A stretch of DNA of 63,967 nucleotides from Patescibacteria group bacterium (GTDB lineage: Bacteria; Patescibacteriota; Patescibacteriia; UBA9934). The stretch covers positions 1 through 63,967 of the forward strand of contig JBAZUI010000005.1 of assembly GCA_041661425.1 (NCBI GenBank), written 5' to 3'. A program made the position numbers and the translations under genes. The first letter of the stretch is position 1, and every line of letters starts with the position of its first letter. The notes below the pieces were generated by a model that made no database searches, was not told the origin of the DNA, and worked only from the letters and a program-made list of their open reading frames with translations. This document shows positions 1 to 63,967 of the stretch, piece by piece.

Positions 1-292
1 GAGACAGTTCGGTCTCCTATCTACTATGCACGTCGAAAGTTGCGGGAACTCATCCCTAGTACGAGAGGACCGGGATGAATTGACCTCTGGTGTGCCAGTT
101 GTCCTGCCAAGGGCATCGCTGGGTAGCTATGTCGAGTTCGGATAAGCGCTGAAAGCATCTAAGTGCGAAGCCGATCCCAAGATTAACTTTCATTATGAGA
201 CCCCTAAGAGACTATTAGGTTGATAGGCACTACGTGAAAGCGCGGTAACGCGTGAAGCGGAGGTGTACTAATCGGTCCAGCTCTCCACTCAT
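1..292 (+). rRNA. rrl: 23S rRNA, 3'-terminal ~290 nt (gene continues upstream of the window)
   Basis: Sarcin-ricin loop TAGTACGAGAGGACCGG at 57-73. GCTGAAAGCATCTAAG at 148-163, GGTTGATAGGC, and TACTAAT at 266-272. Colinear with bacterial 23S domain VI. The 3' boundary is approximate. Confidence 0.93.
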
Positions 293-471
293 TGATGATG
301 TTTATTTCGTTCAAAATTACTGCATCTACAGGCTCACGATTTGCGTTCCTCGCTCGCCGTACATTTTGGTACGGCTCGCTCCGGTACGCATTGTTCGCCT
401 GTATCTACAGCAATTTTGGACGAAATAGATCCATCGACTGATTTTCTATCAGTGGTTTCTAATAAAATCAG

Positions 472-592
472 AGGACTTTCACCTTTAGATGCAGAGCGAG
501 GAGAAAACCGAGCAACGAGGAGCCGTACACAGACGTACGGTGACGACGTGCGCAGGTTTTCGACAAAGCTATGCGCTAAAGGTGGAAGTCCT
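472..592 (+). repeat. Structured intergenic repeat, family A, copy in the 23S-5S spacer
   Basis: Outer arms AGGACTTTCACCTTTA / TAAAGGTGGAAGTCCT are complementary. The conserved core TGCAGAGCGAGGAGAAAACCGAGCAACGAGGAGCC ... GGTGACGACGTGCGCAGGTTTTCGACAAAGCTATGCGC is shared with copies at 4665-4783, 51047-51170 and 61004-61156. Confidence 0.85.
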
Positions 593-608
593 AAAGAATC
601 GTTATATT

Positions 609-719
609 GTTCTGGTGGCATTTCCTGCAGGGCAACACCCGTTCCCATCCCGAACACGGCCGTTAAGCCTGCGGGGCCGATGGTAGTCCATTAGGGCGAG
701 AGTAGGTAGTCGCCAGAAC
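609..719 (+). rRNA. rrf: 5S rRNA
   Basis: CCCGTTCCCATCCCGAACACGG, GCCGATGGTAGT and GAGAGTAGG motifs are present. Helix I pairs GTTCTGGTG (609-617) with CGCCAGAAC (711-719). Confidence 0.92.
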
Positions 720-742
720 AATGCAACGATTTTTTGTAAGAA

Positions 743-769
743 GGACGTCTTTATGACGCCCTTTTTTTG
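743..769 (+). terminator. Hairpin plus T-run after the 5S gene
   Basis: GGACGTC..GACGCCC stem followed by TTTTTTT. Confidence 0.5.
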
Positions 770-805
770 TGATAAAATTTGGTTGTTCGTCAATTATCAT
801 TATTT

Positions 806-1855
806 ATGGGAAAAGTTGTTGGAGGGTTTGGAAAACATAATCCCGAAGGACAATCAGAGGAATCGTACGAGCGCGGAGTCGCACGAAAAAGCGTCATTCA
901 ATTTTTAGCGGAGAAACCCCCAGCAGTTTCGCATCGGCTATTTCAAATACTGATTGAAAGAGCCCAAGAGACGCCGGAAGAGGTTGAATTGACGGGATTT
1001 TACAATCGAGTCGTTGATTTTCAAAAATTGCTCGATGAAAAAACATTTGAAGGTTTCGTAAAAACAAAATCAAAGAAATTTAATGATAAAAAAGGAATTC
1101 TGGAAGAAATCGAGGGAGTAACGGATGTCACAAGACAAACCGCTGCAGAAAATTTGTTCCTGGCGTGGGAAAATCTCTATGATGCGCAAGTGCACATTCT
1201 CGATATGGAAGGCATTGATGAAAATCACCCAGAAAGGGAGAGAAAAATTCAAGAAGCAACAAAAAAATGGGATGATCGGACAAAAGTATTTCGAGAACAG
1301 ATCATGAATATCGAGCAAGAACTTCGTCCGGTTATTGCAGCGTATGATCGCTTGGATTGGCAGGTAAAAGATAAGGCGAAACAGTACGGTCTTGATGGTG
1401 CTTTCGAACGTCTAAAATCAAGAATCCCAAGTGCCAAACCAAATATGGAACGCTATGTTCGGGATGTCGAAAAGCTTTTTTCTGATATTGAGCGTCACGA
1501 AAATGAGGCTCGGGTCGCACTTCCTCAACCAACTGAACAGCCAGAAGAGGTTCCTCTCACGCCAGAACAAGAACAGAAGATCGTGGGAGAGGTTCGAAGA
1601 TTAATCACGCAGGGAAAAATTAAAACTCTGAATCGATATTGCGAAGTTAGCGAGGCGATTTTTTGGGAGAATGGGCAATCGATTACAACAGATAATTTTG
1701 AAGGAAATCCCGCAAAGCTCATGAAGGGAAAGACGCGACATGGGGATCATGTTCTTGAAGAGAAGAGTTTATCTCTTGGAAAACTTGTTGTTATCGGAAG
1801 GATTGAACATCCTCGCGATCCACCATTTTTTTATCTTGTTTGGAAGCGAGAGTAG
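806..1855 (+). CDS. Hypothetical E/K-rich protein; sole cargo of the insertion bracketed by 5S 3'-end repeats
   Basis: Long ORF. The first ATG is at 806 (the track ORF starts at TTG 779). The TAG stop (1853-1855) lies inside the second copy of the 5S-derived repeat. No recognisable catalytic motif. Confidence 0.7.
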   Translation: MGKVVGGFGKHNPEGQSEESYERGVARKSVIQFLAEKPPAVSHRLFQILIERAQETPEEVELTGFYNRVVDFQKLLDEKTFEGFVKTKSKKFNDKKGILEEIEGVTDVTRQTAAENLFLAWENLYDAQVHILDMEGIDENHPERERKIQEATKKWDDRTKVFREQIMNIEQELRPVIAAYDRLDWQVKDKAKQYGLDGAFERLKSRIPSAKPNMERYVRDVEKLFSDIERHENEARVALPQPTEQPEEVPLTPEQEQKIVGEVRRLITQGKIKTLNRYCEVSEAIFWENGQSITTDNFEGNPAKLMKGKTRHGDHVLEEKSLSLGKLVVIGRIEHPRDPPFFYLVWKRE

Positions 1856-1887
1856 GTAGTCGCCAGAACAATGCAACGATTTTTTGT
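1846..1887 (+). repeat. Orphan duplicate of the 5S rRNA 3' end plus trailer (identical to 696-737)
   Basis: 42/42 nt identity: GCGAGAGTAGGTAGTCGCCAGAACAATGCAACGATTTTTTGT. The offset between copies is 1150 bp. Confidence 0.95.
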
Positions 1888-1896
1888 TTGGATGAA

Positions 1897-1918
1897 CGTC
1901 AAATTTTGACGCTTTTTA
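1897..1918 (+). terminator. Hairpin plus T-run after the orphan 5S fragment
   Basis: CGTCAA-ATT-TTGACG stem-loop followed by CTTTTTAT. Confidence 0.5.
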
Positions 1919-1946
1919 TCGTCACGAGATGTGCTAAAATGCAAAC

Positions 1947-2381
1947 ATGAAACTCTATCATGGATCAAAAATTGATTTTTCTTCTATCCGGAAGAAGCAG
2001 GCGATGAAGGCCGACCACATTGTGGTTCCTGAGGGTGAATTATTGGATGCTATTTATCTAACGCCTGATTATGGCTTTGCTTTGGCGTGTGGCGCAAGAC
2101 CCGAAGGCGTTACGGACATAGACGACGACCACAAGGCGATAACATTTGAAAATCCCAAGCTTTTTGATCCAGAAGAAAGGGTCTACGTCTACGAAATTGA
2201 TACGGACAAAATTCCCGAGGGGCATATTAGAAAAATCGACGATCGGCAATATGCGATTGTTGATTTTGGAGAAATAGATATAGAGGAAAAACATGTGCAC
2301 AAAGCTGGAGATATTCAAGGATTTTACGAGTTGAAAAATTGGAAGGAAAAGCCGACAGAGATGAATGCTGAGTTAAAATGA
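1947..2381 (+). CDS. Hypothetical protein (N-terminal MKLYHGS motif)
   Basis: 144-aa ORF with ATG start. No confident family assignment. Confidence 0.6.
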   Translation: MKLYHGSKIDFSSIRKKQAMKADHIVVPEGELLDAIYLTPDYGFALACGARPEGVTDIDDDHKAITFENPKLFDPEERVYVYEIDTDKIPEGHIRKIDDRQYAIVDFGEIDIEEKHVHKAGDIQGFYELKNWKEKPTEMNAELK

Positions 2382-2455
2382 AGATAGCTTTTCCATTGGC
2401 ACGGGGTTACGAGTGATTGACTTTCAACGCTTTTTTTAGTATATTGTCGCCAACT

Positions 2456-3205
2456 ATGAATACACGCGTTGTGGTACTCGCCGCTGGGAAGGGAAAACGC
2501 ATGGGAGCAGATTTGCCGAAACCCCTTGTTGAAATCGCAGGAAAACCAATCGTTGAGCACCTTTTGTCGAATATTATTGAAAGCGGTGTTGATCCATTGC
2601 CGATTCTTGTCATTTCTCCGGATGCGACTGAGTTATTCCGTCCAATTTGCGAGAATCATCGGTGTGAATTCGCTTTTCAAGAGGAACAGTTGGGAACCGG
2701 TCATGCCACACGAATGGCAAAAGAATTGTCAGGCGATGCGGATACGATTGTTGTTCTCAATGGTGACCATCCTTTTACTTCACCGGAGGTTATTCAAGAA
2801 TTGGTTGCAATGCGCACAGAACATCATGCGGCCGTTTCCATGATTACGGCGAAAGTCCCAAATTATCAAGGAGATTTTGCGGCATTTCAATCCTGGGGTC
2901 GAATTAAACGCGATACTTCTGGGAACGTTGAAAAGATTGTTGAAGTCAAAGACGCCGGAGAAGAAGAACTCGCGATCAAAGAGGTTAATCCTGCTCTGTA
3001 CGCATTTGACGCTCATTGGCTTTGGGAGCATTTACCTGAATTGCAAAATAAAAACGTGAGTAAGGAATATCATCTAACCGATTTGATTGAGATTGCGATT
3101 GGAGAAGGTGAAGATGTTGTGACAGCTCATGCAGATCCATTTGAAGTGATTGGCATTAACACGCCGGAAGAACTTGAACGCGCAGAACGATTACTTGGAA
3201 AATAA
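2456..3205 (+). CDS. Sugar-1-phosphate nucleotidyltransferase, GlmU N-terminal-domain-like (no acetyltransferase domain)
   Basis: VVLAAGKGKRMG nucleotide-binding motif, and LNGDHPF. ATG at 2456 lies inside track ORF 2417-3205. Confidence 0.8.
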   Translation: MNTRVVVLAAGKGKRMGADLPKPLVEIAGKPIVEHLLSNIIESGVDPLPILVISPDATELFRPICENHRCEFAFQEEQLGTGHATRMAKELSGDADTIVVLNGDHPFTSPEVIQELVAMRTEHHAAVSMITAKVPNYQGDFAAFQSWGRIKRDTSGNVEKIVEVKDAGEEELAIKEVNPALYAFDAHWLWEHLPELQNKNVSKEYHLTDLIEIAIGEGEDVVTAHADPFEVIGINTPEELERAERLLGK

Positions 3206-3207
3206 AG

Positions 3208-3237
3208 AACAGGGCGTGATTGCCCTGTTTTTCTTTT
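3208..3237 (+). terminator. Rho-independent terminator
   Basis: AACAGGGC-GTGATT-GCCCTGTT stem-loop followed by TTTCTTTT. Confidence 0.7.
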
Positions 3238-3256
3238 CTGTTAAAATGAGGTGATT

Positions 3257-4516
3257 ATGCAAGTCATTGCCGATCTTCATGTCCATTCTCGATTTTCTCG
3301 TGCTTGTTCCAAGGAATTGACGCTCGAGAATAATGCTTTGTGGTGCTCAAAAAAAGGCGTTGGGATTTTAGGGACCGGTGACTTTACGCATCCGGCGTGG
3401 TTTAAGGAAATAAAAGAAGAGCTCATCGAGGACGAACCGGGATTATTCCGGCTCAAATCTGGCCATTATCCTGATATTCGTTTTATCCTTTCGACCGAGG
3501 TCTCGCAGATTTATAAGAAGAATGGAAAGACGCGTCGCATCCACAATATTGTTTTTGCGCCTTCGCTCGACGTGGTTGAGAAGATTCACGCCTGGCTCGA
3601 TGATCATCACTTCAATCGTAAAGCAGATGGTCGACCGATTCTTGGCATCGATTCAGAAGTGTTGTTAAAAGCACTCAAAGAAATCGACAAACGTATTTAT
3701 CTCATCCCTGCGCACGCATGGACGCCGTGGTTTTCGGTATTTGGATCATATTCTGGATTTGATTCACTCGAGGAATGCTTTGGTGACATGACAAAAGAAA
3801 TATTTGCGATTGAAACCGGGCTCTCAAGCGATCCGCTCATGAATCGTTCACTTTCGCGTCTCGATCACATCGCACTCATTTCAAATTCCGACGCGCATAG
3901 TCCGCGTAACTTTGGACGTGAAGCAAATGTGTTTGAGATGAAAAAGAAATCATATGATGAATTATTTTCGATTTTAAAATCACGCGATCCGAAAAAGTTT
4001 TTGTCTACGATTGAGTTTTATCCAGAGGAAGGGAAGTATCATGCGGATGGTCATGCGGACTGTGAATTTTGGTGTGAGCCGGAAGAAACGATTCGTCTGG
4101 GCGGTATTTGTCCGAAGTGCAAAAAGCAATTGACCGTTGGCGTGCTCGCACGAGTGAAAAAACTAGCGGATCGTGAACGTCTAAAAATCATGCCGAAGAA
4201 TCAGATCCCGTTCAAATCCATTGTTCCTCTTCAAGAGGTCATTGCCAAGTCTCTTGGGGTTGTGGGGACCGGATCAAAAAAAGTTCAGGCGCAATATGAA
4301 AAGCTGCTTGAACTTGGAAATGAATTTTTTATTCTTCTGGACGCGGATTTGAAGATGATTGGAGAATTTTCTCCCCCAGCTGTTGTTGAATCTATCCGAC
4401 GTATGCGAGCAGGAAAGATGCATATTCGTCCCGGATATGATGGCGTGTATGGGCAGGTAGAATTTTATTTCGAAAACGACCCGCTACCAATTGCGAAACA
4501 AACCTCACTTCTCTAA
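3257..4516 (+). CDS. PHP-family phosphoesterase with Zn-ribbon (COG1379 / EndoQ-like)
   Basis: N-terminal ADLHVHSRFSRA PHP motif, GTGDFTHP, and a CPKC..Zn-ribbon-like CxxC. GAGGTG Shine-Dalgarno 5 nt before ATG 3257. Confidence 0.7.
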   Translation: MQVIADLHVHSRFSRACSKELTLENNALWCSKKGVGILGTGDFTHPAWFKEIKEELIEDEPGLFRLKSGHYPDIRFILSTEVSQIYKKNGKTRRIHNIVFAPSLDVVEKIHAWLDDHHFNRKADGRPILGIDSEVLLKALKEIDKRIYLIPAHAWTPWFSVFGSYSGFDSLEECFGDMTKEIFAIETGLSSDPLMNRSLSRLDHIALISNSDAHSPRNFGREANVFEMKKKSYDELFSILKSRDPKKFLSTIEFYPEEGKYHADGHADCEFWCEPEETIRLGGICPKCKKQLTVGVLARVKKLADRERLKIMPKNQIPFKSIVPLQEVIAKSLGVVGTGSKKVQAQYEKLLELGNEFFILLDADLKMIGEFSPPAVVESIRRMRAGKMHIRPGYDGVYGQVEFYFENDPLPIAKQTSLL

Positions 4517-4518
4517 CA

Positions 4519-4783
4519 CGAAGGACTTTTGTATTTGAGTGCAGAATGAGAAGAGGCAGAGGCTTTTCGCGAGACGAATACAAAACAAGGAGAAGCTTTA
4601 GATTTAGATGCAGCACGAGGAAAAAACCGAGCAACGAGGAGACGTGTGCAGATTTATTTTCGAAGGACTTTTGTATTTGAGTGCAGAACAAGGAGAAAAC
4701 CGAGTAGCAAGGAGCCGTACATAGATGTACGGTGACGAAGCACGGAGGTTTTCGACAAAGTTATGCGCCAAATACAGAAGTCC
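4519..4783 (+). repeat. Nested/tandem array of family A repeats (two truncated units plus one full unit at 4665-4783)
   Basis: CGAAGGACTTTTGTATTTGAGTGCAGAA occurs at 4519 and 4661 (142-bp period). A left-arm-only copy sits at ~4606-4645. Confidence 0.85.
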
Positions 4784-4794
4784 TTAAATAAAAA

Positions 4795-4840
4795 TCCCCG
4801 CTCCTCCACATTGCATCGCTTGAAGGTGGGCGGGGAAATT
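4795..4840 (-). terminator. GC-rich hairpin plus T-run downstream of the small basic-protein gene
   Basis: Minus strand reads CCCCGCCCACC...GGAGGAGCGGGG followed by ATTTTTATTT. Confidence 0.5.
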
Positions 4841-4841
4841 T

Positions 4842-4958
4842 TTATTTGCGGCGCTTTGCAGCTTTGCGCTTTTTTGCAACGTGCTTCTTGGCTACGTGCT
4901 TCTTTGCGCGCTTCGCTGGTTTACGCTTTGCAACTTTGCGTTTCTTTTTTGCTGGCAT
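4842..4958 (-). CDS. 38-aa lysine/arginine/alanine-rich protein (MPAKKKRKVAKRKPAKRAKKHVAKKHVAKKRKAAKRRK)
   Basis: Not in the ORF track because it is under 60 aa. ATG at 4958 is preceded by GGAGG 9 nt upstream. TAA stop at 4844-4842, with a terminator immediately downstream. Confidence 0.55.
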   Translation of the reverse strand: MPAKKKRKVAKRKPAKRAKKHVAKKHVAKKRKAAKRRK

Positions 4959-5125
4959 ATTAATGGAGCCTCCTTTCTGGCATTACTGCCGTGTCATTTC
5001 TTACGATTCGTCGACCACGAATTTTTTTTGTAAGAAATGCATCATGCATCGATGCGTGATGCAATAGTATTATTATACGTCAATTACAAAACAAAAAAAT
5101 AATTTTACAGAAAGTTATGCACAAG

Positions 5126-5160
5126 AGAGAAAAATTCTCCCACATTATTTTTCGTGGGAG
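5126..5160 (-). terminator. Rho-independent terminator after the NUDIX gene
   Basis: Minus strand reads CTCCCAC-GAAAAATAAT-GTGGGAG followed by AATTTTTCTC. Confidence 0.6.
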
Positions 5161-5167
5161 AAAATGA

Positions 5168-5608
5168 TTACATGTACTTTTTGAAATGCTCGGAAAATTT
5201 TGAGAACGTATATTGAAACCCAGTGTGTAAAGGATTTGGTAAACGATCGAGTCGGTGCCAACAGATTTCATCAATTTTTTCCGGTTCATTTATTTTGACT
5301 TCCAGTGGATTCACTTTTACAAAAAATGGAATGACAAGCCAATGAGTTTTTACTCCGTTAGATTCACGAAAAATATCGTGAGCGGGAAGTCGTTCTTGAA
5401 TTTCCCCTTGACATCCGTATTCCTCCAGAACTTCCCGTAAGACATTCTGCTCGATACTTGTCCCAAATTCTAGTTTTCCGGCCCCAGTATCCCAGTGGCC
5501 TTGTTCATCGCGACATTTTTGACTCCGTTTGTGAAAAAGAAAGTTGCCTTCGCTATCATGACAAAAAAATGGTGTGGAGATGCCAATAAAGTCGATGCCG
5601 ATGATCAT
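5168..5608 (-). CDS. NUDIX hydrolase
   Basis: Nudix box GKLEFGTSIEQNVLREVLEEYG (GX5EX7REUXEEXGU). Confidence 0.85.
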   Translation of the reverse strand: MIIGIDFIGISTPFFCHDSEGNFLFHKRSQKCRDEQGHWDTGAGKLEFGTSIEQNVLREVLEEYGCQGEIQERLPAHDIFRESNGVKTHWLVIPFFVKVNPLEVKINEPEKIDEICWHRLDRLPNPLHTGFQYTFSKFSEHFKKYM

Positions 5609-5613
5609 AGAAT

Positions 5614-5633
5614 TGGTGGACTTGAGGGGATTC
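5614..5633 (-). repeat. Orphan copy of the tRNA-Ala 3' end (T-loop to CCA)
   Basis: TGGTGGACTTGAGGGGATTC is identical to 5991-6010. Confidence 0.95.
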
Positions 5634-5990
5634 AGCTTCAGCTCTCGGCTTGCCGTCGCAAGCCTCGGCCCTGCCTACCGGCAGGCAGACTAGCCACCCG
5701 CCTTCGCAAGGCTTCGGCGGGCAGGCCGCCTACAATGGCGGAGTTTATCCACCGAAGCTCCGATTTATCCGTCGTAGCTTTAGCGAAGACGGAAGGAGCG
5801 AAGGAGGAGCGTTCGAATCCCTTCGCAAGCCAAATGGTTGACTTGCGTCTAATTTAATCAATAAATTTCCACGTATTTTGCTTCAGATACAAGGCATGGG
5901 TGGCAGTCGAGGAAACGTACCCAAATGTACGTTGACGAAAACTGACGGGACCCATAACACAGTAGCTTAACAAAATTCGTGGAAATTTCT
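5634..5990 (-). mobile_element. Insert between tRNA-Ala and its displaced 3' end: family B element (5634-5847) plus a family-A-like hairpin (5863-5988)
   Basis: The family B sequence is shared with 63358-63550 and 40810-40930. It abuts the tRNA fragment through the ...CCGAGAGCTGAAGC end (minus strand). Confidence 0.7.
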
Positions 5991-6067
5991 TGGTGGACTT
6001 GAGGGGATTCGAACCCCTGACCTCCTGCTTGCAAAGCAGGCGCTCTAACCAGCTGAGCTACAAGCCC
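5991..6067 (-). tRNA. tRNA-Ala (anticodon TGC), CCA encoded
   Basis: Manual fold: acceptor GGGCTTG/CAAGTCC, anticodon arm CCTGC-TTTGCAA-GCAGG, T-arm AGGGG-TTCGAAT-CCCCT. Confidence 0.95.
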
Positions 6068-6135
6068 GTAGATATTTCGTGGTCGTTATCGTATCGAAAA
6101 AACTCAAATTCGTCAATGAGAAGGGGATCTATTGC

Positions 6136-7113
6136 TTATCGAAGCTTACGCACCTTAATCTCTTGCAAGCGTTTCTTTCCGGGTATTTTTTTAAGGATTC
6201 CTTTTTTTGCCCCGAAATATTGAATCACACTTTGGGCGTTGTGCATGGCGTATCGGAGAGCATCCTCGATAGAATATTCCTCCATGAGAGCGGCGAGAAA
6301 TCCGGAACCGAATGCATCACCCGCGCCTGTGCTTGAAATGACTTTTACAGCTTCTGGTCGTACAAACCAGAGCGCATCATTTTGAAAAGCATACGCTCCA
6401 CGCGGACCATCGGTTATGACGAGCAATAAATCTTTTTGTGCAATCCCACGACAGAGTTTTACCACATCTCGTGATTCGGTATTGAGAAGAAGTTGTGCTT
6501 CTTCTAAATTGATATTCATGATCGTGAGGTTGCGAATAATCGAAGAGAAATTTTCAATGCCTTTTTTTAATTCTTGCGCACCGGGATTGTAGCAGGTTCG
6601 AATATTGTGCGCGACGCAATATCGAATGACTTTTTGCGCAAGCGCAAGATCCCCTCCGAGAGAGGCAATATACATCCAACGCGCTTTCAATTTCTCGAAT
6701 GGGATATCTTTTTCATGGATGTGAGCGCTGGCTCCTCGCCACACCAAAGCAGACCGTTCTCCGTCTGGGGCAGTTAGCAAGACAGAAAATGCCGTCGGTT
6801 CTTGAGGGTCGCGTTTGATGAAGGTTGTTTCAATGTGTTCATTTTTAAGATCGCGAATGATTTCATCGCCAAAATCATCTTTTCCAACGCGGACGATGGC
6901 TCCAGTTTTCATGCCAAGTCGTGCAAAGGTGACGGCCGCATTCGTGGCACCACCTCCAGTTGAGATGACGCATTGATCAAGATCAACTTTTTCTCCCAAC
7001 GGAATACACTCAAATGCTCCAGGCGTCTGAGGATCGGGATCAATACGGGTGAATGCTTTTGAAACAAGAAATGCATCACGGGCTGCGGAACCAAGGGTAA
7101 GAATGTCGTACAT
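6136..7113 (-). CDS. PfkB-family carbohydrate kinase (ribokinase-like)
   Basis: GGGATNAAV and TGAGDAFGSGF motifs. ATG at 7113 lies inside the longer track ORF. Confidence 0.85.
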   Translation of the reverse strand: MYDILTLGSAARDAFLVSKAFTRIDPDPQTPGAFECIPLGEKVDLDQCVISTGGGATNAAVTFARLGMKTGAIVRVGKDDFGDEIIRDLKNEHIETTFIKRDPQEPTAFSVLLTAPDGERSALVWRGASAHIHEKDIPFEKLKARWMYIASLGGDLALAQKVIRYCVAHNIRTCYNPGAQELKKGIENFSSIIRNLTIMNINLEEAQLLLNTESRDVVKLCRGIAQKDLLLVITDGPRGAYAFQNDALWFVRPEAVKVISSTGAGDAFGSGFLAALMEEYSIEDALRYAMHNAQSVIQYFGAKKGILKKIPGKKRLQEIKVRKLR

Positions 7114-7120
7114 ACAAGAT

Positions 7121-7960
7121 TTATTTTGATGCTTTTTTTTGGGTTTTTTTCCACATCTCAATGCTTTCAGAAAATTCTTGAGCAATCTGTCGGATGGCTT
7201 CTTTTTTTGAAATGCGTTTCTTCTCGTAGAGCGTGAGCGTTGGCATAAAAATCGTTCGCCCGATTGCCATACCAGAGACCACGCCACTTTTTGCTGCGGT
7301 TTGGATCCAGGTGCGCACTTGTTTTTTTGATGCTCCACGACCAAGAACAATGAGTGGAATCTCGGTTGCTCGTGCGACTTGTTGCCATTCTTTTGTGGAA
7401 TTCAACCCTTCGACTTTCCAAAGATCAGGAAGAATTCCATCTTGTTGAAGATTCTTAATGGCGTCGATTAAGAGTTGATATTTCGGTTTCGATCCCTTTA
7501 CAAGAATTTCAATGAGAATTTTTATGTGCAAATCACGAGCGATCATTTGCAACTCTTTGAGGCGTTTATGGATGCGCGCGTGGGTTTCTTGCTTTTCCGG
7601 AGCGTAACGAATCAGGACCTTCGCATAGGTTGGCCGGAATCGTTTCAAATGGTCACTCAATGCATCAGAGTATTCAAACGCCAGCGACTCTCCACCGCTT
7701 TGTTCGGTTGTGAGCGCAAATGCTATTTTTTTTCTTCTGGCACTTTTTAGTATTTTTTTCCCAAATTCCTCATCGACAAGAATTGCGAATTCTTCTTTCT
7801 TTTTTGAGTTCCGATAGACTTCAATGAAGCCGGAAAAAATAATGCGCTTGAGGTGACGAATGCGTCGAGCCTCTCTGGATGCCACCGGGTAAGTTGTTCG
7901 CAATAGTTCTTCAGCGAATGAGGCTCGGTGATCAAAGGGGAGAAAAAAGAGATTTTTCAT
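7121..7960 (-). CDS. Aldolase-like protein (DUF2090 / IolC C-terminal-like, class I aldolase fold)
   Basis: Starts MKNLFFLPFDHRASF. ATG at 7960 overlaps the upstream stop (ATGA). The family call is from memory of the motif. Confidence 0.55.
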   Translation of the reverse strand: MKNLFFLPFDHRASFAEELLRTTYPVASREARRIRHLKRIIFSGFIEVYRNSKKKEEFAILVDEEFGKKILKSARRKKIAFALTTEQSGGESLAFEYSDALSDHLKRFRPTYAKVLIRYAPEKQETHARIHKRLKELQMIARDLHIKILIEILVKGSKPKYQLLIDAIKNLQQDGILPDLWKVEGLNSTKEWQQVARATEIPLIVLGRGASKKQVRTWIQTAAKSGVVSGMAIGRTIFMPTLTLYEKKRISKKEAIRQIAQEFSESIEMWKKTQKKASK

Positions 7961-8490
7961 AGAGATTTCAATTGCCGGCCATGATAAAGGAAAATGGGAA
8001 GAGCACCTTGTTCGGCAAAGGATGCTTCCGGTGTGATATTCGGGAGTGGCCAGGCTTCCACAAGTACCAGACAATCATCTTTGAGTCGCGGACCGATTTT
8101 TTTGATGATTTTTTTGTAGGAGTTTGGCATGAGAAAGAGCGTCACCACGTCGGCGCGGGAAGGATCAATGGAAAAAAGATTTCCAAAGCGAAGGGAGACT
8201 CCATGATATTTTTTTTGGTGCATGAGTATCCGAATCCAGCCGATGCAAAGAGGAATAAGAGAGATGTCGTACCCAATATATCTGAGTGTTGGCGCGGTTT
8301 CCTTGAGTCCGAATAAGAGCGAACCGTCCCCGCATCCCAAATCCATGACAATGCCTTGAGCAGGGAGGGGGATTTTTTTCAATTGGTTTCGTTCTCGTTT
8401 TCTTGTCGGGACCCATGGCGCGGCAGAGAGTCCGGCAATGGCCGCCGAAGCAATGAAACTCCAAACAAGAAGAAAAAGAATCCATTTCAT
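7957..8490 (-). CDS. Class I SAM-dependent methyltransferase with N-terminal membrane/signal segment
   Basis: VMDLGCGDGSLL motif I. Confidence 0.7.
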   Translation of the reverse strand: MKWILFLLVWSFIASAAIAGLSAAPWVPTRKRERNQLKKIPLPAQGIVMDLGCGDGSLLFGLKETAPTLRYIGYDISLIPLCIGWIRILMHQKKYHGVSLRFGNLFSIDPSRADVVTLFLMPNSYKKIIKKIGPRLKDDCLVLVEAWPLPNITPEASFAEQGALPIFLYHGRQLKSL

Positions 8491-9182
8491 AAAATGCGCA
8501 AGAGGTCATCCAGCTCTTTTTGTGTGAGAGGCCGCCAAGTCCCAACAGGAAGATTTCCAAGATGGAGCGTTGCGATTCGAATGCGTTGAAGGGCCGTGAC
8601 TCCGTATCCCAACTTTTCACACATGCGCCGAATTTGTCGATTGCGACCTTCGGTGAGAGTCATGAGAAAGGTATTTGAAGAAAGTTTTTTCGTCTTGCAG
8701 GGTTTTGTTTTCTTGCCAAGAATAACCACACCGCGTTCCAGGGTCTGAAGTGTTTCGGGAGTGAGCGGTTTATTGATGACGACGCGATATTCTTTTTCAT
8801 GTGATCCTCTGGCATGGGAGAGCGCTTCTGCGAGGGCACCGTCGTTTGTGAGAATCATGAGTCCCGAAGAGGCCACATCCAATCGCCCAATGGAAAACGT
8901 GCGCTCCGGGAGTTTGACGTAATCAAAAATCGTGCGGCGCGCATGTGGATCGGCCGTGGAAATCACGCCAACGGGTTTATGAAAAGCAACATAAATCCGC
9001 TTCGTTTCTGCGCGAAGTTTTTTTCCTTGGACCATCACCTGATCTCCCGGGAAAACCGCATCTCCGAGCTTTGCTTTCTTCCCATTGATCATCACGTCGC
9101 CTTCTTCGATGAGTGCATCGGCTTTTCGACGTGAACACGATCCGAATTGGGCGATATATTTATTGATGCGTGTTCCGTTCAT
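8487..9182 (-). CDS. rRNA pseudouridine synthase, RsuA/RluB/RluF family
   Basis: N-terminal S4 domain (RINKYIAQ..SRRKAD) and catalytic GRLDVASSGLMILTNDG. Confidence 0.85.
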   Translation of the reverse strand: MNGTRINKYIAQFGSCSRRKADALIEEGDVMINGKKAKLGDAVFPGDQVMVQGKKLRAETKRIYVAFHKPVGVISTADPHARRTIFDYVKLPERTFSIGRLDVASSGLMILTNDGALAEALSHARGSHEKEYRVVINKPLTPETLQTLERGVVILGKKTKPCKTKKLSSNTFLMTLTEGRNRQIRRMCEKLGYGVTALQRIRIATLHLGNLPVGTWRPLTQKELDDLLRIL

Positions 9183-10168
9183 GTTCGAAATTTCTTTTTG
9201 AGCGCTCGAAGCGCCGAGCGATAAATATCTTCCGCGCTCATATGATAGTGGACAGCGAGTTCTTCGGGTGTTCCCGATTGCCCGAAAACATCACAAAGAC
9301 CGATGCGTTCAATGGGAACCGGATCATTCTGACTCAATAATTCTGCAATTGCTCCCCCCAGGCCTCCGGCAATCTGATGTGATTCCGCCGTCACAATCGC
9401 CCCGCATTTTTTGGCGGCCGCGATGATTGTTTTTTCGTCGAGAGGCTTCACCGATGGGGAATTCACAACCATGGCGCGGATGCCATCCTTTTCCAAGAGG
9501 AGAGCCGCTTGAAGACATTCGTAAACGATCGGCCCCGCCCCAATCAGCGCGACATCGTTTCCCTCAAGAAGAATGGACGCTTTTCCAATCTCAAATGGTG
9601 TGGCGGGAAGAGTAAATAATGGTGTTTCATTTCGTTCGAATCGAAGGTAGACCGGGCCTTCATAATCAATAGCAGCCTTTACTGCTTTCTCTGTTTCAAT
9701 AGCATCGCCTGGAACAAGAACGACCATATTCGGAAGCACGCGCATGAGTGCCAAATCCTCTGTCATTTCATGGGTCGCTCCATCGCCTCCGGCCGAAAGA
9801 CCCGCATGAGAACTAAAGATTTTCGCATCAAGATTTTGCAGGGCGATGGTGGTACGAATTTGTTCCCAGTTTCTTGCGGGCGAGAAGGCGGCAAATGTTT
9901 CCACAACGGGAATTGCTCCGGCAAGGGCAAGACCGGCGCCAATCCCTACCATGGCTTGTTCTGAAACGCCGAATTGGAGAAAACGATCAGGATAGGCCTT
10001 GGCAAAATCAGTCGCACGCACGGATTCGGTCACGTCTGCGCAAAGAACGTAAAGATTTTGATGCCTTTTTCCTGCCTCAAGCAAGCCAAAGCCCGCTCCA
10101 TCACGGGTGGATTTTAGCAAAACGGTTTCGCGGTGTTTCCAACCGCGCTGGAGCGGGGAGGGGCTCAT
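9179..10168 (-). CDS. tkt: Transketolase, C-terminal (pyrimidine-binding) subunit
   Basis: FGVSEQAMVGIGAGLALAG, and a C-terminal transketolase domain. ATG at 10168. Confidence 0.88.
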   Translation of the reverse strand: MSPSPLQRGWKHRETVLLKSTRDGAGFGLLEAGKRHQNLYVLCADVTESVRATDFAKAYPDRFLQFGVSEQAMVGIGAGLALAGAIPVVETFAAFSPARNWEQIRTTIALQNLDAKIFSSHAGLSAGGDGATHEMTEDLALMRVLPNMVVLVPGDAIETEKAVKAAIDYEGPVYLRFERNETPLFTLPATPFEIGKASILLEGNDVALIGAGPIVYECLQAALLLEKDGIRAMVVNSPSVKPLDEKTIIAAAKKCGAIVTAESHQIAGGLGGAIAELLSQNDPVPIERIGLCDVFGQSGTPEELAVHYHMSAEDIYRSALRALKKKFRT

Positions 10169-10169
10169 A

Positions 10170-11072
10170 CTATTTACGAACCTTGCGATAGATGGCGCGA
10201 CCAAGAATGAACAGAGCGGCAGCTGGAATTCCGATGGCGCCTCCAACAATGATCGTGTAGATGAGGGCCACGATGAAATCCTGGAAGAGCTGGACAACCG
10301 TTTGTACAGCTTCGATGATTGATTGCCAGGGGCGGAAGGTGTCAGTCTCGAATCCGATGGTCGTTTCTTCCGAGAGGTAGATGTTGATGGTTGAAAGTGA
10401 GACGGATTCTTCGTAATAATTCATTTCCGCTTCCATCATTTCGATCTCTGCACGTACATTTGAAAGCGCATTTTCGATCATGAGCATGTCCTCGACCTCC
10501 GTGGCTTGGTTCATGATGAGAAGATACTGCGCTTCTTCTGCCTGGGCATTTGAAAGCCGAGCTTGCAAATTAATAACTGATTCCGTGACATCACTCGCGT
10601 ACACATTTTCAGATTCGATAACACTCGCAAGATCTTTTATTGAACCCATGGCCGCATCGAATGCCGTTGCCTCAACCTGGATACTCATCCACCCGCTTTT
10701 TGGCATGTCCGGATAATTTGAAATGGATCGATTAGTGACAAGTCCACCGTGTTCTTTGGCAACACCCGCGATGGCATCGGCGGTTGTTTCCACATTGGAT
10801 GTGGTAATGGAAAGATCACCGGTTTTAATAATAAGTTGAGTTGCGCCGCTGGTATCAATTGAAGCGTCTGAAGAGAGATATGCAGCTTCGGGCGCCACCT
10901 CAGAATTCATGGTTTTGACCGCGAATTCATCGCTAAAATAGACGCCCCCCATTCCTCCACTTGAAGTGGTGTAGGGAACTGGGCGTCCCCAAAAGATGGT
11001 GAGACCAAGGGCGACAATGAGAACAGCGCCGAGGCCAAGGAGCCAGTAGAACGTTGGTTTGGATATTTTCAT
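10170..11072 (-). CDS. Membrane-anchored coiled-coil protein (DUF4349-like)
   Basis: N-terminal and C-terminal TM helices with a central Q/E/A-rich coiled coil. ATGA overlap with the upstream tkt subunit. Confidence 0.6.
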   Translation of the reverse strand: MKISKPTFYWLLGLGAVLIVALGLTIFWGRPVPYTTSSGGMGGVYFSDEFAVKTMNSEVAPEAAYLSSDASIDTSGATQLIIKTGDLSITTSNVETTADAIAGVAKEHGGLVTNRSISNYPDMPKSGWMSIQVEATAFDAAMGSIKDLASVIESENVYASDVTESVINLQARLSNAQAEEAQYLLIMNQATEVEDMLMIENALSNVRAEIEMMEAEMNYYEESVSLSTINIYLSEETTIGFETDTFRPWQSIIEAVQTVVQLFQDFIVALIYTIIVGGAIGIPAAALFILGRAIYRKVRK

Positions 11073-11947
11073 AGATGTTTTAAGTCACTTAAAGCTTGTT
11101 GTTTTTGCCGTGATCGCGGGACCTTATCCTCGGGACCGGTTCCCGGAACCGCGCCATGCCAACGATAATTATGCTCCATATAATGAACGCCTTTTCCCGG
11201 GATGGTGTGGAGAAGAAGAACAGTTGGAATCTGCGAAGTTGAACGTGCAAGTCCCAAGGTATCGATCATTTCCCGAATATTATGTCCGTCCACTTCGAGT
11301 ACTTGAAAACCGAATGCTTCGAATTTTTCACGTAAAGGTTCAAGAGGCATGATGTCCTCGGTTTTCCCATCGATTTGGATGCCATTTCGATCGACTATCC
11401 AGGTGAGCGTATCAAGATGATGCTTTGAAATAAAGAGTGCGGTTTCCCAGACGATCCCGGTTTGAAGCTCGCCGTCAGAAAGGAGGCAATAGGTGTGCCA
11501 GGGAAGACCGTGCTGTTTTGCGAAGTAGGCGAGCCCGGCCGATTGTGCGGCTCCGTCTCCCAAAGGGCCTGAGGTTGTCTCAACTCCAGCAAGAGAGGCG
11601 ATTTCCGGATGACCTTGAAGCGCTGATCCGAATTTTCGCAGGGTTTTCAGTTCTTCGCGTGGAAAATATCCGGCTCGGGCCATCGCGGCATAACGCGAAG
11701 GACACACATGACCATTGGAAAGAATAAAACGATCCCGATCCTTCCATCGAGGTTTTTTCGGGTCATGAACGAGAACATGAAAATAGAGCGCGGTCATAAG
11801 ATCAGCAATCCCCAAGGATCCGGCCGCATGTCCGCTTTGGGAAGTCGCAAGCATTTCAACAATATCCACACGAATCTCGCGTGCGATTTTTTCTAAACGT
11901 AAAAAATCCGAATCAGTGAGGACGCGAAGGGCAGAGGGTTTCTCCAT
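11069..11947 (-). CDS. tkt: Transketolase, N-terminal (TPP-binding) subunit
   Basis: SGHAAGSLG, ILSNGH and LSDGELQTG motifs. Confidence 0.9.
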   Translation of the reverse strand: MEKPSALRVLTDSDFLRLEKIAREIRVDIVEMLATSQSGHAAGSLGIADLMTALYFHVLVHDPKKPRWKDRDRFILSNGHVCPSRYAAMARAGYFPREELKTLRKFGSALQGHPEIASLAGVETTSGPLGDGAAQSAGLAYFAKQHGLPWHTYCLLSDGELQTGIVWETALFISKHHLDTLTWIVDRNGIQIDGKTEDIMPLEPLREKFEAFGFQVLEVDGHNIREMIDTLGLARSTSQIPTVLLLHTIPGKGVHYMEHNYRWHGAVPGTGPEDKVPRSRQKQQALSDLKHL

Positions 11948-12039
11948 AGATCACCCCCTAGTATAGCAGAAGTAAAAATACATGAGAAATAGAAAACAGA
12001 GTGATTTTTCACCCTGTTTTCTTATAAGATTTTCGTTTT

Positions 12040-12858
12040 TTATTCTACGTAGACCGCCCCTGTCAACTGCGAATTGTAACTATCGAAGAACCCGAATGTT
12101 CCAGCGGTTTTAAAACGTGAAATAAAGCTTTCACCTGGATTGAGTGTTCCAGTACCCCACGTGAGCGCTTCCGCCGTTGCCGTATGAGTGATGGTATCGT
12201 TATTTGTGAATCGAACAGTCCCATTGGCATTGATCGTCACTGAAATTGGGCTATAGCCGGAGCTCGTAATGGAGATCTCTCCCGGCTCCTCGAGCGCTTT
12301 GTCACTATTAATATCCGCAACACTCGCGGTCACTGTTGAAGGAACGAACTCGGCGGCGTCATCGATGGCTTCGCCAACCGTGTAGTTACTAAAGAAGCTA
12401 TCCGGGACATCGTGGATTTTTGTATTCCAACTGCTTCCATAGAGTGAGATTGCAATACTCTCCGTGCTGACCCAACGAAGGGTTCCGCTCTGCGCCACGG
12501 CGTAGACTTTTGGATCGGTATTGATTTTAATCATCATCACCCCCGGACGATAGGTGACGTTTCCACCGATTTGGATTTTTGATAGATCGGTATCAGAGAG
12601 GAATTTTACCGTGTCGAAATTTGAATACCACGTAAAATAGGTATTGCTATTTGGAAAGACATAGCGTAGCCCGTCGCGGCCCATATAATAAACGGCGGAA
12701 TACGTTGTGCCGCGAATAAGATCGCCGGCAACCACGGAGCTAAGGGGTGTTGTTGCTCCTGCTTTCTCGGGCACGATCGCAAAGAAAAGTCCCATCCCGA
12801 CTAAAAGGAAGGCAGAAAAAGCAACCACGGTCTTCTTAAAAGACAAAGCAATACTCAT
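12040..12858 (-). CDS. Secreted protein: N-terminal domain shared with the FG-GAP protein C-terminus, plus a C-terminal cupredoxin-like domain without obvious Cu ligands
   Basis: Signal/TM segment. The block VYYMGRDGLRYVFPNSNTYFTWY...KINTDPKVYAV...RWVSTE aligns with 25250-25684. Confidence 0.7.
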   Translation of the reverse strand: MSIALSFKKTVVAFSAFLLVGMGLFFAIVPEKAGATTPLSSVVAGDLIRGTTYSAVYYMGRDGLRYVFPNSNTYFTWYSNFDTVKFLSDTDLSKIQIGGNVTYRPGVMMIKINTDPKVYAVAQSGTLRWVSTESIAISLYGSSWNTKIHDVPDSFFSNYTVGEAIDDAAEFVPSTVTASVADINSDKALEEPGEISITSSGYSPISVTINANGTVRFTNNDTITHTATAEALTWGTGTLNPGESFISRFKTAGTFGFFDSYNSQLTGAVYVE

Positions 12859-12894
12859 AGTTTATTTATTACGACACTAGTATAGCACATTTTT

Positions 12895-13536
12895 TTAGGT
12901 CTCAAGAAATTTTTGATAGGCTGCTCCCGGATCCTCTGAATTCCAGAGGCTTGATCCAAGATAAAAACGTTCAATACCAAGAGAAATCAATGTTTTTTTC
13001 ATGGCGAGCGTGATACCGCCATCAATCCCCACGGGAAGCCCTGGGAACAACTTGTGGATTTCTTTTATTTTTTCAAGAACAGGTTCCCCGAGAAATGGTT
13101 GCCCGGAAGCTCCTGGAGGAACGCCCATCATAATAAGGTAGGAAAGAAGCGGTAGATCATCCTGGATCATGGAAAGATCGGTTGTGGCTTCGATGGCGAG
13201 CCCCACGGATTTACCCGAGGCGAGAATCGCTTCAATGGTTTGTGAGCGATGATCGATTTCCGGGTGAACAGTGATGCACGAAATCGATGGAAGAAGCGAA
13301 AACCATTGGGATAGGACAGCAAGAGGATCCTTGACCATGAAATGAATTTCAAGATCCGGAAGTGAGGGGAATGCGGTGATTTCCATGGGCGATGCCCATG
13401 ATGAGGCACCAAAAAGTGAGCCGTCAAGAACGTCAATCTGCCAAAGAGGCGCGAGAGCGCGAAGACCCTCATGACACAATTTTTGAAAACATTCCTCCTT
13501 TGAGTGAGCGAGAACCGTTGGGATAAGTTGGGTCAT
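12895..13536 (-). CDS. rpe: Ribulose-phosphate 3-epimerase-like protein
   Basis: IDVLDG, HFMV, PGASGQPF and GIDGGI motifs occur in Rpe order. Confidence 0.7.
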   Translation of the reverse strand: MTQLIPTVLAHSKEECFQKLCHEGLRALAPLWQIDVLDGSLFGASSWASPMEITAFPSLPDLEIHFMVKDPLAVLSQWFSLLPSISCITVHPEIDHRSQTIEAILASGKSVGLAIEATTDLSMIQDDLPLLSYLIMMGVPPGASGQPFLGEPVLEKIKEIHKLFPGLPVGIDGGITLAMKKTLISLGIERFYLGSSLWNSEDPGAAYQKFLET

Positions 13537-13545
13537 AGCCGATGA

Positions 13546-13992
13546 TTATTCGAATGTTTCAATTTGTTTCAAGCGTCGCTCATGACGTTTTGATTTCGAA
13601 AAAGGAGTTTGAAGAAAGAGATCGACAATTTTTAACGGATCATCCTCGATTTCAATGCGACCGGGAAGACAGAGGATATTCCCATTGTCATCGGTGCGGA
13701 GGGTTTTTGTCGCTTCTTTCGAATACCCGATGCCCGCACGAATCCCATGGAATTTATTTGCCGCAATACAAACACCCTCAGCATTCCCACAGATAAGAAT
13801 TCCAAACGAACCGGGGTGCGCCAGTACGGCCTCGGCAACGGCGTTGGCGTATTGGGGATAGTCATCGGCGGGGTTTAGCGTTGGGGCTCCCAAATCTTCA
13901 ACCGCGTATTCATGTAACTCTAAATGTTCGGAAATGATGGTTTTTAAATCAAATCCCGCATGGTCGGCGCCAAGATAAACGGTTGTTTGCAT
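13546..13992 (-). CDS. rpiB: Ribose-5-phosphate isomerase B
   Basis: GADHAGFDLK and ILICGNAEGVCIAANK motifs. ATG at 13992 lies inside the longer track ORF. Confidence 0.88.
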   Translation of the reverse strand: MQTTVYLGADHAGFDLKTIISEHLELHEYAVEDLGAPTLNPADDYPQYANAVAEAVLAHPGSFGILICGNAEGVCIAANKFHGIRAGIGYSKEATKTLRTDDNGNILCLPGRIEIEDDPLKIVDLFLQTPFSKSKRHERRLKQIETFE

Positions 13993-14055
13993 AGATGGGT
14001 TCAGTATAGCATTTCCCTTGAGCTTTTTGCATTTCATTGATACGATTACGGCCGT

Positions 14056-16992
14056 ATGGAAGCCAAAAAACCAACCACACATTCCGAAGATGAGCATCGA
14101 ATCCTCTCGTATTGGAAGGAGCATCGGTGCTTTGAAAAGTCTGTTGAAAATCGCCCAGAAGGCGACCCTTACGTCTTTTTTGACGGTCCTCCGTTTGCCA
14201 CGGGTCTTCCGCATTATGGTCATATTGTCGCGAGTGTCATGAAAGACGTTGTGCCACGTTATTTCACGATGCGCGGGAAACGTGTTGAGCGTATTTGGGG
14301 CTGGGACTGTCATGGGTTGCCGATTGAAAATATCGTTCAGAAAAAACATGATTTAAAAACAAGCGAAGAAATTGAAGCCTTTGGCGTTCGTGAATTTAAC
14401 GAGGCCTGTCGAGCGGATGTTTTGACCTACGTCGACGAGTGGAAAAAAGTCGTTGAGCGGTTGGGGCGATGGGTTGATATGGACCATGCGTATCACACCA
14501 TGGATTTTTCTTTTATGGAGTCTGTGTGGTGGGCACTCAAGGAGCTGTGGAAGAAAGATCGTTTGTATGAGGGTCGAAAACCCATGCACATTTGTCCACG
14601 CTGTGAAACGGTTCTCTCAAATGCGGAAGTCGGTCAAGGATACGCTGATGTCACAGATCTTACGGTTACGGCAAAGTTCAAATTAACAAGCGGTCCTCAA
14701 AAAGGAGCCTTTGTTCTTGCATGGACCACGACCCCCTGGACATTGCCGGGCAATGTTTTGCTGGCGGTGCATCCGTCCATTGAATATGTTGTTGTCGAAA
14801 TTGAAGGTGATCGTTTTATCTTCGCGAAAGATCGCATGGAAGCGGTTTTAAAAGGAAAAGAAGCAAAAACAATCGCAACCTTGACGGGAAGTCTGCTCGC
14901 AAAATCGACATATGAACCGCTCTTTCCGGTTTTTGCCGATCATCCGCATGCGTTCCGTGTTGTTGAAGCGGATTTTGTGACCATTGAAGAGGGGACGGGG
15001 ATTGTCCATATTGCTCCGGGATTTGGAGAAGATGATATGGAATTGGGGCTTCGAGAAGATGTTGACCCCATCATGCATGTTTCACTCAATGGGACTTTTG
15101 TACCGGAGCTTGTTGATCATCTCAATTCAGAAGGTTTTCCTCTTGCCGGCATCCCAATGAAGGAGAAGGGTGTTTACGATAAAGTGGACGTGGAGATTCT
15201 TCGTTATCTTGCAAAAAAAGGTTTGCTTTTTTCAAAAGAAAAAGTGAAACACCCGTATCCTCACTGTTGGCGATGCGATACGCCGCTTTTAAATTACGCC
15301 ACGAATTCTTGGTTTATTAAAGTGGCCTCCGAGCGTGAACGACTGCTTCTTACCAATCGGGAAATTCAATGGGTGCCGGAGCATATGAAGGATGGACGTT
15401 TCGGCAATTGGCTCTCGGGGGCGCGGGATTGGGCAATTTCTCGATCGCGCTTTTGGGGGACACCGCTTCCATTTTGGAAAAGCGAGGATGGGGATGTTCT
15501 CGTGATCGGGTCAAAACAAGAATTGGAAGAATTATCCGGTATTGCGGTCACGGATTTGCATAAACATATCGTGGATGATATTCGGATTCGAAAAGATGGA
15601 AAAGAATATCGCCGCGTGCCCGAAGTGCTTGATTGTTGGTTTGAGTCAGGTGCCATGCCTTTTGCGCAGTTGCATTACCCGTTTGAGCATCAAGAGCAAT
15701 TTGATGCAGGATTTCCCGCGGAATTCATTGCGGAGGGTCAGGATCAAACGCGTGGATGGTTTTATACCTTGCATGTGCTTGCCAATGCATTATTCGGGAT
15801 GCCAGCTTTTAAACATGTGGTGGTGAACGGCATTGTCCTTGCGGAAGACGGAAAAAAGATGAGTAAGCGTCTAAAAAATTATCCGGATCCCATGGAAGTC
15901 ATGGAGCGTCATGGCGCAGATGCGGTCCGATATTATTTGATGTCTGGTCCGGTGGTGCATGCGGAAAATCTTCGATTCAGCGAGAAGGATGTGAACGAAG
16001 TCTCGAAAAAATTTATCACGATTTTTCGCAATATCCTCTCATTTTACGAGCTTTATGCTTCGTTCGATGATAAAACCTATGAGGTGAACGCAGAAGGTCT
16101 TTTCGAAGACGGGATGATCTTAAAAAAACGCTCCGAGCTCGCGATTCTTGATCGATGGATTCTTTCTCGACTTTATGAGACGCATCAGCATGAAACTGAG
16201 GCGATGGATCGGTACGACCTTCAGGAGGCGGCGCGCGTTCTTCAATCGTTTGTGACGGATTTTTCAACGTGGTATGTGCGTCGCTCTCGAGATCGAATGA
16301 AAGTTGAGGGAAGCGATCGAGTGGAAGCCTTGGCGACTATGCGATCAGTGCTTGAATTTTTTGCAAAGATGATGGCACCGTTCCTGCCTTTTCTTGCCGA
16401 GCTTATTTATCAGAGTGTTCATCATCATTTTTCCGGCGAGGAGGAGCATCTCTCTGTTCATCTGGAACTCTGGCCGGAGATTCAATCCGTAGAACAGGAG
16501 ATTCTCACGGCGATGGGTGAGGCGCGCGCCATGGTGAGCCGAGCGCTTGATCTTCGCGAAGAGGCGGGAATCCCGGTAAAACAAGCTCTTCAATCAATGA
16601 TGGTGACGCTTCCAAGCGGCACGGTCCTCGAAGCCTATCGCACGGTTATTTGTGATGAGGTGAATGTGAAAGAAATGACCGTGCAATCCGGAGAACTCGC
16701 TGTCGCCTTAGATACCACCATCACCCCAGCTTTACGTCGAGAGGGGATGTGCCGTGATGTGGTGCGACATGTGAATCAATTGCGAAAGGAAAGCGGTCTC
16801 ACGATCGCGGATCGCATTCAATTACGTATCAATTCCAATAGTGAAGAAGGACAGATGATGTTGCGTGAACATGAGGCGACCATCCTTTCCGCAACGCTTG
16901 CTGATTCCATTGAAATGGGTCCTCTGAGTTCAGCTATGGAGCATCAGACCACATTCAAAACAGGCGAACAGGAGTTCTCTGTCGGATTTTAA
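14056..16992 (+). CDS. ileS: Isoleucyl-tRNA synthetase (eukaryote-like type 2 signature)
   Basis: GPPFATGLPHYGHI (HIGH region) and KMSKRLKNYPDP. Confidence 0.95.
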   Translation: MEAKKPTTHSEDEHRILSYWKEHRCFEKSVENRPEGDPYVFFDGPPFATGLPHYGHIVASVMKDVVPRYFTMRGKRVERIWGWDCHGLPIENIVQKKHDLKTSEEIEAFGVREFNEACRADVLTYVDEWKKVVERLGRWVDMDHAYHTMDFSFMESVWWALKELWKKDRLYEGRKPMHICPRCETVLSNAEVGQGYADVTDLTVTAKFKLTSGPQKGAFVLAWTTTPWTLPGNVLLAVHPSIEYVVVEIEGDRFIFAKDRMEAVLKGKEAKTIATLTGSLLAKSTYEPLFPVFADHPHAFRVVEADFVTIEEGTGIVHIAPGFGEDDMELGLREDVDPIMHVSLNGTFVPELVDHLNSEGFPLAGIPMKEKGVYDKVDVEILRYLAKKGLLFSKEKVKHPYPHCWRCDTPLLNYATNSWFIKVASERERLLLTNREIQWVPEHMKDGRFGNWLSGARDWAISRSRFWGTPLPFWKSEDGDVLVIGSKQELEELSGIAVTDLHKHIVDDIRIRKDGKEYRRVPEVLDCWFESGAMPFAQLHYPFEHQEQFDAGFPAEFIAEGQDQTRGWFYTLHVLANALFGMPAFKHVVVNGIVLAEDGKKMSKRLKNYPDPMEVMERHGADAVRYYLMSGPVVHAENLRFSEKDVNEVSKKFITIFRNILSFYELYASFDDKTYEVNAEGLFEDGMILKKRSELAILDRWILSRLYETHQHETEAMDRYDLQEAARVLQSFVTDFSTWYVRRSRDRMKVEGSDRVEALATMRSVLEFFAKMMAPFLPFLAELIYQSVHHHFSGEEEHLSVHLELWPEIQSVEQEILTAMGEARAMVSRALDLREEAGIPVKQALQSMMVTLPSGTVLEAYRTVICDEVNVKEMTVQSGELAVALDTTITPALRREGMCRDVVRHVNQLRKESGLTIADRIQLRINSNSEEGQMMLREHEATILSATLADSIEMGPLSSAMEHQTTFKTGEQEFSVGF

Positions 16993-16993
16993 T

Positions 16994-17842
16994 ATGGAAA
17001 TTTCTACCACGGTTCTTCTTTGCCCGCGAAATGATGAGGAATCTCTCACCATCCTTCGGCTCGCCGAGGCAATCGGATTATCCATGGTGGTTTCCTCGCA
17101 ACCGCATGGGGCGAAACTCGCAAAAGAATCACATCTTCTTGAAAGAATTCTCGAGATCAATCCTCAGGTGAATACCGTGGTTATTGTGGAAATTCCCGGG
17201 TCAAAAGAAGAAGAAATGCTTCGGGCGCAAGGCCTTGATGTTCACGTGATTGATCATCATCGTTACGATGAGGTGGACCGTCGAAACGCAAAAAGTTCCC
17301 TCGAACAATTTTGTGAATATTTCAAATTGAACGACGAGAAAATTTCCGCTCTTGGATTCTTACCAAAGGAAATTTCTTGGGTGGCGGCCATTGATCGCGG
17401 ATTCGTTTGGGAACTCCGAGAGCAAGGCTATGCCCCGGAAGAAATCCAGCAAGCGCTGGCCTATTATCGCACGCTCACACTCCAACTCGGTGAAGCTCGG
17501 AGAGAAAAAGAAGAAACCGCGGCCAAGATCGCCTGGGAAGCTCGTGAAGAGAAAAATGGTATCCTCATGGTTCGTAGCGTTGCGGATGATATTTCCATTC
17601 GGGATGCGCTTTCATTTCTCGTGGCCACGACGTTTGAAAAACCGCAGACCGTTTTTATCGTGCAAGGCCATCGGCGGATGTATGTGCAGGATACAGACGC
17701 CGCGTCAGCGTTATTCGATCGATTCGGAGGATTTACGTTTGGGGGCGATCGTTGCTGGGGGATTCTCAAAGATGACGGAAATCTTCCAAAAGAAGAAGAA
17801 ATTCTCGAAGTTCTTGTCCGGGCCATCGGTGCGAGAGTCTGA
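16994..17842 (+). CDS. Hypothetical protein (contains a VIDHHRY motif)
   Basis: 282-aa ORF starting 2 nt after the ileS stop. No confident family. Confidence 0.6.
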   Translation: MEISTTVLLCPRNDEESLTILRLAEAIGLSMVVSSQPHGAKLAKESHLLERILEINPQVNTVVIVEIPGSKEEEMLRAQGLDVHVIDHHRYDEVDRRNAKSSLEQFCEYFKLNDEKISALGFLPKEISWVAAIDRGFVWELREQGYAPEEIQQALAYYRTLTLQLGEARREKEETAAKIAWEAREEKNGILMVRSVADDISIRDALSFLVATTFEKPQTVFIVQGHRRMYVQDTDAASALFDRFGGFTFGGDRCWGILKDDGNLPKEEEILEVLVRAIGARV

Positions 17843-17856
17843 TATACTCAATAGGT

Positions 17857-19044
17857 ATGTGGGAGGTGGTCAAGAAAAAAAGTAACCAAGTTGAAACGAC
17901 CCTCGCCTGGATGGATCGACTTTTTGTTGATGAGGAAATAACCAAAAAAATTGGAGAAGCCATGAAAAAAGGGGAGAGTTTTGGTGAAGAAATTTCGCGC
18001 CTTTATGCAACCCCCCAAACGCCACCTTGGCATGCGGAAGGTCGTGATATTTCGGAACATCTTCGCCGAATGTTTGCCGGGCTTTTCGGTGTTCTTCGCG
18101 GAGATCATCTTGTGAATTTGGAGGAATTTCGATGTCAGAGAATTTTTATCCCCGAGATTCAAGAAATGGAGGAAACGATTGGGGAATACGCGGCAACGCT
18201 TCAGGCGTTTATCTATCTTCACGATATTGGAAAAGTCGAAACGCTTTCTTTTTCAGCACCTCTTGGTTCAAAAGGTAGTCAGGAGGGCTTTGCCCAACGC
18301 GATCGTCATCATCCGATTCTTGCGACCGTTCGCGAACGGGCCTGGTTTCAAAAATTGTGGAATGCCTTTGCACTCCAATACCCAAAAGCCTCGGCACACG
18401 AGTTACAGGCGAAGTTTTATGATACGTACGAAATTCGTGCGCACTATTTCCGACATGCCGAGATCGGTGCTGGAAACACGTATTTACCGTTATGCGATCG
18501 CGTCAGTGAAGCGTTTCGCTTGGGCGATCGCAATGAACGGCTTTTGCATTTTCTTATTCGGTATCACATGGACGCGATGAACGCGCCGGAGGTGATTGAC
18601 TATCTTGTGCATCGGGCCACGAAAGATGGACTTGATGGTGATGATGCCCTCGATGTCTTGTTTGCCGCTCGATTTCTTGATGTGACTCTTGGATGTGTCC
18701 GCTATCGTGAAGGGACATATGGTGTTGATTATCAGCCGATTTTTGATGCATTTCTCGCTGAGGAATCGGCACGTCCTGTTCGTCGTGCGGATCGCCGGGT
18801 TCGAATCGAGAAAAAGAAGAACGAAATTGAAAGAAAAATTCTTCATGAGGCATTACTCGACGGAGATGCTGTTTTTCATCTTCTCGGAACCCCATTTGGC
18901 CCGGAGCGAAAAGAAATGATGGATACCATTTCTGCCCTGGTTCACGGAGAGATTGAAACCGCTGATTTTGGAAGCCATTCCCGTGAAATTCTCGCACGGG
19001 TCGCTCGGGCGCGAATGGCTTTGACGCAGAAAGAGACCTCATGA
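17857..19044 (+). CDS. HD-domain protein
   Basis: YLHDIGK, RHAEIG and IRYHMD motifs. Start uncertain (alternative ATG at 17911). Confidence 0.7.
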   Translation: MWEVVKKKSNQVETTLAWMDRLFVDEEITKKIGEAMKKGESFGEEISRLYATPQTPPWHAEGRDISEHLRRMFAGLFGVLRGDHLVNLEEFRCQRIFIPEIQEMEETIGEYAATLQAFIYLHDIGKVETLSFSAPLGSKGSQEGFAQRDRHHPILATVRERAWFQKLWNAFALQYPKASAHELQAKFYDTYEIRAHYFRHAEIGAGNTYLPLCDRVSEAFRLGDRNERLLHFLIRYHMDAMNAPEVIDYLVHRATKDGLDGDDALDVLFAARFLDVTLGCVRYREGTYGVDYQPIFDAFLAEESARPVRRADRRVRIEKKKNEIERKILHEALLDGDAVFHLLGTPFGPERKEMMDTISALVHGEIETADFGSHSREILARVARARMALTQKETS

Positions 19045-19057
19045 GACAATGCGGTCT

Positions 19058-19600
19058 ATGATCGCTTATCTTACTGGTACCATCTTCTCGAGGACTGAGG
19101 AATCGGTGGTTCTTCTTGTTTCGGGGATTGGATACGACATTCACATGCTCAGCGATATTGCCGTTGGTGATTTGGCGGATTTTTACATTTACGACTGGAT
19201 TCGAGAAGATCGGCATGAGCTTTATGGGTTCGAAACCATCGAAGAAAAAAAGATGTTCGAACAATTGCTAACGATTTCGGGGGTGGGTGCCAAAATGGCA
19301 CAAAAGCTCATGCGCGCCGGTTCCCCTGATCGCCTTTTTGAAGCCTTGCAAAAGCAGGATCTTGATTTCTTTCAAAGCATTCCGGGGATTGGAAAAAAGA
19401 TGGCGCAAAAGATTCTTCTTGAACTTAAGGGGGTCCTTGTCTCGGGAGAGGCGGTGAGCGAAGAAGACACCGAAACTCTTGAAGCCTTGATCCATTTGGG
19501 ATACGCAAGAAAAGATTGTAAAGAAATTCTCTCTTCCTTGCATGGAGAAAATCAGGAAGAGCGTATTCGTGAGGCCTTAAAACTTTTAAGCCATTCCTAA
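19058..19600 (+). CDS. ruvA: Holliday junction DNA helicase subunit RuvA
   Basis: MIAYLTG start and two HhH motifs (ISGVGAKMA, IPGIGKKMA). An alternative ATG is at 19049. Confidence 0.88.
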   Translation: MIAYLTGTIFSRTEESVVLLVSGIGYDIHMLSDIAVGDLADFYIYDWIREDRHELYGFETIEEKKMFEQLLTISGVGAKMAQKLMRAGSPDRLFEALQKQDLDFFQSIPGIGKKMAQKILLELKGVLVSGEAVSEEDTETLEALIHLGYARKDCKEILSSLHGENQEERIREALKLLSHS

Positions 19601-19602
19601 AT

Positions 19603-20547
19603 ATGGACGCTCAACTCTGGAATGAACAGGTTCGTCGATTTGCGCCTCCATTCGGGGCTTTTCTTCAGTCTTGGGAGTGGGGAGAATTTCAGCGTTCCAT
19701 GGGGCGTGAAATTGAGCGATTTTTTGTCGAAGAAGAAGCCGGGACTCTTTTGGCGCAAGGGATTGAGATGCATTTGCCAGGCCGTCAGGTTTACTGGTAT
19801 TTCCCCAAAGGACCGCTTGGGACGCTTCCATTTGATCGAAAAATTGAGATTATTCGCGAACGTTTGGGATCGGCGATGTTTTTACGTCTGGAGCCCCAAG
19901 AGGAAGTTCCGTTTCCAAAAGTATCTGATATTCAGCCGGCCACCACACGAATTATTGATCTTCGCAAAAGCGAGGAAGCCCTTTTTGAAGAAATGAAATC
20001 AAAAACGCGATACAATATTCGGCTCGGAGAACGTCAGGGAGTTGAGTGTCGCATGGTTGGGAAAGAACATTTTGATGATTTTTGTCGCCTCATGGAACAG
20101 ACGGCTGTGCGTGATCGTTTTGCTGCGCATTCTTGCGAACACTATCAGACGATGCTTTCTTCTCTTCAAGGTGGGGAGGTTGAATCATTTTTAGCCATGG
20201 CTTTTTTTGAGGGCCGACCGTTAGCCGGAAATCTTTGTATCGATTTTGGCGGAGCTCGTACCTACCTTCATGGGGGTACGAGCAATCTCCATCGAAATAT
20301 TCGCGCGCAATTTGCGCTCCATGCTTTTCTTTTTCATGATGCAAAAGAACGCGGAAATAAGACGTTTGATTTTTGGGGCATCGCCCCGGTCGATGCTTCT
20401 GAAAATCATCCTTGGGCAGGGATTTCTCGATATAAAGAAGGCTATGGCGGTACCGTTGTCTCCATGCCGGGAACCTATGATTTGCCCATGAAGCACTTGT
20501 GGTATAGCTTGTACGGGATCGGGAAAAGAATCAAACATCTAGGATAG
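19603..20547 (+). CDS. FemAB-family peptidoglycan peptidyl/aminoacyl transferase
   Basis: FLQSWEWGEF, TRYNIR and YLHGGTS motifs typical of FemX/FemAB. Confidence 0.8.
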   Translation: MDAQLWNEQVRRFAPPFGAFLQSWEWGEFQRSMGREIERFFVEEEAGTLLAQGIEMHLPGRQVYWYFPKGPLGTLPFDRKIEIIRERLGSAMFLRLEPQEEVPFPKVSDIQPATTRIIDLRKSEEALFEEMKSKTRYNIRLGERQGVECRMVGKEHFDDFCRLMEQTAVRDRFAAHSCEHYQTMLSSLQGGEVESFLAMAFFEGRPLAGNLCIDFGGARTYLHGGTSNLHRNIRAQFALHAFLFHDAKERGNKTFDFWGIAPVDASENHPWAGISRYKEGYGGTVVSMPGTYDLPMKHLWYSLYGIGKRIKHLG

Positions 20548-20605
20548 CACCCAGCGTTTTACCGAAACAAGGAAAGTAAGAAGGATCAAATTTCTCATCA
20601 ACAAT

Positions 20606-20632
20606 GAATCGCGACAAACGCGATTTTTTTTG
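20606..20632 (+). terminator. Rho-independent terminator
   Basis: AATCGCG-ACAAA-CGCGATT followed by TTTTTTT. Confidence 0.75.
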
Positions 20633-20789
20633 ATATGATTCATCTTGTAATCATTTAGAAAACGGGCCACTTCTGTGATAAAACGTCGAAAAAGTCGAAT
20701 AGAGGCTCTTTGCGTTTTATTTGCATTTATTTTGCAAATTTTTTGTGCATTCCTACCGACTCCGGCCTTCTCTTATCCCGCGTATGTGG

Positions 20790-21300
20790 CAAATTCTGAT
20801 CTAGTCATTGCTGCGCCTTACGACACCGCGACTGCAGGCGTCGGGCCATTGGGCCTTCTCGCAATGACGTGGGGGTATCGCGTCAAAACTCACCCTGCCG
20901 TCATTGCGAGCCCGCAGGGCGAAGCAATCCGTTCGAATAGATTGCTTCCCGCCTTCGCTCATTCCGTCTTCGCTAAAGCTACGACGGATAAATCGGAGCT
21001 TCGGACGGGCAGGCGTCGGCCATGAGGCCTTCTCGCAATGACGGCAGAAAGGAAGCTCCGAAGTTATCGTGTTGCTTATGTTGTCATTGCGGGGTGCGGA
21101 TGGGTCTATGCCATCCCTCTGCCATATCGCGAGGAACTTGTGAGAATTCTCGGTGGCGTAGCAACCCATCCCCCTGCCGTCATTGCGAGGAGTGGATGAA
21201 AAATTATTCGGTGACAGAGCGATCCGTGCCCCCTGCCGTCATTGCGAGGAACTGTCTTACATTTTTTGGTGACGAAGCAATCCAGTATTGCCAATGGGTG
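20790..21300. repeat. ~500-bp mosaic of hairpin-forming repeat modules upstream of the FG-GAP gene
   Basis: CGTCATTGCGAG occurs at 20899, 21178 and 21236, with its complement CTCGCAATGACG at 20858 and 21033. GCAGGCGTCGG..GGCCTTCTCGCAATGACG is repeated at 20835 and 21010. A family B/C hairpin module sits at 20964-20992. Confidence 0.8.
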
Positions 21301-21403
21301 TTCTACGTCCCAACGCCGATTCTTTGCTGTGTATAAAGCGAAAAATCTTTGGATTGTCGTGTTATACTTAATCCATCATTTGTCTTATTTGCATTGCAAA
21401 GAA

Positions 21404-22276
21404 ATGAGCAGACCAATTCCTAAATTTAATATCCAAAAAGCATCCATTGCCATGATGTTTGCTTTGTTGTGTTTTATCCCTTTTGCTTTTGCGGCAACAA
21501 CGCACAATCTGTCGCTTTTTGTTGAGTTTACCGGTGAGAGCACAAATAGTAATTATGCGGGGCGGACGGTCGCCCCTGCCGGCGATGTAAACGGTGATGG
21601 TTACAAAGATTTCCTTATTGGAGCGTATGGCAATAATGATGGTGGCGCCAATACAGGTGCGGTGTATCTCATTTACGGTTCAGCAACACCGTTTACCAGC
21701 AGAAACCTTACAAATGACATAAAATTTTGGGGAGAAGCTGTTGGAGATTTGGTCGGCGAAACCTCTATTGCTTCTGCCGGGGACGTGAATGGTGACGGAT
21801 ACGATGATATTCTTATTGGCGCCTATAGAAATGATGATGCCGGAGCAGATGCCGGTGCCGCATATTTGATTTACGGCCAGGCGGCTACGCTTACCAGTGC
21901 TTCGCTTTCAACAGCAATCGAATTTACCGGTGAAGTCGCCGGAGATAAAGCCGGTTATTTCGTTGCCTCAGCAGGGGATGTGAACTTCGATACGTATGAT
22001 GACTTTTTGGTCGGCGCCTATATGAATGACGATGGCCCCGGTGACAATGGCGGTGCCGCCTATCTCATTTACGGTCAGGCTGATCCACTTGTGAGTGCAT
22101 CACTCTCAACCGCCGTGGAGTTTACCGGTGAAGTTGCCGGAGATAACGCTGGTACTAGTGTTTCTTCAGCTGGGGATGTAAATAACGACACATATAGCGA
22201 TATTCTCGTTGGTGCACAATCGAATGACGATGGCCCTGGTGACGATGGCGGCGCGGCTTATCTTATCTATGGCTAG
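21404..22276 (+). CDS. FG-GAP repeat surface protein, N-terminal part (signal peptide plus 4 repeats), ending at an in-frame TAG
   Basis: MSRPIPKFNIQKASIAMMFALLCFIPFAFA signal. Repeats of the form AGDVNGDGYDD..GAAYLIYGQA. The TAG at 22274-22276 replaces the CAG (Q) of the repeat consensus. Confidence 0.8.
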   Translation: MSRPIPKFNIQKASIAMMFALLCFIPFAFAATTHNLSLFVEFTGESTNSNYAGRTVAPAGDVNGDGYKDFLIGAYGNNDGGANTGAVYLIYGSATPFTSRNLTNDIKFWGEAVGDLVGETSIASAGDVNGDGYDDILIGAYRNDDAGADAGAAYLIYGQAATLTSASLSTAIEFTGEVAGDKAGYFVASAGDVNFDTYDDFLVGAYMNDDGPGDNGGAAYLIYGQADPLVSASLSTAVEFTGEVAGDNAGTSVSSAGDVNNDTYSDILVGAQSNDDGPGDDGGAAYLIYG

Positions 22277-22312
22277 GCCGCGCCACTCGTTAGTGCCTCG
22301 CTCTCAACGGCT

Positions 22313-25300
22313 GTGGAATTTACCGGTGAAGTTGCCGGAAACCAGGCCGGGTATTCTGTTTCTTCAGCCGGGGATGTGAATAACGATACTTACGATGACT
22401 TTTTAGTCGGAGCTTTCTTGAATAGTGACGGCGCGAGCATGGCCGGCGCTGTTTATTTAATTTACGGTCAGGCCGCTCCGCTTGTCGCCGCTTCACTTTC
22501 AACTGCGGTGGAGTTTACCGGTGAAGGTGTAATGGACTTTGCAGGCACCAGTGTTTCTTCAGCTGGGGATGTGAATAACGACACATATGATGATTTTCTC
22601 GTTAATGCAGCTTTTAACGATGATGGCCCGGGTAATGATGGAGGAGCGGCTTATCTCATTTACGGTCAGGCCGCGCCACTCGTTAGTGCTTCTCTTTCGA
22701 CCGCAGTTGAGTTCATCGGTGAAGCCGCTATTGATTATGCGGGCTACACGGTTGCCTCGGCCGGGGATGTGAATAACGACACTTATGATGATTTCCTGGT
22801 CGGCGCCTTTATGCATCATGGATATGGTGCCGATTCCGGTTCGGCTTATTTTATTTATGGTCAAGCTAGCGCACTCACGAGCGCGTCACTTTCAACCGCG
22901 GTTAATTTTGGTGGGGAAGCTTATGAGAATACCGCTGTGGCGTCTGATGACTCCGCGGGGAGTGACATTGGCAATGCTGGAGATGTGAACGGCGATGGGT
23001 ATGATGATTTCCTTGTAGTGGCAAATGCGAATGATGACGGTGGCAGCTCATCAGGATCGGCGTATCTTGTGTATGGTCAAGCTTCGCTTCTTGCGGGAAC
23101 ATCATTGTCAAATGCGGTTGAATATATCGGTGAAACGGTGTCGGATATGGTTAATCTTGCGAAAACAGCCGGAGACGTGAATGGTGATGGGTATGATGAT
23201 TTTCTCATCACAGCTTCTTTTAACGATAGCGGTGCTTCAAACGCCGGCGCCGTGTATCTTATTTACGGTCAGGCCGCACCATTGGCTGGTGGATCGCTAT
23301 CAAGTGTGGCAGTGAAATATACTGGGGAAGGTATTAACTACAAAGCCGGTGTCGCTCTTGCATACGGAGATATCAATGGCGATGAATATAGCGATTTTCT
23401 TATTGATGCCGCTTCAAGTAGTGATGGAAAAACCGTTGTTTATCTTGTGTATGGTCAAGCCGCACCATTGGCTGGTGGATCGCTATCAACGGCTGTTGCA
23501 TTAACCGGTGCGCCAGCGGGTGGCTATAATACTCCAGTTTCGGTCGGCGATGTAAACGGAGATGGGTATGATGATATTTTAATCGGAAATTATACTTTAA
23601 ACATTGCCTATCTTCTCTACGGTCAGGCCGCATCATTTGTGAGCGGATCCTATCTCGCATCATCCGTTCAGTTCACACCTGAGGTGAGTGGCGATTTGGC
23701 AGGAATGGACGTTGCGTTGGCGGATATCAACGGCGATGGATATCGCGACATGATTATTTCCGCCACACAAAATGACGATGGCGCAGTGAATGCCGGTGCG
23801 ATTTATCTGATTTATGGACAAGCCGCCGCACTTACAAACGCCTCTCTTTCGACTGCAATAGAATTTATGGGCATAAATGCCACAGCGTCCGGAGCCTCAA
23901 TTGGACTCGCTGATCATTGTGATGTTAATAACGATGGATACGACGATCTTTTTATTGGATTTAAAGATGACAATACCACCTATTACACTCTTGGTCAGGC
24001 AGCTCCCCTTGTTGGTGGATCGCTTTCAACATTCAATACATTCACGGGTGAAGTTGTTGGCGATAGTGCCGGTGATTCTGTCTCTTGTGCCGGTGATGTG
24101 AACGGCGACAATTATAATGAAATAATCATCGGTGCAACAGGAAATGATGATGCTGGATCCGGTGCCGGTGCCGCCTATCTTGGCTATCTCTACGTTGACT
24201 CCGATCACGATGGCATGCCGGGAACAGCCGGCATTCTCGACGGCAATGATTTTGACGATAATGACCCGAGCGTTCAGGATAGTTGGATTTCGAATTTGAG
24301 CGTTGGTGGTTCCTCGGATGGGTGGGGTGGAGTACTCATTCAATTTACCCTCGACGATCCAGACGATGATGATACCGATCAGGCAAGAATTCAATATAGC
24401 CTTGATAACGGCGCAACATGGGCAGATCCAACACTCAGCACATCAGATGCCGATACTACCGCAACCTATGGCGATCCGGATATTAATAATTCCGTTGCGT
24501 ATCAGGTTGGACAATCCGGTGCCTACATTACAACGTCTTCCGGAGCAAATACGATTCAGGTTCGATGGAATTCCGCGGTTGATGTTCCAACAGCGGCAAC
24601 ACAAACCGCAAAAATTCGCGTGACCCCTTATGACGGGACTTCAGAAGGAACCTCAGCAACAAGCTCAGCGTTTTCACTCAATAACCTCGAATCAAATCCC
24701 AGCGATTCCACTCCATCACAACCAAAGGTCACGCCGGAACTGACGGGCCTCGTCATCTCTCAAGGCAATGGCACTACGACCGGTACTCTCACCGAAGGGG
24801 AGTGGACAAGTGTTTCTTGGCTCACACTCGGCTCCGTTCCGTATGTGCTTGTTTCTTATTCAACAGATAATGGATCCACCTGGCAGACGCTTGTTGGTCC
24901 CATCGCAAATCGCAGTAATATCGCCTTTACCATGCCAAGTGATCTGGGTGACACCTTCATGCTCAAGGTTGAAGGAACTGATCTTGCTCTTGTTCTCGAT
25001 ACGCTCACGAGTGATCCAATTATCATCCTCGAACAGACAACCACCCCACCAACATCAACGACTCCGGTCGTAACTCCACCAGCCACGTACGTCCCAGTGG
25101 TTCCGGTTTATGCTCCCTCTCCCATTCTTGGTTACCAGTTCCCAACAACTCCAACGGATACAACATCGGCTACTCAAACTCCCGCAGAAACAGGCGATGA
25201 ACCATCTCCCATCCTTACCTATACCTCTCCCGAGGCCGCATCTCCCGTCACAGGTGAACAGGAAGAGGTGACTGAAGTCTTCCCTGGAGACTATATCAAG

Positions 25301-25684
25301 AGTCCATATTTCCCAACGGTCTATTATGTCACGGAAAACATGGAGCGCCGTCCATTCATGGACGCTCAAACCTACTTTACCTATGAGAGTTCGTTTAATG
25401 CCGTAAAGATCGTTTCTGATGCCACGCTTCCTCTCCTCAATCTTGCCGGTCCCATGCTTCCAAAGCCTTCGACCGTTCTTGTGAAAATCCAGAGTGATCC
25501 AAAGGTCTATCTCGTCTCCACAAATCCCGACAGTGAATATCGCCCCATTCTTCATTGGATCTCGAGCGAGGAATTGGCCGTCAAGATGTACGGCCCTCAA
25601 TGGCCACAATACGTGATTGATATTCCTGTTACTCTATTCGCACGATTTGAGATTGGAGACAAGATTGCCCTGAATCCGAATTGA
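22313..25684 (+). CDS. FG-GAP repeat surface protein, continuation (same frame as 21404-22276; 10 more repeats, T/P-rich linker, C-terminal conserved domain)
   Basis: Frame is continuous from 22277 (AAPLVSASLSTAVEFTGE...). Track ORF start 22313 is a GTG inside the repeat. Confidence 0.85.
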   Translation: MEFTGEVAGNQAGYSVSSAGDVNNDTYDDFLVGAFLNSDGASMAGAVYLIYGQAAPLVAASLSTAVEFTGEGVMDFAGTSVSSAGDVNNDTYDDFLVNAAFNDDGPGNDGGAAYLIYGQAAPLVSASLSTAVEFIGEAAIDYAGYTVASAGDVNNDTYDDFLVGAFMHHGYGADSGSAYFIYGQASALTSASLSTAVNFGGEAYENTAVASDDSAGSDIGNAGDVNGDGYDDFLVVANANDDGGSSSGSAYLVYGQASLLAGTSLSNAVEYIGETVSDMVNLAKTAGDVNGDGYDDFLITASFNDSGASNAGAVYLIYGQAAPLAGGSLSSVAVKYTGEGINYKAGVALAYGDINGDEYSDFLIDAASSSDGKTVVYLVYGQAAPLAGGSLSTAVALTGAPAGGYNTPVSVGDVNGDGYDDILIGNYTLNIAYLLYGQAASFVSGSYLASSVQFTPEVSGDLAGMDVALADINGDGYRDMIISATQNDDGAVNAGAIYLIYGQAAALTNASLSTAIEFMGINATASGASIGLADHCDVNNDGYDDLFIGFKDDNTTYYTLGQAAPLVGGSLSTFNTFTGEVVGDSAGDSVSCAGDVNGDNYNEIIIGATGNDDAGSGAGAAYLGYLYVDSDHDGMPGTAGILDGNDFDDNDPSVQDSWISNLSVGGSSDGWGGVLIQFTLDDPDDDDTDQARIQYSLDNGATWADPTLSTSDADTTATYGDPDINNSVAYQVGQSGAYITTSSGANTIQVRWNSAVDVPTAATQTAKIRVTPYDGTSEGTSATSSAFSLNNLESNPSDSTPSQPKVTPELTGLVISQGNGTTTGTLTEGEWTSVSWLTLGSVPYVLVSYSTDNGSTWQTLVGPIANRSNIAFTMPSDLGDTFMLKVEGTDLALVLDTLTSDPIIILEQTTTPPTSTTPVVTPPATYVPVVPVYAPSPILGYQFPTTPTDTTSATQTPAETGDEPSPILTYTSPEAASPVTGEQEEVTEVFPGDYIKSPYFPTVYYVTENMERRPFMDAQTYFTYESSFNAVKIVSDATLPLLNLAGPMLPKPSTVLVKIQSDPKVYLVSTNPDSEYRPILHWISSEELAVKMYGPQWPQYVIDIPVTLFARFEIGDKIALNPN

Positions 25685-25696
25685 ATGAAATAAAAA

Positions 25697-25730
25697 ATGG
25701 GCAGATACTCGGGTCTGCCCATTTGTTTTT
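25697..25730. terminator. Bidirectional terminator between convergent genes
   Basis: ATGGGCAGA...TCTGCCCAT stem, with A-run upstream and TTTGTTTTT downstream. Confidence 0.7.
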
Positions 25731-27606
25731 ATTCCACCACGATTCCTTTTCCTTCGGCGTAAGAGTCCTCGGTCAAATCCGTTGTGAGACTCGAGGTTGT
25801 TGTTTGAAGAATAGTATTGGTGTTGGCATCCGTGCCCTTGAATGTGCTCTGGGAAAGGAGTTTTACAAAAGTCCCGATGTCCTCGCTTGTGGGGGTTGCG
25901 GAAATCATGAACGTTGCTTCTGCTTCGGGAGTCGTTACAGAAAGCTCAGTTATTTTCCATGTGATTTTTCTTGTTTCCTCATCGAAGTTTACTGTGCCGA
26001 GAGTTGCTGTTGTGACATCGTCCCAAGAAATATCCGGGGGAAGCGTTGTTTCAATCGTGATCATCTCAAGAGCGTGAAGGGAGTTGGAAAGCGCCCATCC
26101 CACCTGATAGGAGGTTTTTGATCCCACGACCGGAGGCAAGGGGCCTGATCCGACCGGGGTTCCGCTCTCATCAAAATAGCGAGCGTTTGCAGAAAAAGTC
26201 GCATTCGTTGTGAGAGAAACGGTGATAGGGGAAGAACGAATGGTCGTGCCGTTTATTTTTGCAGATGCCAAGAGAGTAAAAATATCGGACGTACTTTCAT
26301 CGATGGAATCTTTGAGCGGTAGGGTAATCGTAATCATGCGTTTTTCACCGGCGGCGATTCCCCCGATTGTTGCGCTGTCCCAAGAGATTCCTTGCGAGGT
26401 CATGAGACCGTCGGAAAGTGAAGCGCTCGCCCAATCGATTGGAAGATTCAAATCTGCTTCAGCGCTTACAAGAAGTGAAACCGCGGCAAGCGCATCATCG
26501 CTCTTGTTCTCAAGTGCGATCGGGACGCGTACTTCATCGCCGATTTGGCTGACCGCTTTTTCTGTGGAACCATTCGCGGCCATCGTGAGTGTCACGTCGG
26601 TTGTGAGGACATCGGTGTAGGCTTGCCCGTTGTGTTGAATAAGAGAAGCTGTCCCTGTAGAAACAAGTGTCGTGAAGTCGAAATATTGAAATCCGGAAAC
26701 ATCGGTCGCAAATGATCCGGTAAAGGCGATGATTTGTTCATCTCCAGGAAGCAAATTCTCGAATGTCCATACCGGAGAACTTCCGGCCGCAATTTCCGGG
26801 TCGCTCGATTCGAAATAAAATCCGTTTGGAATTTCAAGCTCAACCGTGGTTTGGCCGAACATTTTATCCGAGGCATTGGTGAGAACCATTTCATAGGACA
26901 CGTCCTCTCCGGGAGAGGTTTCTTCCGGCCCGGTCATGGTGGTTTCCATGACGCTTCCCGTGGTCGTGAGATAGACTGTTTCGATATCCTGAAAATCCGC
27001 ATTGAAATTTGATGGTCGATAATTGGCAAATGCCTGAATGGGAGTCGATGAAGGGACTTCCGCTAGCCAAAGCCCAGAAAGAACAATCGTTCCACTTTCG
27101 CCGGCAGAGAGGCTCCCGAGATCCCAAACTTTTTCCGCCTCCTCGGTTGGCATCGGATTCATTTCTTCCAGGAGAAAACCTTTTGGCAATCGCATCTCAA
27201 TCGAAAGAGTCGCAAGAGGAATGGTCGTTGGATTTTTGTAGTGAACCGTAACCGTGGTGGATGTTCCGCTCTCAATTTGTTCCGGAGTCTCAATCGTGAG
27301 CTCAAAACTTTCTTCTTTCTCGAATGAGAAAAAACGCATGTAAATAAAAAATCCAAGCCACGTTGTAATGGCAATCACGCCAAGCGTGGCAATAATCGTT
27401 AAAAGAATTCCGGTGAATCGGCTATTGGCACGTTCGAGTTTCGTGAAATCAATTTTTTCTTTTTCATCACCATAAATCGCTTCGAGCCCTTCATGCATTT
27501 GGACTTCGGATTTTTCTTGAGGAGTTTTTGGAGCTTTCTCTTCTTCCTTCTTCTCTGCTTCTGGTTTTTTTTCCTCGGCATTTTCTTTCATGTGCTTAGA
27601 AGCCAT
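25729..27606 (-). CDS. Membrane-anchored protein with repeated beta-sandwich (DUF11/CARDB-like) domains
   Basis: K/E-rich N-terminus, one TM helix (ILLTIIATLGVIAITTWLGFFIY), then repetitive T/S-rich domains. Start uncertain (27606, 27591 or TTG 27624). Confidence 0.65.
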   Translation of the reverse strand: MASKHMKENAEEKKPEAEKKEEEKAPKTPQEKSEVQMHEGLEAIYGDEKEKIDFTKLERANSRFTGILLTIIATLGVIAITTWLGFFIYMRFFSFEKEESFELTIETPEQIESGTSTTVTVHYKNPTTIPLATLSIEMRLPKGFLLEEMNPMPTEEAEKVWDLGSLSAGESGTIVLSGLWLAEVPSSTPIQAFANYRPSNFNADFQDIETVYLTTTGSVMETTMTGPEETSPGEDVSYEMVLTNASDKMFGQTTVELEIPNGFYFESSDPEIAAGSSPVWTFENLLPGDEQIIAFTGSFATDVSGFQYFDFTTLVSTGTASLIQHNGQAYTDVLTTDVTLTMAANGSTEKAVSQIGDEVRVPIALENKSDDALAAVSLLVSAEADLNLPIDWASASLSDGLMTSQGISWDSATIGGIAAGEKRMITITLPLKDSIDESTSDIFTLLASAKINGTTIRSSPITVSLTTNATFSANARYFDESGTPVGSGPLPPVVGSKTSYQVGWALSNSLHALEMITIETTLPPDISWDDVTTATLGTVNFDEETRKITWKITELSVTTPEAEATFMISATPTSEDIGTFVKLLSQSTFKGTDANTNTILQTTTSSLTTDLTEDSYAEGKGIVVE

Positions 27607-30181
27607 AGGGGAGTTGCTGTTCAAAAAGGATATCTAACCGTTTAGACGATTGATTGTCAAATTGATACGCGCGACCGGTCGTTTCCTTAGATTCCCAAAC
27701 CGAGGTGAGAGAATTTGGGGCATGGATGACGACATTGGTTACCCGATCAAGAACACCGGATTGTTTTTGGACCGTTAAGGAATAATTCGAATACGTATTG
27801 AATCCGATTTTCTCTTTTGCCATTTCAAAGAAGGTTGGTGTCGCGGATGGAGTCGAGAGACGGATGGGAAGGCGATAAGTGAACGTGACGGTTTGCGTTT
27901 CCCCGGGGGCCGTTTGCATCCAGTTTCCAAAAACCGTGAATCCATTTTCTTCCCAAATGTCTGTTTGACTCTCTTTTTCCTTTCGAGCATTGAGCATAAG
28001 GGATCGCAAATCTTCATCGATGGTGAGGGGGAGATCAGATGTTTCGAAAAGCGAATCGTCAGGGATGTTAAATCCGGAAGCGCTTAAAAGTTCTGCTCCG
28101 CGCGGCACATAGATTCGGAGATAGTCCACGTTATTGAGGCCTTCAAAAAGGGCGGATTTTAAACCTTCATGTGTTTTTGTGATGGTGACGGTATTCGTGA
28201 TTGATCCATCGTCTCCAATATCGACCGAAAGATCGATATTTTGAGAAATCACCCCATCGGTTTTTCCACCGCCAAGATTCGTATCCACGACTTCAAGATA
28301 ATCTCCTCCAGAATGGGTTTGCGCTCCGGCCCAGCCAAGGGCAAGAACTTGCGATTCAAGAGAATTTTCTGAGAAATACAATTGTATTTCCTGTTGGTTG
28401 AGTGCATTTGCAACAATGCTTGTGACCGCAAGTAATTCTTCAAAATCGGCATTTTGCATGTGTATAAGAATGGCATCTGCTAAATCTCCGATAAATTGTT
28501 TTGGAGCTTCAACAGTACGCGTTTCATCGGCAACGGCAAAATTGACATAATCATCTTCCACGATTTTTTGTGTTTCAAAAAGAACGTTTTCACTGTCGAT
28601 GGTTTTTCCATAGGCGGGAAGTTCAATCGGGCCTGTGATTTTCAGGATTTGAGGAAGGATGGAAGCATTCAAAGAAATGACCCCATCAACGGTTGGTCCG
28701 CCCGAACGATCGTAGAACCAAAGAATTTTTTTGGCGCTCGTTGGATAATCCGGGAACCAATTGGCATCCTGAAATTCCCATCGTGGATCGAGTAATTGCA
28801 ACGGCTCTGGGGCGCTCACATAAGCGGAAAGCTGTCCTTGAACATCATAGGATCCTCCTTCCGGAATCCGGATATTCACGAGCGCGCCGTCAAGAAGATC
28901 AATCTCCGCGAAGCTCCCCATAAATCCACCGGTGGCGCGAAGCTCGGTGTTGTTTTGAAAGATGAAGAGATAACGCATTTTTTGCTCCTGTCCAAGAATG
29001 GTATTGAGCGTATCGGCATAGGAAAGGAATTCCTCGATCGATGCGCGAAGCGTTGGGAGCGTTTTGGAGAGAAGTGCGAATTCATCTTGATAATCCGTAG
29101 GAATAATATCGGAATCCACGTGTGAAAAATTTTCTTCCGCTTGCTCGACAAGCGGTAAAACTTCCGTGAAATAATTTTTTAATACATCGATTTTTGTGAC
29201 AAGCGTTGGCGAAGATTGTGAAGAAAGCGTATCGGCCGCGTCGGCAAGAAGCGAGGCGGCGGCGGAGAGATTCGTGCCCGCATCCGTCAGAGCTCGCGCA
29301 CTTCCAATCATGTGAGAGGTGCTGGGAAGGACGGCGGCCGCGGTGCTGACAAGAAGATTCACGGAAGCGAGTGAGCTTTGAGCTTCGGAGAATTGTTGTG
29401 AAGCTTTTTCAAAATTCGTGGTCGCAACGTCAAAATTTTGCGTAGAAAGCGCCGAGGCGCCACGCATCAGATTATCAATGGCAAGTCGACCGATATCGGT
29501 GACGTCTTCGCGAGTTTCTTGCGTGCTTGCAAATCCATAGACGGCCTGAAGTGGAGCAATACAGACGACGGCAAGTAAGGCGAAAATAACAACGGCTCGA
29601 TAGCGCAGAGGCGTACGGGCAAAACGTTTTTTGCTATGGGTATAGTGCGAAAGTGTTGCGCAAACATCATCGAAGAACGAGTGTTCATCCTCGGAAAAGA
29701 GCGTGAGCGGATCCTCTTCGGCGACTGTTTTTTGAAGGGCGAGTGCAAGAGAATTTCCAGGCGTGTGAGAGGGGTGAGCCACCGGGCGATTCGGCGAGGT
29801 GCTTGTCGAAACTTGGAGGAGAACGTCGGGAACTTTGTATTGAATCTGCAATTCAAATTCTTGCAATTGAGCTTTCACGTCATCGAGATCCACTTCCAAA
29901 TCATCAGAGTGCTTTCTTTCTTCATCTTCGAGAAGGAGCTCTGGATCGAGATCAAGATCTTCGAGAAGTTGATGATCGGCAACTGCATCGGATTCGGGTG
30001 CGTGTTCTCGGGAAAGTCGAATAATGTAGGGAGAAAGCGGGAGCGTTTTTCCGTGGTGAATGGAAGGTGATCGAGGAACCGCGTGTGTCTGTCGCAAAGA
30101 AAGAGGCACGGCATCATCAAAAAGATCCTCGGTGTGATGAGAGAGATTAGATTCGGAACGATGATTGTTTTTCTGAATCAT
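27596..30181 (-). CDS. DUF4012-domain envelope protein
   Basis: FIFQNNTELRATGGFMGSF and DANWFPDYPTSA motifs with one N-terminal TM helix. ATG 30181 sits just after the upstream stop. Confidence 0.75.
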   Translation of the reverse strand: MIQKNNHRSESNLSHHTEDLFDDAVPLSLRQTHAVPRSPSIHHGKTLPLSPYIIRLSREHAPESDAVADHQLLEDLDLDPELLLEDEERKHSDDLEVDLDDVKAQLQEFELQIQYKVPDVLLQVSTSTSPNRPVAHPSHTPGNSLALALQKTVAEEDPLTLFSEDEHSFFDDVCATLSHYTHSKKRFARTPLRYRAVVIFALLAVVCIAPLQAVYGFASTQETREDVTDIGRLAIDNLMRGASALSTQNFDVATTNFEKASQQFSEAQSSLASVNLLVSTAAAVLPSTSHMIGSARALTDAGTNLSAAASLLADAADTLSSQSSPTLVTKIDVLKNYFTEVLPLVEQAEENFSHVDSDIIPTDYQDEFALLSKTLPTLRASIEEFLSYADTLNTILGQEQKMRYLFIFQNNTELRATGGFMGSFAEIDLLDGALVNIRIPEGGSYDVQGQLSAYVSAPEPLQLLDPRWEFQDANWFPDYPTSAKKILWFYDRSGGPTVDGVISLNASILPQILKITGPIELPAYGKTIDSENVLFETQKIVEDDYVNFAVADETRTVEAPKQFIGDLADAILIHMQNADFEELLAVTSIVANALNQQEIQLYFSENSLESQVLALGWAGAQTHSGGDYLEVVDTNLGGGKTDGVISQNIDLSVDIGDDGSITNTVTITKTHEGLKSALFEGLNNVDYLRIYVPRGAELLSASGFNIPDDSLFETSDLPLTIDEDLRSLMLNARKEKESQTDIWEENGFTVFGNWMQTAPGETQTVTFTYRLPIRLSTPSATPTFFEMAKEKIGFNTYSNYSLTVQKQSGVLDRVTNVVIHAPNSLTSVWESKETTGRAYQFDNQSSKRLDILFEQQLPYGF

Positions 30182-30182
30182 G

Positions 30183-31322
30183 TTAGAGATAGAAGAATCG
30201 TTCGTAAACATCGAGAATTTTTTTTGCCGTTTCTTCCCAGGTAAATAATTTTGCACGGCGAAATCCTCGTTCGACGAGCGGGGTGAAATAGGTTGGCTCC
30301 TTCACGGATTTTTGCATGAGCTCGGAAAGAGTTTCAATATCATCTGGGTGAAAGTAGGCCGCGGCATTTCCGCAGACTTCCGGAAGAGAAGAAGCGCTCG
30401 AACAAGCAACCGGCACTCCATGGCTCATGGCCTCAAGCGGGGGAATGCCGAATCCTTCAAGTCGTGACGGGAAGATGAAAAGGGCGGCGTGCTCGTAGAG
30501 AGTGGCAATTTCTTCATCGGTTGGAAGATCAACAAAGCGTAATCGATGTTTGGGAATTCCAATTTCCTCTGCTTCTTTCTCGAGGGCTTGTGAAAATGGA
30601 TCGCGTCTTCCGGCAATCACGAGTTGTGTTTGGTGGTCGTGTTCTGTGAATTGTCGGAACGCATGCATCATCATCTCGGGATTTTTATGCGGATACGCGT
30701 TCCCCACGTAGAGAAAATACGGCTCGTACACCCCAAGTTGTGTGAGGCTGACGGTTCGTGGTCGCTCCGGTGGAAGGACTCCATTTGGGATAACCGTGAT
30801 TTTTTCCGGACGAACACGAAAATGCTTGAGAATCGACGCACGAGAATATTTTGAAATCGTAAGAATGTGACGACTCTTTTTGACCGCGTGTTCGAGCACT
30901 GTTCGGAATGCCGCGTATTTTATTCCGTGAATCAACGGTCCTTTGGTTGTGGAATGAGCGGATTCCGGATCCTCCAAGAGGATCAAATCATGAATCGTAA
31001 CAAGAAAAGGAATTTTGGAGAAAAGCGGGACATTCCAGTGCGGGAAGTGCATGAAATCGACTCGCGCATGACGAATCTCGCGAGGAAGCTCGGTTTGTTC
31101 TTTCCAGGAATACCACGGGATGTTAACGAGCTGTTTGTAGAATCGCGGATTGCGAATGCGACATTCATGAAAATTCTCTTTTCGAAGGAATAAAATGTAC
31201 TCATTTCGGTGGTCGATCATTTGGAGGTGCGTTACTAACTCCGCGACATAGCGGCCAATTCCACCCCCACCTGATCTCGGACCAAAAAATCGTGCATCAA
31301 TACCGATTTTCATGTCTTTCAT
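30183..31322 (-). CDS. Glycosyltransferase family 4
   Basis: EGFGIPPLEAMSHGVPV (E-x7-E region). Confidence 0.85.
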   Translation of the reverse strand: MKDMKIGIDARFFGPRSGGGGIGRYVAELVTHLQMIDHRNEYILFLRKENFHECRIRNPRFYKQLVNIPWYSWKEQTELPREIRHARVDFMHFPHWNVPLFSKIPFLVTIHDLILLEDPESAHSTTKGPLIHGIKYAAFRTVLEHAVKKSRHILTISKYSRASILKHFRVRPEKITVIPNGVLPPERPRTVSLTQLGVYEPYFLYVGNAYPHKNPEMMMHAFRQFTEHDHQTQLVIAGRRDPFSQALEKEAEEIGIPKHRLRFVDLPTDEEIATLYEHAALFIFPSRLEGFGIPPLEAMSHGVPVACSSASSLPEVCGNAAAYFHPDDIETLSELMQKSVKEPTYFTPLVERGFRRAKLFTWEETAKKILDVYERFFYL

Positions 31323-31406
31323 TTTATCATGAAATCAACATTTCGGATGCGAAGTTGTACACAAATAAAAAAGAGATATCTTTAGCAATATTGGCCAAAA
31401 ATAACT

Positions 31407-32540
31407 CTAGATTTTTGCAGCCTTGCGAAGAATCGTGAGTGTTGCCTCTGCCGTGGATTTCCAGGAAAAAGAATGGGCGATCTGGGGTCCTTTTTTTCGA
31501 AGCGCATTTTGAAGCAATGGATCGGTCGAAACAAGACGCATGGCTTCTGCGATATCTGAAACGAGATAAGGATCAACGTAAATCGCCGCGTCTTTTGCAA
31601 CTTCTGGAATGGAGCTGACCGGGCTGGTAATAACCGGGGTGCCTGAGGCCAAGGCTTCAAGCACCGGAAGACCAAACCCTTCGTAAAACGAGGGGAAAAG
31701 AAAGGCTTCGGCATGACGGTAAAATGCGGAACGTTCCTGATCGCGAAGATAGCCAAGGACATGAATTTGTTTTTGATGCGGGGAATGGCGGACTCGATCA
31801 AGAAATGATTTTGTTCTCCACCCAGAACCTCCGGCGAAGACGAGGTCAATTTTTCTTTTCGATTCTGCGCAAAAGAGTTCGTATGCTTCAAGAATTCCGA
31901 GGATATTTTTTCGAGGCTCGAGCGTTGCGAGTGAAAGAAAATACGGTTTTTCAATTTTGTAGTTTCGAAGATAAGACTCATCCGATGGTTTGACAGTGGG
32001 TTGATATTGTTTTTCGTATCCCAAGGGAATGGCGCTCATGTGTTCCTTGGGAATAGAAAAAATCGATGAAAGATCATGGGCAGTACTCTCGGAAACGGTA
32101 ATGAGATGGGCGGCATTTTTGAGAAGGGTCTCAAAATGCGTGAGCGCATACCAGAGTCGAGATTTATAGGAAAAAAATTCAGGAAAGATACGAAAACTCA
32201 CATCATGAACTGTGAGCACGTAGGGAAGCCTGGTGCGGATGATGTTTTGATTTGGAAAAAACCAGATGTCAGGTTTTCTTGTACAAAAGTCCTCGAGATT
32301 TTTTCCCAGAAGAATTTTGGCATTGACCAGTTTATTTGGGAGAAGATGAGTGCAGAGAGAGACATTTTTTTCAGGAAAATAGGGGAGGCGTTTGAGGGCC
32401 ATTTTTCTTCCAGACGCAAAAAGAACCCATTGCGTCGTTGGGTCAAGCAAAAAGAGTTCATGAAGAAGTTCGAGCGTATAGCGTGGAACGCCCGTGATCG
32501 TTGGAGCGCAAAGATGACGGATATCAACACCAATAATCAT
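31407..32540 (-). CDS. Glycosyltransferase family 4
   Basis: FPSFYEGFGLPVLEALASGTPVI. Confidence 0.85.
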   Translation of the reverse strand: MIIGVDIRHLCAPTITGVPRYTLELLHELFLLDPTTQWVLFASGRKMALKRLPYFPEKNVSLCTHLLPNKLVNAKILLGKNLEDFCTRKPDIWFFPNQNIIRTRLPYVLTVHDVSFRIFPEFFSYKSRLWYALTHFETLLKNAAHLITVSESTAHDLSSIFSIPKEHMSAIPLGYEKQYQPTVKPSDESYLRNYKIEKPYFLSLATLEPRKNILGILEAYELFCAESKRKIDLVFAGGSGWRTKSFLDRVRHSPHQKQIHVLGYLRDQERSAFYRHAEAFLFPSFYEGFGLPVLEALASGTPVITSPVSSIPEVAKDAAIYVDPYLVSDIAEAMRLVSTDPLLQNALRKKGPQIAHSFSWKSTAEATLTILRKAAKI

Positions 32541-33646
32541 GCAATGGGTTTATCCGCATGAGAACGACAAGTTTTTGCGACGAAACTCGTGAATCGTTCT
32601 CGAAAAGCGGCCAAGGAAAAATGTTCCGCGTGTTGTCGAATGACTTCCGGATTGAATAGTGTTTCATCAAAATGAAGGATCGTATCGGCCAACTCTTCCC
32701 AGGATTGTTCATCGAAAAATGTACCGGTGACTCCTTCGACAACCGTTTCGGTGGCTCCACCCCGGCGAAGGGCAATCACCGGTCGGCCAGCGGCCATGGA
32801 TTCAATGGGGGTGATGCCGAAATCTTCCTCGTGAGGATGGAGAAATGCTTTGGCTCCTTGAAATAAAGAGATGCGTTCTTCATCGGAAACACGACCAAGA
32901 AATTGAATGTTTTTTCCCGCCCGTTTTCGGAGTAACTGTTCCATGGGGCCAGAACCAAAAATTTTGAGAGGCACGCCAAGGCGATTGAATGCCTCGACAA
33001 TCATGTCAAAACGCTTGTAGGGAACAAGACGTCCGCCGGCTAAAAAATAGTCTTTTGGTCCTGGGGTGATGGAAAATTTATGGGTGTCGACTGGAGGAAA
33101 GATCACGGTGCTATCAGCATGATAATATTTTTTTATACGTGTTTTTACGGTTTCGGAATTCGCAATAAAATGGTCAACGCGATCGGCAGAGAGACGATCC
33201 CAGGATCGAAGGTAGCTGAGGAGGGGAGGAAGAAGCATTTTTACTGGTCCAGGAACCGAAAGTTCACTCACATAGCTATGCGTATCAGACCAAAGATATC
33301 GGGTCGGAGTATGGCAATAGCAAATATGGATCGCGTTTGGACGTGTGATAATTCCTTTTGAAAAGGCACTCGAGCTTGAAATGATGAGGTCGTATTCGGA
33401 AAGATCATACATCTCGGTTGCGGTCGGCATGAGGGGGAGGGTCCAGCGGAGATGCTTCATGGCCCCGGGAAATTTTTGTAAAAATGATGAGCGAATATCC
33501 CGATGGATAAAACGATCGCCCATGGCTTCCTGATCGTAGAACAAGACAAAAGTTGGCGCCTCGGGATAGAGGGCCTGGAGCGCTTCAAGGACTCGCTCCG
33601 CGCCACCGTATTGACAGAGATAATCATGCACTAAGGCCACTTTCAT
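32537..33646 (-). CDS. Glycosyltransferase family 4
   Basis: MKVALVHDYL..GGAERV N-terminus and EDFGITPIESMAAGRPVI. Confidence 0.85.
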   Translation of the reverse strand: MKVALVHDYLCQYGGAERVLEALQALYPEAPTFVLFYDQEAMGDRFIHRDIRSSFLQKFPGAMKHLRWTLPLMPTATEMYDLSEYDLIISSSSAFSKGIITRPNAIHICYCHTPTRYLWSDTHSYVSELSVPGPVKMLLPPLLSYLRSWDRLSADRVDHFIANSETVKTRIKKYYHADSTVIFPPVDTHKFSITPGPKDYFLAGGRLVPYKRFDMIVEAFNRLGVPLKIFGSGPMEQLLRKRAGKNIQFLGRVSDEERISLFQGAKAFLHPHEEDFGITPIESMAAGRPVIALRRGGATETVVEGVTGTFFDEQSWEELADTILHFDETLFNPEVIRQHAEHFSLAAFRERFTSFVAKTCRSHADKPIA

Positions 33647-33689
33647 AGCGCATTGACCTTAGCAAATACAGGCGCTTTGTCAAACGATT

Positions 33690-35087
33690 TTAATACGCTC
33701 CAGTTCGGAAAAAGACGGCGAGTGGAGTTTTTACAAGAACAACCAAATCCATCCATGGGCTCCAATTTTCAATATAATACATATCAAGGCGCACCTCATC
33801 GTTGAAATCAAGATTTGCACGGCCACTGATTTGCGCGATGCCGGTGATGCCGGGTTTGATCGTGAGGACCCGGCGTTGGGCTGGTTTATAATTTGCGACC
33901 TCTTCGGGTAAATGTGGCCGAGGTCCAATAATACTCATGCGACCAAAGAAAACAAGATAGAATTCCGGGATCTCATCGAGACTCAATTTTCGGAGAATGC
34001 GTCCAACCGGAGTGACGCGCGGATCGTCCTTCAGTTTAAAAAGCGGACCCTTGCGTTCGTTTCCAAATTTTTTTATGAAGGCGGGATCGGACCGAAGGGC
34101 GACAGCATTCTTTACCATGGAGCGGAACTTGAAATATTGAAATGGTTTTTCATTTTGTCCCATGCGTTTTTGATGAAAGAGAATACCGCCTTGGCGTTCA
34201 ATAAGAAGGGCCGCGGCAACGATCACTTGGATGGGGAGAGAAAAAACAATCAAGAAAAAAGAAACAACAATGTCAAAAAGGCGTTTATAGATCGCGCCCC
34301 ACCCATCAAGGGGGGTTTTCGGGATCTCGATGACTGGAATACCAGCGAATGTATGGATGATTGGTTGCACGGCGCTTCCGGGGAAAAGCTCAGCGGAATA
34401 GAGAAAGGTCAGATGCTCAATGTCCGCGAATGATTTGATGTCTTCAAGCTGTTCGTGGTTGATGTGCGGATCAGCCAGGCAGAGAATGTCCGCCTTATTT
34501 TTTTTTCGAAGTTCAAGGATTCTTTGTTTTGTCTCCTCGGAAAAAGATCCGAATTGTTGAGAGACATGGAATCCAAGGCGGGGAAAACGCGTAAAGAATT
34601 CGCGGAGTTCGTGACCGGATTTTGTCTTGCCAAGAATCACGACATATTTTGCACCAATCCCTTTGCTGTAGAGCGTGCGCTGAATCATACGAATCGTGAG
34701 GCGCTCGATAATCAAAAAGAGTGAAGCGACCGCCCAGATTGCCAAGAGAATAAAACGCGATTCAAAGAGCTCGCGCGAAAAGAAAGCAATGCCAAGCACC
34801 ACGGCAATACCGGCGGAAACAGCAACAATAATTCGAGTCGCCTCAGTTGCGAGTCGACGCGTTTTAATGGCGTAAAGACCGGAAAGAGCAAAAATGACAA
34901 TCCAGACAATGGCGAGCGGTACAATGGTTTGAAGATATCCGGCAAGCGTGAGATCGAATGTTACGGGGCGAATATTTGTAAACATCGGGATAAAACGGAG
35001 ACTAAACGCCGCAATTGCCGCGAGGATGAGAGTCAGATAATCCAATGGAACAAGCGCGGCCGTAAAAAATAAATCAATGCGTTTCAT
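33690..35087 (-). CDS. Polyprenyl-phosphate glycosyl-1-phosphate transferase (bacterial sugar transferase, WbaP/WcaJ-like)
   Basis: Multi-TM N-terminus, with C-terminal KFRSM...GPRP and PGITGxAQ motifs. Confidence 0.85.
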   Translation of the reverse strand: MKRIDLFFTAALVPLDYLTLILAAIAAFSLRFIPMFTNIRPVTFDLTLAGYLQTIVPLAIVWIVIFALSGLYAIKTRRLATEATRIIVAVSAGIAVVLGIAFFSRELFESRFILLAIWAVASLFLIIERLTIRMIQRTLYSKGIGAKYVVILGKTKSGHELREFFTRFPRLGFHVSQQFGSFSEETKQRILELRKKNKADILCLADPHINHEQLEDIKSFADIEHLTFLYSAELFPGSAVQPIIHTFAGIPVIEIPKTPLDGWGAIYKRLFDIVVSFFLIVFSLPIQVIVAAALLIERQGGILFHQKRMGQNEKPFQYFKFRSMVKNAVALRSDPAFIKKFGNERKGPLFKLKDDPRVTPVGRILRKLSLDEIPEFYLVFFGRMSIIGPRPHLPEEVANYKPAQRRVLTIKPGITGIAQISGRANLDFNDEVRLDMYYIENWSPWMDLVVLVKTPLAVFFRTGAY

Positions 35088-35104
35088 ACAAAATCTATTA
35101 TAAC

Positions 35105-35128
35105 AAAAAATCCCGCTTTTCAGCGAGG
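35105..35128 (-). terminator. Terminator after rnpB
   Basis: Minus strand reads CTCGC-TGAAAA-GCGGG followed by ATTTTTT. Confidence 0.6.
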
Positions 35129-35134
35129 TTTTTT

Positions 35135-35645
35135 GTATTCAGGAAATGCGTAAGCCGAATTCTGTTCCAAATGCCGAAGCATTGGGGCGGTCATCTCTCT
35201 AGGGCGTCTCTTGCGAGACGTCTCATGCGAGCTACCTAATTTGCTCTTGCACCAAGGCAGGTTTGCCACCGCTCCATGTCGCCATGGAGGGAGACTGGTG
35301 GCTCCCGTCAGGGAACCTCCAATCACTTTTCACCTTTTGTTCTACGCAGTGGAACAATCCTGAGTACCGAGCTTGTCGAGGTATCGAAGGGTCACGTTGC
35401 ACCTCTCGACTCGCTTTGCTCGCTCGGGATCGTTTTACTGCGTAAAACTAGTATTGTCTCTGTGGCGCTATCTCTGGGTTTCGGGAAGGGACCGAGGAAC
35501 GGATAAATCCAGTTCCTTGAACTCTTCCTATGTCCCGGTTGCCGTTAGCAACGCCTTTTGATTTTCGATCTTGCGATCGAAAAGGTGTTCGGACTTTCCT
35601 CTTGGGATCCGAAGATTCCAAGTAACCACCACCATTTCCTGAATG
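35135..35645 (-). ncRNA. rnpB: RNase P RNA, bacterial type A, unusually long (~510 nt)
   Basis: On the minus strand: GAGGAAAGTCCGAACAC (P4 5'), GGTGCAAGAGCAAATTAGG, CTAGAGAGATGACCGCCC, and ACAGAATTCGGCTTAC (P4 3'). P1 pairs ATTCAGGAAATG with CATTTCCTGAAT. Confidence 0.9.
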
Positions 35646-35650
35646 CCGAA

Positions 35651-35679
35651 ATAATAGCAGAAAACAGCTGAATTGTCAA
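35651..35679 (-). promoter_or_regulatory. Sigma70-type promoter for rnpB
   Basis: Minus strand reads TTGACA-17 nt-TATTAT. The predicted start falls ~7 nt downstream, at the P1 5' end. Confidence 0.65.
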
Positions 35680-35680
35680 T

Positions 35681-36083
35681 AAAAAAATGCTCCAGGGCAA
35701 GGGGCCTTGGAGCAGACGAAAAGAGAAGAATGCGGTGCGTAGAACAAGAAAAAGATAGTGTAGAGGGTTTCGTGGTTTGGCATCCGCCACATGTCCGATA
35801 AGCCGGAGTGACTTCTCAACAGCTTATCCCAAAGCGGATTGGCCTCGGTGGTGGGTTCTCACGCTCTTCGCTATTGGACCTCTAACGAAGCATCCCACTT
35901 CTCACATCCCCCTCACCCTGAATGTGAGCTTGGTGCGTGAGTTTACCCCATGATCAAGAGGCTACCTGCAAAAGTAACACGTTCTTGATCACACAAGACA
36001 GGCGTAGAACTCGCCCCTGACATATTCGACCTCGCCACGACCACAGCTACGTCTTTTGTTCCTCTTCTCCTACGCACCGCAGT
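35681..36083 (-). ncRNA. Unassigned structured RNA candidate Y (~400 nt) with its own promoter and terminator
   Basis: A 12-bp closing helix TGCGGTGCGTAG / CTACGCACCGCA encloses ~330 nt of hairpin-rich, ORF-poor sequence. Terminator hairpin GCTCCAAGGCC..GGCCCTGGAGC plus T7 at 35681-35713. Confidence 0.5.
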
Positions 36084-36089
36084 GTGGTG

Positions 36090-36118
36090 AAAGTACAGGA
36101 AAATCCAACAAAAGTCAA
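36090..36118 (-). promoter_or_regulatory. Sigma70-type promoter for RNA candidate Y
   Basis: Minus strand reads TTGACT-17 nt-TACTTT, immediately after the preceding terminator. Confidence 0.55.
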
Positions 36119-36411
36119 TAAAAATAGAACCCCACTGGAGGAGGTTCCGGTGGGGAGAATAAAATTGTGCGGTGTCGTTTTTTGCCGGGTGAGTTTGGGG
36201 GGCGTTCCCGAGAGAGGGCGGATTGAAAGGCTAGATTCACTCATGAATCAGCCGATGCCTCAAGCTTTTTTCTGTGCTCAAACCCGTGAGGGGAGCAACA
36301 GATATTGTGCTTGAACTTCGTCTTTTAGACGAAGGCCTGTCGGCATTTATTTTTCAACTTCTCAATCCCGGGTGACGGGGAAGGGCCCAGTGCGAAAAGA
36401 CGTCACCGCGC
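36119..36411 (-). ncRNA. Unassigned structured RNA candidate X (~290 nt) with its own promoter and terminator
   Basis: ORF-poor. Nested helices include GGTGACG..CGTCACC, GCCGACAGG..GCATCGGC and CTTCGTCT-AAA-AGACGAAG. Terminator CCCCACCGG..CCAGTGGGG plus T-rich run at 36119-36155. Confidence 0.45.
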
Positions 36412-36417
36412 GAAAAA

Positions 36418-36446
36418 AGAGTATCCCTTTTTTATAAATTTGTCAA
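36418..36446 (-). promoter_or_regulatory. Sigma70-type promoter for RNA candidate X
   Basis: Minus strand reads TTGACA-17 nt-TACTCT. Confidence 0.5.
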
Positions 36447-36456
36447 GAGTTAGCCT

Positions 36457-36488
36457 AAAAAACGAAAAGCCACGGGTTTAGCCGTGGG
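36457..36488 (-). terminator. Terminator after the GC-rich small gene
   Basis: Minus strand reads CCACGG-CTAAAC-CCGTGG followed by CTTTTCGTTTTTT. Confidence 0.65.
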
Positions 36489-36523
36489 AGGAGGCGGTTA
36501 GGCTCGAGCGGAGGATTGTCCGT

Positions 36524-36913
36524 CTACGAAACGGAGATGTCCGCGGGCCAGAGTTGGGGGCGCCTCGCCTGAATGGGCGGGCGGGCCGTGGGGATGGGGG
36601 CGCGGTCGAGGCCGAGGCTCAACACCTCGGGCGGCAAGAACGCGTGGAGGTAGAAGGGGATTTTCCGGACAAAAGTCCGGTAGTGGTACTGCCACTCAGT
36701 CTCGTTGGTAGCAGTGAGATCGACGATCCACTGCGCGAGAGTGTGGAGCCAAATCACGTTTTCCGGGCTCCTCTCGACCATGGGCATGATCGAGGTGATC
36801 GCGCTCATGAGTGCCCTCTGGTGCTCATTCATGCAGGCCCGCACGATCTTGAGCCTCCGAGAAGAACGGTGATGCTGTCGACGACCCTTGATTTCGGACT
36901 GGTGAAGACTCAT
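36524..36913 (-). CDS. Hypothetical 129-aa protein in a visibly GC-richer islet
   Basis: ATG at 36913 is preceded by GGAGG ~8 nt upstream. Third codon positions are mostly G/C. Own terminator. No family recognised. Confidence 0.6.
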   Translation of the reverse strand: MSLHQSEIKGRRQHHRSSRRLKIVRACMNEHQRALMSAITSIMPMVERSPENVIWLHTLAQWIVDLTATNETEWQYHYRTFVRKIPFYLHAFLPPEVLSLGLDRAPIPTARPPIQARRPQLWPADISVS

Positions 36914-37038
36914 GGTGAGTCCTCCGTGCTGGGGTGGGAATATCCTGTTGATCCAAGCCGGGCGGCTAGGACCAGGAAAGAATACCAAAAAAACCGCTTT
37001 TGTCAAGGGAAGCGGTTCTTTTTTTGTTTTGTTTTTTG

Positions 37039-37536
37039 TTACTTGGCTGCGATTTGAATATCAGTATTGCGCCGGTAAGCCTGTTGAATAAGTTCTTCGA
37101 GGAATTGATTCTGGACATCTTCGTTGCTTGCGAAGAATTGATTAGAACGAAGAATCCGTGCTCGCAGATTATCTTTTTCGTTGTTGGTAAGATGCGCCCA
37201 TTCAAGATGGTCTTGGAGATTTGATATTGACTGTTTTATTCGTTCCTCAGCAAGCTCCTTTTGCACACCCTTTTCTAGATTGGGGATGCTCTTTTGATAG
37301 GCCTGAATGACCTCGGGACCATATTCCCAGGCGGTTTGCGCGATGTCGCGATGAAGGCGTTTTTTTATTGAATCGTGTCCCGTGGCATGTGTTTCCTCAA
37401 GGATGACATGTGAGACGAATCGGATAAGTTCGTTTTTTCGATCTTCGGAAAAGAAATTCTCAAGAGAGATTTGTTTTTGATTATTTTCCTGATTTGCCGG
37501 TTTTTCCGGTTGCGGGAATCGTTCGAAGACGTTCAT
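37039..37536 (-). CDS. Hypothetical protein
   Basis: 165-aa ORF starting 4 nt after the trpS stop. Confidence 0.6.
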   Translation of the reverse strand: MNVFERFPQPEKPANQENNQKQISLENFFSEDRKNELIRFVSHVILEETHATGHDSIKKRLHRDIAQTAWEYGPEVIQAYQKSIPNLEKGVQKELAEERIKQSISNLQDHLEWAHLTNNEKDNLRARILRSNQFFASNEDVQNQFLEELIQQAYRRNTDIQIAAK

Positions 37537-37539
37537 AAC

Positions 37540-38520
37540 TTAGAGCTTGAGGCCAATATTTGTTTTCACCGTGTTGAGCGTATCGTGTGCAATGTGATGG
37601 GCTGCTTCTGATCCAATCGTGAGGATTTTCTTGAGTTCATCTTCGTTTTTGAGGTATCCCAGGATTTCCGCACGTAACGGTCGGAGGGAAAGAATGATAG
37701 CTTCGGTAAGGTCATCTTTGAGTGCCTTTGCGCCCTTTGTGGCATATTGTGCGGCAACTGCGTCGGGTTTTTCCTTTGTGATGATTCCAAAAATCGTGAG
37801 GAGATTATGAAGGCCGGTTCGTTGTTCATCGAACGTGATGGTGGGGGAGGAATCTGTGACCGCGCTGCGAATTTTTTTGGCAATCATTTCATCGTCATCG
37901 AGGAGCGATAGATAACTCTTGGCGCTCGGGGCGCTCTTGCTCATCTTTTTTTCCGGTTCGGAAAGGGATTTAATTCGTGCCCCGCTTTTTGGAATGAGGG
38001 GTTCGGGAATGGTAAACGTCTCTCCGAATCGTGTATTGAAACGAAGGGCCAAATCGCGTGTGAGCTCGATATGTTGTTTTTGATCGGCTCCCACGGGCAC
38101 ACCTTCGGCGTGATAAAGAAGGATGTCGGCGGCTTGGAGCATGGGGTAGGCAAAAAGTCCAACCGAGGTTCGTTTCCCCTGGCTCGCACTTTTATCTTTA
38201 AATTGCGTCATGCGCTCGGCTTCACCCAAGGAGGTGATCGTCTCCATAATCCAGGCGAGTTCGGTATGCTCTGGAACTTGGGATTGTTGGAAAAGGATGG
38301 TTCGTTTTGGATCGACTCCCGCCGCAAGATAGGCGGCCGTGGCAAAATAAATGGCCTTTCGGAGATCCTCGGGTTTTCGTTCAATCGTGATTGCATGATA
38401 ATCCGCAATCATCATGAAAACATCGTTTTTTTCTTGGAGCGTTGATGCAGGAATCAGGGCGCCAAAAAGATTGCCGATGTGAAGAGTGTTCGTGGGTTGA
38501 ATGCCAGTAAGAATACGCAT
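37540..38520 (-). CDS. trpS: Tryptophanyl-tRNA synthetase
   Basis: TGIQPTNTLHIGNLFGAL (HIGH-like) and KMSKS. Confidence 0.93.
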   Translation of the reverse strand: MRILTGIQPTNTLHIGNLFGALIPASTLQEKNDVFMMIADYHAITIERKPEDLRKAIYFATAAYLAAGVDPKRTILFQQSQVPEHTELAWIMETITSLGEAERMTQFKDKSASQGKRTSVGLFAYPMLQAADILLYHAEGVPVGADQKQHIELTRDLALRFNTRFGETFTIPEPLIPKSGARIKSLSEPEKKMSKSAPSAKSYLSLLDDDEMIAKKIRSAVTDSSPTITFDEQRTGLHNLLTIFGIITKEKPDAVAAQYATKGAKALKDDLTEAIILSLRPLRAEILGYLKNEDELKKILTIGSEAAHHIAHDTLNTVKTNIGLKL

Positions 38521-38663
38521 AGATGCAGAGAACAATAATCATTGTTCCTTCAGCATAACAAAATCGGGAGGATTATTCCATTTCGTGCATCATCAACATT
38601 GAGGCCCATTATCACTGGCCCTTACAGATTCCGTATAGGTGGATCTGTGACCCACCTAAATGG

Positions 38664-40457
38664 TTACAGTTCGATCACCACTGGCAAGACCATGGGGCGG
38701 CGTTCTGTTTTTGTGAAGAGGAATTTTCCGACCTCATCGCGAATGGTATTCTTGATGAATTTCGTATCGGCCGCTGATTGAGGGTCCGGATCTTTTCCAG
38801 CGAATTTTTGGACAATTTTTTTCGTGTGCTCTGCGAGTTCGTGATTATCTTTCATCTGCACAAATCCTCGGCTCATAATTTCTGGAGGGCCAATCATGGC
38901 ACCGGTTTTTTTATCGATTTGAACAATGATCACCACAACTCCATCATCAGAAAGTGTTTTGCGATCGCGAAGGACAATTTGGGAGACATCCCCAACACCA
39001 AGCCCATCCACGAAAACATGTTCAGCGGGTACACGCTCTTCTGTCAGTTTTACGATCGAATCGCCCTTGCGGTCTTTTTCCACGGTGACGACTTGGCCAT
39101 TATCGGCGATGATGACATCGGATTCCTTATACCCGAGTGCAAGAGCCACTTCCGCATTTTCTCGAAGAAGAAAGTGGAGTCCTTCAATTGGCATGTAATA
39201 TTTTGGTTTGAGCAGTGTGAGAAGAAGTTTGATATCTTCCTTTTTTGCATGGCCGCCGGCGTGGACATCCATAATTTCTTTTTGGATCACCATGGCGCGC
39301 TTTCGAGAGAAGGTATCCTTGAGGCGTTGCACAGAATTTTCATTTCCGGGAATAATTGAGCTCGAGAAAATAACCGTATCACCTTTTTTGACATGAATGG
39401 AACGGTGCTCATCATTGGCAATACGACTGAGCGCTGCATTTTTTTCACCCTGCGCACCGGTACAAATAATAAGGACCTTATCATCGGGGTAATCTTCAAC
39501 CGCTTCAATCGGGATGAAGATTTTTGGATTCACCTGCATGTGGCTCAATCGGATGGCGATTTCCACATTCGATTTCATAGAAAACCCATCAATCGCGATT
39601 TTGCGTCCAAGGATTTCCGCAATCTGAATCACCTGCGTCACGCGTGAAAGCAAAGAGGAAAATGTTCCAATAATAATGCGACCGCGCGCATTGGCGATAA
39701 TGCTATATAGTTCAGCACCAATAACCTTTTCCGATATTTGGTGCCCGGGCATATTCGAATTCGTTGAATCGCCCATGAGGAGGGTTACTCCTTTTTCGCC
39801 CCAGGAAGCCATTTTGTGGATATCGGTTGTTTTGGTGCCTACCGGATGAAAATCGAATTTCCAATCCCCGGTATGGATAATATTTCCCGCCGGCGTTTCC
39901 ACCACCACCATCGCACAATCCGGAATATTGTGATTGATATGGATGAAGCTCACTTTGAAGACGCCGAGCTGGAGGACAGTGTCGATGGTGAGGTCTTTTA
40001 CGGTGATGTGAGAGTTTCGAAAATCGGTTTGGCGCTTCCGGATGATGCCTGCGGCCATGGGGAGGGCATAGACCGGAGGATTGCCTATTTGCGGGATGGC
40101 ATGAGGAATTCCACCGATGTGATCAAGATGTCCGTGGGTGATAATCACGCCACGCACATTTTTTTCCTTGCCCTTGAGGTAACTCATGTTCGGGATGATG
40201 TAGTCGACCCCCGGCATTTCCTCATCTGGGAATTCGAGTCCCATGTCAATAAGAATGATGTCGTTTTTGTATTCGATGAGTGTACAGTTGCGCCCGACTT
40301 CTTCGAGTCCGCCAAGGACCATGACGCGTACCGCATCGCCTTGGGGCGCGCGGAAGACGTGAAGTCGGTTACGATCGATGGGCGGTCGTCGCATTTGATT
40401 GCGCGGATGAATGCGTCCACGTGATCTTGGACGAAAATTTGGTTTTGGATCTGCCAT
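38664..40457 (-). CDS. rnj: Ribonuclease J (beta-CASP metallo-beta-lactamase)
   Basis: ITHGHLDHIGG motif; size and order of the beta-CASP motifs fit RNase J. Confidence 0.9.
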   Translation of the reverse strand: MADPKPNFRPRSRGRIHPRNQMRRPPIDRNRLHVFRAPQGDAVRVMVLGGLEEVGRNCTLIEYKNDIILIDMGLEFPDEEMPGVDYIIPNMSYLKGKEKNVRGVIITHGHLDHIGGIPHAIPQIGNPPVYALPMAAGIIRKRQTDFRNSHITVKDLTIDTVLQLGVFKVSFIHINHNIPDCAMVVVETPAGNIIHTGDWKFDFHPVGTKTTDIHKMASWGEKGVTLLMGDSTNSNMPGHQISEKVIGAELYSIIANARGRIIIGTFSSLLSRVTQVIQIAEILGRKIAIDGFSMKSNVEIAIRLSHMQVNPKIFIPIEAVEDYPDDKVLIICTGAQGEKNAALSRIANDEHRSIHVKKGDTVIFSSSIIPGNENSVQRLKDTFSRKRAMVIQKEIMDVHAGGHAKKEDIKLLLTLLKPKYYMPIEGLHFLLRENAEVALALGYKESDVIIADNGQVVTVEKDRKGDSIVKLTEERVPAEHVFVDGLGVGDVSQIVLRDRKTLSDDGVVVIIVQIDKKTGAMIGPPEIMSRGFVQMKDNHELAEHTKKIVQKFAGKDPDPQSAADTKFIKNTIRDEVGKFLFTKTERRPMVLPVVIEL

Positions 40458-40577
40458 AAGAATAACATTGGTTCCCGGTTCAATGGCCGGGAAGAATTAA
40501 GAGAAAATTATTTGTCTGTCTTCGACGTGTTCGGAGAAAGACAAATGAGTTTCTCGATGAATTGATTTTTTATTCCT

Positions 40578-40788
40578 GGTGCCGGGCAGGATGGCTGTAT
40601 CATTCTTCGTTCCGACTGACGAGGTAGGCTTGAATGGCCTGTTCGCGTCCTCCTACGCTCCTCAGCATTACCTCGGAGCTTCGGAGGACAGCCGTAGCTT
40701 CAGCCGACAAGCAGGGTGGCTTGCCAGCCGTTTTATCCACCGTAACTCTAGTGAAGGTGGAAGCTTCAGCGATAGCTGAAGCGAAGGC
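40578..40788 (-). repeat. Family C tRNA-trailer element (copy 3), following the displaced tRNA-Leu 3' fragment
   Basis: Minus strand begins GCCTTCGCTTCAGCTATCGCTGAAGCTTCCACCTTCACTAGAGTTACGGTGGATAAAACGG..., near-identical to 51257-51470. Confidence 0.85.
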
Positions 40789-40809
40789 TGGTGGGCGGAG
40801 AGGGACTCG
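40789..40809 (-). repeat. Orphan copy of the tRNA-Leu(CAG) 3' end (T-loop to CCA)
   Basis: TGGTGGGCGGAGAGGGACTCG is identical to 40936-40956. Confidence 0.95.
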
Positions 40810-40935
40810 GCCTCGACTCTCGGCTTGCCGTCGCAAGCCTCGGTCTGGCCACCGCCTCGCCATTCTGCCTGCTGGCAGAATATGGCTCCGGCGTTCGAGT
40901 CCATTAACAAGCCAAATGGTTGGCTTGTCGACCCT
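40810..40935 (-). mobile_element. Short family B element inserted between tRNA-Leu(CAG) and its displaced 3' end
   Basis: Shares CTCGGCTTGCCGTCGCAAGCCTCGG and GTTCGAGTCC..ACAAGCCAAATGGTTGGCTTGT with the B copies at 5634 and 63358. Confidence 0.7.
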
Positions 40936-41021
40936 TGGTGGGCGGAGAGGGACTCGAACCCTCAAGAGATTACTCTCACAAGCTTCTGAAACTTGCGTGT
41001 CTACCGTTTCACCATCCGCCC
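40936..41021 (-). tRNA. tRNA-Leu (anticodon CAG), long variable arm, CCA encoded
   Basis: Manual fold: acceptor GGGCGGA.., anticodon arm CAAGT-TTCAGAA-GCTTG, T-arm GAGGG-TTCGAGT-CCCTC. Confidence 0.9.
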
Positions 41022-41040
41022 GAAATGAAAAAGGAACGTA

Positions 41041-42963
41041 TCATTCTCCCGGCGTTGTGTCAACGGCCGGTTCCTCAGTTGTCGACGTTGTTTCTGTGGT
41101 TTCTTCTGTTGAATCAGTGACCTCTTCAGCTTTCGGTGCAAAGGTTCGTTTTGTTTTAATATACCAGTCCGCTATATCCGCAAGACGATCGGAAGGAGAT
41201 GTCATAAGGCTTATAGAACCTTCATTGATGCGGCTCGGCAAAACATAAGAGTATTTTGGTTGATACAAGAAGATCGCCGGGACTTCCTCGGCAATAAGCA
41301 CTTGAAGGTTTTGATAGGCTTCTGCGCGTTTTACAAGATCGTTGGTGGTGCGGCCGGCTTCGATGTATTCATCGGCTTTGCGATAGCTAAACATGGAGAG
41401 ATTGAGTCCGGGGAAGTTTGCCTGGGAAGAGTGCCAGAACGCGTAGGGATCAGGGTCGACTCCATACAACTCTCCGGAGAGGAGCATATCATAATCGCGG
41501 TTCTTGAGGATATCGCTTTGAAGCTCCACATTCGTGACAATTTTGATTTGAAGATCAACTCCGGCCGTTGCCCATTGATCTTTTATGAGCTTCGCAGTTT
41601 CAACAAGTTCTGTGGCATTTAATGTCACAAGTTCTAATGTCAGTGTGGCGTCGCCATTGGTACGAATGCTTGCTCCCTCGGCAAGCGTCCAATCTTCTTC
41701 CTCAAGTTTCGCTTTTGCACCTTCAAGATCAAACGCGATGGTGGCAAGATCTGTTTTTTCACCAATCATCCCCGGAAGAATACAAGAATTGATTGGCGTT
41801 CCAAATCCAGAGAGCGCGGATGCGATAATGGCGTTTTTATCTGTCGCCATGCTGAGAGCGGTACGGACGGCATCGTTGGCAAGGATCGAACTGTGAGATT
41901 GATTGAAGAAAATGGCCGTGTATTGGGCAATATCAGGATGATAAATCGTTAGATCATGATCACTTTCAAAATCCTGCACGTCATTACTCGAAAGATAGGC
42001 TAACCCTTCCACATTGTGATTGCGGAGAGCGTCCGCAGCTTCCGCGGTACTTCCATAGAATTTAAATGTGATGGATTCCAAGTAAGGTGTTGTGCGATAA
42101 AAACGTTCGTCGCGCACAAACGTATAGCTGCGGACATTTCCATCTGTATCTTTCACGAGTTTTTCGAATTTATACGGTCCGGAACCGATTGGTTTTTTAT
42201 TGAGCGCGGCGGTTGCGGCATTTGCCGGAGCAATGTTTTGCCAAAGATGGGAAGGAAGAATACCGGTGGTAAGAAGAGAGAGAAAAGGAGCGAATGGTTC
42301 TGAAAGCGTAAAAATAATGGTCCGCTCATCTGTTTGTGTTACCCCGATCCCGGCAAAACTCACAGAAAGGGGACTGCGATAATCCGGATTTTGAATCGCA
42401 GAAATCGTAAACACGACATCATCGGCAATCACGGGTTTCGCGTCATGCCAACGAGCGTCGGAGCGAAGGATGAATGTGTAGGTTTTTTCATCTTCGGAAA
42501 TAGTATAGGATTCCGCGAGATCCGCAACAAGATTTCCTTCGGAATCCGTGCGCATAAGCCCACTGTAAACCAAGCGTGAAAGATCGCTGTCAACATCGCT
42601 CGACATGGCATAGAGCGGATTGATGAGCTGAGGAATGCCGACGATTCCTTCAGTATAGGTACCCCCGACAGCGGGAATGACAATTTGAGACGAATGATAG
42701 AGTTTCCATCCCAAGAAAAGTCCACCAAAAACAAGAACAAGAAGAGCCGCGCCCGCAATTTTTTTTTCTTTTGATGAAAGAAGGGTCGGAAAAACGCGAA
42801 GCTGGGCAACGCTTGGAACCGCAGGAGTATTACGCGCGCGAAGAACCTGATTCATGGCTCGACTATCGTTTGATTTTGTATGCTTGCCATGAACGAAAAA
42901 AGCCCGAATGGAATGAATCCATCGTTTTGGTGCTTTGAAAATAGTTCGGCCTTTTAAAGCCAT
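41041..42963 (-). CDS. ABC transporter substrate-binding protein, family 5 (peptide/nickel type)
   Basis: N-terminal TM anchor and a GGTYTEG..LINPL..SDLSRLVYSGL SBP-5 N-terminal signature. Confidence 0.8.
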   Translation of the reverse strand: MALKGRTIFKAPKRWIHSIRAFFVHGKHTKSNDSRAMNQVLRARNTPAVPSVAQLRVFPTLLSSKEKKIAGAALLVLVFGGLFLGWKLYHSSQIVIPAVGGTYTEGIVGIPQLINPLYAMSSDVDSDLSRLVYSGLMRTDSEGNLVADLAESYTISEDEKTYTFILRSDARWHDAKPVIADDVVFTISAIQNPDYRSPLSVSFAGIGVTQTDERTIIFTLSEPFAPFLSLLTTGILPSHLWQNIAPANAATAALNKKPIGSGPYKFEKLVKDTDGNVRSYTFVRDERFYRTTPYLESITFKFYGSTAEAADALRNHNVEGLAYLSSNDVQDFESDHDLTIYHPDIAQYTAIFFNQSHSSILANDAVRTALSMATDKNAIIASALSGFGTPINSCILPGMIGEKTDLATIAFDLEGAKAKLEEEDWTLAEGASIRTNGDATLTLELVTLNATELVETAKLIKDQWATAGVDLQIKIVTNVELQSDILKNRDYDMLLSGELYGVDPDPYAFWHSSQANFPGLNLSMFSYRKADEYIEAGRTTNDLVKRAEAYQNLQVLIAEEVPAIFLYQPKYSYVLPSRINEGSISLMTSPSDRLADIADWYIKTKRTFAPKAEEVTDSTEETTETTSTTEEPAVDTTPGE

Positions 42964-42987
42964 GGGACAAGACGCCTGGGGCGCCGA

Positions 42988-43203
42988 TTAAAGGTCGAAG
43001 AGAACGTTAGCGAGTGAGATGCCGAAAAAGAGAATGGCAAGGATAATGGTTGCCATATGAAGTTTTTTTTCAATGCCACGCTTCGTGCGAAAGACATTTC
43101 CTTCACCACCGAATGCGGCCCCAAGACCCGATCCGCGCGCTTGCAATAAAATAGCTGCCACAAGAAGCGCTGAGAGAAGACACTGGAAGATATTGAGGAT
43201 CAT
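42988..43203 (-). CDS. secG: Preprotein translocase subunit SecG
   Basis: 71 aa with two TM helices and LLQARGSGLGAAFGG. Confidence 0.88.
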   Translation of the reverse strand: MILNIFQCLLSALLVAAILLQARGSGLGAAFGGEGNVFRTKRGIEKKLHMATIILAILFFGISLANVLFDL

Positions 43204-43316
43204 AGCGAAAAAATCCTATCAAACCGGGCTGATTCTGTCAATCAATCCCAAGAGCCTCTTTAGTATATCAAAGTTCGGTAGGAATGCAGAGAGAAGAATG
43301 ATAGAATAGGGGTCAT

Positions 43317-44978
43317 ATGCGGTTTATGAAACGAATCTTTGCTTTGACGTTTTGTTTTGTGATGCTCGTTCCGGCCATGGCCTGGGCCGTGGAGTCCACA
43401 TCATCAACGTGCGAATGTTTTTGCAAAACAAAGGATGGAGCGGAGAGCCTCGACAATCAAAATTCGAGCGATGAGTGTTATGACGCGTGTAAAAAAAAGG
43501 ACGGATATTCGTTATTGGGATGTTATAAAGATGACGCGGCAAAACCGGAGAATAATTTGCTCTGCTGGACCGAAGAATCATGTACATCAACGGTTTCCGA
43601 AGATGCATTGGGCGCTGCCCGAGTAGAAAACGAAAAAGAAGTGACACTTGAGTGGGGCGGGCAAAATTCAATTTGTCCTTCGGGAAAGGGTTATTGTTAT
43701 AATCCGCCGGAGAATATCAAATTGGGTGTCGCCATTGGCTCGCTCACGGAAGTGGGAAATTTATCAACGTACATCGATGCGGTGTACGGCTTTCTCCTTC
43801 CCGCTGTCTCGCTTTGCGCGGTTGTTCTCTTGATGGTTGCCGGCATGCAGTGGATTACGGCCCTTGGTGATCCCGGGAAGATCAACAAGGCAAAAGAACG
43901 CATTGTGAAATCCGTCTTTGCTCTTCTTTTGGTGTTTGGATCCTATGCCATCGCTTATCTTATTGATCCACGTTTGACGCAAATGGACGCGTTGCGCATT
44001 CCCATGATTCAGCGCGTGGTTTATTTGGATGATACGTCGAGCTGTGAAGGCATTGCGGCAAATAAAGGTGTGACGGTCGAGATGGCGGGGAATAGCAATT
44101 ATTGTGGGGATTCAGGGATTGTTCACATCGAAGAAAATACAACGGTTATTGGCTTAAAAGAAGGCGATTCTTGTTTTTATCAACATTGTTCTGATGCGCG
44201 TCAAGCTTGTGCACAAGTTAGCGGCAATACAGAGGTGACGACCGGCACGACTCAAGAAGTGAGAAAATGGCAGTGCGTTGCGTGTGAAGATATTTATGAA
44301 GATGGACCTATTGGAACAACCCCGAGTGAATCAACTTGCTCGGCTTTATCGAGTTCTCCGGAGATGGAAGCAAAAATTAACTTACTCGATGGCCAATCCT
44401 ATTGTTCCTTTTACGACGGTCTCATTATTGGTGAAGTTGATTCTTGCGTCCGTATTGAATATCCAGCGAATGAAACATTTATCAATTGTCAGGCATTACG
44501 AGCAGATGCTCAGCGCGCGGGGAGCGAAAGTTGTCGCGCCTATGATTTAGTTCTTGGGAGAGTGAATGTCTATGATGGACCAAGCGAAATCGATAATTGG
44601 CGAGGAGACGGTGATGACTATCCTCTCATGCAAGAGATTTGTGAAGGTGACCCGTGTATGCTGGGAGAAAATGGAGGATGTAAAATGATGCGCTACGACG
44701 CCGGGGCGATGGCGGGAATTTGCGGAGGATGGTCGGAATATTTACCGTGGTGTGCGATCACAACAAGTACCGATAAACTTGATTGCGTGGACGCCGGTTA
44801 TTATTCAAAGATGACAGAACTTCTCGAAGTTGATTGGGAGACCTATGTCGTCTCAGGAAATTCTTCTATTCTTTCCTCGATTTCAACCAGCGTCGATGCA
44901 TTAACGAGTGGACCGTCCATCACCGGTGTGACGGCAAGCGGAGCTGTTGGACCGGTCGAATATAATCCAACGTGGTAA
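43317..44978 (+). CDS. Cysteine-rich secreted/membrane protein with a TrbC/VirB2-like (T4SS pilin-type) two-helix core
   Basis: Signal peptide. Core is FLLPAVSLCAVVLLMVAGMQWITALGDPGKINKAKERIVKSVFALLLVFGSYAIAYLI. About 30 Cys counted in the translation. Confidence 0.6.
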   Translation: MRFMKRIFALTFCFVMLVPAMAWAVESTSSTCECFCKTKDGAESLDNQNSSDECYDACKKKDGYSLLGCYKDDAAKPENNLLCWTEESCTSTVSEDALGAARVENEKEVTLEWGGQNSICPSGKGYCYNPPENIKLGVAIGSLTEVGNLSTYIDAVYGFLLPAVSLCAVVLLMVAGMQWITALGDPGKINKAKERIVKSVFALLLVFGSYAIAYLIDPRLTQMDALRIPMIQRVVYLDDTSSCEGIAANKGVTVEMAGNSNYCGDSGIVHIEENTTVIGLKEGDSCFYQHCSDARQACAQVSGNTEVTTGTTQEVRKWQCVACEDIYEDGPIGTTPSESTCSALSSSPEMEAKINLLDGQSYCSFYDGLIIGEVDSCVRIEYPANETFINCQALRADAQRAGSESCRAYDLVLGRVNVYDGPSEIDNWRGDGDDYPLMQEICEGDPCMLGENGGCKMMRYDAGAMAGICGGWSEYLPWCAITTSTDKLDCVDAGYYSKMTELLEVDWETYVVSGNSSILSSISTSVDALTSGPSITGVTASGAVGPVEYNPTW

Positions 44979-45102
44979 TAAAAAAGAGCGGTTCATGATT
45001 CAATGGGCCGCTTTTCTTTTTGTTTTTTTTCGTCGAATATCGAGTCTTGTCATGATGAAGAAAACATGCTATGCTCCCCCAACAAAAATTAGTTAGCAAA
45101 GC

Positions 45103-47949
<2,847 letters not shown>

Positions 47950-48001
47950 CCCCTCATGGAGGGGCCATTTTGAGCGCATGCGCTCTGATCGTTTATTCGA
48001 T

Positions 48002-48442
48002 TTATTTTTGTTCTGTGAGACGTCGATGAAAACGATTGCGGAGGAAGGACAATTTTCCGCGACGAACTTTAAAGGTTTTTACGACTTCGATTTTTTCAAC
48101 AATCGGGGAAGCGAGCGGATAAATTTTTTCAACCATCCAGCCACCGGAATTTTTTTGCACTGTCATCATGCGTGAAGCACCGGCGCCACGAATGTGAAGA
48201 ACAAGCCCTTCAAAAACTTGAATACGCTCGCGCTCTTCGCCTTCGGAGGTGAGATCCTTGATTTTTTCATGTACACGCACGACCATACCAGGCACAATTT
48301 TTTGTGCGGGAATTGGCTGAACTTCAACCGTTGGTTCGGCGACTTCGGAAGTTGCTTCTGGAGCGGTTGCAACTTCGGCAATAGGAGCTTCTGGGGCTGG
48401 AGAAACCACCGGAGCTTGAGGAATGATTTGTTCATCGGTCAT
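48002..48442 (-). CDS. rplS: 50S ribosomal protein L19 with a ~50-aa P/A/E/V-rich N-terminal extension
   Basis: [36 protein letters not shown]. Confidence 0.9.
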
Positions 48443-48532
48443 ACAATGGGTTTAGGGCGTGAGAGGAAGAGGATTAAGGTTCTTCATGCGCGCAATTTGG
48501 TGCGAGCAGTGTAGCGAAAATCTCCATTTTCG

Positions 48533-49141
48533 TCAAGAACTTAAGGGTTTTTTGAGATAGTTGGCAATCGAAACCACGGTTTTTTCAAAAACCTCGTGAA
48601 CCGAGAGAGGGGTCGTATTGATGAAGACGTCGAAATTTTTTGGATCGAAGATATCGATGTGATAATAGGTTTGATATCGCGTAATTTCCGATTGTTTCCG
48701 GCGTTCATTGGCGGCTTTTACCTCCTCGAGCGTTTCAAAATGTTCTCGTTTTGGGTTTGTCGAGTCTGCAAGAACTCGTTTTGCACCTTCAAGTGGATCG
48801 ACGGCCAAAAATACACGGATTTTCGGATCAACCACAAAATGCCAACTCGTTCGACCTTCGAAAATTCCACGATTCACTTCTTGCGATCGTTCGTGTTGTT
48901 TGGCGTCCATTTTCCGGTCGAGCTCATCATTTTTTTCTTGTTCTGCGCCGAGCTCCGTGAGAGTGATTCCGCGAGCGATCGCTTCCTCGCGCATAAAATC
49001 TCCAATCGAAATTCGCGGGAGATCGAGCGCTTCAGCAAGATGCGTGGTGAATGTGGATTTTCCTGATCCGATGTCGCCCGAAACGGTAATACGAAGCGGA
49101 TCGATGGTTTTGATAAACGCGAGCGCTTCATAGGTGGTCAT
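48533..49141 (-). CDS. cmk: Cytidylate kinase-like P-loop kinase (type 2 CMK family)
   Basis: ITVSGDIGSGKST P-loop, EGRTSW, and ERRKQSEITRYQTYYHIDIFD. Confidence 0.7.
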   Translation of the reverse strand: MTTYEALAFIKTIDPLRITVSGDIGSGKSTFTTHLAEALDLPRISIGDFMREEAIARGITLTELGAEQEKNDELDRKMDAKQHERSQEVNRGIFEGRTSWHFVVDPKIRVFLAVDPLEGAKRVLADSTNPKREHFETLEEVKAANERRKQSEITRYQTYYHIDIFDPKNFDVFINTTPLSVHEVFEKTVVSIANYLKKPLSS

Positions 49142-50046
49142 AGAGCAAGTGTTGAAAGGTAGTCTTTGAGTTCCTGGGGAAGTGGGGATTCGAAAATCTT
49201 TTTTTCTCCATTTGGGAGGGTGAGTTCAAGAGAACGCGCATGAAGAAAGAGTCGATGAAGCATTTCGGGTTTCTGGTACTTTGGCGCATAAAGTCGATCT
49301 CCCACGACGGGATGCTCGATCGCAAAAAGATGGGCGCGGATTTGATGTGTCCGCCCGGTTTCAATTTCGACATCAAGAAGAGCGTATTGCGCGTATTGGG
49401 TCAGCACCGTGTGGTGCGTGATGGCAGATTTTCCTTCTTGTTGGATCGGGCGAGCGGCCATACGCGCAGAATGTTTTGAACGCGCGATCGCAAGAGTAAT
49501 GGTATCGTTTGGTTTTGAGAATGTTCCTTTTGCAAGAACGGTATAGAATTTTTTAATGTGGTGTGATTTGAATTCCTGTTTGAGGTAATCGAAGGCGGTT
49601 TGCGTCTTGGCGACAACGAGAACCCCGGAAGCGAATTTATCGAGTCGATGCACAATGCCGGGACGATCGGCATGTTCGCCGATTTTTTCGATCTCTGGAT
49701 GAAGGGCAATAATGCCATCAACCACGGTTGATTCGTGACTGGTGGCGGTTTTATGAACAAGGAGCCCGGCGGGTTTATCGATCACCATCAGATCGGCATC
49801 TTCGTAGAGAACGGTCAGAACCGGAGGTTTGAGCGGTTTTGATTCTTTTACTTGAAAAGCCTCTGGGTCGTATGTGATCTCATTTTCGCCATCCACAAGG
49901 AAGTGGGGAGAGCGTTTATAGCCATCCACAAGGATAAAACCGGCTTTTATGGCCTTTTGTGCTTGAGTTCGGCTAATTTCCAAAGAAAGCGCAACAGTCA
50001 CATCGAGCCGGGTGAGTCCATCGATTTTGAGTTTAAGGGGTTGCAT
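49138..50046 (-). CDS. rluD: RluA-family 23S rRNA pseudouridine synthase (RluD-like)
   Basis: S4 domain, HRLDKFASGVLVVAKT, and RTHQIRAH. An alternative GTG start is at 50067. Confidence 0.88.
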   Translation of the reverse strand: MQPLKLKIDGLTRLDVTVALSLEISRTQAQKAIKAGFILVDGYKRSPHFLVDGENEITYDPEAFQVKESKPLKPPVLTVLYEDADLMVIDKPAGLLVHKTATSHESTVVDGIIALHPEIEKIGEHADRPGIVHRLDKFASGVLVVAKTQTAFDYLKQEFKSHHIKKFYTVLAKGTFSKPNDTITLAIARSKHSARMAARPIQQEGKSAITHHTVLTQYAQYALLDVEIETGRTHQIRAHLFAIEHPVVGDRLYAPKYQKPEMLHRLFLHARSLELTLPNGEKKIFESPLPQELKDYLSTLAL

Positions 50047-50125
50047 GGCAAGAGTATGGCATACCACGCTCGCCTTGTAAACGCTTGATTTTCTTTTTGT
50101 TTTTGTGTAGTTTATACTGTTCCAT

Positions 50126-50202
50126 GGGTCTGTAGCTCAGTTGGTTAGAGCGCCGAGCTTATACCTCGGTGGTCGATGGTTCGAGTCCATCCAGACCCAC
50201 CA
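50126..50202 (+). tRNA. tRNA-Ile (anticodon TAT), CCA encoded
   Basis: Manual fold: acceptor GGGTCTG/CAGACCC, anticodon arm CCGAG-CTTATAC-CTCGG, T-arm GATGG-TTCGAGT-CCATC. The body resembles bacterial tRNA-Ile. Confidence 0.85.
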
Positions 50203-50365
50203 GCCTTCGCTTCAGCTATCGCTGAAGCTACGGCTGGCAGGCCATCCTGCCTTCCACCTTCACTAAAGTTACGGTGGATAAAACGGCTGGCAGGCCACCC
50301 TGTCAGCTGAAGCGAAGGCTGTCCTCCGAAGCTCCGAGGCAATGCCGAGGAGCGTAGGAGGACAT
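50203..50365 (+). repeat. Family C tRNA-trailer element (copy 1), starting at the nucleotide after CCA
   Basis: GCCTTCGCTTCAGCTATCGCTGAAGC...CCACCTTCACTAAAGTTACGGTGGATAAAACGG...GCTGAAGCGAAGGCTGTCCTCCGAAGCTCCGAGGC...GGAGGAC. Confidence 0.85.
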
Positions 50366-50416
50366 GAACTGAATTAGTTATTGCCGAAGTTTCCGCTTTT
50401 CATCGATACCGCTTCT

Positions 50417-50587
50417 ATGCCCTACATCACCATCTTATTCTTGTTTCTCGCGGTTTCATTCGGCATCTCTGGGATGCGGAATGGTTCTTCGGATGAAAAA
50501 CGGATGGCGATCATCTTCTTGATCGCGGTTATCGGAACGGGCTTTTTAGATTATGTTGCTTGGACTACAATGAGGGGTGCCGTATGA
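50417..50587 (+). CDS. Small membrane protein (2 TM)
   Basis: ATG at 50417 in track ORF 50381-50587; hydrophobic. ATGA overlap with the next ORF. Confidence 0.45.
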   Translation: MPYITILFLFLAVSFGISGMRNGSSDEKRMAIIFLIAVIGTGFLDYVAWTTMRGAV

Positions 50588-51021
50588 GCACTCTTTTTTG
50601 GTATCAGATTTTGATTGCGCTTTTTCAATTTCCTTTTTTTTGGATTGCAGCCGGGACAATTTTTGCTGTTCTCTGTCTTGCGCAAGGCCGGAAAATTAAA
50701 AAAGCTCTTTTTTCATTTCTTTTTACGTTTGCCACGATTGTGACGTGTTGCGGGAGTGCCTGGACCGGTGGAATGCTTGGAAAAGAGAAGATTTTTTCTT
50801 GTCTTGCGGAGGCACAGGGCGTTGCAGAATCGTTAGCGGCCGTGATTGGCTGTGGCATTTTGGAATACGTGATCGCTTGTGCCATTTGGTTTGTTGCTCT
50901 TCTTGTGATGGGTTTTTTCTTATTGCTCTTGAGTCGGGCGGATAATCAATCCTGGATGAGTGATGCATCGGAAGAAACAGAAGCGAATTTCTCGTTTGAC
51001 ACCAAAGGAAAAATACCGTAA
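50584..51021 (+). CDS. Membrane protein (4 predicted TM)
   Basis: ATG 50584 overlaps the upstream stop; strongly hydrophobic segments. Confidence 0.55.
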   Translation: MSTLFWYQILIALFQFPFFWIAAGTIFAVLCLAQGRKIKKALFSFLFTFATIVTCCGSAWTGGMLGKEKIFSCLAEAQGVAESLAAVIGCGILEYVIACAIWFVALLVMGFFLLLLSRADNQSWMSDASEETEANFSFDTKGKIP

Positions 51022-51046
51022 ACTTTTCCGCGTTCAGAATCTATCC

Positions 51047-51170
51047 GAGAACTTTTCCTTTTGGATGCAGAACAAGGAAGAACCAAGGCTTTTTGTGAGA
51101 CGTACCCAAATGTACGTTGAACAAAAAACGAAGGTTCTGACGAAGCTATGCGCCAAAAGGAGAAGTTCTC
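51047..51170 (+). repeat. Family A structured repeat (variant core), between the membrane-protein gene and tRNA-Val
   Basis: Outer arms GAGAACTTTTCCTTTTGG / CCAAAAGGAGAAGTTCTC. Core GATGCAGAACAAGG...ACGTACCCAAATGTACGT...GACGAAGCTATGCGCC. Confidence 0.8.
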
Positions 51171-51179
51171 TGTAAGTGA

Positions 51180-51256
51180 GGGCGTGTAGCTCAGCTGGTT
51201 AGAGCGTCACATTGACATTGTGAAGGTCAGAGGTTCGAGTCCTCTCACGCCCACCA
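51180..51256 (+). tRNA. tRNA-Val (anticodon GAC), CCA encoded
   Basis: Manual fold: acceptor GGGCGTG/CACGCCC, anticodon arm TCACA-TTGACAT-TGTGA. Confidence 0.93.
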
Positions 51257-51490
51257 GCCTTCGCTTCAGCTATCGCTGAAGCTTCCACCTTCACTAGAGT
51301 TACGGTGGATAAAACGGCTGGCAAGCCATCCTGCTTGTCGGCTGAAGCGAAGGCTGTCCTCCGAAGCTCCGAGGCAACGCCGAGGAGCGTAGGAGGACGC
51401 GAATAGGCCATCAAGTCTGCCATCTCGTCAGTCGGAACGAAGGATGCCCTCCGAAGCCCCGTTTACAGCGGGGCGAAGGAGGGCAGGATT
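51257..51490 (+). repeat. Family C tRNA-trailer element (copy 2), starting at the nucleotide after CCA
   Basis: Same sequence family as 50203-50365 and 40578-40788, with an extended 3' part (CTCGTCAGTCGGAACGAAGGATG...). Confidence 0.85.
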
Positions 51491-51526
51491 TCATGAAAAC
51501 TTTCTGTTAACGAAGACTATTCGGAT

Positions 51527-51769
51527 ATGTTTTTTGTGTATATTATTCAAAGCATGATTGACCGAGATCAATTTTATACTGGTTTTACTGATGACATTGA
51601 AAATCGAATAACGAAACATAATAAAGGTGACTCGTTTCATACAAAAAAATACAGGCCATGGAAATTACTTTTCTATAGTGCTTTTGAAGAAAAGAAAAAG
51701 GCTCTTTGTTTCGAAAAGTATCTAAAAACAGGATCAGGTATAGCTTATAAGAGAAAACATTTCATCTAG
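51527..51769 (+). CDS. Stand-alone GIY-YIG nuclease-domain protein
   Basis: FVYIIQS..QFYTGFT (GIY..YIG), R..KHN, and an 80-aa size typical of the UPF0213-type. Confidence 0.75.
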   Translation: MFFVYIIQSMIDRDQFYTGFTDDIENRITKHNKGDSFHTKKYRPWKLLFYSAFEEKKKALCFEKYLKTGSGIAYKRKHFI

Positions 51770-51801
51770 AATTTGCGAAGACTTTTTTATAATTACAAAC
51801 C

Positions 51802-51830
51802 TTGACTTTTTCCAAAAAATTTGCTAATTT
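51802..51830 (+). promoter_or_regulatory. Sigma70-type promoter in front of the GC-rich three-gene cassette
   Basis: TTGACT-17 nt-TAATTT. GGGAGG Shine-Dalgarno lies before ATG 51890. Confidence 0.55.
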
Positions 51831-51889
51831 TTGAGTGCTTCTGAAGCGAAGAATAGTGTCTAAATTTTCATTCCACCGGGAGGTGAGAG

Positions 51890-52093
51890 ATGCGGTTTCG
51901 GTACCCGGAGATCGAGGTTCGTTTCGAGCGAAGGCTCACGGAGCTCATTTTCGATGGGCACTGCTATGGCGATGCTCATGACCTTGCGAAGGAGGAGTTC
52001 GCGCGGGCCGAGGCCGAGTACGAGCGTCGGCGGGCCGAGGAGAAGATCGTGGCGGAATCCGCCGCGATTGTGCTCGTGCCCGCGGAGGCCTGA
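51890..52093 (+). CDS. Hypothetical 67-aa protein (GC-rich cassette, gene 1)
   Basis: Shine-Dalgarno GGGAGGTG plus ATG; G/C-rich third codon positions. Confidence 0.55.
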   Translation: MRFRYPEIEVRFERRLTELIFDGHCYGDAHDLAKEEFARAEAEYERRRAEEKIVAESAAIVLVPAEA

Positions 52094-52094
52094 G

Positions 52095-52331
52095 ATGACC
52101 CGCCGCGATCGTGCGCGGGCGATCCTACTGGATGTCCTGCTCGAGACCTCGGGTCTTCTCTCGAGACTCGAGTGCCCCATGAACGCCGCGGAGTTTGCAA
52201 TCGTGCAGCGCCTTCGGGACTTCCGCGTCCATGGTGTCTGGGTTGCGATCTGCGACAAGACGCTCATGGCCGTGGCCGAGATCTGGTTCGGGACCGAGTG
52301 CCGATCCGTGATCGTCGAGATCGGCCTCTAG
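52095..52331 (+). CDS. Hypothetical 78-aa protein (GC-rich cassette, gene 2)
   Basis: ATG lies 1 nt after the gene-1 stop (TGAGATG), suggesting tight coupling. Confidence 0.5.
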   Translation: MTRRDRARAILLDVLLETSGLLSRLECPMNAAEFAIVQRLRDFRVHGVWVAICDKTLMAVAEIWFGTECRSVIVEIGL

Positions 52332-52410
52332 TGTTCTTCGTCCGCGTCGCCATCTGGCTGACGCGGGTCGTGCTGAGTGCAGAAAGAAAATTATGCATTG
52401 AGTACGACAG

Positions 52411-52620
52411 ATGGAGGAAATCGTGAATCGAATTTATCGGGAAGTTGTGGCGGTGTTTTATGCCGAATGTCTCGGACGTCACCTGCAGGCCGGATATTCG
52501 TGCGATCGTGCGGAGTCGATTGCAGAAAACGAAGCGAAGTACCTCTCCAGAGCTATCCTCGATGGCTTGATCATCATTCATATTTCCGTGGCGAGGAATC
52601 TCGAATGTCCTTATCACTAA
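52411..52620 (+). CDS. Hypothetical 69-aa protein (GC-rich cassette, gene 3; weakly resembles gene 1)
   Basis: The ORF is followed by hairpin GCCTCG..CGAGGC plus a T-run. An alternative GTG start at 52423 follows GGAGGA. Confidence 0.5.
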   Translation: MEEIVNRIYREVVAVFYAECLGRHLQAGYSCDRAESIAENEAKYLSRAILDGLIIIHISVARNLECPYH

Positions 52621-52659
52621 AACAAGGCCTCGTCGACGTATCGGCGAGGCTCCTGTGTT

Positions 52660-54141
52660 TTATTTTTCACTTTGATATTTTTTTGCCATCTCCTCGGCTT
52701 GTGGTGGTGTTTGGATTTTTCCAGCAAGTTGCGCATCCCGAATGGCATCGAGGACTTCGCGGTAGAGTGGGCCCGGGGGAATTCCCATTTCCTTCAGATG
52801 GGAGCCAGAAAGAAGTCGTGGCAGACGATCCTTTGAACCTTGAAGCTCGGCCATGCCGATCATGGCTTCGCGAATGCGTTTGGCAATGAGCAATCGTTCA
52901 CGCGCAACTCCATGTTGATCGCGAGCAATGTGGGTGGCGTGCATGAGCATTAAAAGATTCCGTCCGCGATCGGAAAGGAACATGGATTCGAATTTTGATG
53001 GTCGCATGGTTGCAGGATCGATCATTTGAAAATCATGAAGATGCTCCAGGAGCCAGAATAATTCCTCGCAAGAAATATTGGCATGATGATGGCGAGAAAA
53101 TTGATGAAAATAATAATCCTCGCAAATACGAATGGCCGTTGTGGAAACGGAATCCTCCAAGAAAGAGAAAAGCCCGGCTAAAAGAAGGGTTGGGGATGCG
53201 TGTTTCACTCCATAGGAAGCAAGAAAAGTCGGCTTTTCGAGTGTCTGGAGCGTTTGAAATGTTTTTTGGAGAATGGATTCGCGATCATCTTCGAGCATGT
53301 TCTCAAGTGCCGCGAGTTCGGGCATGAACAAGTGGAGCGCTCGGCTTTCAAGCCAAAGACGAATCGTGTGCACGGGATGCGCCACAAATCCAAGCAAAAA
53401 TTCCCGACCGATCATTTCGCGCGGAATCACGTAGATGTGTTTTCCGTGTTCATTGAGTGTGGTGTTCTGCAAGAGATTGAGGTTCGCTTTGAGTGCGCGC
53501 CACGTGAGTTCCTCAATGCCAAAATTCAATTGACTGGCAAGACGAAGCGCCCGAAGCATGCGCGTGGCATCTTCGGCAAAACGTTGTTCCGGAAGAAGCA
53601 CCGCACTGAGCGTTGCGGCAGACAGATCTTGCAAGCCAAGAAAAGGATCAATAAGTCGATGTTCGCGTAATTCATACGCCATGGCGTTCACGGTGAAATC
53701 GCGTCGTGATAAATCTTCTTTAATGGGGAGATCGGCATCAAAACGAACATCCAAGCTTTTTCTTCCAGCAGTGTGAAAGGTGGGGTCAAAGAGATGTTCT
53801 TTTCGCGGAAGGGCGATATCAATGGGCAGACGACTCGTACATCCGTGAGGAACAAATTTGAATGTCCCAAAGCGCCCAACGAATTCCGCAGCGCCATGTT
53901 GCAAAAGCCAACGCTCAAGAATGGGCGGTTCGACATGACGAATCACTAAATCAATATCTTGCGGCAATCGACCGAGCAAAACATCTCGAAGCGTACCGCC
54001 GACCAGAAAAATTTCCGCCTGCGGAAAATGAGAATAAAAAAGCGCGGTCCACGTGAGCCGTGGCTCGCTCTCGAGATAAAGAGAGATCCGCTCCTCCGGA
54101 GGGATGCTCTGCGACGCATAATGCACGAGCATGGTTTCCAT
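52660..54141 (-). CDS. cca: CCA-adding enzyme / poly(A) polymerase-family tRNA nucleotidyltransferase
   Basis: LVGGTLRDVLLGR..DIDLV and RRDFTVNAM motifs. Confidence 0.85.
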   Translation of the reverse strand: METMLVHYASQSIPPEERISLYLESEPRLTWTALFYSHFPQAEIFLVGGTLRDVLLGRLPQDIDLVIRHVEPPILERWLLQHGAAEFVGRFGTFKFVPHGCTSRLPIDIALPRKEHLFDPTFHTAGRKSLDVRFDADLPIKEDLSRRDFTVNAMAYELREHRLIDPFLGLQDLSAATLSAVLLPEQRFAEDATRMLRALRLASQLNFGIEELTWRALKANLNLLQNTTLNEHGKHIYVIPREMIGREFLLGFVAHPVHTIRLWLESRALHLFMPELAALENMLEDDRESILQKTFQTLQTLEKPTFLASYGVKHASPTLLLAGLFSFLEDSVSTTAIRICEDYYFHQFSRHHHANISCEELFWLLEHLHDFQMIDPATMRPSKFESMFLSDRGRNLLMLMHATHIARDQHGVARERLLIAKRIREAMIGMAELQGSKDRLPRLLSGSHLKEMGIPPGPLYREVLDAIRDAQLAGKIQTPPQAEEMAKKYQSEK

Positions 54142-54177
54142 GCGGACATTATAGCAAAGATTCCTCCAAAATTCCGA

Positions 54178-55317
54178 TTAGAGGTGATTCAATTGGGAGC
54201 GCACGTGACCAATGACTTTTTTTTCCGCCTGCATGAGCGAGGTGTCGCGGATTTCCAAGCGGGCTTCTTCGCGCGTGCCCGAGGCGGAAAACGGTGCCCC
54301 AAGAAAGAGGGCGTCGTGTGGTCGCTCGGCATGCAAGATCACGTGGACGTGGTGTTCTTTGTTTTCGTAAAAAATCGCCGCAATTTTTGCTTGAGGAGAC
54401 GTGATAATCAATTCATTGATCACGTCTGCGAGAGCGGTTTCATCGGCCCCGGCATTCATAAAATCGGCTTGATTGAGCACGGTCCAGACAAGCTCATGAT
54501 CCTTATCCGATTTGAGACGCGCCAAGGCTCGGCCCCACAATCGAAGCGTCTCCACCGTCCGTGTGCGATAGAGGCTGGCAACGATCTCATCGCGTCGGGC
54601 GCCAAACGACATCAAATCGCTCGCGACTTTGAGTGTTCGTGGGGTTACGTTGGGAGATTTAAAACTTTTTGTTTTATAAATCATGCCCGTGAGGAGCATG
54701 GTCGCGATTTCTTGATCGATGAGCGATGGATCGAGTTGACGCAGAAGATCAAAAATAATTTCCGAAATCGACACCGCATTGACGTCGACGATATTCAGTT
54801 GCCCGAATTGTTCATTCTCAACCGTATGATCAAAATTCACAATCGGCGTTTCAAAAAAGAAGTCTGAATATTTTTTGTAAAGATCACCAAGCTGGGAAAG
54901 ATCGCGCGCGCCCACGGTGAGAATCAAATCATAACGGTAGCCGTCGGCATTCACGATCACATCTTTTTCCTGCCAGGCTCCGGTTTTTGGGGTGAGATGA
55001 ATGTGGATTTCACCATCCACAATATCGTAAGAAAGCTCGTCGATTTTTGTCTCCTTTGCAGTGAGGCGAATGAGAAGCTTACGAATATTCGGGAGATCCC
55101 CACGAACAGAAATTTTTGAAGAAAGGAAGTCAAGCGTTTTTGGAGCTCGACCCCCGATGGTTGCCATTTCAATGGGTTTTTGTAATTTTTCCAAAAGATG
55201 CGCGAGCGCAAAACCGGAAACAAAATCATCGGGATTGGCTGTTTTGGGTAAAACAATCAAGGGACGTTTTGCACGTTCAAGCGCGGAGAGGAGTTGTTCG
55301 TGAAGCTGAAGCGACAT
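54178..55317 (-). CDS. DHH/DHHA1-family (NrnA-like) protein with degenerate motifs
   Basis: NFDHT in place of DHH. Overall size and order resemble NrnA, but the N-terminal Asp/His motifs are not obvious. Confidence 0.55.
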   Translation of the reverse strand: MSLQLHEQLLSALERAKRPLIVLPKTANPDDFVSGFALAHLLEKLQKPIEMATIGGRAPKTLDFLSSKISVRGDLPNIRKLLIRLTAKETKIDELSYDIVDGEIHIHLTPKTGAWQEKDVIVNADGYRYDLILTVGARDLSQLGDLYKKYSDFFFETPIVNFDHTVENEQFGQLNIVDVNAVSISEIIFDLLRQLDPSLIDQEIATMLLTGMIYKTKSFKSPNVTPRTLKVASDLMSFGARRDEIVASLYRTRTVETLRLWGRALARLKSDKDHELVWTVLNQADFMNAGADETALADVINELIITSPQAKIAAIFYENKEHHVHVILHAERPHDALFLGAPFSASGTREEARLEIRDTSLMQAEKKVIGHVRSQLNHL

Positions 55318-55445
55318 GCATCGATGAATGGTTGAAATTAGAAATCAGCATGGGAAGAGGAGTAGCTTAGCCCACACATTTTTCCTCGTCAAGCTTCGAG
55401 AGTGGGAGTTGAAAAAGTCGCGAGATTTCGCTACAATCATTCCGT

Positions 55446-58097
55446 ATGTCAAAAGGAATCGATCTTCCCAAAGCTTATGAAGCAAAACAGGTGGAAGATG
55501 GAATCTCTGCCACATGGATGCAGAGTGGCTTTTTTTCACCTGAGAATCTTCCGGAACGTGAAAATCGTCGGGAACCTTTTTCGATTATTTTGCCGCCGCC
55601 AAATGTGACCGGAACTCTCCATATGGGGCATGCGGTGATGCTCGCCATTGAGGATGCAATGGTGCGTTTTGCACGCATGAGTGGAAAAAATGCGGTTTGG
55701 ATTCCGGGGACCGACCATGCCGCCATTGCCACAGAATCAAAAGTAGAAAAAATGCTTATCGAAAAAGAAGGGAAGACGCGCCATGATTTGGGTCGAGAGG
55801 CATTTTTGCGCCGTGTGGAAGCTTTTGCGAAAGAAAGCCACGATACGATTGTCAATCAAATGAAAAAGATGGGGGCGAGTGTTGATTGGAGTCGCGAAGC
55901 GTATACGCTCGATGAGAAACGACACGATGCGGTGAATACCGCATTCCTTCGGATGTACAAGGATGGACTCATCTATCGTGGGTATCGAGTCATCAATTGG
56001 GACCCTGTGGGCAAGACCGCGGTCTCCGATGAAGAAGTAGAATATAAAGAAGGAACCGCAACGCTCTATACGTTTCGATATGGGAAAGACGTTCCGATCG
56101 CAATCTCAACCACGCGACCGGAGACGAAAGTGGGTGATACCGCGATTGCGGTCCATCCCGACGATCCACGTTATCAAGCCTTCATTGGAAAAGAATTCGA
56201 TGTGGCTTTTGCTGGCACGACTCTTCATCTTCGGGTGATTGCGGATGCATGTGTTGATCGTGAATTCGGGACCGGGGCACTTGGCGTCACTCCGGCGCAT
56301 AGCCTCGCGGATGCGGATTTGGCGCATGTCCACGAGCTTCCCATGATTCAGGTGATTGACGAATCAGCTCACATGACCCAAGAGGCTGGCACATTGGTTG
56401 CGGGAAAATCGACCCTCGAGGCTCGTGCTTTGGTGATTGAGTGGTTGCGCGAGGAAGGATTGCTCCTGGGTGAAGAAGAAGTTTCGCAAAATCTTTCCTA
56501 TGCGCAACGAAGTGGCGGCGTGATTGAACCTTTGCCAAAAGAGCAGTGGTTTATTGATGTCAACAAGTCATTTCATTTTCGAAATTCCACGCGTCATCCG
56601 ATTGATGGTGTTGAAGACGGGCAAGAAGTGAGTCTCAAATCATTAATGCAGCACGTGGTGCGTTCGGGCCAGATAAAAATTATTCCGGATCGTTTTTCGA
56701 AAACGTATTTTCATTGGATCGATCATTTGCGTGATTGGAATATCAGCCGTCAGATTTGGTTTGGACATCGTTTACCGGTGTGGTATCGAAACACTGAGGT
56801 GAAGGTGAGTGTCACAAAACCCGAGGGCGAAGGTTGGGAACGTGATCCCGATACGCTCGACACGTGGTTTAGCTCTGGGCTTTGGACATTTTCAACTCTC
56901 GGGTGGCCGAATGAATCGTCTCCGGATCTTTTGGCGTATCACCCAACCACGGTCATGGAAACCGGTTACGACATTCTCTTCTTTTGGGTTGCACGCATGA
57001 TCCTCATGTCCACGTATCTTTTGGGGGAGATTCCATTTGAGACCGTCTACCTTCACGGATTGGTGCTCGATGAAGAAGGTCGGAAGATGTCCAAATCGCT
57101 TGGCAATGTTTTGAATCCGCTCGACATGATTGATCGCTATGGCGCAGATGCCACCCGCCTTTCGCTTCTTATTGGATCAACGCCAGGCAATGACATGAAA
57201 ATTTCCGAGGAAAAGGTGGCGGGATTCCGGAACTTCACAAATAAACTTTGGAATATTTCGCGCTTTGTTTTTCTCTCGGTTGACGATGTGAAAAGCATTG
57301 AAAAACCGCCGGTGCCAAAGACGCTTGCTGATCGATGGATTCTTGGACGATTCAGTGAAGTTGAGAAAAAGGTGACACATCATTTTGAGGCGCATGAATT
57401 TTCTTTCTTGGGAGAAACGCTGCGAGATTTTACCTGGAATGAATTTGCGGATTGGTATTTGGAAATCGCAAAAATCGAAAAAGGAAAAGAGGAAATTCTG
57501 CTCTACATCCTTGAGCGTTTGCTTTTGCTTTGGCATCCTTTTATGCCATTCGTAACAGAAGAACTCTCCAAGAACTTTGGAAAGGGATTGGCCTTGATCG
57601 CCCCCTGGCCCGTGGCGGAATACGCGCTTGCCTCGATTGATCAACAAGCCATGATGGAATTACAAGAGATCATTACTGCTATTCGTTCTGTCCGTTCAAC
57701 GTATCACGTGAATTCGCAAGTGATGCTCGATATCGTGGTGGATGGGCTTCTGTCTCCGGATGTTGAGCCTCTTGTAAAATCACTCGCGAAGGTTGCTTCT
57801 ATTTCATCTTTTCAAGGAGAAAAACCAGCGCAAGCCGCAGTGGTCTTGGTGGGAGAGATGGAAATTTATGTGAAGCTCGAGGGGTTCATTGATGTACAGA
57901 AAGAAATCACTCACGTTGAAGAAGAACTTGCCGAAGCCAAGCGCTACATGCAATTATTAGAGCAGAAATTAGGAAACACGGCATTTGTGGAGCATGCGCC
58001 GGCCGCGGTGGTCGAAGAGGAGCGCGCAAAACGAGAGGCAACGTTTGACCGCATTCAAAAATTAGAACAAAGTCTTCATCATCTATCTCACGTATGA
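55446..58097 (+). CDS. valS: Valyl-tRNA synthetase
   Basis: PPPNVTGTLHMGHA, KMSKSLGN, and a C-terminal coiled coil. Confidence 0.97.
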   Translation: MSKGIDLPKAYEAKQVEDGISATWMQSGFFSPENLPERENRREPFSIILPPPNVTGTLHMGHAVMLAIEDAMVRFARMSGKNAVWIPGTDHAAIATESKVEKMLIEKEGKTRHDLGREAFLRRVEAFAKESHDTIVNQMKKMGASVDWSREAYTLDEKRHDAVNTAFLRMYKDGLIYRGYRVINWDPVGKTAVSDEEVEYKEGTATLYTFRYGKDVPIAISTTRPETKVGDTAIAVHPDDPRYQAFIGKEFDVAFAGTTLHLRVIADACVDREFGTGALGVTPAHSLADADLAHVHELPMIQVIDESAHMTQEAGTLVAGKSTLEARALVIEWLREEGLLLGEEEVSQNLSYAQRSGGVIEPLPKEQWFIDVNKSFHFRNSTRHPIDGVEDGQEVSLKSLMQHVVRSGQIKIIPDRFSKTYFHWIDHLRDWNISRQIWFGHRLPVWYRNTEVKVSVTKPEGEGWERDPDTLDTWFSSGLWTFSTLGWPNESSPDLLAYHPTTVMETGYDILFFWVARMILMSTYLLGEIPFETVYLHGLVLDEEGRKMSKSLGNVLNPLDMIDRYGADATRLSLLIGSTPGNDMKISEEKVAGFRNFTNKLWNISRFVFLSVDDVKSIEKPPVPKTLADRWILGRFSEVEKKVTHHFEAHEFSFLGETLRDFTWNEFADWYLEIAKIEKGKEEILLYILERLLLLWHPFMPFVTEELSKNFGKGLALIAPWPVAEYALASIDQQAMMELQEIITAIRSVRSTYHVNSQVMLDIVVDGLLSPDVEPLVKSLAKVASISSFQGEKPAQAAVVLVGEMEIYVKLEGFIDVQKEITHVEEELAEAKRYMQLLEQKLGNTAFVEHAPAAVVEEERAKREATFDRIQKLEQSLHHLSHV

Positions 58098-59293
58098 ATC
58101 ACGAACAAGAGCAAGAACTTATCGAAAAGCTTCTCACCCGTGGGGTGCATGCCATCTATCCCACTGAGGAGATGTTGCGCAAGCAACTTGAAAGTGGAAA
58201 GCGTTTACGTTTTTATTTAGGGATCGATCCAACATCGCCGCATCTCCATATTGGTCATGCGATTGGATTGCGAAAGCTTCGTCTTTTCCAAGAACTTGGG
58301 CATGAAGTGATTTTACTCTTGGGATCCTTTACCGCCATGATTGGGGACCCAACCGATAAACTCGCCGCACGCACTCAGCTCACACAAAAACAAGTGCTCG
58401 AGAACGCAGCGACCTATAAAAAACAAGCGTCAAAGATTTTGCGATTCACCGGGAAGAATCCGGCAAAAATCATGTTTAATCATAAGTGGCTTGCGCGTCT
58501 TGATTTTGCGGAGGTGATTGATCTCGCGAGTCACTTTACCGTACAACAAATGCTCGAGCGTGACATGTTTGAAAAACGAATCACCGATGAGAAACCGATT
58601 TATTTGCATGAGTTTTTCTATCCGCTCATGCAAGGCTATGACTCGGTTGCCATGGATGTAGATGGAGAAATCGGTGGGTCGGATCAGATGTTTAATATGC
58701 TTGCCGGGCGCGATTTATTAAAGGAGATGAAAGGAAAAGAAAAAGTCGTGCTCACCATGAAGCTTCTTACCAATGCGGAAGGAGAGAAAATGAGTAAGAG
58801 CGCGGGAGGATTCATTGCCCTCGATGAGGAACCTCAAGAGATGTATGGAAAAATCATGTCCATGGACGATTCAATGATCATCCCGTATTTCGAACTCGCA
58901 ACCGATCGCTCGCTCGAGGAAATCGAGGGAATGAAAGTTCAAATGACTCAGGGAGTGAATCCGCGTGACGTTAAAATGCAGCTCGCCGGGGAAATAGTCA
59001 CCATCTTCCACGGCAAAGAAGCCGCGGAGGGCGCCGAGGAAGCATTTAAGAATCTTTTTCAACAGCATGAGCAACCGGACGTGATTGAAGAATTTTCTCT
59101 CACACTCCCCATGAATATTATCGACGCTTTGGTTGAAACGCGTCTTGCCACTTCACGAAGCGAAGCAAAACGACTTCTCTCTCAACAGGCGATTAAAATG
59201 GACGGGACGGTTGTGGGGGATGAAACCATGACGATTGAAACATACGGCGTGGTCCTTCAGCGCGGGAAACGTCAATTTGCAAAACTGAAATAA
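58094..59293 (+). CDS. tyrS: Tyrosyl-tRNA synthetase
   Basis: GIDPTSPHLHIGHA, KMSKS, and a C-terminal S4-like domain. ATGA overlap with valS. Confidence 0.95.
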   Translation: MNHEQEQELIEKLLTRGVHAIYPTEEMLRKQLESGKRLRFYLGIDPTSPHLHIGHAIGLRKLRLFQELGHEVILLLGSFTAMIGDPTDKLAARTQLTQKQVLENAATYKKQASKILRFTGKNPAKIMFNHKWLARLDFAEVIDLASHFTVQQMLERDMFEKRITDEKPIYLHEFFYPLMQGYDSVAMDVDGEIGGSDQMFNMLAGRDLLKEMKGKEKVVLTMKLLTNAEGEKMSKSAGGFIALDEEPQEMYGKIMSMDDSMIIPYFELATDRSLEEIEGMKVQMTQGVNPRDVKMQLAGEIVTIFHGKEAAEGAEEAFKNLFQQHEQPDVIEEFSLTLPMNIIDALVETRLATSRSEAKRLLSQQAIKMDGTVVGDETMTIETYGVVLQRGKRQFAKLK

Positions 59294-59294
59294 T

Positions 59295-61001
59295 ATGTCA
59301 ACACGCGACAAAGCGATTCTTGATATTGTCAAAGCGCTTAAAAAAGCGATTGGAAAAGGATATACGGTTCACCCGGATATTTTTGAAGTCCCACCGAATT
59401 CAAAATATGGGGATATCGCTTTCCCGTGTTTTGATTATGCAAAAGGTCTTGGAAGAAATCCGGCGGAGATTGCTTCTGAACTCGCGGCACACATCGGCCC
59501 CACGGATTATATTGAAACCATTACGGCGGCAGGCCCGTACGTGAATTTTACTTTTTCTCTTCCAACGCTCACCGAACAGGTCATAAAAGAAATCTTGAAG
59601 CTCGGCGTCACCTATGGATGCGGAACATCGGGAGAAGGAAAATCAATTCTTGTCGATTATGCGCAACCGAATACGCATAAGGAATTTCATATTGGGCATG
59701 TCCGTAATGCCGTACTTGGGCAATCCATCATCAACATTCTTCGTGCGAATGGATTTCATGTCGTGGGAGCTTCCTATATTGGCGATATCGGTGCCCACGT
59801 CGCGAAAGTGATTTGGGCCATGGAAAAATTCCATCACGGAGAATCTGTGCCAAAAGATCAACGGACAAAATGGTTGGGAGAGGTCTATACGCAAGCGACA
59901 GCTTATGTGGATGCGCACGAGGAGGCAAAAGAAGAAATCGCACTTATCCAAAGAAAACTCGAAGGAAAGGAAGAGCCGTATTATTCCCAGTGGAAAGAAA
60001 CGCGTGAGTGGAGTTTGACGGCGTTTCGTGAAGCATTTAAGGAGTTGCATGTTCATCCGGACGTGTGGTACTTCGAAAGTGACGTCGAAGGGGAAGGAAA
60101 AGAGATTGTGAAGAAAATGCTCATTGATGGATTGGCAAAAAAGAGTCAAGGCGCGGTCGTGATGGATCTTGCGGAAGAGAATTTAGGAATTTTTCTCCTG
60201 CTCAAGTCAGATGGGGGAGCCCTGTACTCAACAAAAGAAATCGCACTTATTCTCCGCAAACAAAAAGATCATCATCCGGACCGTCAGCTCATGGTCGTGG
60301 ATGTGCGACAATCACTCTATTTTCAACAAGTGTTTGCCACACTCCATCGCATGGGATTCACACAACCGTTAACGCATATCGCCTACGATATGGTGACGCT
60401 TCCCGAGGGGGCGATGTCCTCGCGTTCCGGGAATGTGGTGACTTTCGAAGCGTTACGTGACGATCTTGTGAATTCTTTTCAAGAAGAAACCAAAAAACGT
60501 CATCCGGAATGGACAGAGAAAAAGGTTGAGGAAACCGCACGGGCGCTTGCGATTGCCTCGATGATTTTTATGATGCAACGGCAGGATTCGCAAACCATTA
60601 TCACATTTGATCGTGAAGAAGCTCTTTCCTTCGATGGATTTACCGGGCCGTATCTCCTCTATACGGTTGCGCGAATCGCGTCTCTTCGTAAGAACACAAA
60701 AATAAAACCAAAAGGAAAGGCGGGTCTTCTTACCCACGAGAAAGAATATGCGCTTATTCGACACTTGGCGCGCTTCCCCGATGAAGTCCAAAAGGCCGGA
60801 ATCACCTTCCAAATTTCGACGATCGCCCTCTGGGCGTTTGAACTCGCAAAACTTTTTGCAGAATACTATCACGAGGTCCACGTGATCGATGAAGAACAAA
60901 AGGAACGAACCGCCGCACGATTGATGCTCTGCGATGCCGTACGAATCGCGCTCGAAAACGCTCTCCGATTACTTTGCATCGAACCCATCGAAGAAATGTA
61001 G
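59295..61001 (+). CDS. argS: Arginyl-tRNA synthetase
   Basis: EFHIGHVRNAVLG, MSSRSGNVV (MSTRxG-type), and a C-terminal DALR-type anticodon-binding region. Confidence 0.9.
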   Translation: MSTRDKAILDIVKALKKAIGKGYTVHPDIFEVPPNSKYGDIAFPCFDYAKGLGRNPAEIASELAAHIGPTDYIETITAAGPYVNFTFSLPTLTEQVIKEILKLGVTYGCGTSGEGKSILVDYAQPNTHKEFHIGHVRNAVLGQSIINILRANGFHVVGASYIGDIGAHVAKVIWAMEKFHHGESVPKDQRTKWLGEVYTQATAYVDAHEEAKEEIALIQRKLEGKEEPYYSQWKETREWSLTAFREAFKELHVHPDVWYFESDVEGEGKEIVKKMLIDGLAKKSQGAVVMDLAEENLGIFLLLKSDGGALYSTKEIALILRKQKDHHPDRQLMVVDVRQSLYFQQVFATLHRMGFTQPLTHIAYDMVTLPEGAMSSRSGNVVTFEALRDDLVNSFQEETKKRHPEWTEKKVEETARALAIASMIFMMQRQDSQTIITFDREEALSFDGFTGPYLLYTVARIASLRKNTKIKPKGKAGLLTHEKEYALIRHLARFPDEVQKAGITFQISTIALWAFELAKLFAEYYHEVHVIDEEQKERTAARLMLCDAVRIALENALRLLCIEPIEEM

Positions 61002-61003
61002 TC

Positions 61004-61156
61004 GGACCTACACCTTTGGCGCATAACTTTGTCAAAAACCTCCGCACTTCGTCACCGTATCCCGCCCATGGCGGGACCCCGCCAAAGTGAAACGACGGCG
61101 GGGCGGCTCCTCGTTGCTCGGTTTTTTCCTCGTTCTGCATCAAAACGTGTAAGTCC
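61004..61156 (-). repeat. Family A structured repeat (inverted orientation, enlarged apical hairpin), directly after the argS stop
   Basis: The reverse complement reads GATGCAGAACGAGGAAAAAACCGAGCAACGAGGAGCC...GGTGACGAAGTGCGGAGGTTTTTGACAAAGTTATGCGCCAAAGG. Confidence 0.85.
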
Positions 61157-61159
61157 GTA

Positions 61160-61582
61160 ATGATTCACCTGTGGATAGGCGCTTTGCGCCTGTTCATCTA
61201 TTTGGTTAACATGAACGCAAAGAATTCATTTTATCTTATGGGAAAAGGGAATGGCGAAGAAACAATCATCGCCCATGGCGTACGCATGGAGGGTGATTTT
61301 CAAAGTGGAGGGAATATCGTGATCGAAGGGGAAGTGCATGGCAGTATCAAAACGCAAGGGGATTTGCGCATTGGAGACGCGGCGGTGATCCAAGCGACCA
61401 TTGAATCGGCAAACGCCTCAATTTCCGGGACGGTGGAGGGAAATCTGAAAGTGAACGGCCGATTGGAATTGGCGTCGAGTGCTAAAATTACGGGAGATAT
61501 TTCCGTTGAGGTGCTTTCCATCGCACCGGGCGCAACCGTGAATGGCCAGGTATCCATGAAGGGAGCTGTTGCATTGGAATAG
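61160..61582 (+). CDS. Bactofilin (polymer-forming cytoskeletal protein)
   Basis: Repetitive G-x-V/I-x-G beta-helix pattern (IEGEVHGSIKTQGDLRIG...ISGTVEGNLKV). Start uncertain (ATGs at 61160, 61211, 61238). Confidence 0.8.
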   Translation: MIHLWIGALRLFIYLVNMNAKNSFYLMGKGNGEETIIAHGVRMEGDFQSGGNIVIEGEVHGSIKTQGDLRIGDAAVIQATIESANASISGTVEGNLKVNGRLELASSAKITGDISVEVLSIAPGATVNGQVSMKGAVALE

Positions 61583-61583
61583 T

Positions 61584-62330
61584 GTGTACTATTACGTCTA
61601 CGATGATTTTGTTCAGGGGCAAAAATACGAGCGCGAGATGGCTCTTGTTGAAACGCGCTTGACCGACCTCGAGATTGCCGGAAAAATTGCACGTCTGGCT
61701 TTGTTTCGTGATCCCAAGGAATCGATTCATGAAGCCATCCAAGCGGGAGCCAAGACGATTATCGCGGTTGGGAATGATCAGACACTTCGGCATGTGATTG
61801 ATGCGGTGAGTGATGCGGAGGTAGTGATTGGGATTATCCCCATGACCAAGGAGAACAACATGATTGCGGAAATCCTTGGGATTCCTTTGGGCGTTGCGGC
61901 CTGCGATGTGATTTCTCAACGCATGGTTTCCTCACTCGATATTGGGGTCGTGAGCGGACATCGATTTCTTTATTCCGCATTGATTCAGACGTCTCCGGAA
62001 ATGAAAATCATTTGCGAAGATCACTTCACGCTTTTTCCTCCAAAAAAGTCTGTGGTCGAAGTTCGAAATATGACGTTCGCCGATAAGGTGACGCGCGCGG
62101 CAAATCCCACGGATGGAAAAATCGAAATTGTGATTCGCAATGAAGGGCGTTCAATTTTTGGCCATAAATCTCTCGCGACACTTGTTCCCCTCAAGCAGGC
62201 GGTGATCTCAACCGGTGGAACAACAGTCGACCTCACGGTCGATGGCGAGCTTTTTGAAGGCGAAGAATTTCATGTGAGCGTGCTTCCGTCGAGGATGAAA
62301 GTGATCACAGGGAAGGAAAGAAAATTTTGA
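61584..62330 (+). CDS. Diacylglycerol-kinase-catalytic-domain (YegS/LCB5-like) lipid kinase
   Basis: IIAVGNDQTLRHVIDAV and GIIPMTKENNMIAEILGIP. GTG at 61584 follows the upstream stop (the track ORF starts at TTG 61569). Confidence 0.7.
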   Translation: MYYYVYDDFVQGQKYEREMALVETRLTDLEIAGKIARLALFRDPKESIHEAIQAGAKTIIAVGNDQTLRHVIDAVSDAEVVIGIIPMTKENNMIAEILGIPLGVAACDVISQRMVSSLDIGVVSGHRFLYSALIQTSPEMKIICEDHFTLFPPKKSVVEVRNMTFADKVTRAANPTDGKIEIVIRNEGRSIFGHKSLATLVPLKQAVISTGGTTVDLTVDGELFEGEEFHVSVLPSRMKVITGKERKF

Positions 62331-62418
62331 GTGATAAAAATGCGCTTTTTTGTAAAAGAAAAAAGCGACTTTGTCATTTTTTGACAGGTGTCGCAAGACC
62401 CTAGCTGTTTTTTCCGGC

Positions 62419-63127
62419 TCAGAGCACCGAAGCGATTTCTTCTTCGATGCGTCTTGCCGCCTGGATGGGAGTCCCGATTTCCGGCGGTGGTTTTGTGATC
62501 GGGCGCCCGATCACGACAAACGACGCACCGGCCTTCACCGCTTCCGCGGGAGTCATGATCCGCTTCTGGTCGCCGGCCACCGCCCATGCGGGACGGATAC
62601 CGGGCGTGATTCTCAAAAGGCCATCGAGTTCGCGGTGCTCTGAGGAATCTGAGCTCCTGCGGCGAGCAGATGATGCCGTCGCAACCGGCGATTTTCGCGT
62701 CGCGTGCCATTTGCAAAACCTTCGCTTTGGTCGTCCCGCCAAAAATGAGTTGGGCGGTATTTTCCTCCAGCGAAGTCAGGACCGTGACGGCGAATACAAG
62801 CGACGACCCACGGTTGTCGACGGCGGCCATCATCGCCTCGACTCCCGCCGAAGCGTGGACATCGAACATTTTCACGTTGAGTCCCGCAACGACTCTGGCC
62901 GCGCCAGCGATCGTATTTGGGATGTCGGAGAACTTGCCGTCGAAGAACACCTGTCCTCTGAGCGCGTGAATACATTCGACGACCTTGGGAGCTCCCACAG
63001 CCGTCAGAAGTTCAAGTCCAACCTTGAAACTTCCGACATACGAGGCGAGGTCTCTCACATGAGCCTCCGCCTCTTCCAAGTTGTCGACATCCAGCGCCAC
63101 GATGACTCTTTTTCTTGCTTCCATCAC
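62419..63127 (-). pseudogene. pyrF: Orotidine-5'-phosphate decarboxylase, frameshifted
   Basis: The N-terminal part ([36 protein letters not shown]) is in one frame. The C-terminal part ([28 protein letters not shown]) is in another, with the switch near 62640-62655. Confidence 0.85.
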
Positions 63128-63166
63128 TAACCTCCAGCGTGGAAAGAAAAAAATTTATTTTCCATT

Positions 63167-63336
63167 CCGCCTGCACAAGGGCGGAGTTTATCCACCGAAG
63201 CTCCGATTTATCCGTCGTAGCTTTAGTGAAGACGGAAGGAGCGAAGGAGGAGCGTTCGAATCCCACGCAAGCCAAATTGTTGGCTTGCTATGAAATACCA
63301 ACCCACAAGGTTCCAATGATTTGAAACATTCTGGGT
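63167..63336 (-). mobile_element. Older, 5'-truncated tandem copy of the family B element plus spacer
   Basis: Near-identical to 63429-63598 (262-bp period). Confidence 0.75.
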
Positions 63337-63357
63337 TGGTGGACGCCAAGGGATTCG
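63337..63357 (-). repeat. Orphan copy of the tRNA-Val(TAC) 3' end (T-loop to CCA)
   Basis: TGGTGGACGCCAAGGGATTCG is identical to 63599-63619. Confidence 0.95.
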
Positions 63358-63598
63358 GCTTCAGCTCTCGGCTTGCCGTCGCAAGCCTCGGCTTAGCCAC
63401 CCGCCTTCGCAAGGCTTCGGCGGGCAGGCCGCCTGCACAAGGGCGGAGTTTATCCACCGAAGCTCCGATTTATCCGTCGTAGCTTTAGCGAAGACGGAAG
63501 GAGCGAAGGAGGAGCGTTCGAATCCCACGCAAGCCAAATTGTTGGCTTGCTATGAAATACCAACCCACAAAGTTCCAATGATTTGAAACATTCTGGGT
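63358..63598 (-). mobile_element. Family B element (63358-63550) plus spacer, inserted between tRNA-Val(TAC) and its displaced 3' end
   Basis: Shares almost its whole length with 5634-5847. Confidence 0.75.
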
Positions 63599-63675
63599 TG
63601 GTGGACGCCAAGGGATTCGAACCCCTGACCTTCTCGGTGTAAACGAGACGCTCTAACCAGCTGAGCTAGGCGTCC
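63599..63675 (-). tRNA. tRNA-Val (anticodon TAC), CCA encoded
   Basis: Manual fold: acceptor GGACGCC/GGCGTCC, anticodon arm TCTCG-TTTACAC-CGAGA, T-arm AGGGG-TTCGAAT-CCCTT. Confidence 0.93.
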
Positions 63676-63766
63676 ATGGTTTGACGAATATACCAGGAAA
63701 ATGACCTTTTGACAAGACAGGGGCGTTGACGAGTGAAAGAAAATGAGTTATAGTCATCCCGCAAAT

Positions 63767-63853
63767 GCGGACGTGGCGGAATTGGTATACGCGCTAGCTT
63801 GAGGGGCTAGTGCCTTCACCGGCTTGAGGGTTCGAGTCCCTCCGTCCGCACCA
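63767..63853 (+). tRNA. tRNA-Leu (anticodon GAG), long variable arm, CCA encoded
   Basis: Manual fold: acceptor GCGGACG/CGTCCGC, anticodon arm CTAGC-TTGAGGG-GCTAG, T-arm GAGGG-TTCGAGT-CCCTC. Confidence 0.9.
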
Positions 63854-63883
63854 AAAAAACAACAGGAATCTGATCTGTACCCC

Positions 63884-63916
63884 AAAAAGTGGACACGAAA
63901 GTGTCCACTTTTTGAT
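63884..63916. terminator. Perfect hairpin flanked by A-run and T-run (bidirectional terminator shape)
   Basis: AAAAAGTGGACAC-GAAA-GTGTCCACTTTTT. Confidence 0.7.
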
Positions 63917-63967
63917 TCTGTTAAACTACTACCATATGAGCAGAAGAATATTTACGAAGGAACAGAT

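Follow-up and report, generated by a model that had tools for sequence, protein, structure and literature searches.

Two head-to-tail units beside tRNA-Val(TAC) in a Patescibacteria contig: a candidate miniature element directed at the tRNA T-loop

Downstream of the tRNA-Val(TAC) gene of a groundwater Patescibacteria bacterium, a complete unit is followed head-to-tail by a truncated one, giving about 1.7 units in all, and this tandem is real and confirmed. It lies in the window, i.e., the whole stretch of 63,967 nucleotides that was analysed, and is read here as two head-to-tail copies of a miniature, non-coding, non-autonomous element that targets the tRNA T-loop. Entry would be guide-directed, and the second copy would have re-entered the site restored by the first; we hold this reading with about even confidence. 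More tentative is the wider proposal of an undescribed class of elements in Patescibacteria, in which a guide of 10–12 nt would pair with the T-loop/T-stem of a tRNA on the lagging-strand template and direct insertion in trans at T55|C56, positions 56–76 being duplicated or replaced while the gene survives. The features of the locus are the following.

63599–63675, minus strand: intact tRNA-Val(TAC) (ARAGORN; Rfam tRNA, 70 bits)
63551–63598, minus strand: linker of unit 1, 48 nt (sequence and predicted folds)
63529–63550, minus strand: 'LE' hairpin of unit 1, GCAAGCCAA CAAT TTGGCTTGC, 9 bp with a 4-nt loop
63516–63526, minus strand: putative 'guide' of unit 1, GGGATTCGAAC (inverted-repeat search, cross-match matrix, shuffles)
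63429–63515, minus strand: body of unit 1, GC-rich hairpin modules with TCCGTC..GACGGA and GGATAAA words (BLAST and motif search)
63358–63428, minus strand: 'S' part of unit 1, 71 nt, a CCCGCC..GGCGGG hairpin and then the extended 'RE' hairpin
63337–63357, minus strand: displaced (distal) copy of tRNA-Val positions 56–76, 21/21 identical to the inner copy
63167–63336, minus strand: unit 2, outer and truncated, with linker 63289–63336, LE hairpin 63267–63288, guide 63254–63264 and body 63167–63253
62419–63127, minus strand: pyrF (OMP decarboxylase), a neighbour outside the element (Pfam)

A repeat search returned a direct repeat of 191 nt (63167–63357 and 63429–63619), 99% identical and spaced at 262 nt; TRF reported no tandem array. 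The copies differ by just two mismatches, 63227/63489 (T/C) and 63309/63571 (G/A). An earlier note on this DNA had described an intact tRNA-Val(TAC), on which ARAGORN and Rfam agree, a unit at 63337–63598 composed of a 21-nt fragment, a family B stretch and a 48-nt spacer, and a near-identical truncated unit at 63167–63336; all of these parts hold. The base-by-base comparison that it proposed for dating the units shows too few differences, 2/191 positions, to place the copies in order. The last 21 nt of tRNA-Val (63599–63619, positions 56–76 with the encoded CCA included) form the inner copy of the direct repeat; this fragment, CGAATCCCTTGGCGTCCACCA, occurs exactly twice, within the tRNA and at 63337–63357, against a chance expectation of 0. 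The tRNA is thus complete after insertion; what stands on the far side of the element is either the former 3′ end of the gene or a duplicate. The intact gene together with the displaced fragment indicates that the target is restored, as the note had supposed, and the same holds at six other tRNAs.

The linker of unit 1 is predicted to fold into a hairpin, ACCAACCCAGAATG...CTTTGTGGGTTGGT, which takes in the ACCA end of the tRNA; it is locus-specific, with no relation to its counterparts at tRNA-Ala, Leu and Tyr. The putative guide, 2 nt from the foot of the LE hairpin, is the exact reverse complement of tRNA-Val positions 53–63, which comprise the last T-stem pair, the T-loop and the 3′ strand of the T-stem, and such an 11-nt match to the host tRNA was reached by 1/1000 shuffles. 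The motif search behind the body gave seven matches against 0 expected, and BLAST showed that the body includes a 56-nt module that also stands alone at 20949–21004. In the S part, the inner stem of the RE hairpin is GGCTTGC GACG GCAAGCC (63370–63387), and its outermost pair uses C56, the first base of the flanking tRNA fragment. The stretch shared as family B (63358–63550, 193 nt) is common to a copy at 5613–5846 (BLAST). The S part is conserved in the Ala, Leu, Tyr and Pro copies and absent from the outer Val copy, i.e., unit 2, which also lacks an outer tRNA fragment and joins AT-rich DNA directly, 39–40 nt upstream of the pyrF start (63127).

The tandem was compared with independent short-read unitigs and contigs from a groundwater metagenome (X1). 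The junction between the flank and the outer copy is carried by a contig of 2087 nt reaching 63196 at a depth of 10.9, the junction of linker, 21-nt fragment and S part (63315–63387) has a depth of 12.7, that of the S part with the inner copy (63405–63458) a depth of 8.6, and the shared segment 63235–63322 a depth of 22.7, about twice the flank, a set of junctions that is also compatible with a single truncated chromosomal copy plus a 262-nt circle. A second study (X2) contributed one 238-nt contig over 63279–63498, and the tandem therewith has k-mer-level support in two studies.

Related elements stand at two other tRNAs of the window, with the following features.

5635–5990, minus strand: element at tRNA-Ala(TGC) (tRNA 5991–6067), with LE 5825–5846, guide 5811–5821 and RE 5647–5664
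5614–5634, minus strand: distal tRNA-Ala fragment, 20/21 identical, the differing base being the first one
40789–40935 including the distal fragment, minus strand: minimal member, 126 nt, at tRNA-Leu(CAG) (tRNA 40936–41021)
40907–40928, 40893–40902 and 40822–40839, minus strand: LE hairpin, guide GGACTCGAAC and RE hairpin of the Leu element
40789–40809, minus strand: distal tRNA-Leu fragment, 21/21 identical, family A then following at 40600–40788

Further elements were found at tRNA-Tyr on one metagenome contig (L007) and at tRNA-Pro, Gly and Arg on another (L008). The total is therefore seven elements at seven different tRNAs from at least three genomes, with lengths of 110–356 nt and only spurious ORFs across them. 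They belong to two unrelated sequence families, the B-type (Val, Ala, Leu, Tyr and Pro) and a second type (Gly and Arg in L008), and share one order: hairpin, short spacer, inverted T-loop copy, end hairpin and tRNA fragment. On the tRNA-sense strand, the layout in full runs from the intact tRNA through a linker hairpin, a conserved 9-bp hairpin, the inverted T-loop copy, a GC-rich hairpin body and an end hairpin to the tRNA fragment. Every well-preserved copy is flanked by a 21-nt direct repeat, whose first base is C56 in Val, Leu, Tyr and Pro; on L008, the distal fragment measures only 10 nt at Pro and 7 nt at Arg. The Val and Ala copies share a core of 86–93% identity, yet they carry different 21-nt fragments and unrelated linkers. 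Three observations bear on the polarity of insertion. At tRNA-Tyr, the distal fragment is followed by a hairpin with a T-run resembling a rho-independent terminator, presumably the tRNA's own. A syntenic relative (L019) has tRNA-Leu(CAG) without any element. Family A, which comes after the distal fragment at tRNA-Leu(CAG), elsewhere starts exactly after CCA, at three sites in the window as well as in two further genomes. Complete units at non-tRNA loci, which the earlier note had named as the finding that would point to ordinary repeat expansion, were not seen by BLAST within the window; away from tRNAs, only the 56-nt body piece was found. The tRNA-Val tandem is the sole array among the seven elements.

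Both ends of the elements are structured. The LE hairpin is 100% paired in five elements, with four of its nine pairs changed on both sides, and the RE hairpin, with 14 pairs, is likewise 100% paired in five elements, four of its pairs being changed on both sides; the sequences thus argue that both end hairpins are maintained by compensatory changes. The inverted target copy is 9–12 nt long and lies 2–5 nt from a hairpin foot (at Gly, 7 nt exact, or 11/12 with one mismatch). It follows the T-loop class of its host in 7/7 elements, as GTTCGAATCC, GTTCGAGTCC, GTTCAAATCTCG or, with one mismatch, TTCGATT-TCGC; the Leu guide, for instance, matches the Leu T-loop TTCGAGT. In each of the seven, shuffles seldom reached the length of the longest inverted match to the host tRNA (0–24/1000), although in the Gly element this longest match is to the acceptor strand and not to the T-loop. 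The putative guide appears specific to a T-loop class rather than to a single tRNA: for the Ala element, the match to tRNA-Val (13 nt) is longer than that to its own host (11 nt), and for the Leu element, tRNA-Ile is matched over 12 nt and the host over 10. No core-type inverted sites were found beside the crossover, GAGAGCTGAAGC and GAGAGTCGAGGC to the left of the distal fragment being unlike the 5′ strand of the T-stem; the complement of the target is found 45–200 nt away. Apart from the self-palindromic hairpins, the elements have no TIRs.

The 262-nt unit is predicted to form a stable single-stranded DNA fold on either strand (z = −6.8 and −4.8), in which CGAATCCC would pair with GGGATTCG around two hairpins. 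As to the strand that folds, the G-T pairs seen in the Ala hairpins point to the tRNA-sense one, whereas an IS608-like topology favours the antisense strand. GC skew is positive throughout the window; the three element-bearing tRNAs are all on the minus strand, and the three element-free tRNAs are all on the plus strand, though their T-loops match the Leu-type guide. The antisense strand of the tRNA is the G-rich strand at 4/4 element loci with clear GC skew (including tRNA-Tyr in L007), an apparent bias in a small sample (four loci, p ~0.05 within the window; n = 7 elements in all).

Re-entry at the restored target is the best reading of the tandem. In the mechanism that we propose, the internal complement would act as a guide, either by pairing with the target in single-stranded DNA or by folding back, likewise in single-stranded DNA, on the tRNA fragment of the element itself, which would mimic the target. 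An enzyme supplied in trans would cut and join at T55|C56; candidates may be an HUH/Y1 transposase (PF01797) related to those of IS200/IS605 and RAYT or a tyrosine recombinase that works on folded single strands, and more widely IS110-type and Cas1-like genes and the small GIY-YIG genes seen near tRNAs. With the target available once more in the restored tRNA, a second copy could enter at the same point and would push the first one outward; the outer copy may have lost its 71-nt S part and outer fragment or may never have had either. Against the model stand the lack of a recombinase gene among the ORFs tested, the match of the guide to a T-loop class and not to one tRNA, the short distal fragments of L008, the small sample and the opposed indications on the folded strand. 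Furthermore, the missing S part of the outer copy requires an extra event, and the model does not say why 21-nt fragments differ, and linkers are unrelated, among elements of similar core. Duplication of a 21-bp target would account for this, but to our knowledge no hairpin-ended element is known to make one; a fragment that travelled with the element would, on a move between tRNAs, yield chimeric tRNAs.

The serial insertion claimed in the earlier note therefore holds in part: tRNA-tied insertion with restoration of the target stands, and insertion in series is not distinguished from local duplication, which predicts the same sequence here. To account for the truncated outer copy, both routes have to invoke a further deletion, or else an ancestor that lacked the 71-nt S part. 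That a single insertion was amplified locally, by unequal crossing-over, by slippage, or by excision and Campbell-type re-integration via the 21-nt/191-nt homology, with later deletion of the outer S part and fragment, is rather unlikely, though to be taken seriously. The copies differ at 2/191 positions only and have the same locus-specific 48-nt linker, and the new unit was therefore copied from this tRNA-Val lineage; moreover, the direct repeats flanking the unit are classic substrates of amplification. The shared segment forms a single X1 unitig at about twofold depth, and as there is no separate contig on the linker of the inner copy, the 63309/63571 difference may be absent in the X1 population. 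However, pure tandem duplication of any one segment cannot give the order tRNA-21-B-S-21-B-flank, so that a second event is still needed; 0/6 of the other single elements show amplification; and local amplification addresses copy number only, not why the element exists. That the unit containing the S part is an artefact or a misreading, i.e., a 262-nt circle or an assembly mis-join beside one truncated chromosomal copy, is most improbable. Both configurations have the four junction k-mers in common, a 191-nt repeat is beyond the resolution of short-read unitigs, and at least one consensus error is probable in the window, namely the 2-nt indel in pyrF; against this, the junction unitigs are at chromosomal depth (8.6–12.7 vs. 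10.9) with the shared part at about twofold, and a stable 1:1 circle of 262 nt is implausible. Additionally, the 64-kb contig continues across rRNA genes and numerous repeats at which short-read contigs break, which suggests long-read support behind the assembly.

Two further explanations concern the elements as a group. Non-mobile structured 3′ trailers, co-transcribed with the tRNA and conserved for a function in processing, termination or as regulatory RNA, would fit the strong predicted structure, the linker hairpins with T-rich tails directly after CCA and the similar start of family A exactly after CCA, and pairs of the G-U type in the Ala copy would be tolerated in RNA. Nevertheless, it is difficult to conceive what role a second copy of the tRNA 3′ end would play, decay is evident in these fragments (10 nt at Pro, 7 nt at Arg, one change at Ala), the syntenic relative does without the element and Rfam gives no match, which together make such trailers very improbable. 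We likewise consider it very improbable that these are decayed remnants of integrase-borne islands or prophages in tRNA genes, with internal deletions leaving the attL- and attR-proximal DNA. Repeats of about 20 nt from the tRNA 3′ end that start in the T-loop are a hallmark of tyrosine integrases, and tandem islands at one tRNA or tmRNA gene are known; random decay, however, would not give seven elements of 110–356 nt with a conserved architecture and compensatory hairpin changes, and there are neither coding remnants, nor an integrase in the window, nor a match among viral contigs.

The pyrF gene had been called a compositionally foreign pseudogene in the earlier note and tied to a hotspot at this tRNA. 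Foreign it is by composition, with a GC content of 58.5% against 47.6% for the window and a GC3 of 0.67 against 0.46–0.51 in neighbouring genes, but in the reads it is not decayed. In the window, the Pfam profile is matched over 2–158 and 157–212 in two frames, which corresponds to a single 2-nt frameshift near 62641; the frameshift is absent from the reads, the X1 contig having GA inserted behind 62641 and encoding a 235-aa protein 100% identical to a database protein from the same contig (P0001). The 2-nt indel is thus a probable consensus error in the window. The link to the tRNA found no support: no third tRNA-Val fragment was found anywhere in the window with up to three mismatches allowed, and pyrF homologues in other Patescibacteria lie in unrelated contexts, none of them with tRNA-Val. 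A role of pyrF as island cargo at tRNA-Val was rejected because a far-side fragment is missing.

Searches for an enzyme returned no recombinase, transposase or reverse transcriptase in the 64-kb window (about 50 ORFs, Pfam) or among the ten L007 ORFs tested; a weak Y1_Tnp match lies beside pyrF in a MAG of Candidatus Nealsonbacteria, another Patescibacteria lineage. Rfam, at the gathering threshold and at E-values up to 10, yielded only tRNAs, rRNAs and RNase P in the window, with the element unmatched. Viral contigs scanned with the end-hairpin pattern and the core motif gave 0 matches, and a metagenome scan with the end hairpin gave two contigs only. In a scan of a genome collection, the 28-nt core motif turned up at six loci of widely differing MAGs, one of these being an in-frame occurrence within a UvrD-like ORF; as a GC-rich repeat word of wide distribution, it was rejected as a marker of the element. 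A protein query made from a spurious ORF that crosses the element had no matches, RNA runs had only tRNA words in common with the region, and a search for long-read runs came back empty. With the exact ArgRS and DAGK proteins as probes of the locus, only a Logan contig that breaks at a repeat was obtained. Two other candidates were discarded. The inverted T-loop copy plus LE hairpin is not a degenerate inverted 3′ half of a tRNA, since its putative T-stem is unpaired and the hairpin keeps one sequence at Val, Ala, Leu and Tyr, whatever their acceptor stems; and restriction-type cleavage at TT^CGAA fails, the T-loops of Leu and Pro not being palindromic. In the literature on tRNA-targeting miniature elements in bacteria and CPR, no description of such an element was found.

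Patescibacteria have streamlined genomes and are thought to carry few mobile elements. If the guide truly directs insertion, these elements would represent a natural system, very small in size, in which nucleic acid guides the insertion of DNA at a specific site and an essential gene is spared, and tRNA T-loops would join the short list of targets recognised by base pairing and not by protein, which includes the tetranucleotides of IS608, the bridge-RNA targets of IS110 and the sites of group II introns. Specificity would then be reprogrammable by a change of the guide, re-insertion would build arrays, and there would be a concrete place to look for the enzyme. The elements also account for breaks of short-read assemblies beside tRNA genes in such genomes, as well as for spurious ORFs and "tRNA fragments" seen there. 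As the only array of the seven, the tRNA-Val tandem is a natural locus for comparing re-insertion with recombinational expansion.

The closest parallels in position are the phages, ICEs and genomic islands that integrate into tRNA genes by means of tyrosine integrases, of which direct repeats of about 20 nt from the tRNA 3′ end are typical. Williams reportedly drew up in 2002 a scheme of sublocations for integration in tRNA genes, with a T-loop class of crossover. Duplications of 22–43 nt of tRNA at prophage att sites are exemplified in PMC3119063. The elements described here share with these the insertion point in the T-loop, the block of identity to the 3′ end (~21 nt), the rebuilt tRNA with the displaced 3′ fragment on the far side and the capacity for tandem arrays upon repeated use. 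Unlike them, they are 110–356 nt long, non-coding and without an integrase gene, which in such elements is usually found beside an att site, they have no adjacent inverted core-type sites, the target complement lying 45–200 nt off beside a hairpin, and their similar cores carry different tRNA fragments.

In their make-up, they resemble the PATEs of IS200/IS605 and REP/REPIN sequences, which depend on the HUH Y1 enzymes TnpA and RAYT: they are too short to code, lack TIRs and have hairpins near both ends, and a candidate guide, the short complement of the target, lies beside a hairpin foot, where PATEs have theirs for the target or cleavage site. The antisense-strand order of guide, 2 nt and hairpin is that of IS608, and the apparent orientation bias relative to replication may be a further resemblance. 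However, PATEs and IS608 make no target duplication, in contrast to the 21-nt repeat flanking the elements here; known IS200/IS605 guides have 4–5 nt with non-canonical pairing, compared with 10–12 predicted Watson-Crick positions; and the 64-kb window has no Y1 gene.

The stacking of units is analogous to that of IMEX, which integrate via XerCD at dif (CTXphi, RS1 and TLC): there, the target is restored on one side, and successive elements therefore stack in tandem, the oldest being outermost. The recombination site of CTXphi is formed when two inverted target-like sites fold together in single-stranded DNA, and the guide and tRNA fragment are predicted to pair likewise. The target here is a tRNA T-loop instead of dif, the elements are ~25x smaller than the smallest IMEX, and there is no sign of Xer. 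IS110/IS1111, with their bridge and seek RNAs, similarly encode a target complement, have a specificity that is changeable via a short segment and contain a non-coding part of similar size (~200 nt); contrary to these, the present elements have no DEDD/serine recombinase ORF, no two-loop bridge RNA and no Rfam match, and IS110 leaves a 2-nt core repeat only. The eukaryotic Dada DNA transposons insert specifically into multicopy small RNA genes, including those of tRNA (PMC8869645); being protein-coding DDE transposons, they offer an analogy only. The elements differ from MITEs in having no DDE-type TIRs and in their position-specific repeat of 21 nt, as opposed to a target duplication of 2–10 bp, and from minisatellites in that the unit boundary falls at tRNA position 56 and single units stand at other tRNAs.

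The intact tRNA-Val(TAC) gene at 63599-63675 (minus strand; ARAGORN and Rfam) is followed by two units of family B, a small non-coding, hairpin-rich element. A repeat search of the window placed a 191-nt direct repeat at 63167-63357 and 63429-63619 (99% identity, 262-nt spacing), the copies of which differ only at 63227/63489 and 63309/63571. The 21-nt sequence CGAATCCCTTGGCGTCCACCA, corresponding to tRNA-Val positions 56-76, the encoded CCA included, is present at exactly two places in the window, the tRNA 3' end and 63337-63357. The tRNA calls, the repeat and the twofold fragment bear out the coordinates and parts described in the earlier note, and the near-identity of the units holds base by base, with these two differences in the 191-nt repeat. 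The locus is arranged as follows.

Inner part, tRNA-sense strand: tRNA, 48-nt linker, 193 nt of family B, 21-nt fragment
Outer part, tRNA-sense strand: 48-nt linker, 122 nt of family B, 39 nt of AT-rich DNA, pyrF
62419-63127: pyrF, in two frames in the window (Pfam OMPdecase positions 2-158 and 157-212 in different frames)

The 122-nt outer copy is without the last 71 nt of family B, the part containing the RE end hairpin (hereafter S).

The window derives from a groundwater metagenome. In X1, a short-read metagenome run, a 2087-nt contig (depth 10.9) runs from pyrF and reaches 30 nt into the outer copy, a unitig at 63315-63387 (depth 12.7) spans linker, 21-nt fragment and S, and another at 63405-63458 (depth 8.6) spans S and the inner copy, while the segment common to both copies (63235-63322) has a depth of 22.7, twice that of the flank. 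X2, a run of a different study, yields a contig of 238 nt that covers 63279-63498 and has about 20 additional bases within S. The junctions therefore exist and the copy number is two, as the earlier note held. The remaining logical gap is a single truncated copy accompanied by a 262-nt circle in place of a chromosomal tandem, which predicts k-mers identical to those of the tandem; a search for long-read runs returned none. The 64-kb contig itself runs across the rRNA genes and many repeats where short-read contigs break, which suggests that it was assembled from long reads.

The order tRNA-21-B-S-21-B-flank is not obtainable by any single tandem duplication of one segment. Since the linker is specific to the tRNA-Val locus and identical in both copies, the second unit derives from the tRNA-Val lineage. 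We favour re-entry at the restored tRNA, as first proposed from the sequence, in which the rebuilt gene would again serve as a target for a second unit. Three routes are possible: the entry of a complete unit, by site-specific or homologous recombination, into a locus already holding an S-less copy; the stacking of two complete units followed by deletion of the outer S and fragment; and amplification of one unit with subsequent trimming, which is less likely than re-entry. At one position, in TTCGCTAAAGC, the outer copy has a derived A in place of the family's G, which would agree weakly with its being the older copy.

The neighbouring pyrF is compositionally distinct, as had been noticed (GC 58.5% vs 47.6% for the window; GC3 0.67 vs 0.46-0.51, about 0.5, in its neighbours). 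Its description as a pseudogene does not stand: in the X1 contig an additional GA behind 62641 brings the two parts into a single frame of 235 aa, and the repaired protein is 100% identical to P0001, a database protein recorded from the same 2087-nt contig, so the lesion is a consensus error or a rare variant. No third tRNA-Val fragment was found beyond pyrF in the window, where the earlier note had asked whether one bounds the GC-rich block. Patescibacteria MAGs and Nitrospirae commonly have homologues with 70-74% identity, whose gene contexts are unrelated. Arrival of pyrF via this tRNA site has no supporting evidence. In the MAG L020 (1321-2268), too, a tRNA precedes pyrF by about 150 nt, there tRNA-Leu(CAA), without an element, and in the MAG L014 pyrF adjoins an ORF with a weak Y1_Tnp match.

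A BLAST comparison of the region with the window found a family B copy after tRNA-Ala(TGC), at 5613-5846 with 86-93% identity, and a partial one after tRNA-Leu(CAG); reading the sequence downstream of each tRNA revealed the tRNA-Val plan at both.

5635-5990: tRNA-Ala element, then TGAATCCCCTCAAGTCCACCA at 5614-5634, 20/21 identical to the tRNA-Ala 3' end
40810-40935: tRNA-Leu(CAG) element, 126 nt, then CGAGTCCCTCTCCGCCCACCA at 40789-40809, 21/21 identical

One metagenome scan, with the end hairpin as pattern, returned two contigs, L007 and L008. The tRNA-Tyr gene of L007 is followed by a B-type element, its own 21-nt fragment and only then, rather than directly after the tRNA, by a hairpin that resembles a rho-independent terminator, has a T-run and presumably is the terminator of the tRNA itself. 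In L008, tRNA-Pro has a B-type element with a 10-nt fragment, and tRNA-Arg and tRNA-Gly have elements of a second, unrelated sequence family (1756-1870 and 2014-2180), with end hairpins GTTCC TGTAA GGAAC before a 7-nt fragment (Arg) and CTCC TGTAA GGAG before a 19-nt fragment (Gly). This second family follows the same plan of hairpin, GT(G), inverted T-loop copy, end hairpin ...CCTGTAAGG... and tRNA fragment. The evidence base is small, comprising seven elements from at least three genomes. On the tRNA-sense strand, the parts are:

(a) tRNA with encoded CCA
(b) linker, different at every tRNA, usually a hairpin
(c) LE hairpin, 9 bp with a 4-nt loop, 100% paired in five elements
(d) spacer of 2-5 nt, commonly GT
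(e) putative guide, reverse complement of host tRNA positions G53 to about 63
(f) body of GC-rich hairpin modules
(g) extended RE hairpin, 14 pairs, 100% paired, four changed on both sides
(h) tRNA fragment

Four pairs of the LE hairpin are likewise changed on both sides among the five elements. The linker hairpins of Val, Pro and Gly pair with their own tRNA 3' end, and 9 nt of the acceptor 3' strand have a complement in the L008 Gly linker as well. In Val, Leu, Tyr and Pro the first base of the fragment is C56, and C56 of the flanking fragment is the partner in the outermost pair of the RE hairpin. The inverted T-loop copies are GGGATTCGAAC (Val, Ala), TGGATTCGAAC (Tyr), GGACTCGAAC (Leu) and CGAGATTTGAAC (Pro) in B-type elements, and GCGATAATCGAA (Gly) and GGATTCGAA (Arg) in the second family. 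The longest inverted match between element and host tRNA, which lies on the T-loop and T-stem 3' strand in every B-type element, is reached in 0-24 of 1000 shuffles per element. It tracks the T-loop class of the host in 7/7 elements and is not unique to the host, since the Ala element matches tRNA-Val over 13 nt vs 11 for its own tRNA and the Leu element matches tRNA-Ile over 12 nt vs 10.

Four observations support insertion, the first being the position of the terminator-like hairpin at tRNA-Tyr. In L019, a syntenic relative with the conserved order SBP, tRNA-Leu(CAG), RNase J (RNase J 68% identical), unrelated AT-rich DNA comes after tRNA-Leu(CAG). Family A, a different hairpin-rich element, starts directly after CCA at tRNA-Ile and tRNA-Val(GAC) and after the distal fragment, the displaced tRNA 3' copy, at tRNA-Leu(CAG). 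Distal fragments decay, that of Ala having one change and those of Pro and Arg being truncated, which fits a by-product rather than a functional part. Among about 50 window ORFs and 10 L007 ORFs, Pfam recognised ordinary Patescibacteria housekeeping genes but neither an integrase or transposase nor a HUH protein or reverse transcriptase, which makes the elements non-autonomous.

Folding and strand bias point to a possible involvement of single-stranded DNA in movement. The 262-nt unit has a stable predicted DNA fold on either strand (z = -6.8 and -4.8), in which the tRNA-fragment start CGAATCCC pairs with an internal complement GGGATTCG, enclosing both the linker hairpin and the LE hairpin. 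The whole window has positive GC skew; in it, element-bearing tRNAs are on the minus strand (3/3) and element-free tRNAs on the plus strand (3/3), and the L007 tRNA-Tyr obeys the same rule; the T-loops of the three element-free tRNAs, GTTCGAGTCC, perfectly match the Leu-type guide. In that orientation the lagging-strand template is the tRNA antisense strand, complementary to the putative guide read on the element's antisense strand; the bias, seen at four loci, is suggestive. If the fragment were carried by the element in an attP-like manner, moving from one tRNA to another would give rise to a chimeric gene; as a target duplication, it would imply a stagger of 21 bp, which is not known for hairpin-ended elements. 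Cas1-type integrases produce long duplications, and casposons target tRNA 3' ends. The proposed insertion model does not explain why the elements at Val and Ala, alike in their core, have different 21-nt fragments and unrelated linkers.

A 56-nt body module stands alone at 20949-21004 (96% identical to the family B body, no tRNA nearby), with a depth above 200 in X1, and its separate spread may account for part of the Val/Ala core similarity. It immediately follows a hairpin at about 20921-20948, GAAGCAATC CGTTCGAATA GATTGCTTC, with a T-loop-like loop, within an intergenic block (20700-21300) packed with GTCATTGCGAGG...CGAAGCAATCC repeats. Two further repeat families occur in the window.

50203-50380, 51257-51500, 40600-40788: family A, after tRNA-Ile(TAT), tRNA-Val(GAC) and the distal tRNA-Leu fragment
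472-595, 4519-4787, 51048-51169, 61004-61156: family C, imperfect long hairpins of about 120 nt

Family A starts exactly after CCA, has a GCCTTCGC...GCGAAGGC closing stem, then GTCCTCC...GGAGGAC, and is without tRNA fragment or inverted T-loop copy; in two unrelated genomes, A-like elements are present after tRNA-Met and tRNA-Thr (L001 2180-2330; L007 about 12790-12920). Short-read contigs break at family C, one copy of which lies in the 23S-5S spacer and one directly 3' of the ArgRS stop codon. A segment of 1150 bp lies between the two copies of a perfect 42-nt direct repeat (696-737 and 1846-1887), each made up of the last 23 nt of 5S rRNA and 19 nt of its trailer (the 3' strand of the processing stem). 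The segment looks like another insertion rebuilding a stable RNA gene 3' end; its 349-aa ORF (806-1855, plus strand) is without a match in Pfam, PHROG or PDB, and 1.84 billion representatives include no relative of it. The bacterial class A RNase P RNA (35135-35642, minus strand) is 508 nt long vs a 367-position model, about 140 nt extra. A stand-alone small GIY-YIG nuclease gene (51527-51769, plus strand) follows tRNA-Val(GAC) and the family A element there at a distance of 270 nt, and another adjoins SecG in L019 (7032-7343). The tRNA-Ile at 50126-50202 (plus strand) has the anticodon TAT, uncommon in bacteria, and CCA is encoded in 6/6 window tRNAs despite a CCA-adding-enzyme-like gene (PolyA_pol head domain) at 52660-54141. 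The widespread core word CCTTCGCTAAAGCTACGGCGGATAAAACGG is repeated in frame, as SSFAKASSFAKATADKTADK, in a UvrD-like helicase ORF of a 1.47-Mb MAG (L002, 7290-7400), resembling Rickettsia palindromic elements inside genes; other MAGs with this word are labelled Candidatus Zipacnadia, Bacteroidales and Akkermansia muciniphila.

Each of the four closest known systems misfits the elements in at least one defining feature. tRNA-integrating islands share the site and the repeat, whereas the elements here are without integrase. IS200/IS605 PATEs and REP-RAYT share hairpins and possibly the guide logic and strand bias but make no target duplication; the antisense strand of the element (guide, 2 nt, hairpin) matches the guide and hairpin order of IS608. 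IMEX share the restored target, arrays and a folded single strand, the last predicted for the elements here, although their target is dif, and IS110 bridge-RNA elements also encode a target complement but differ in architecture. The folded attP of CTXphi is formally like the predicted fragment-complement pairing of the 262-nt unit. No description of such elements was found in the literature searched.
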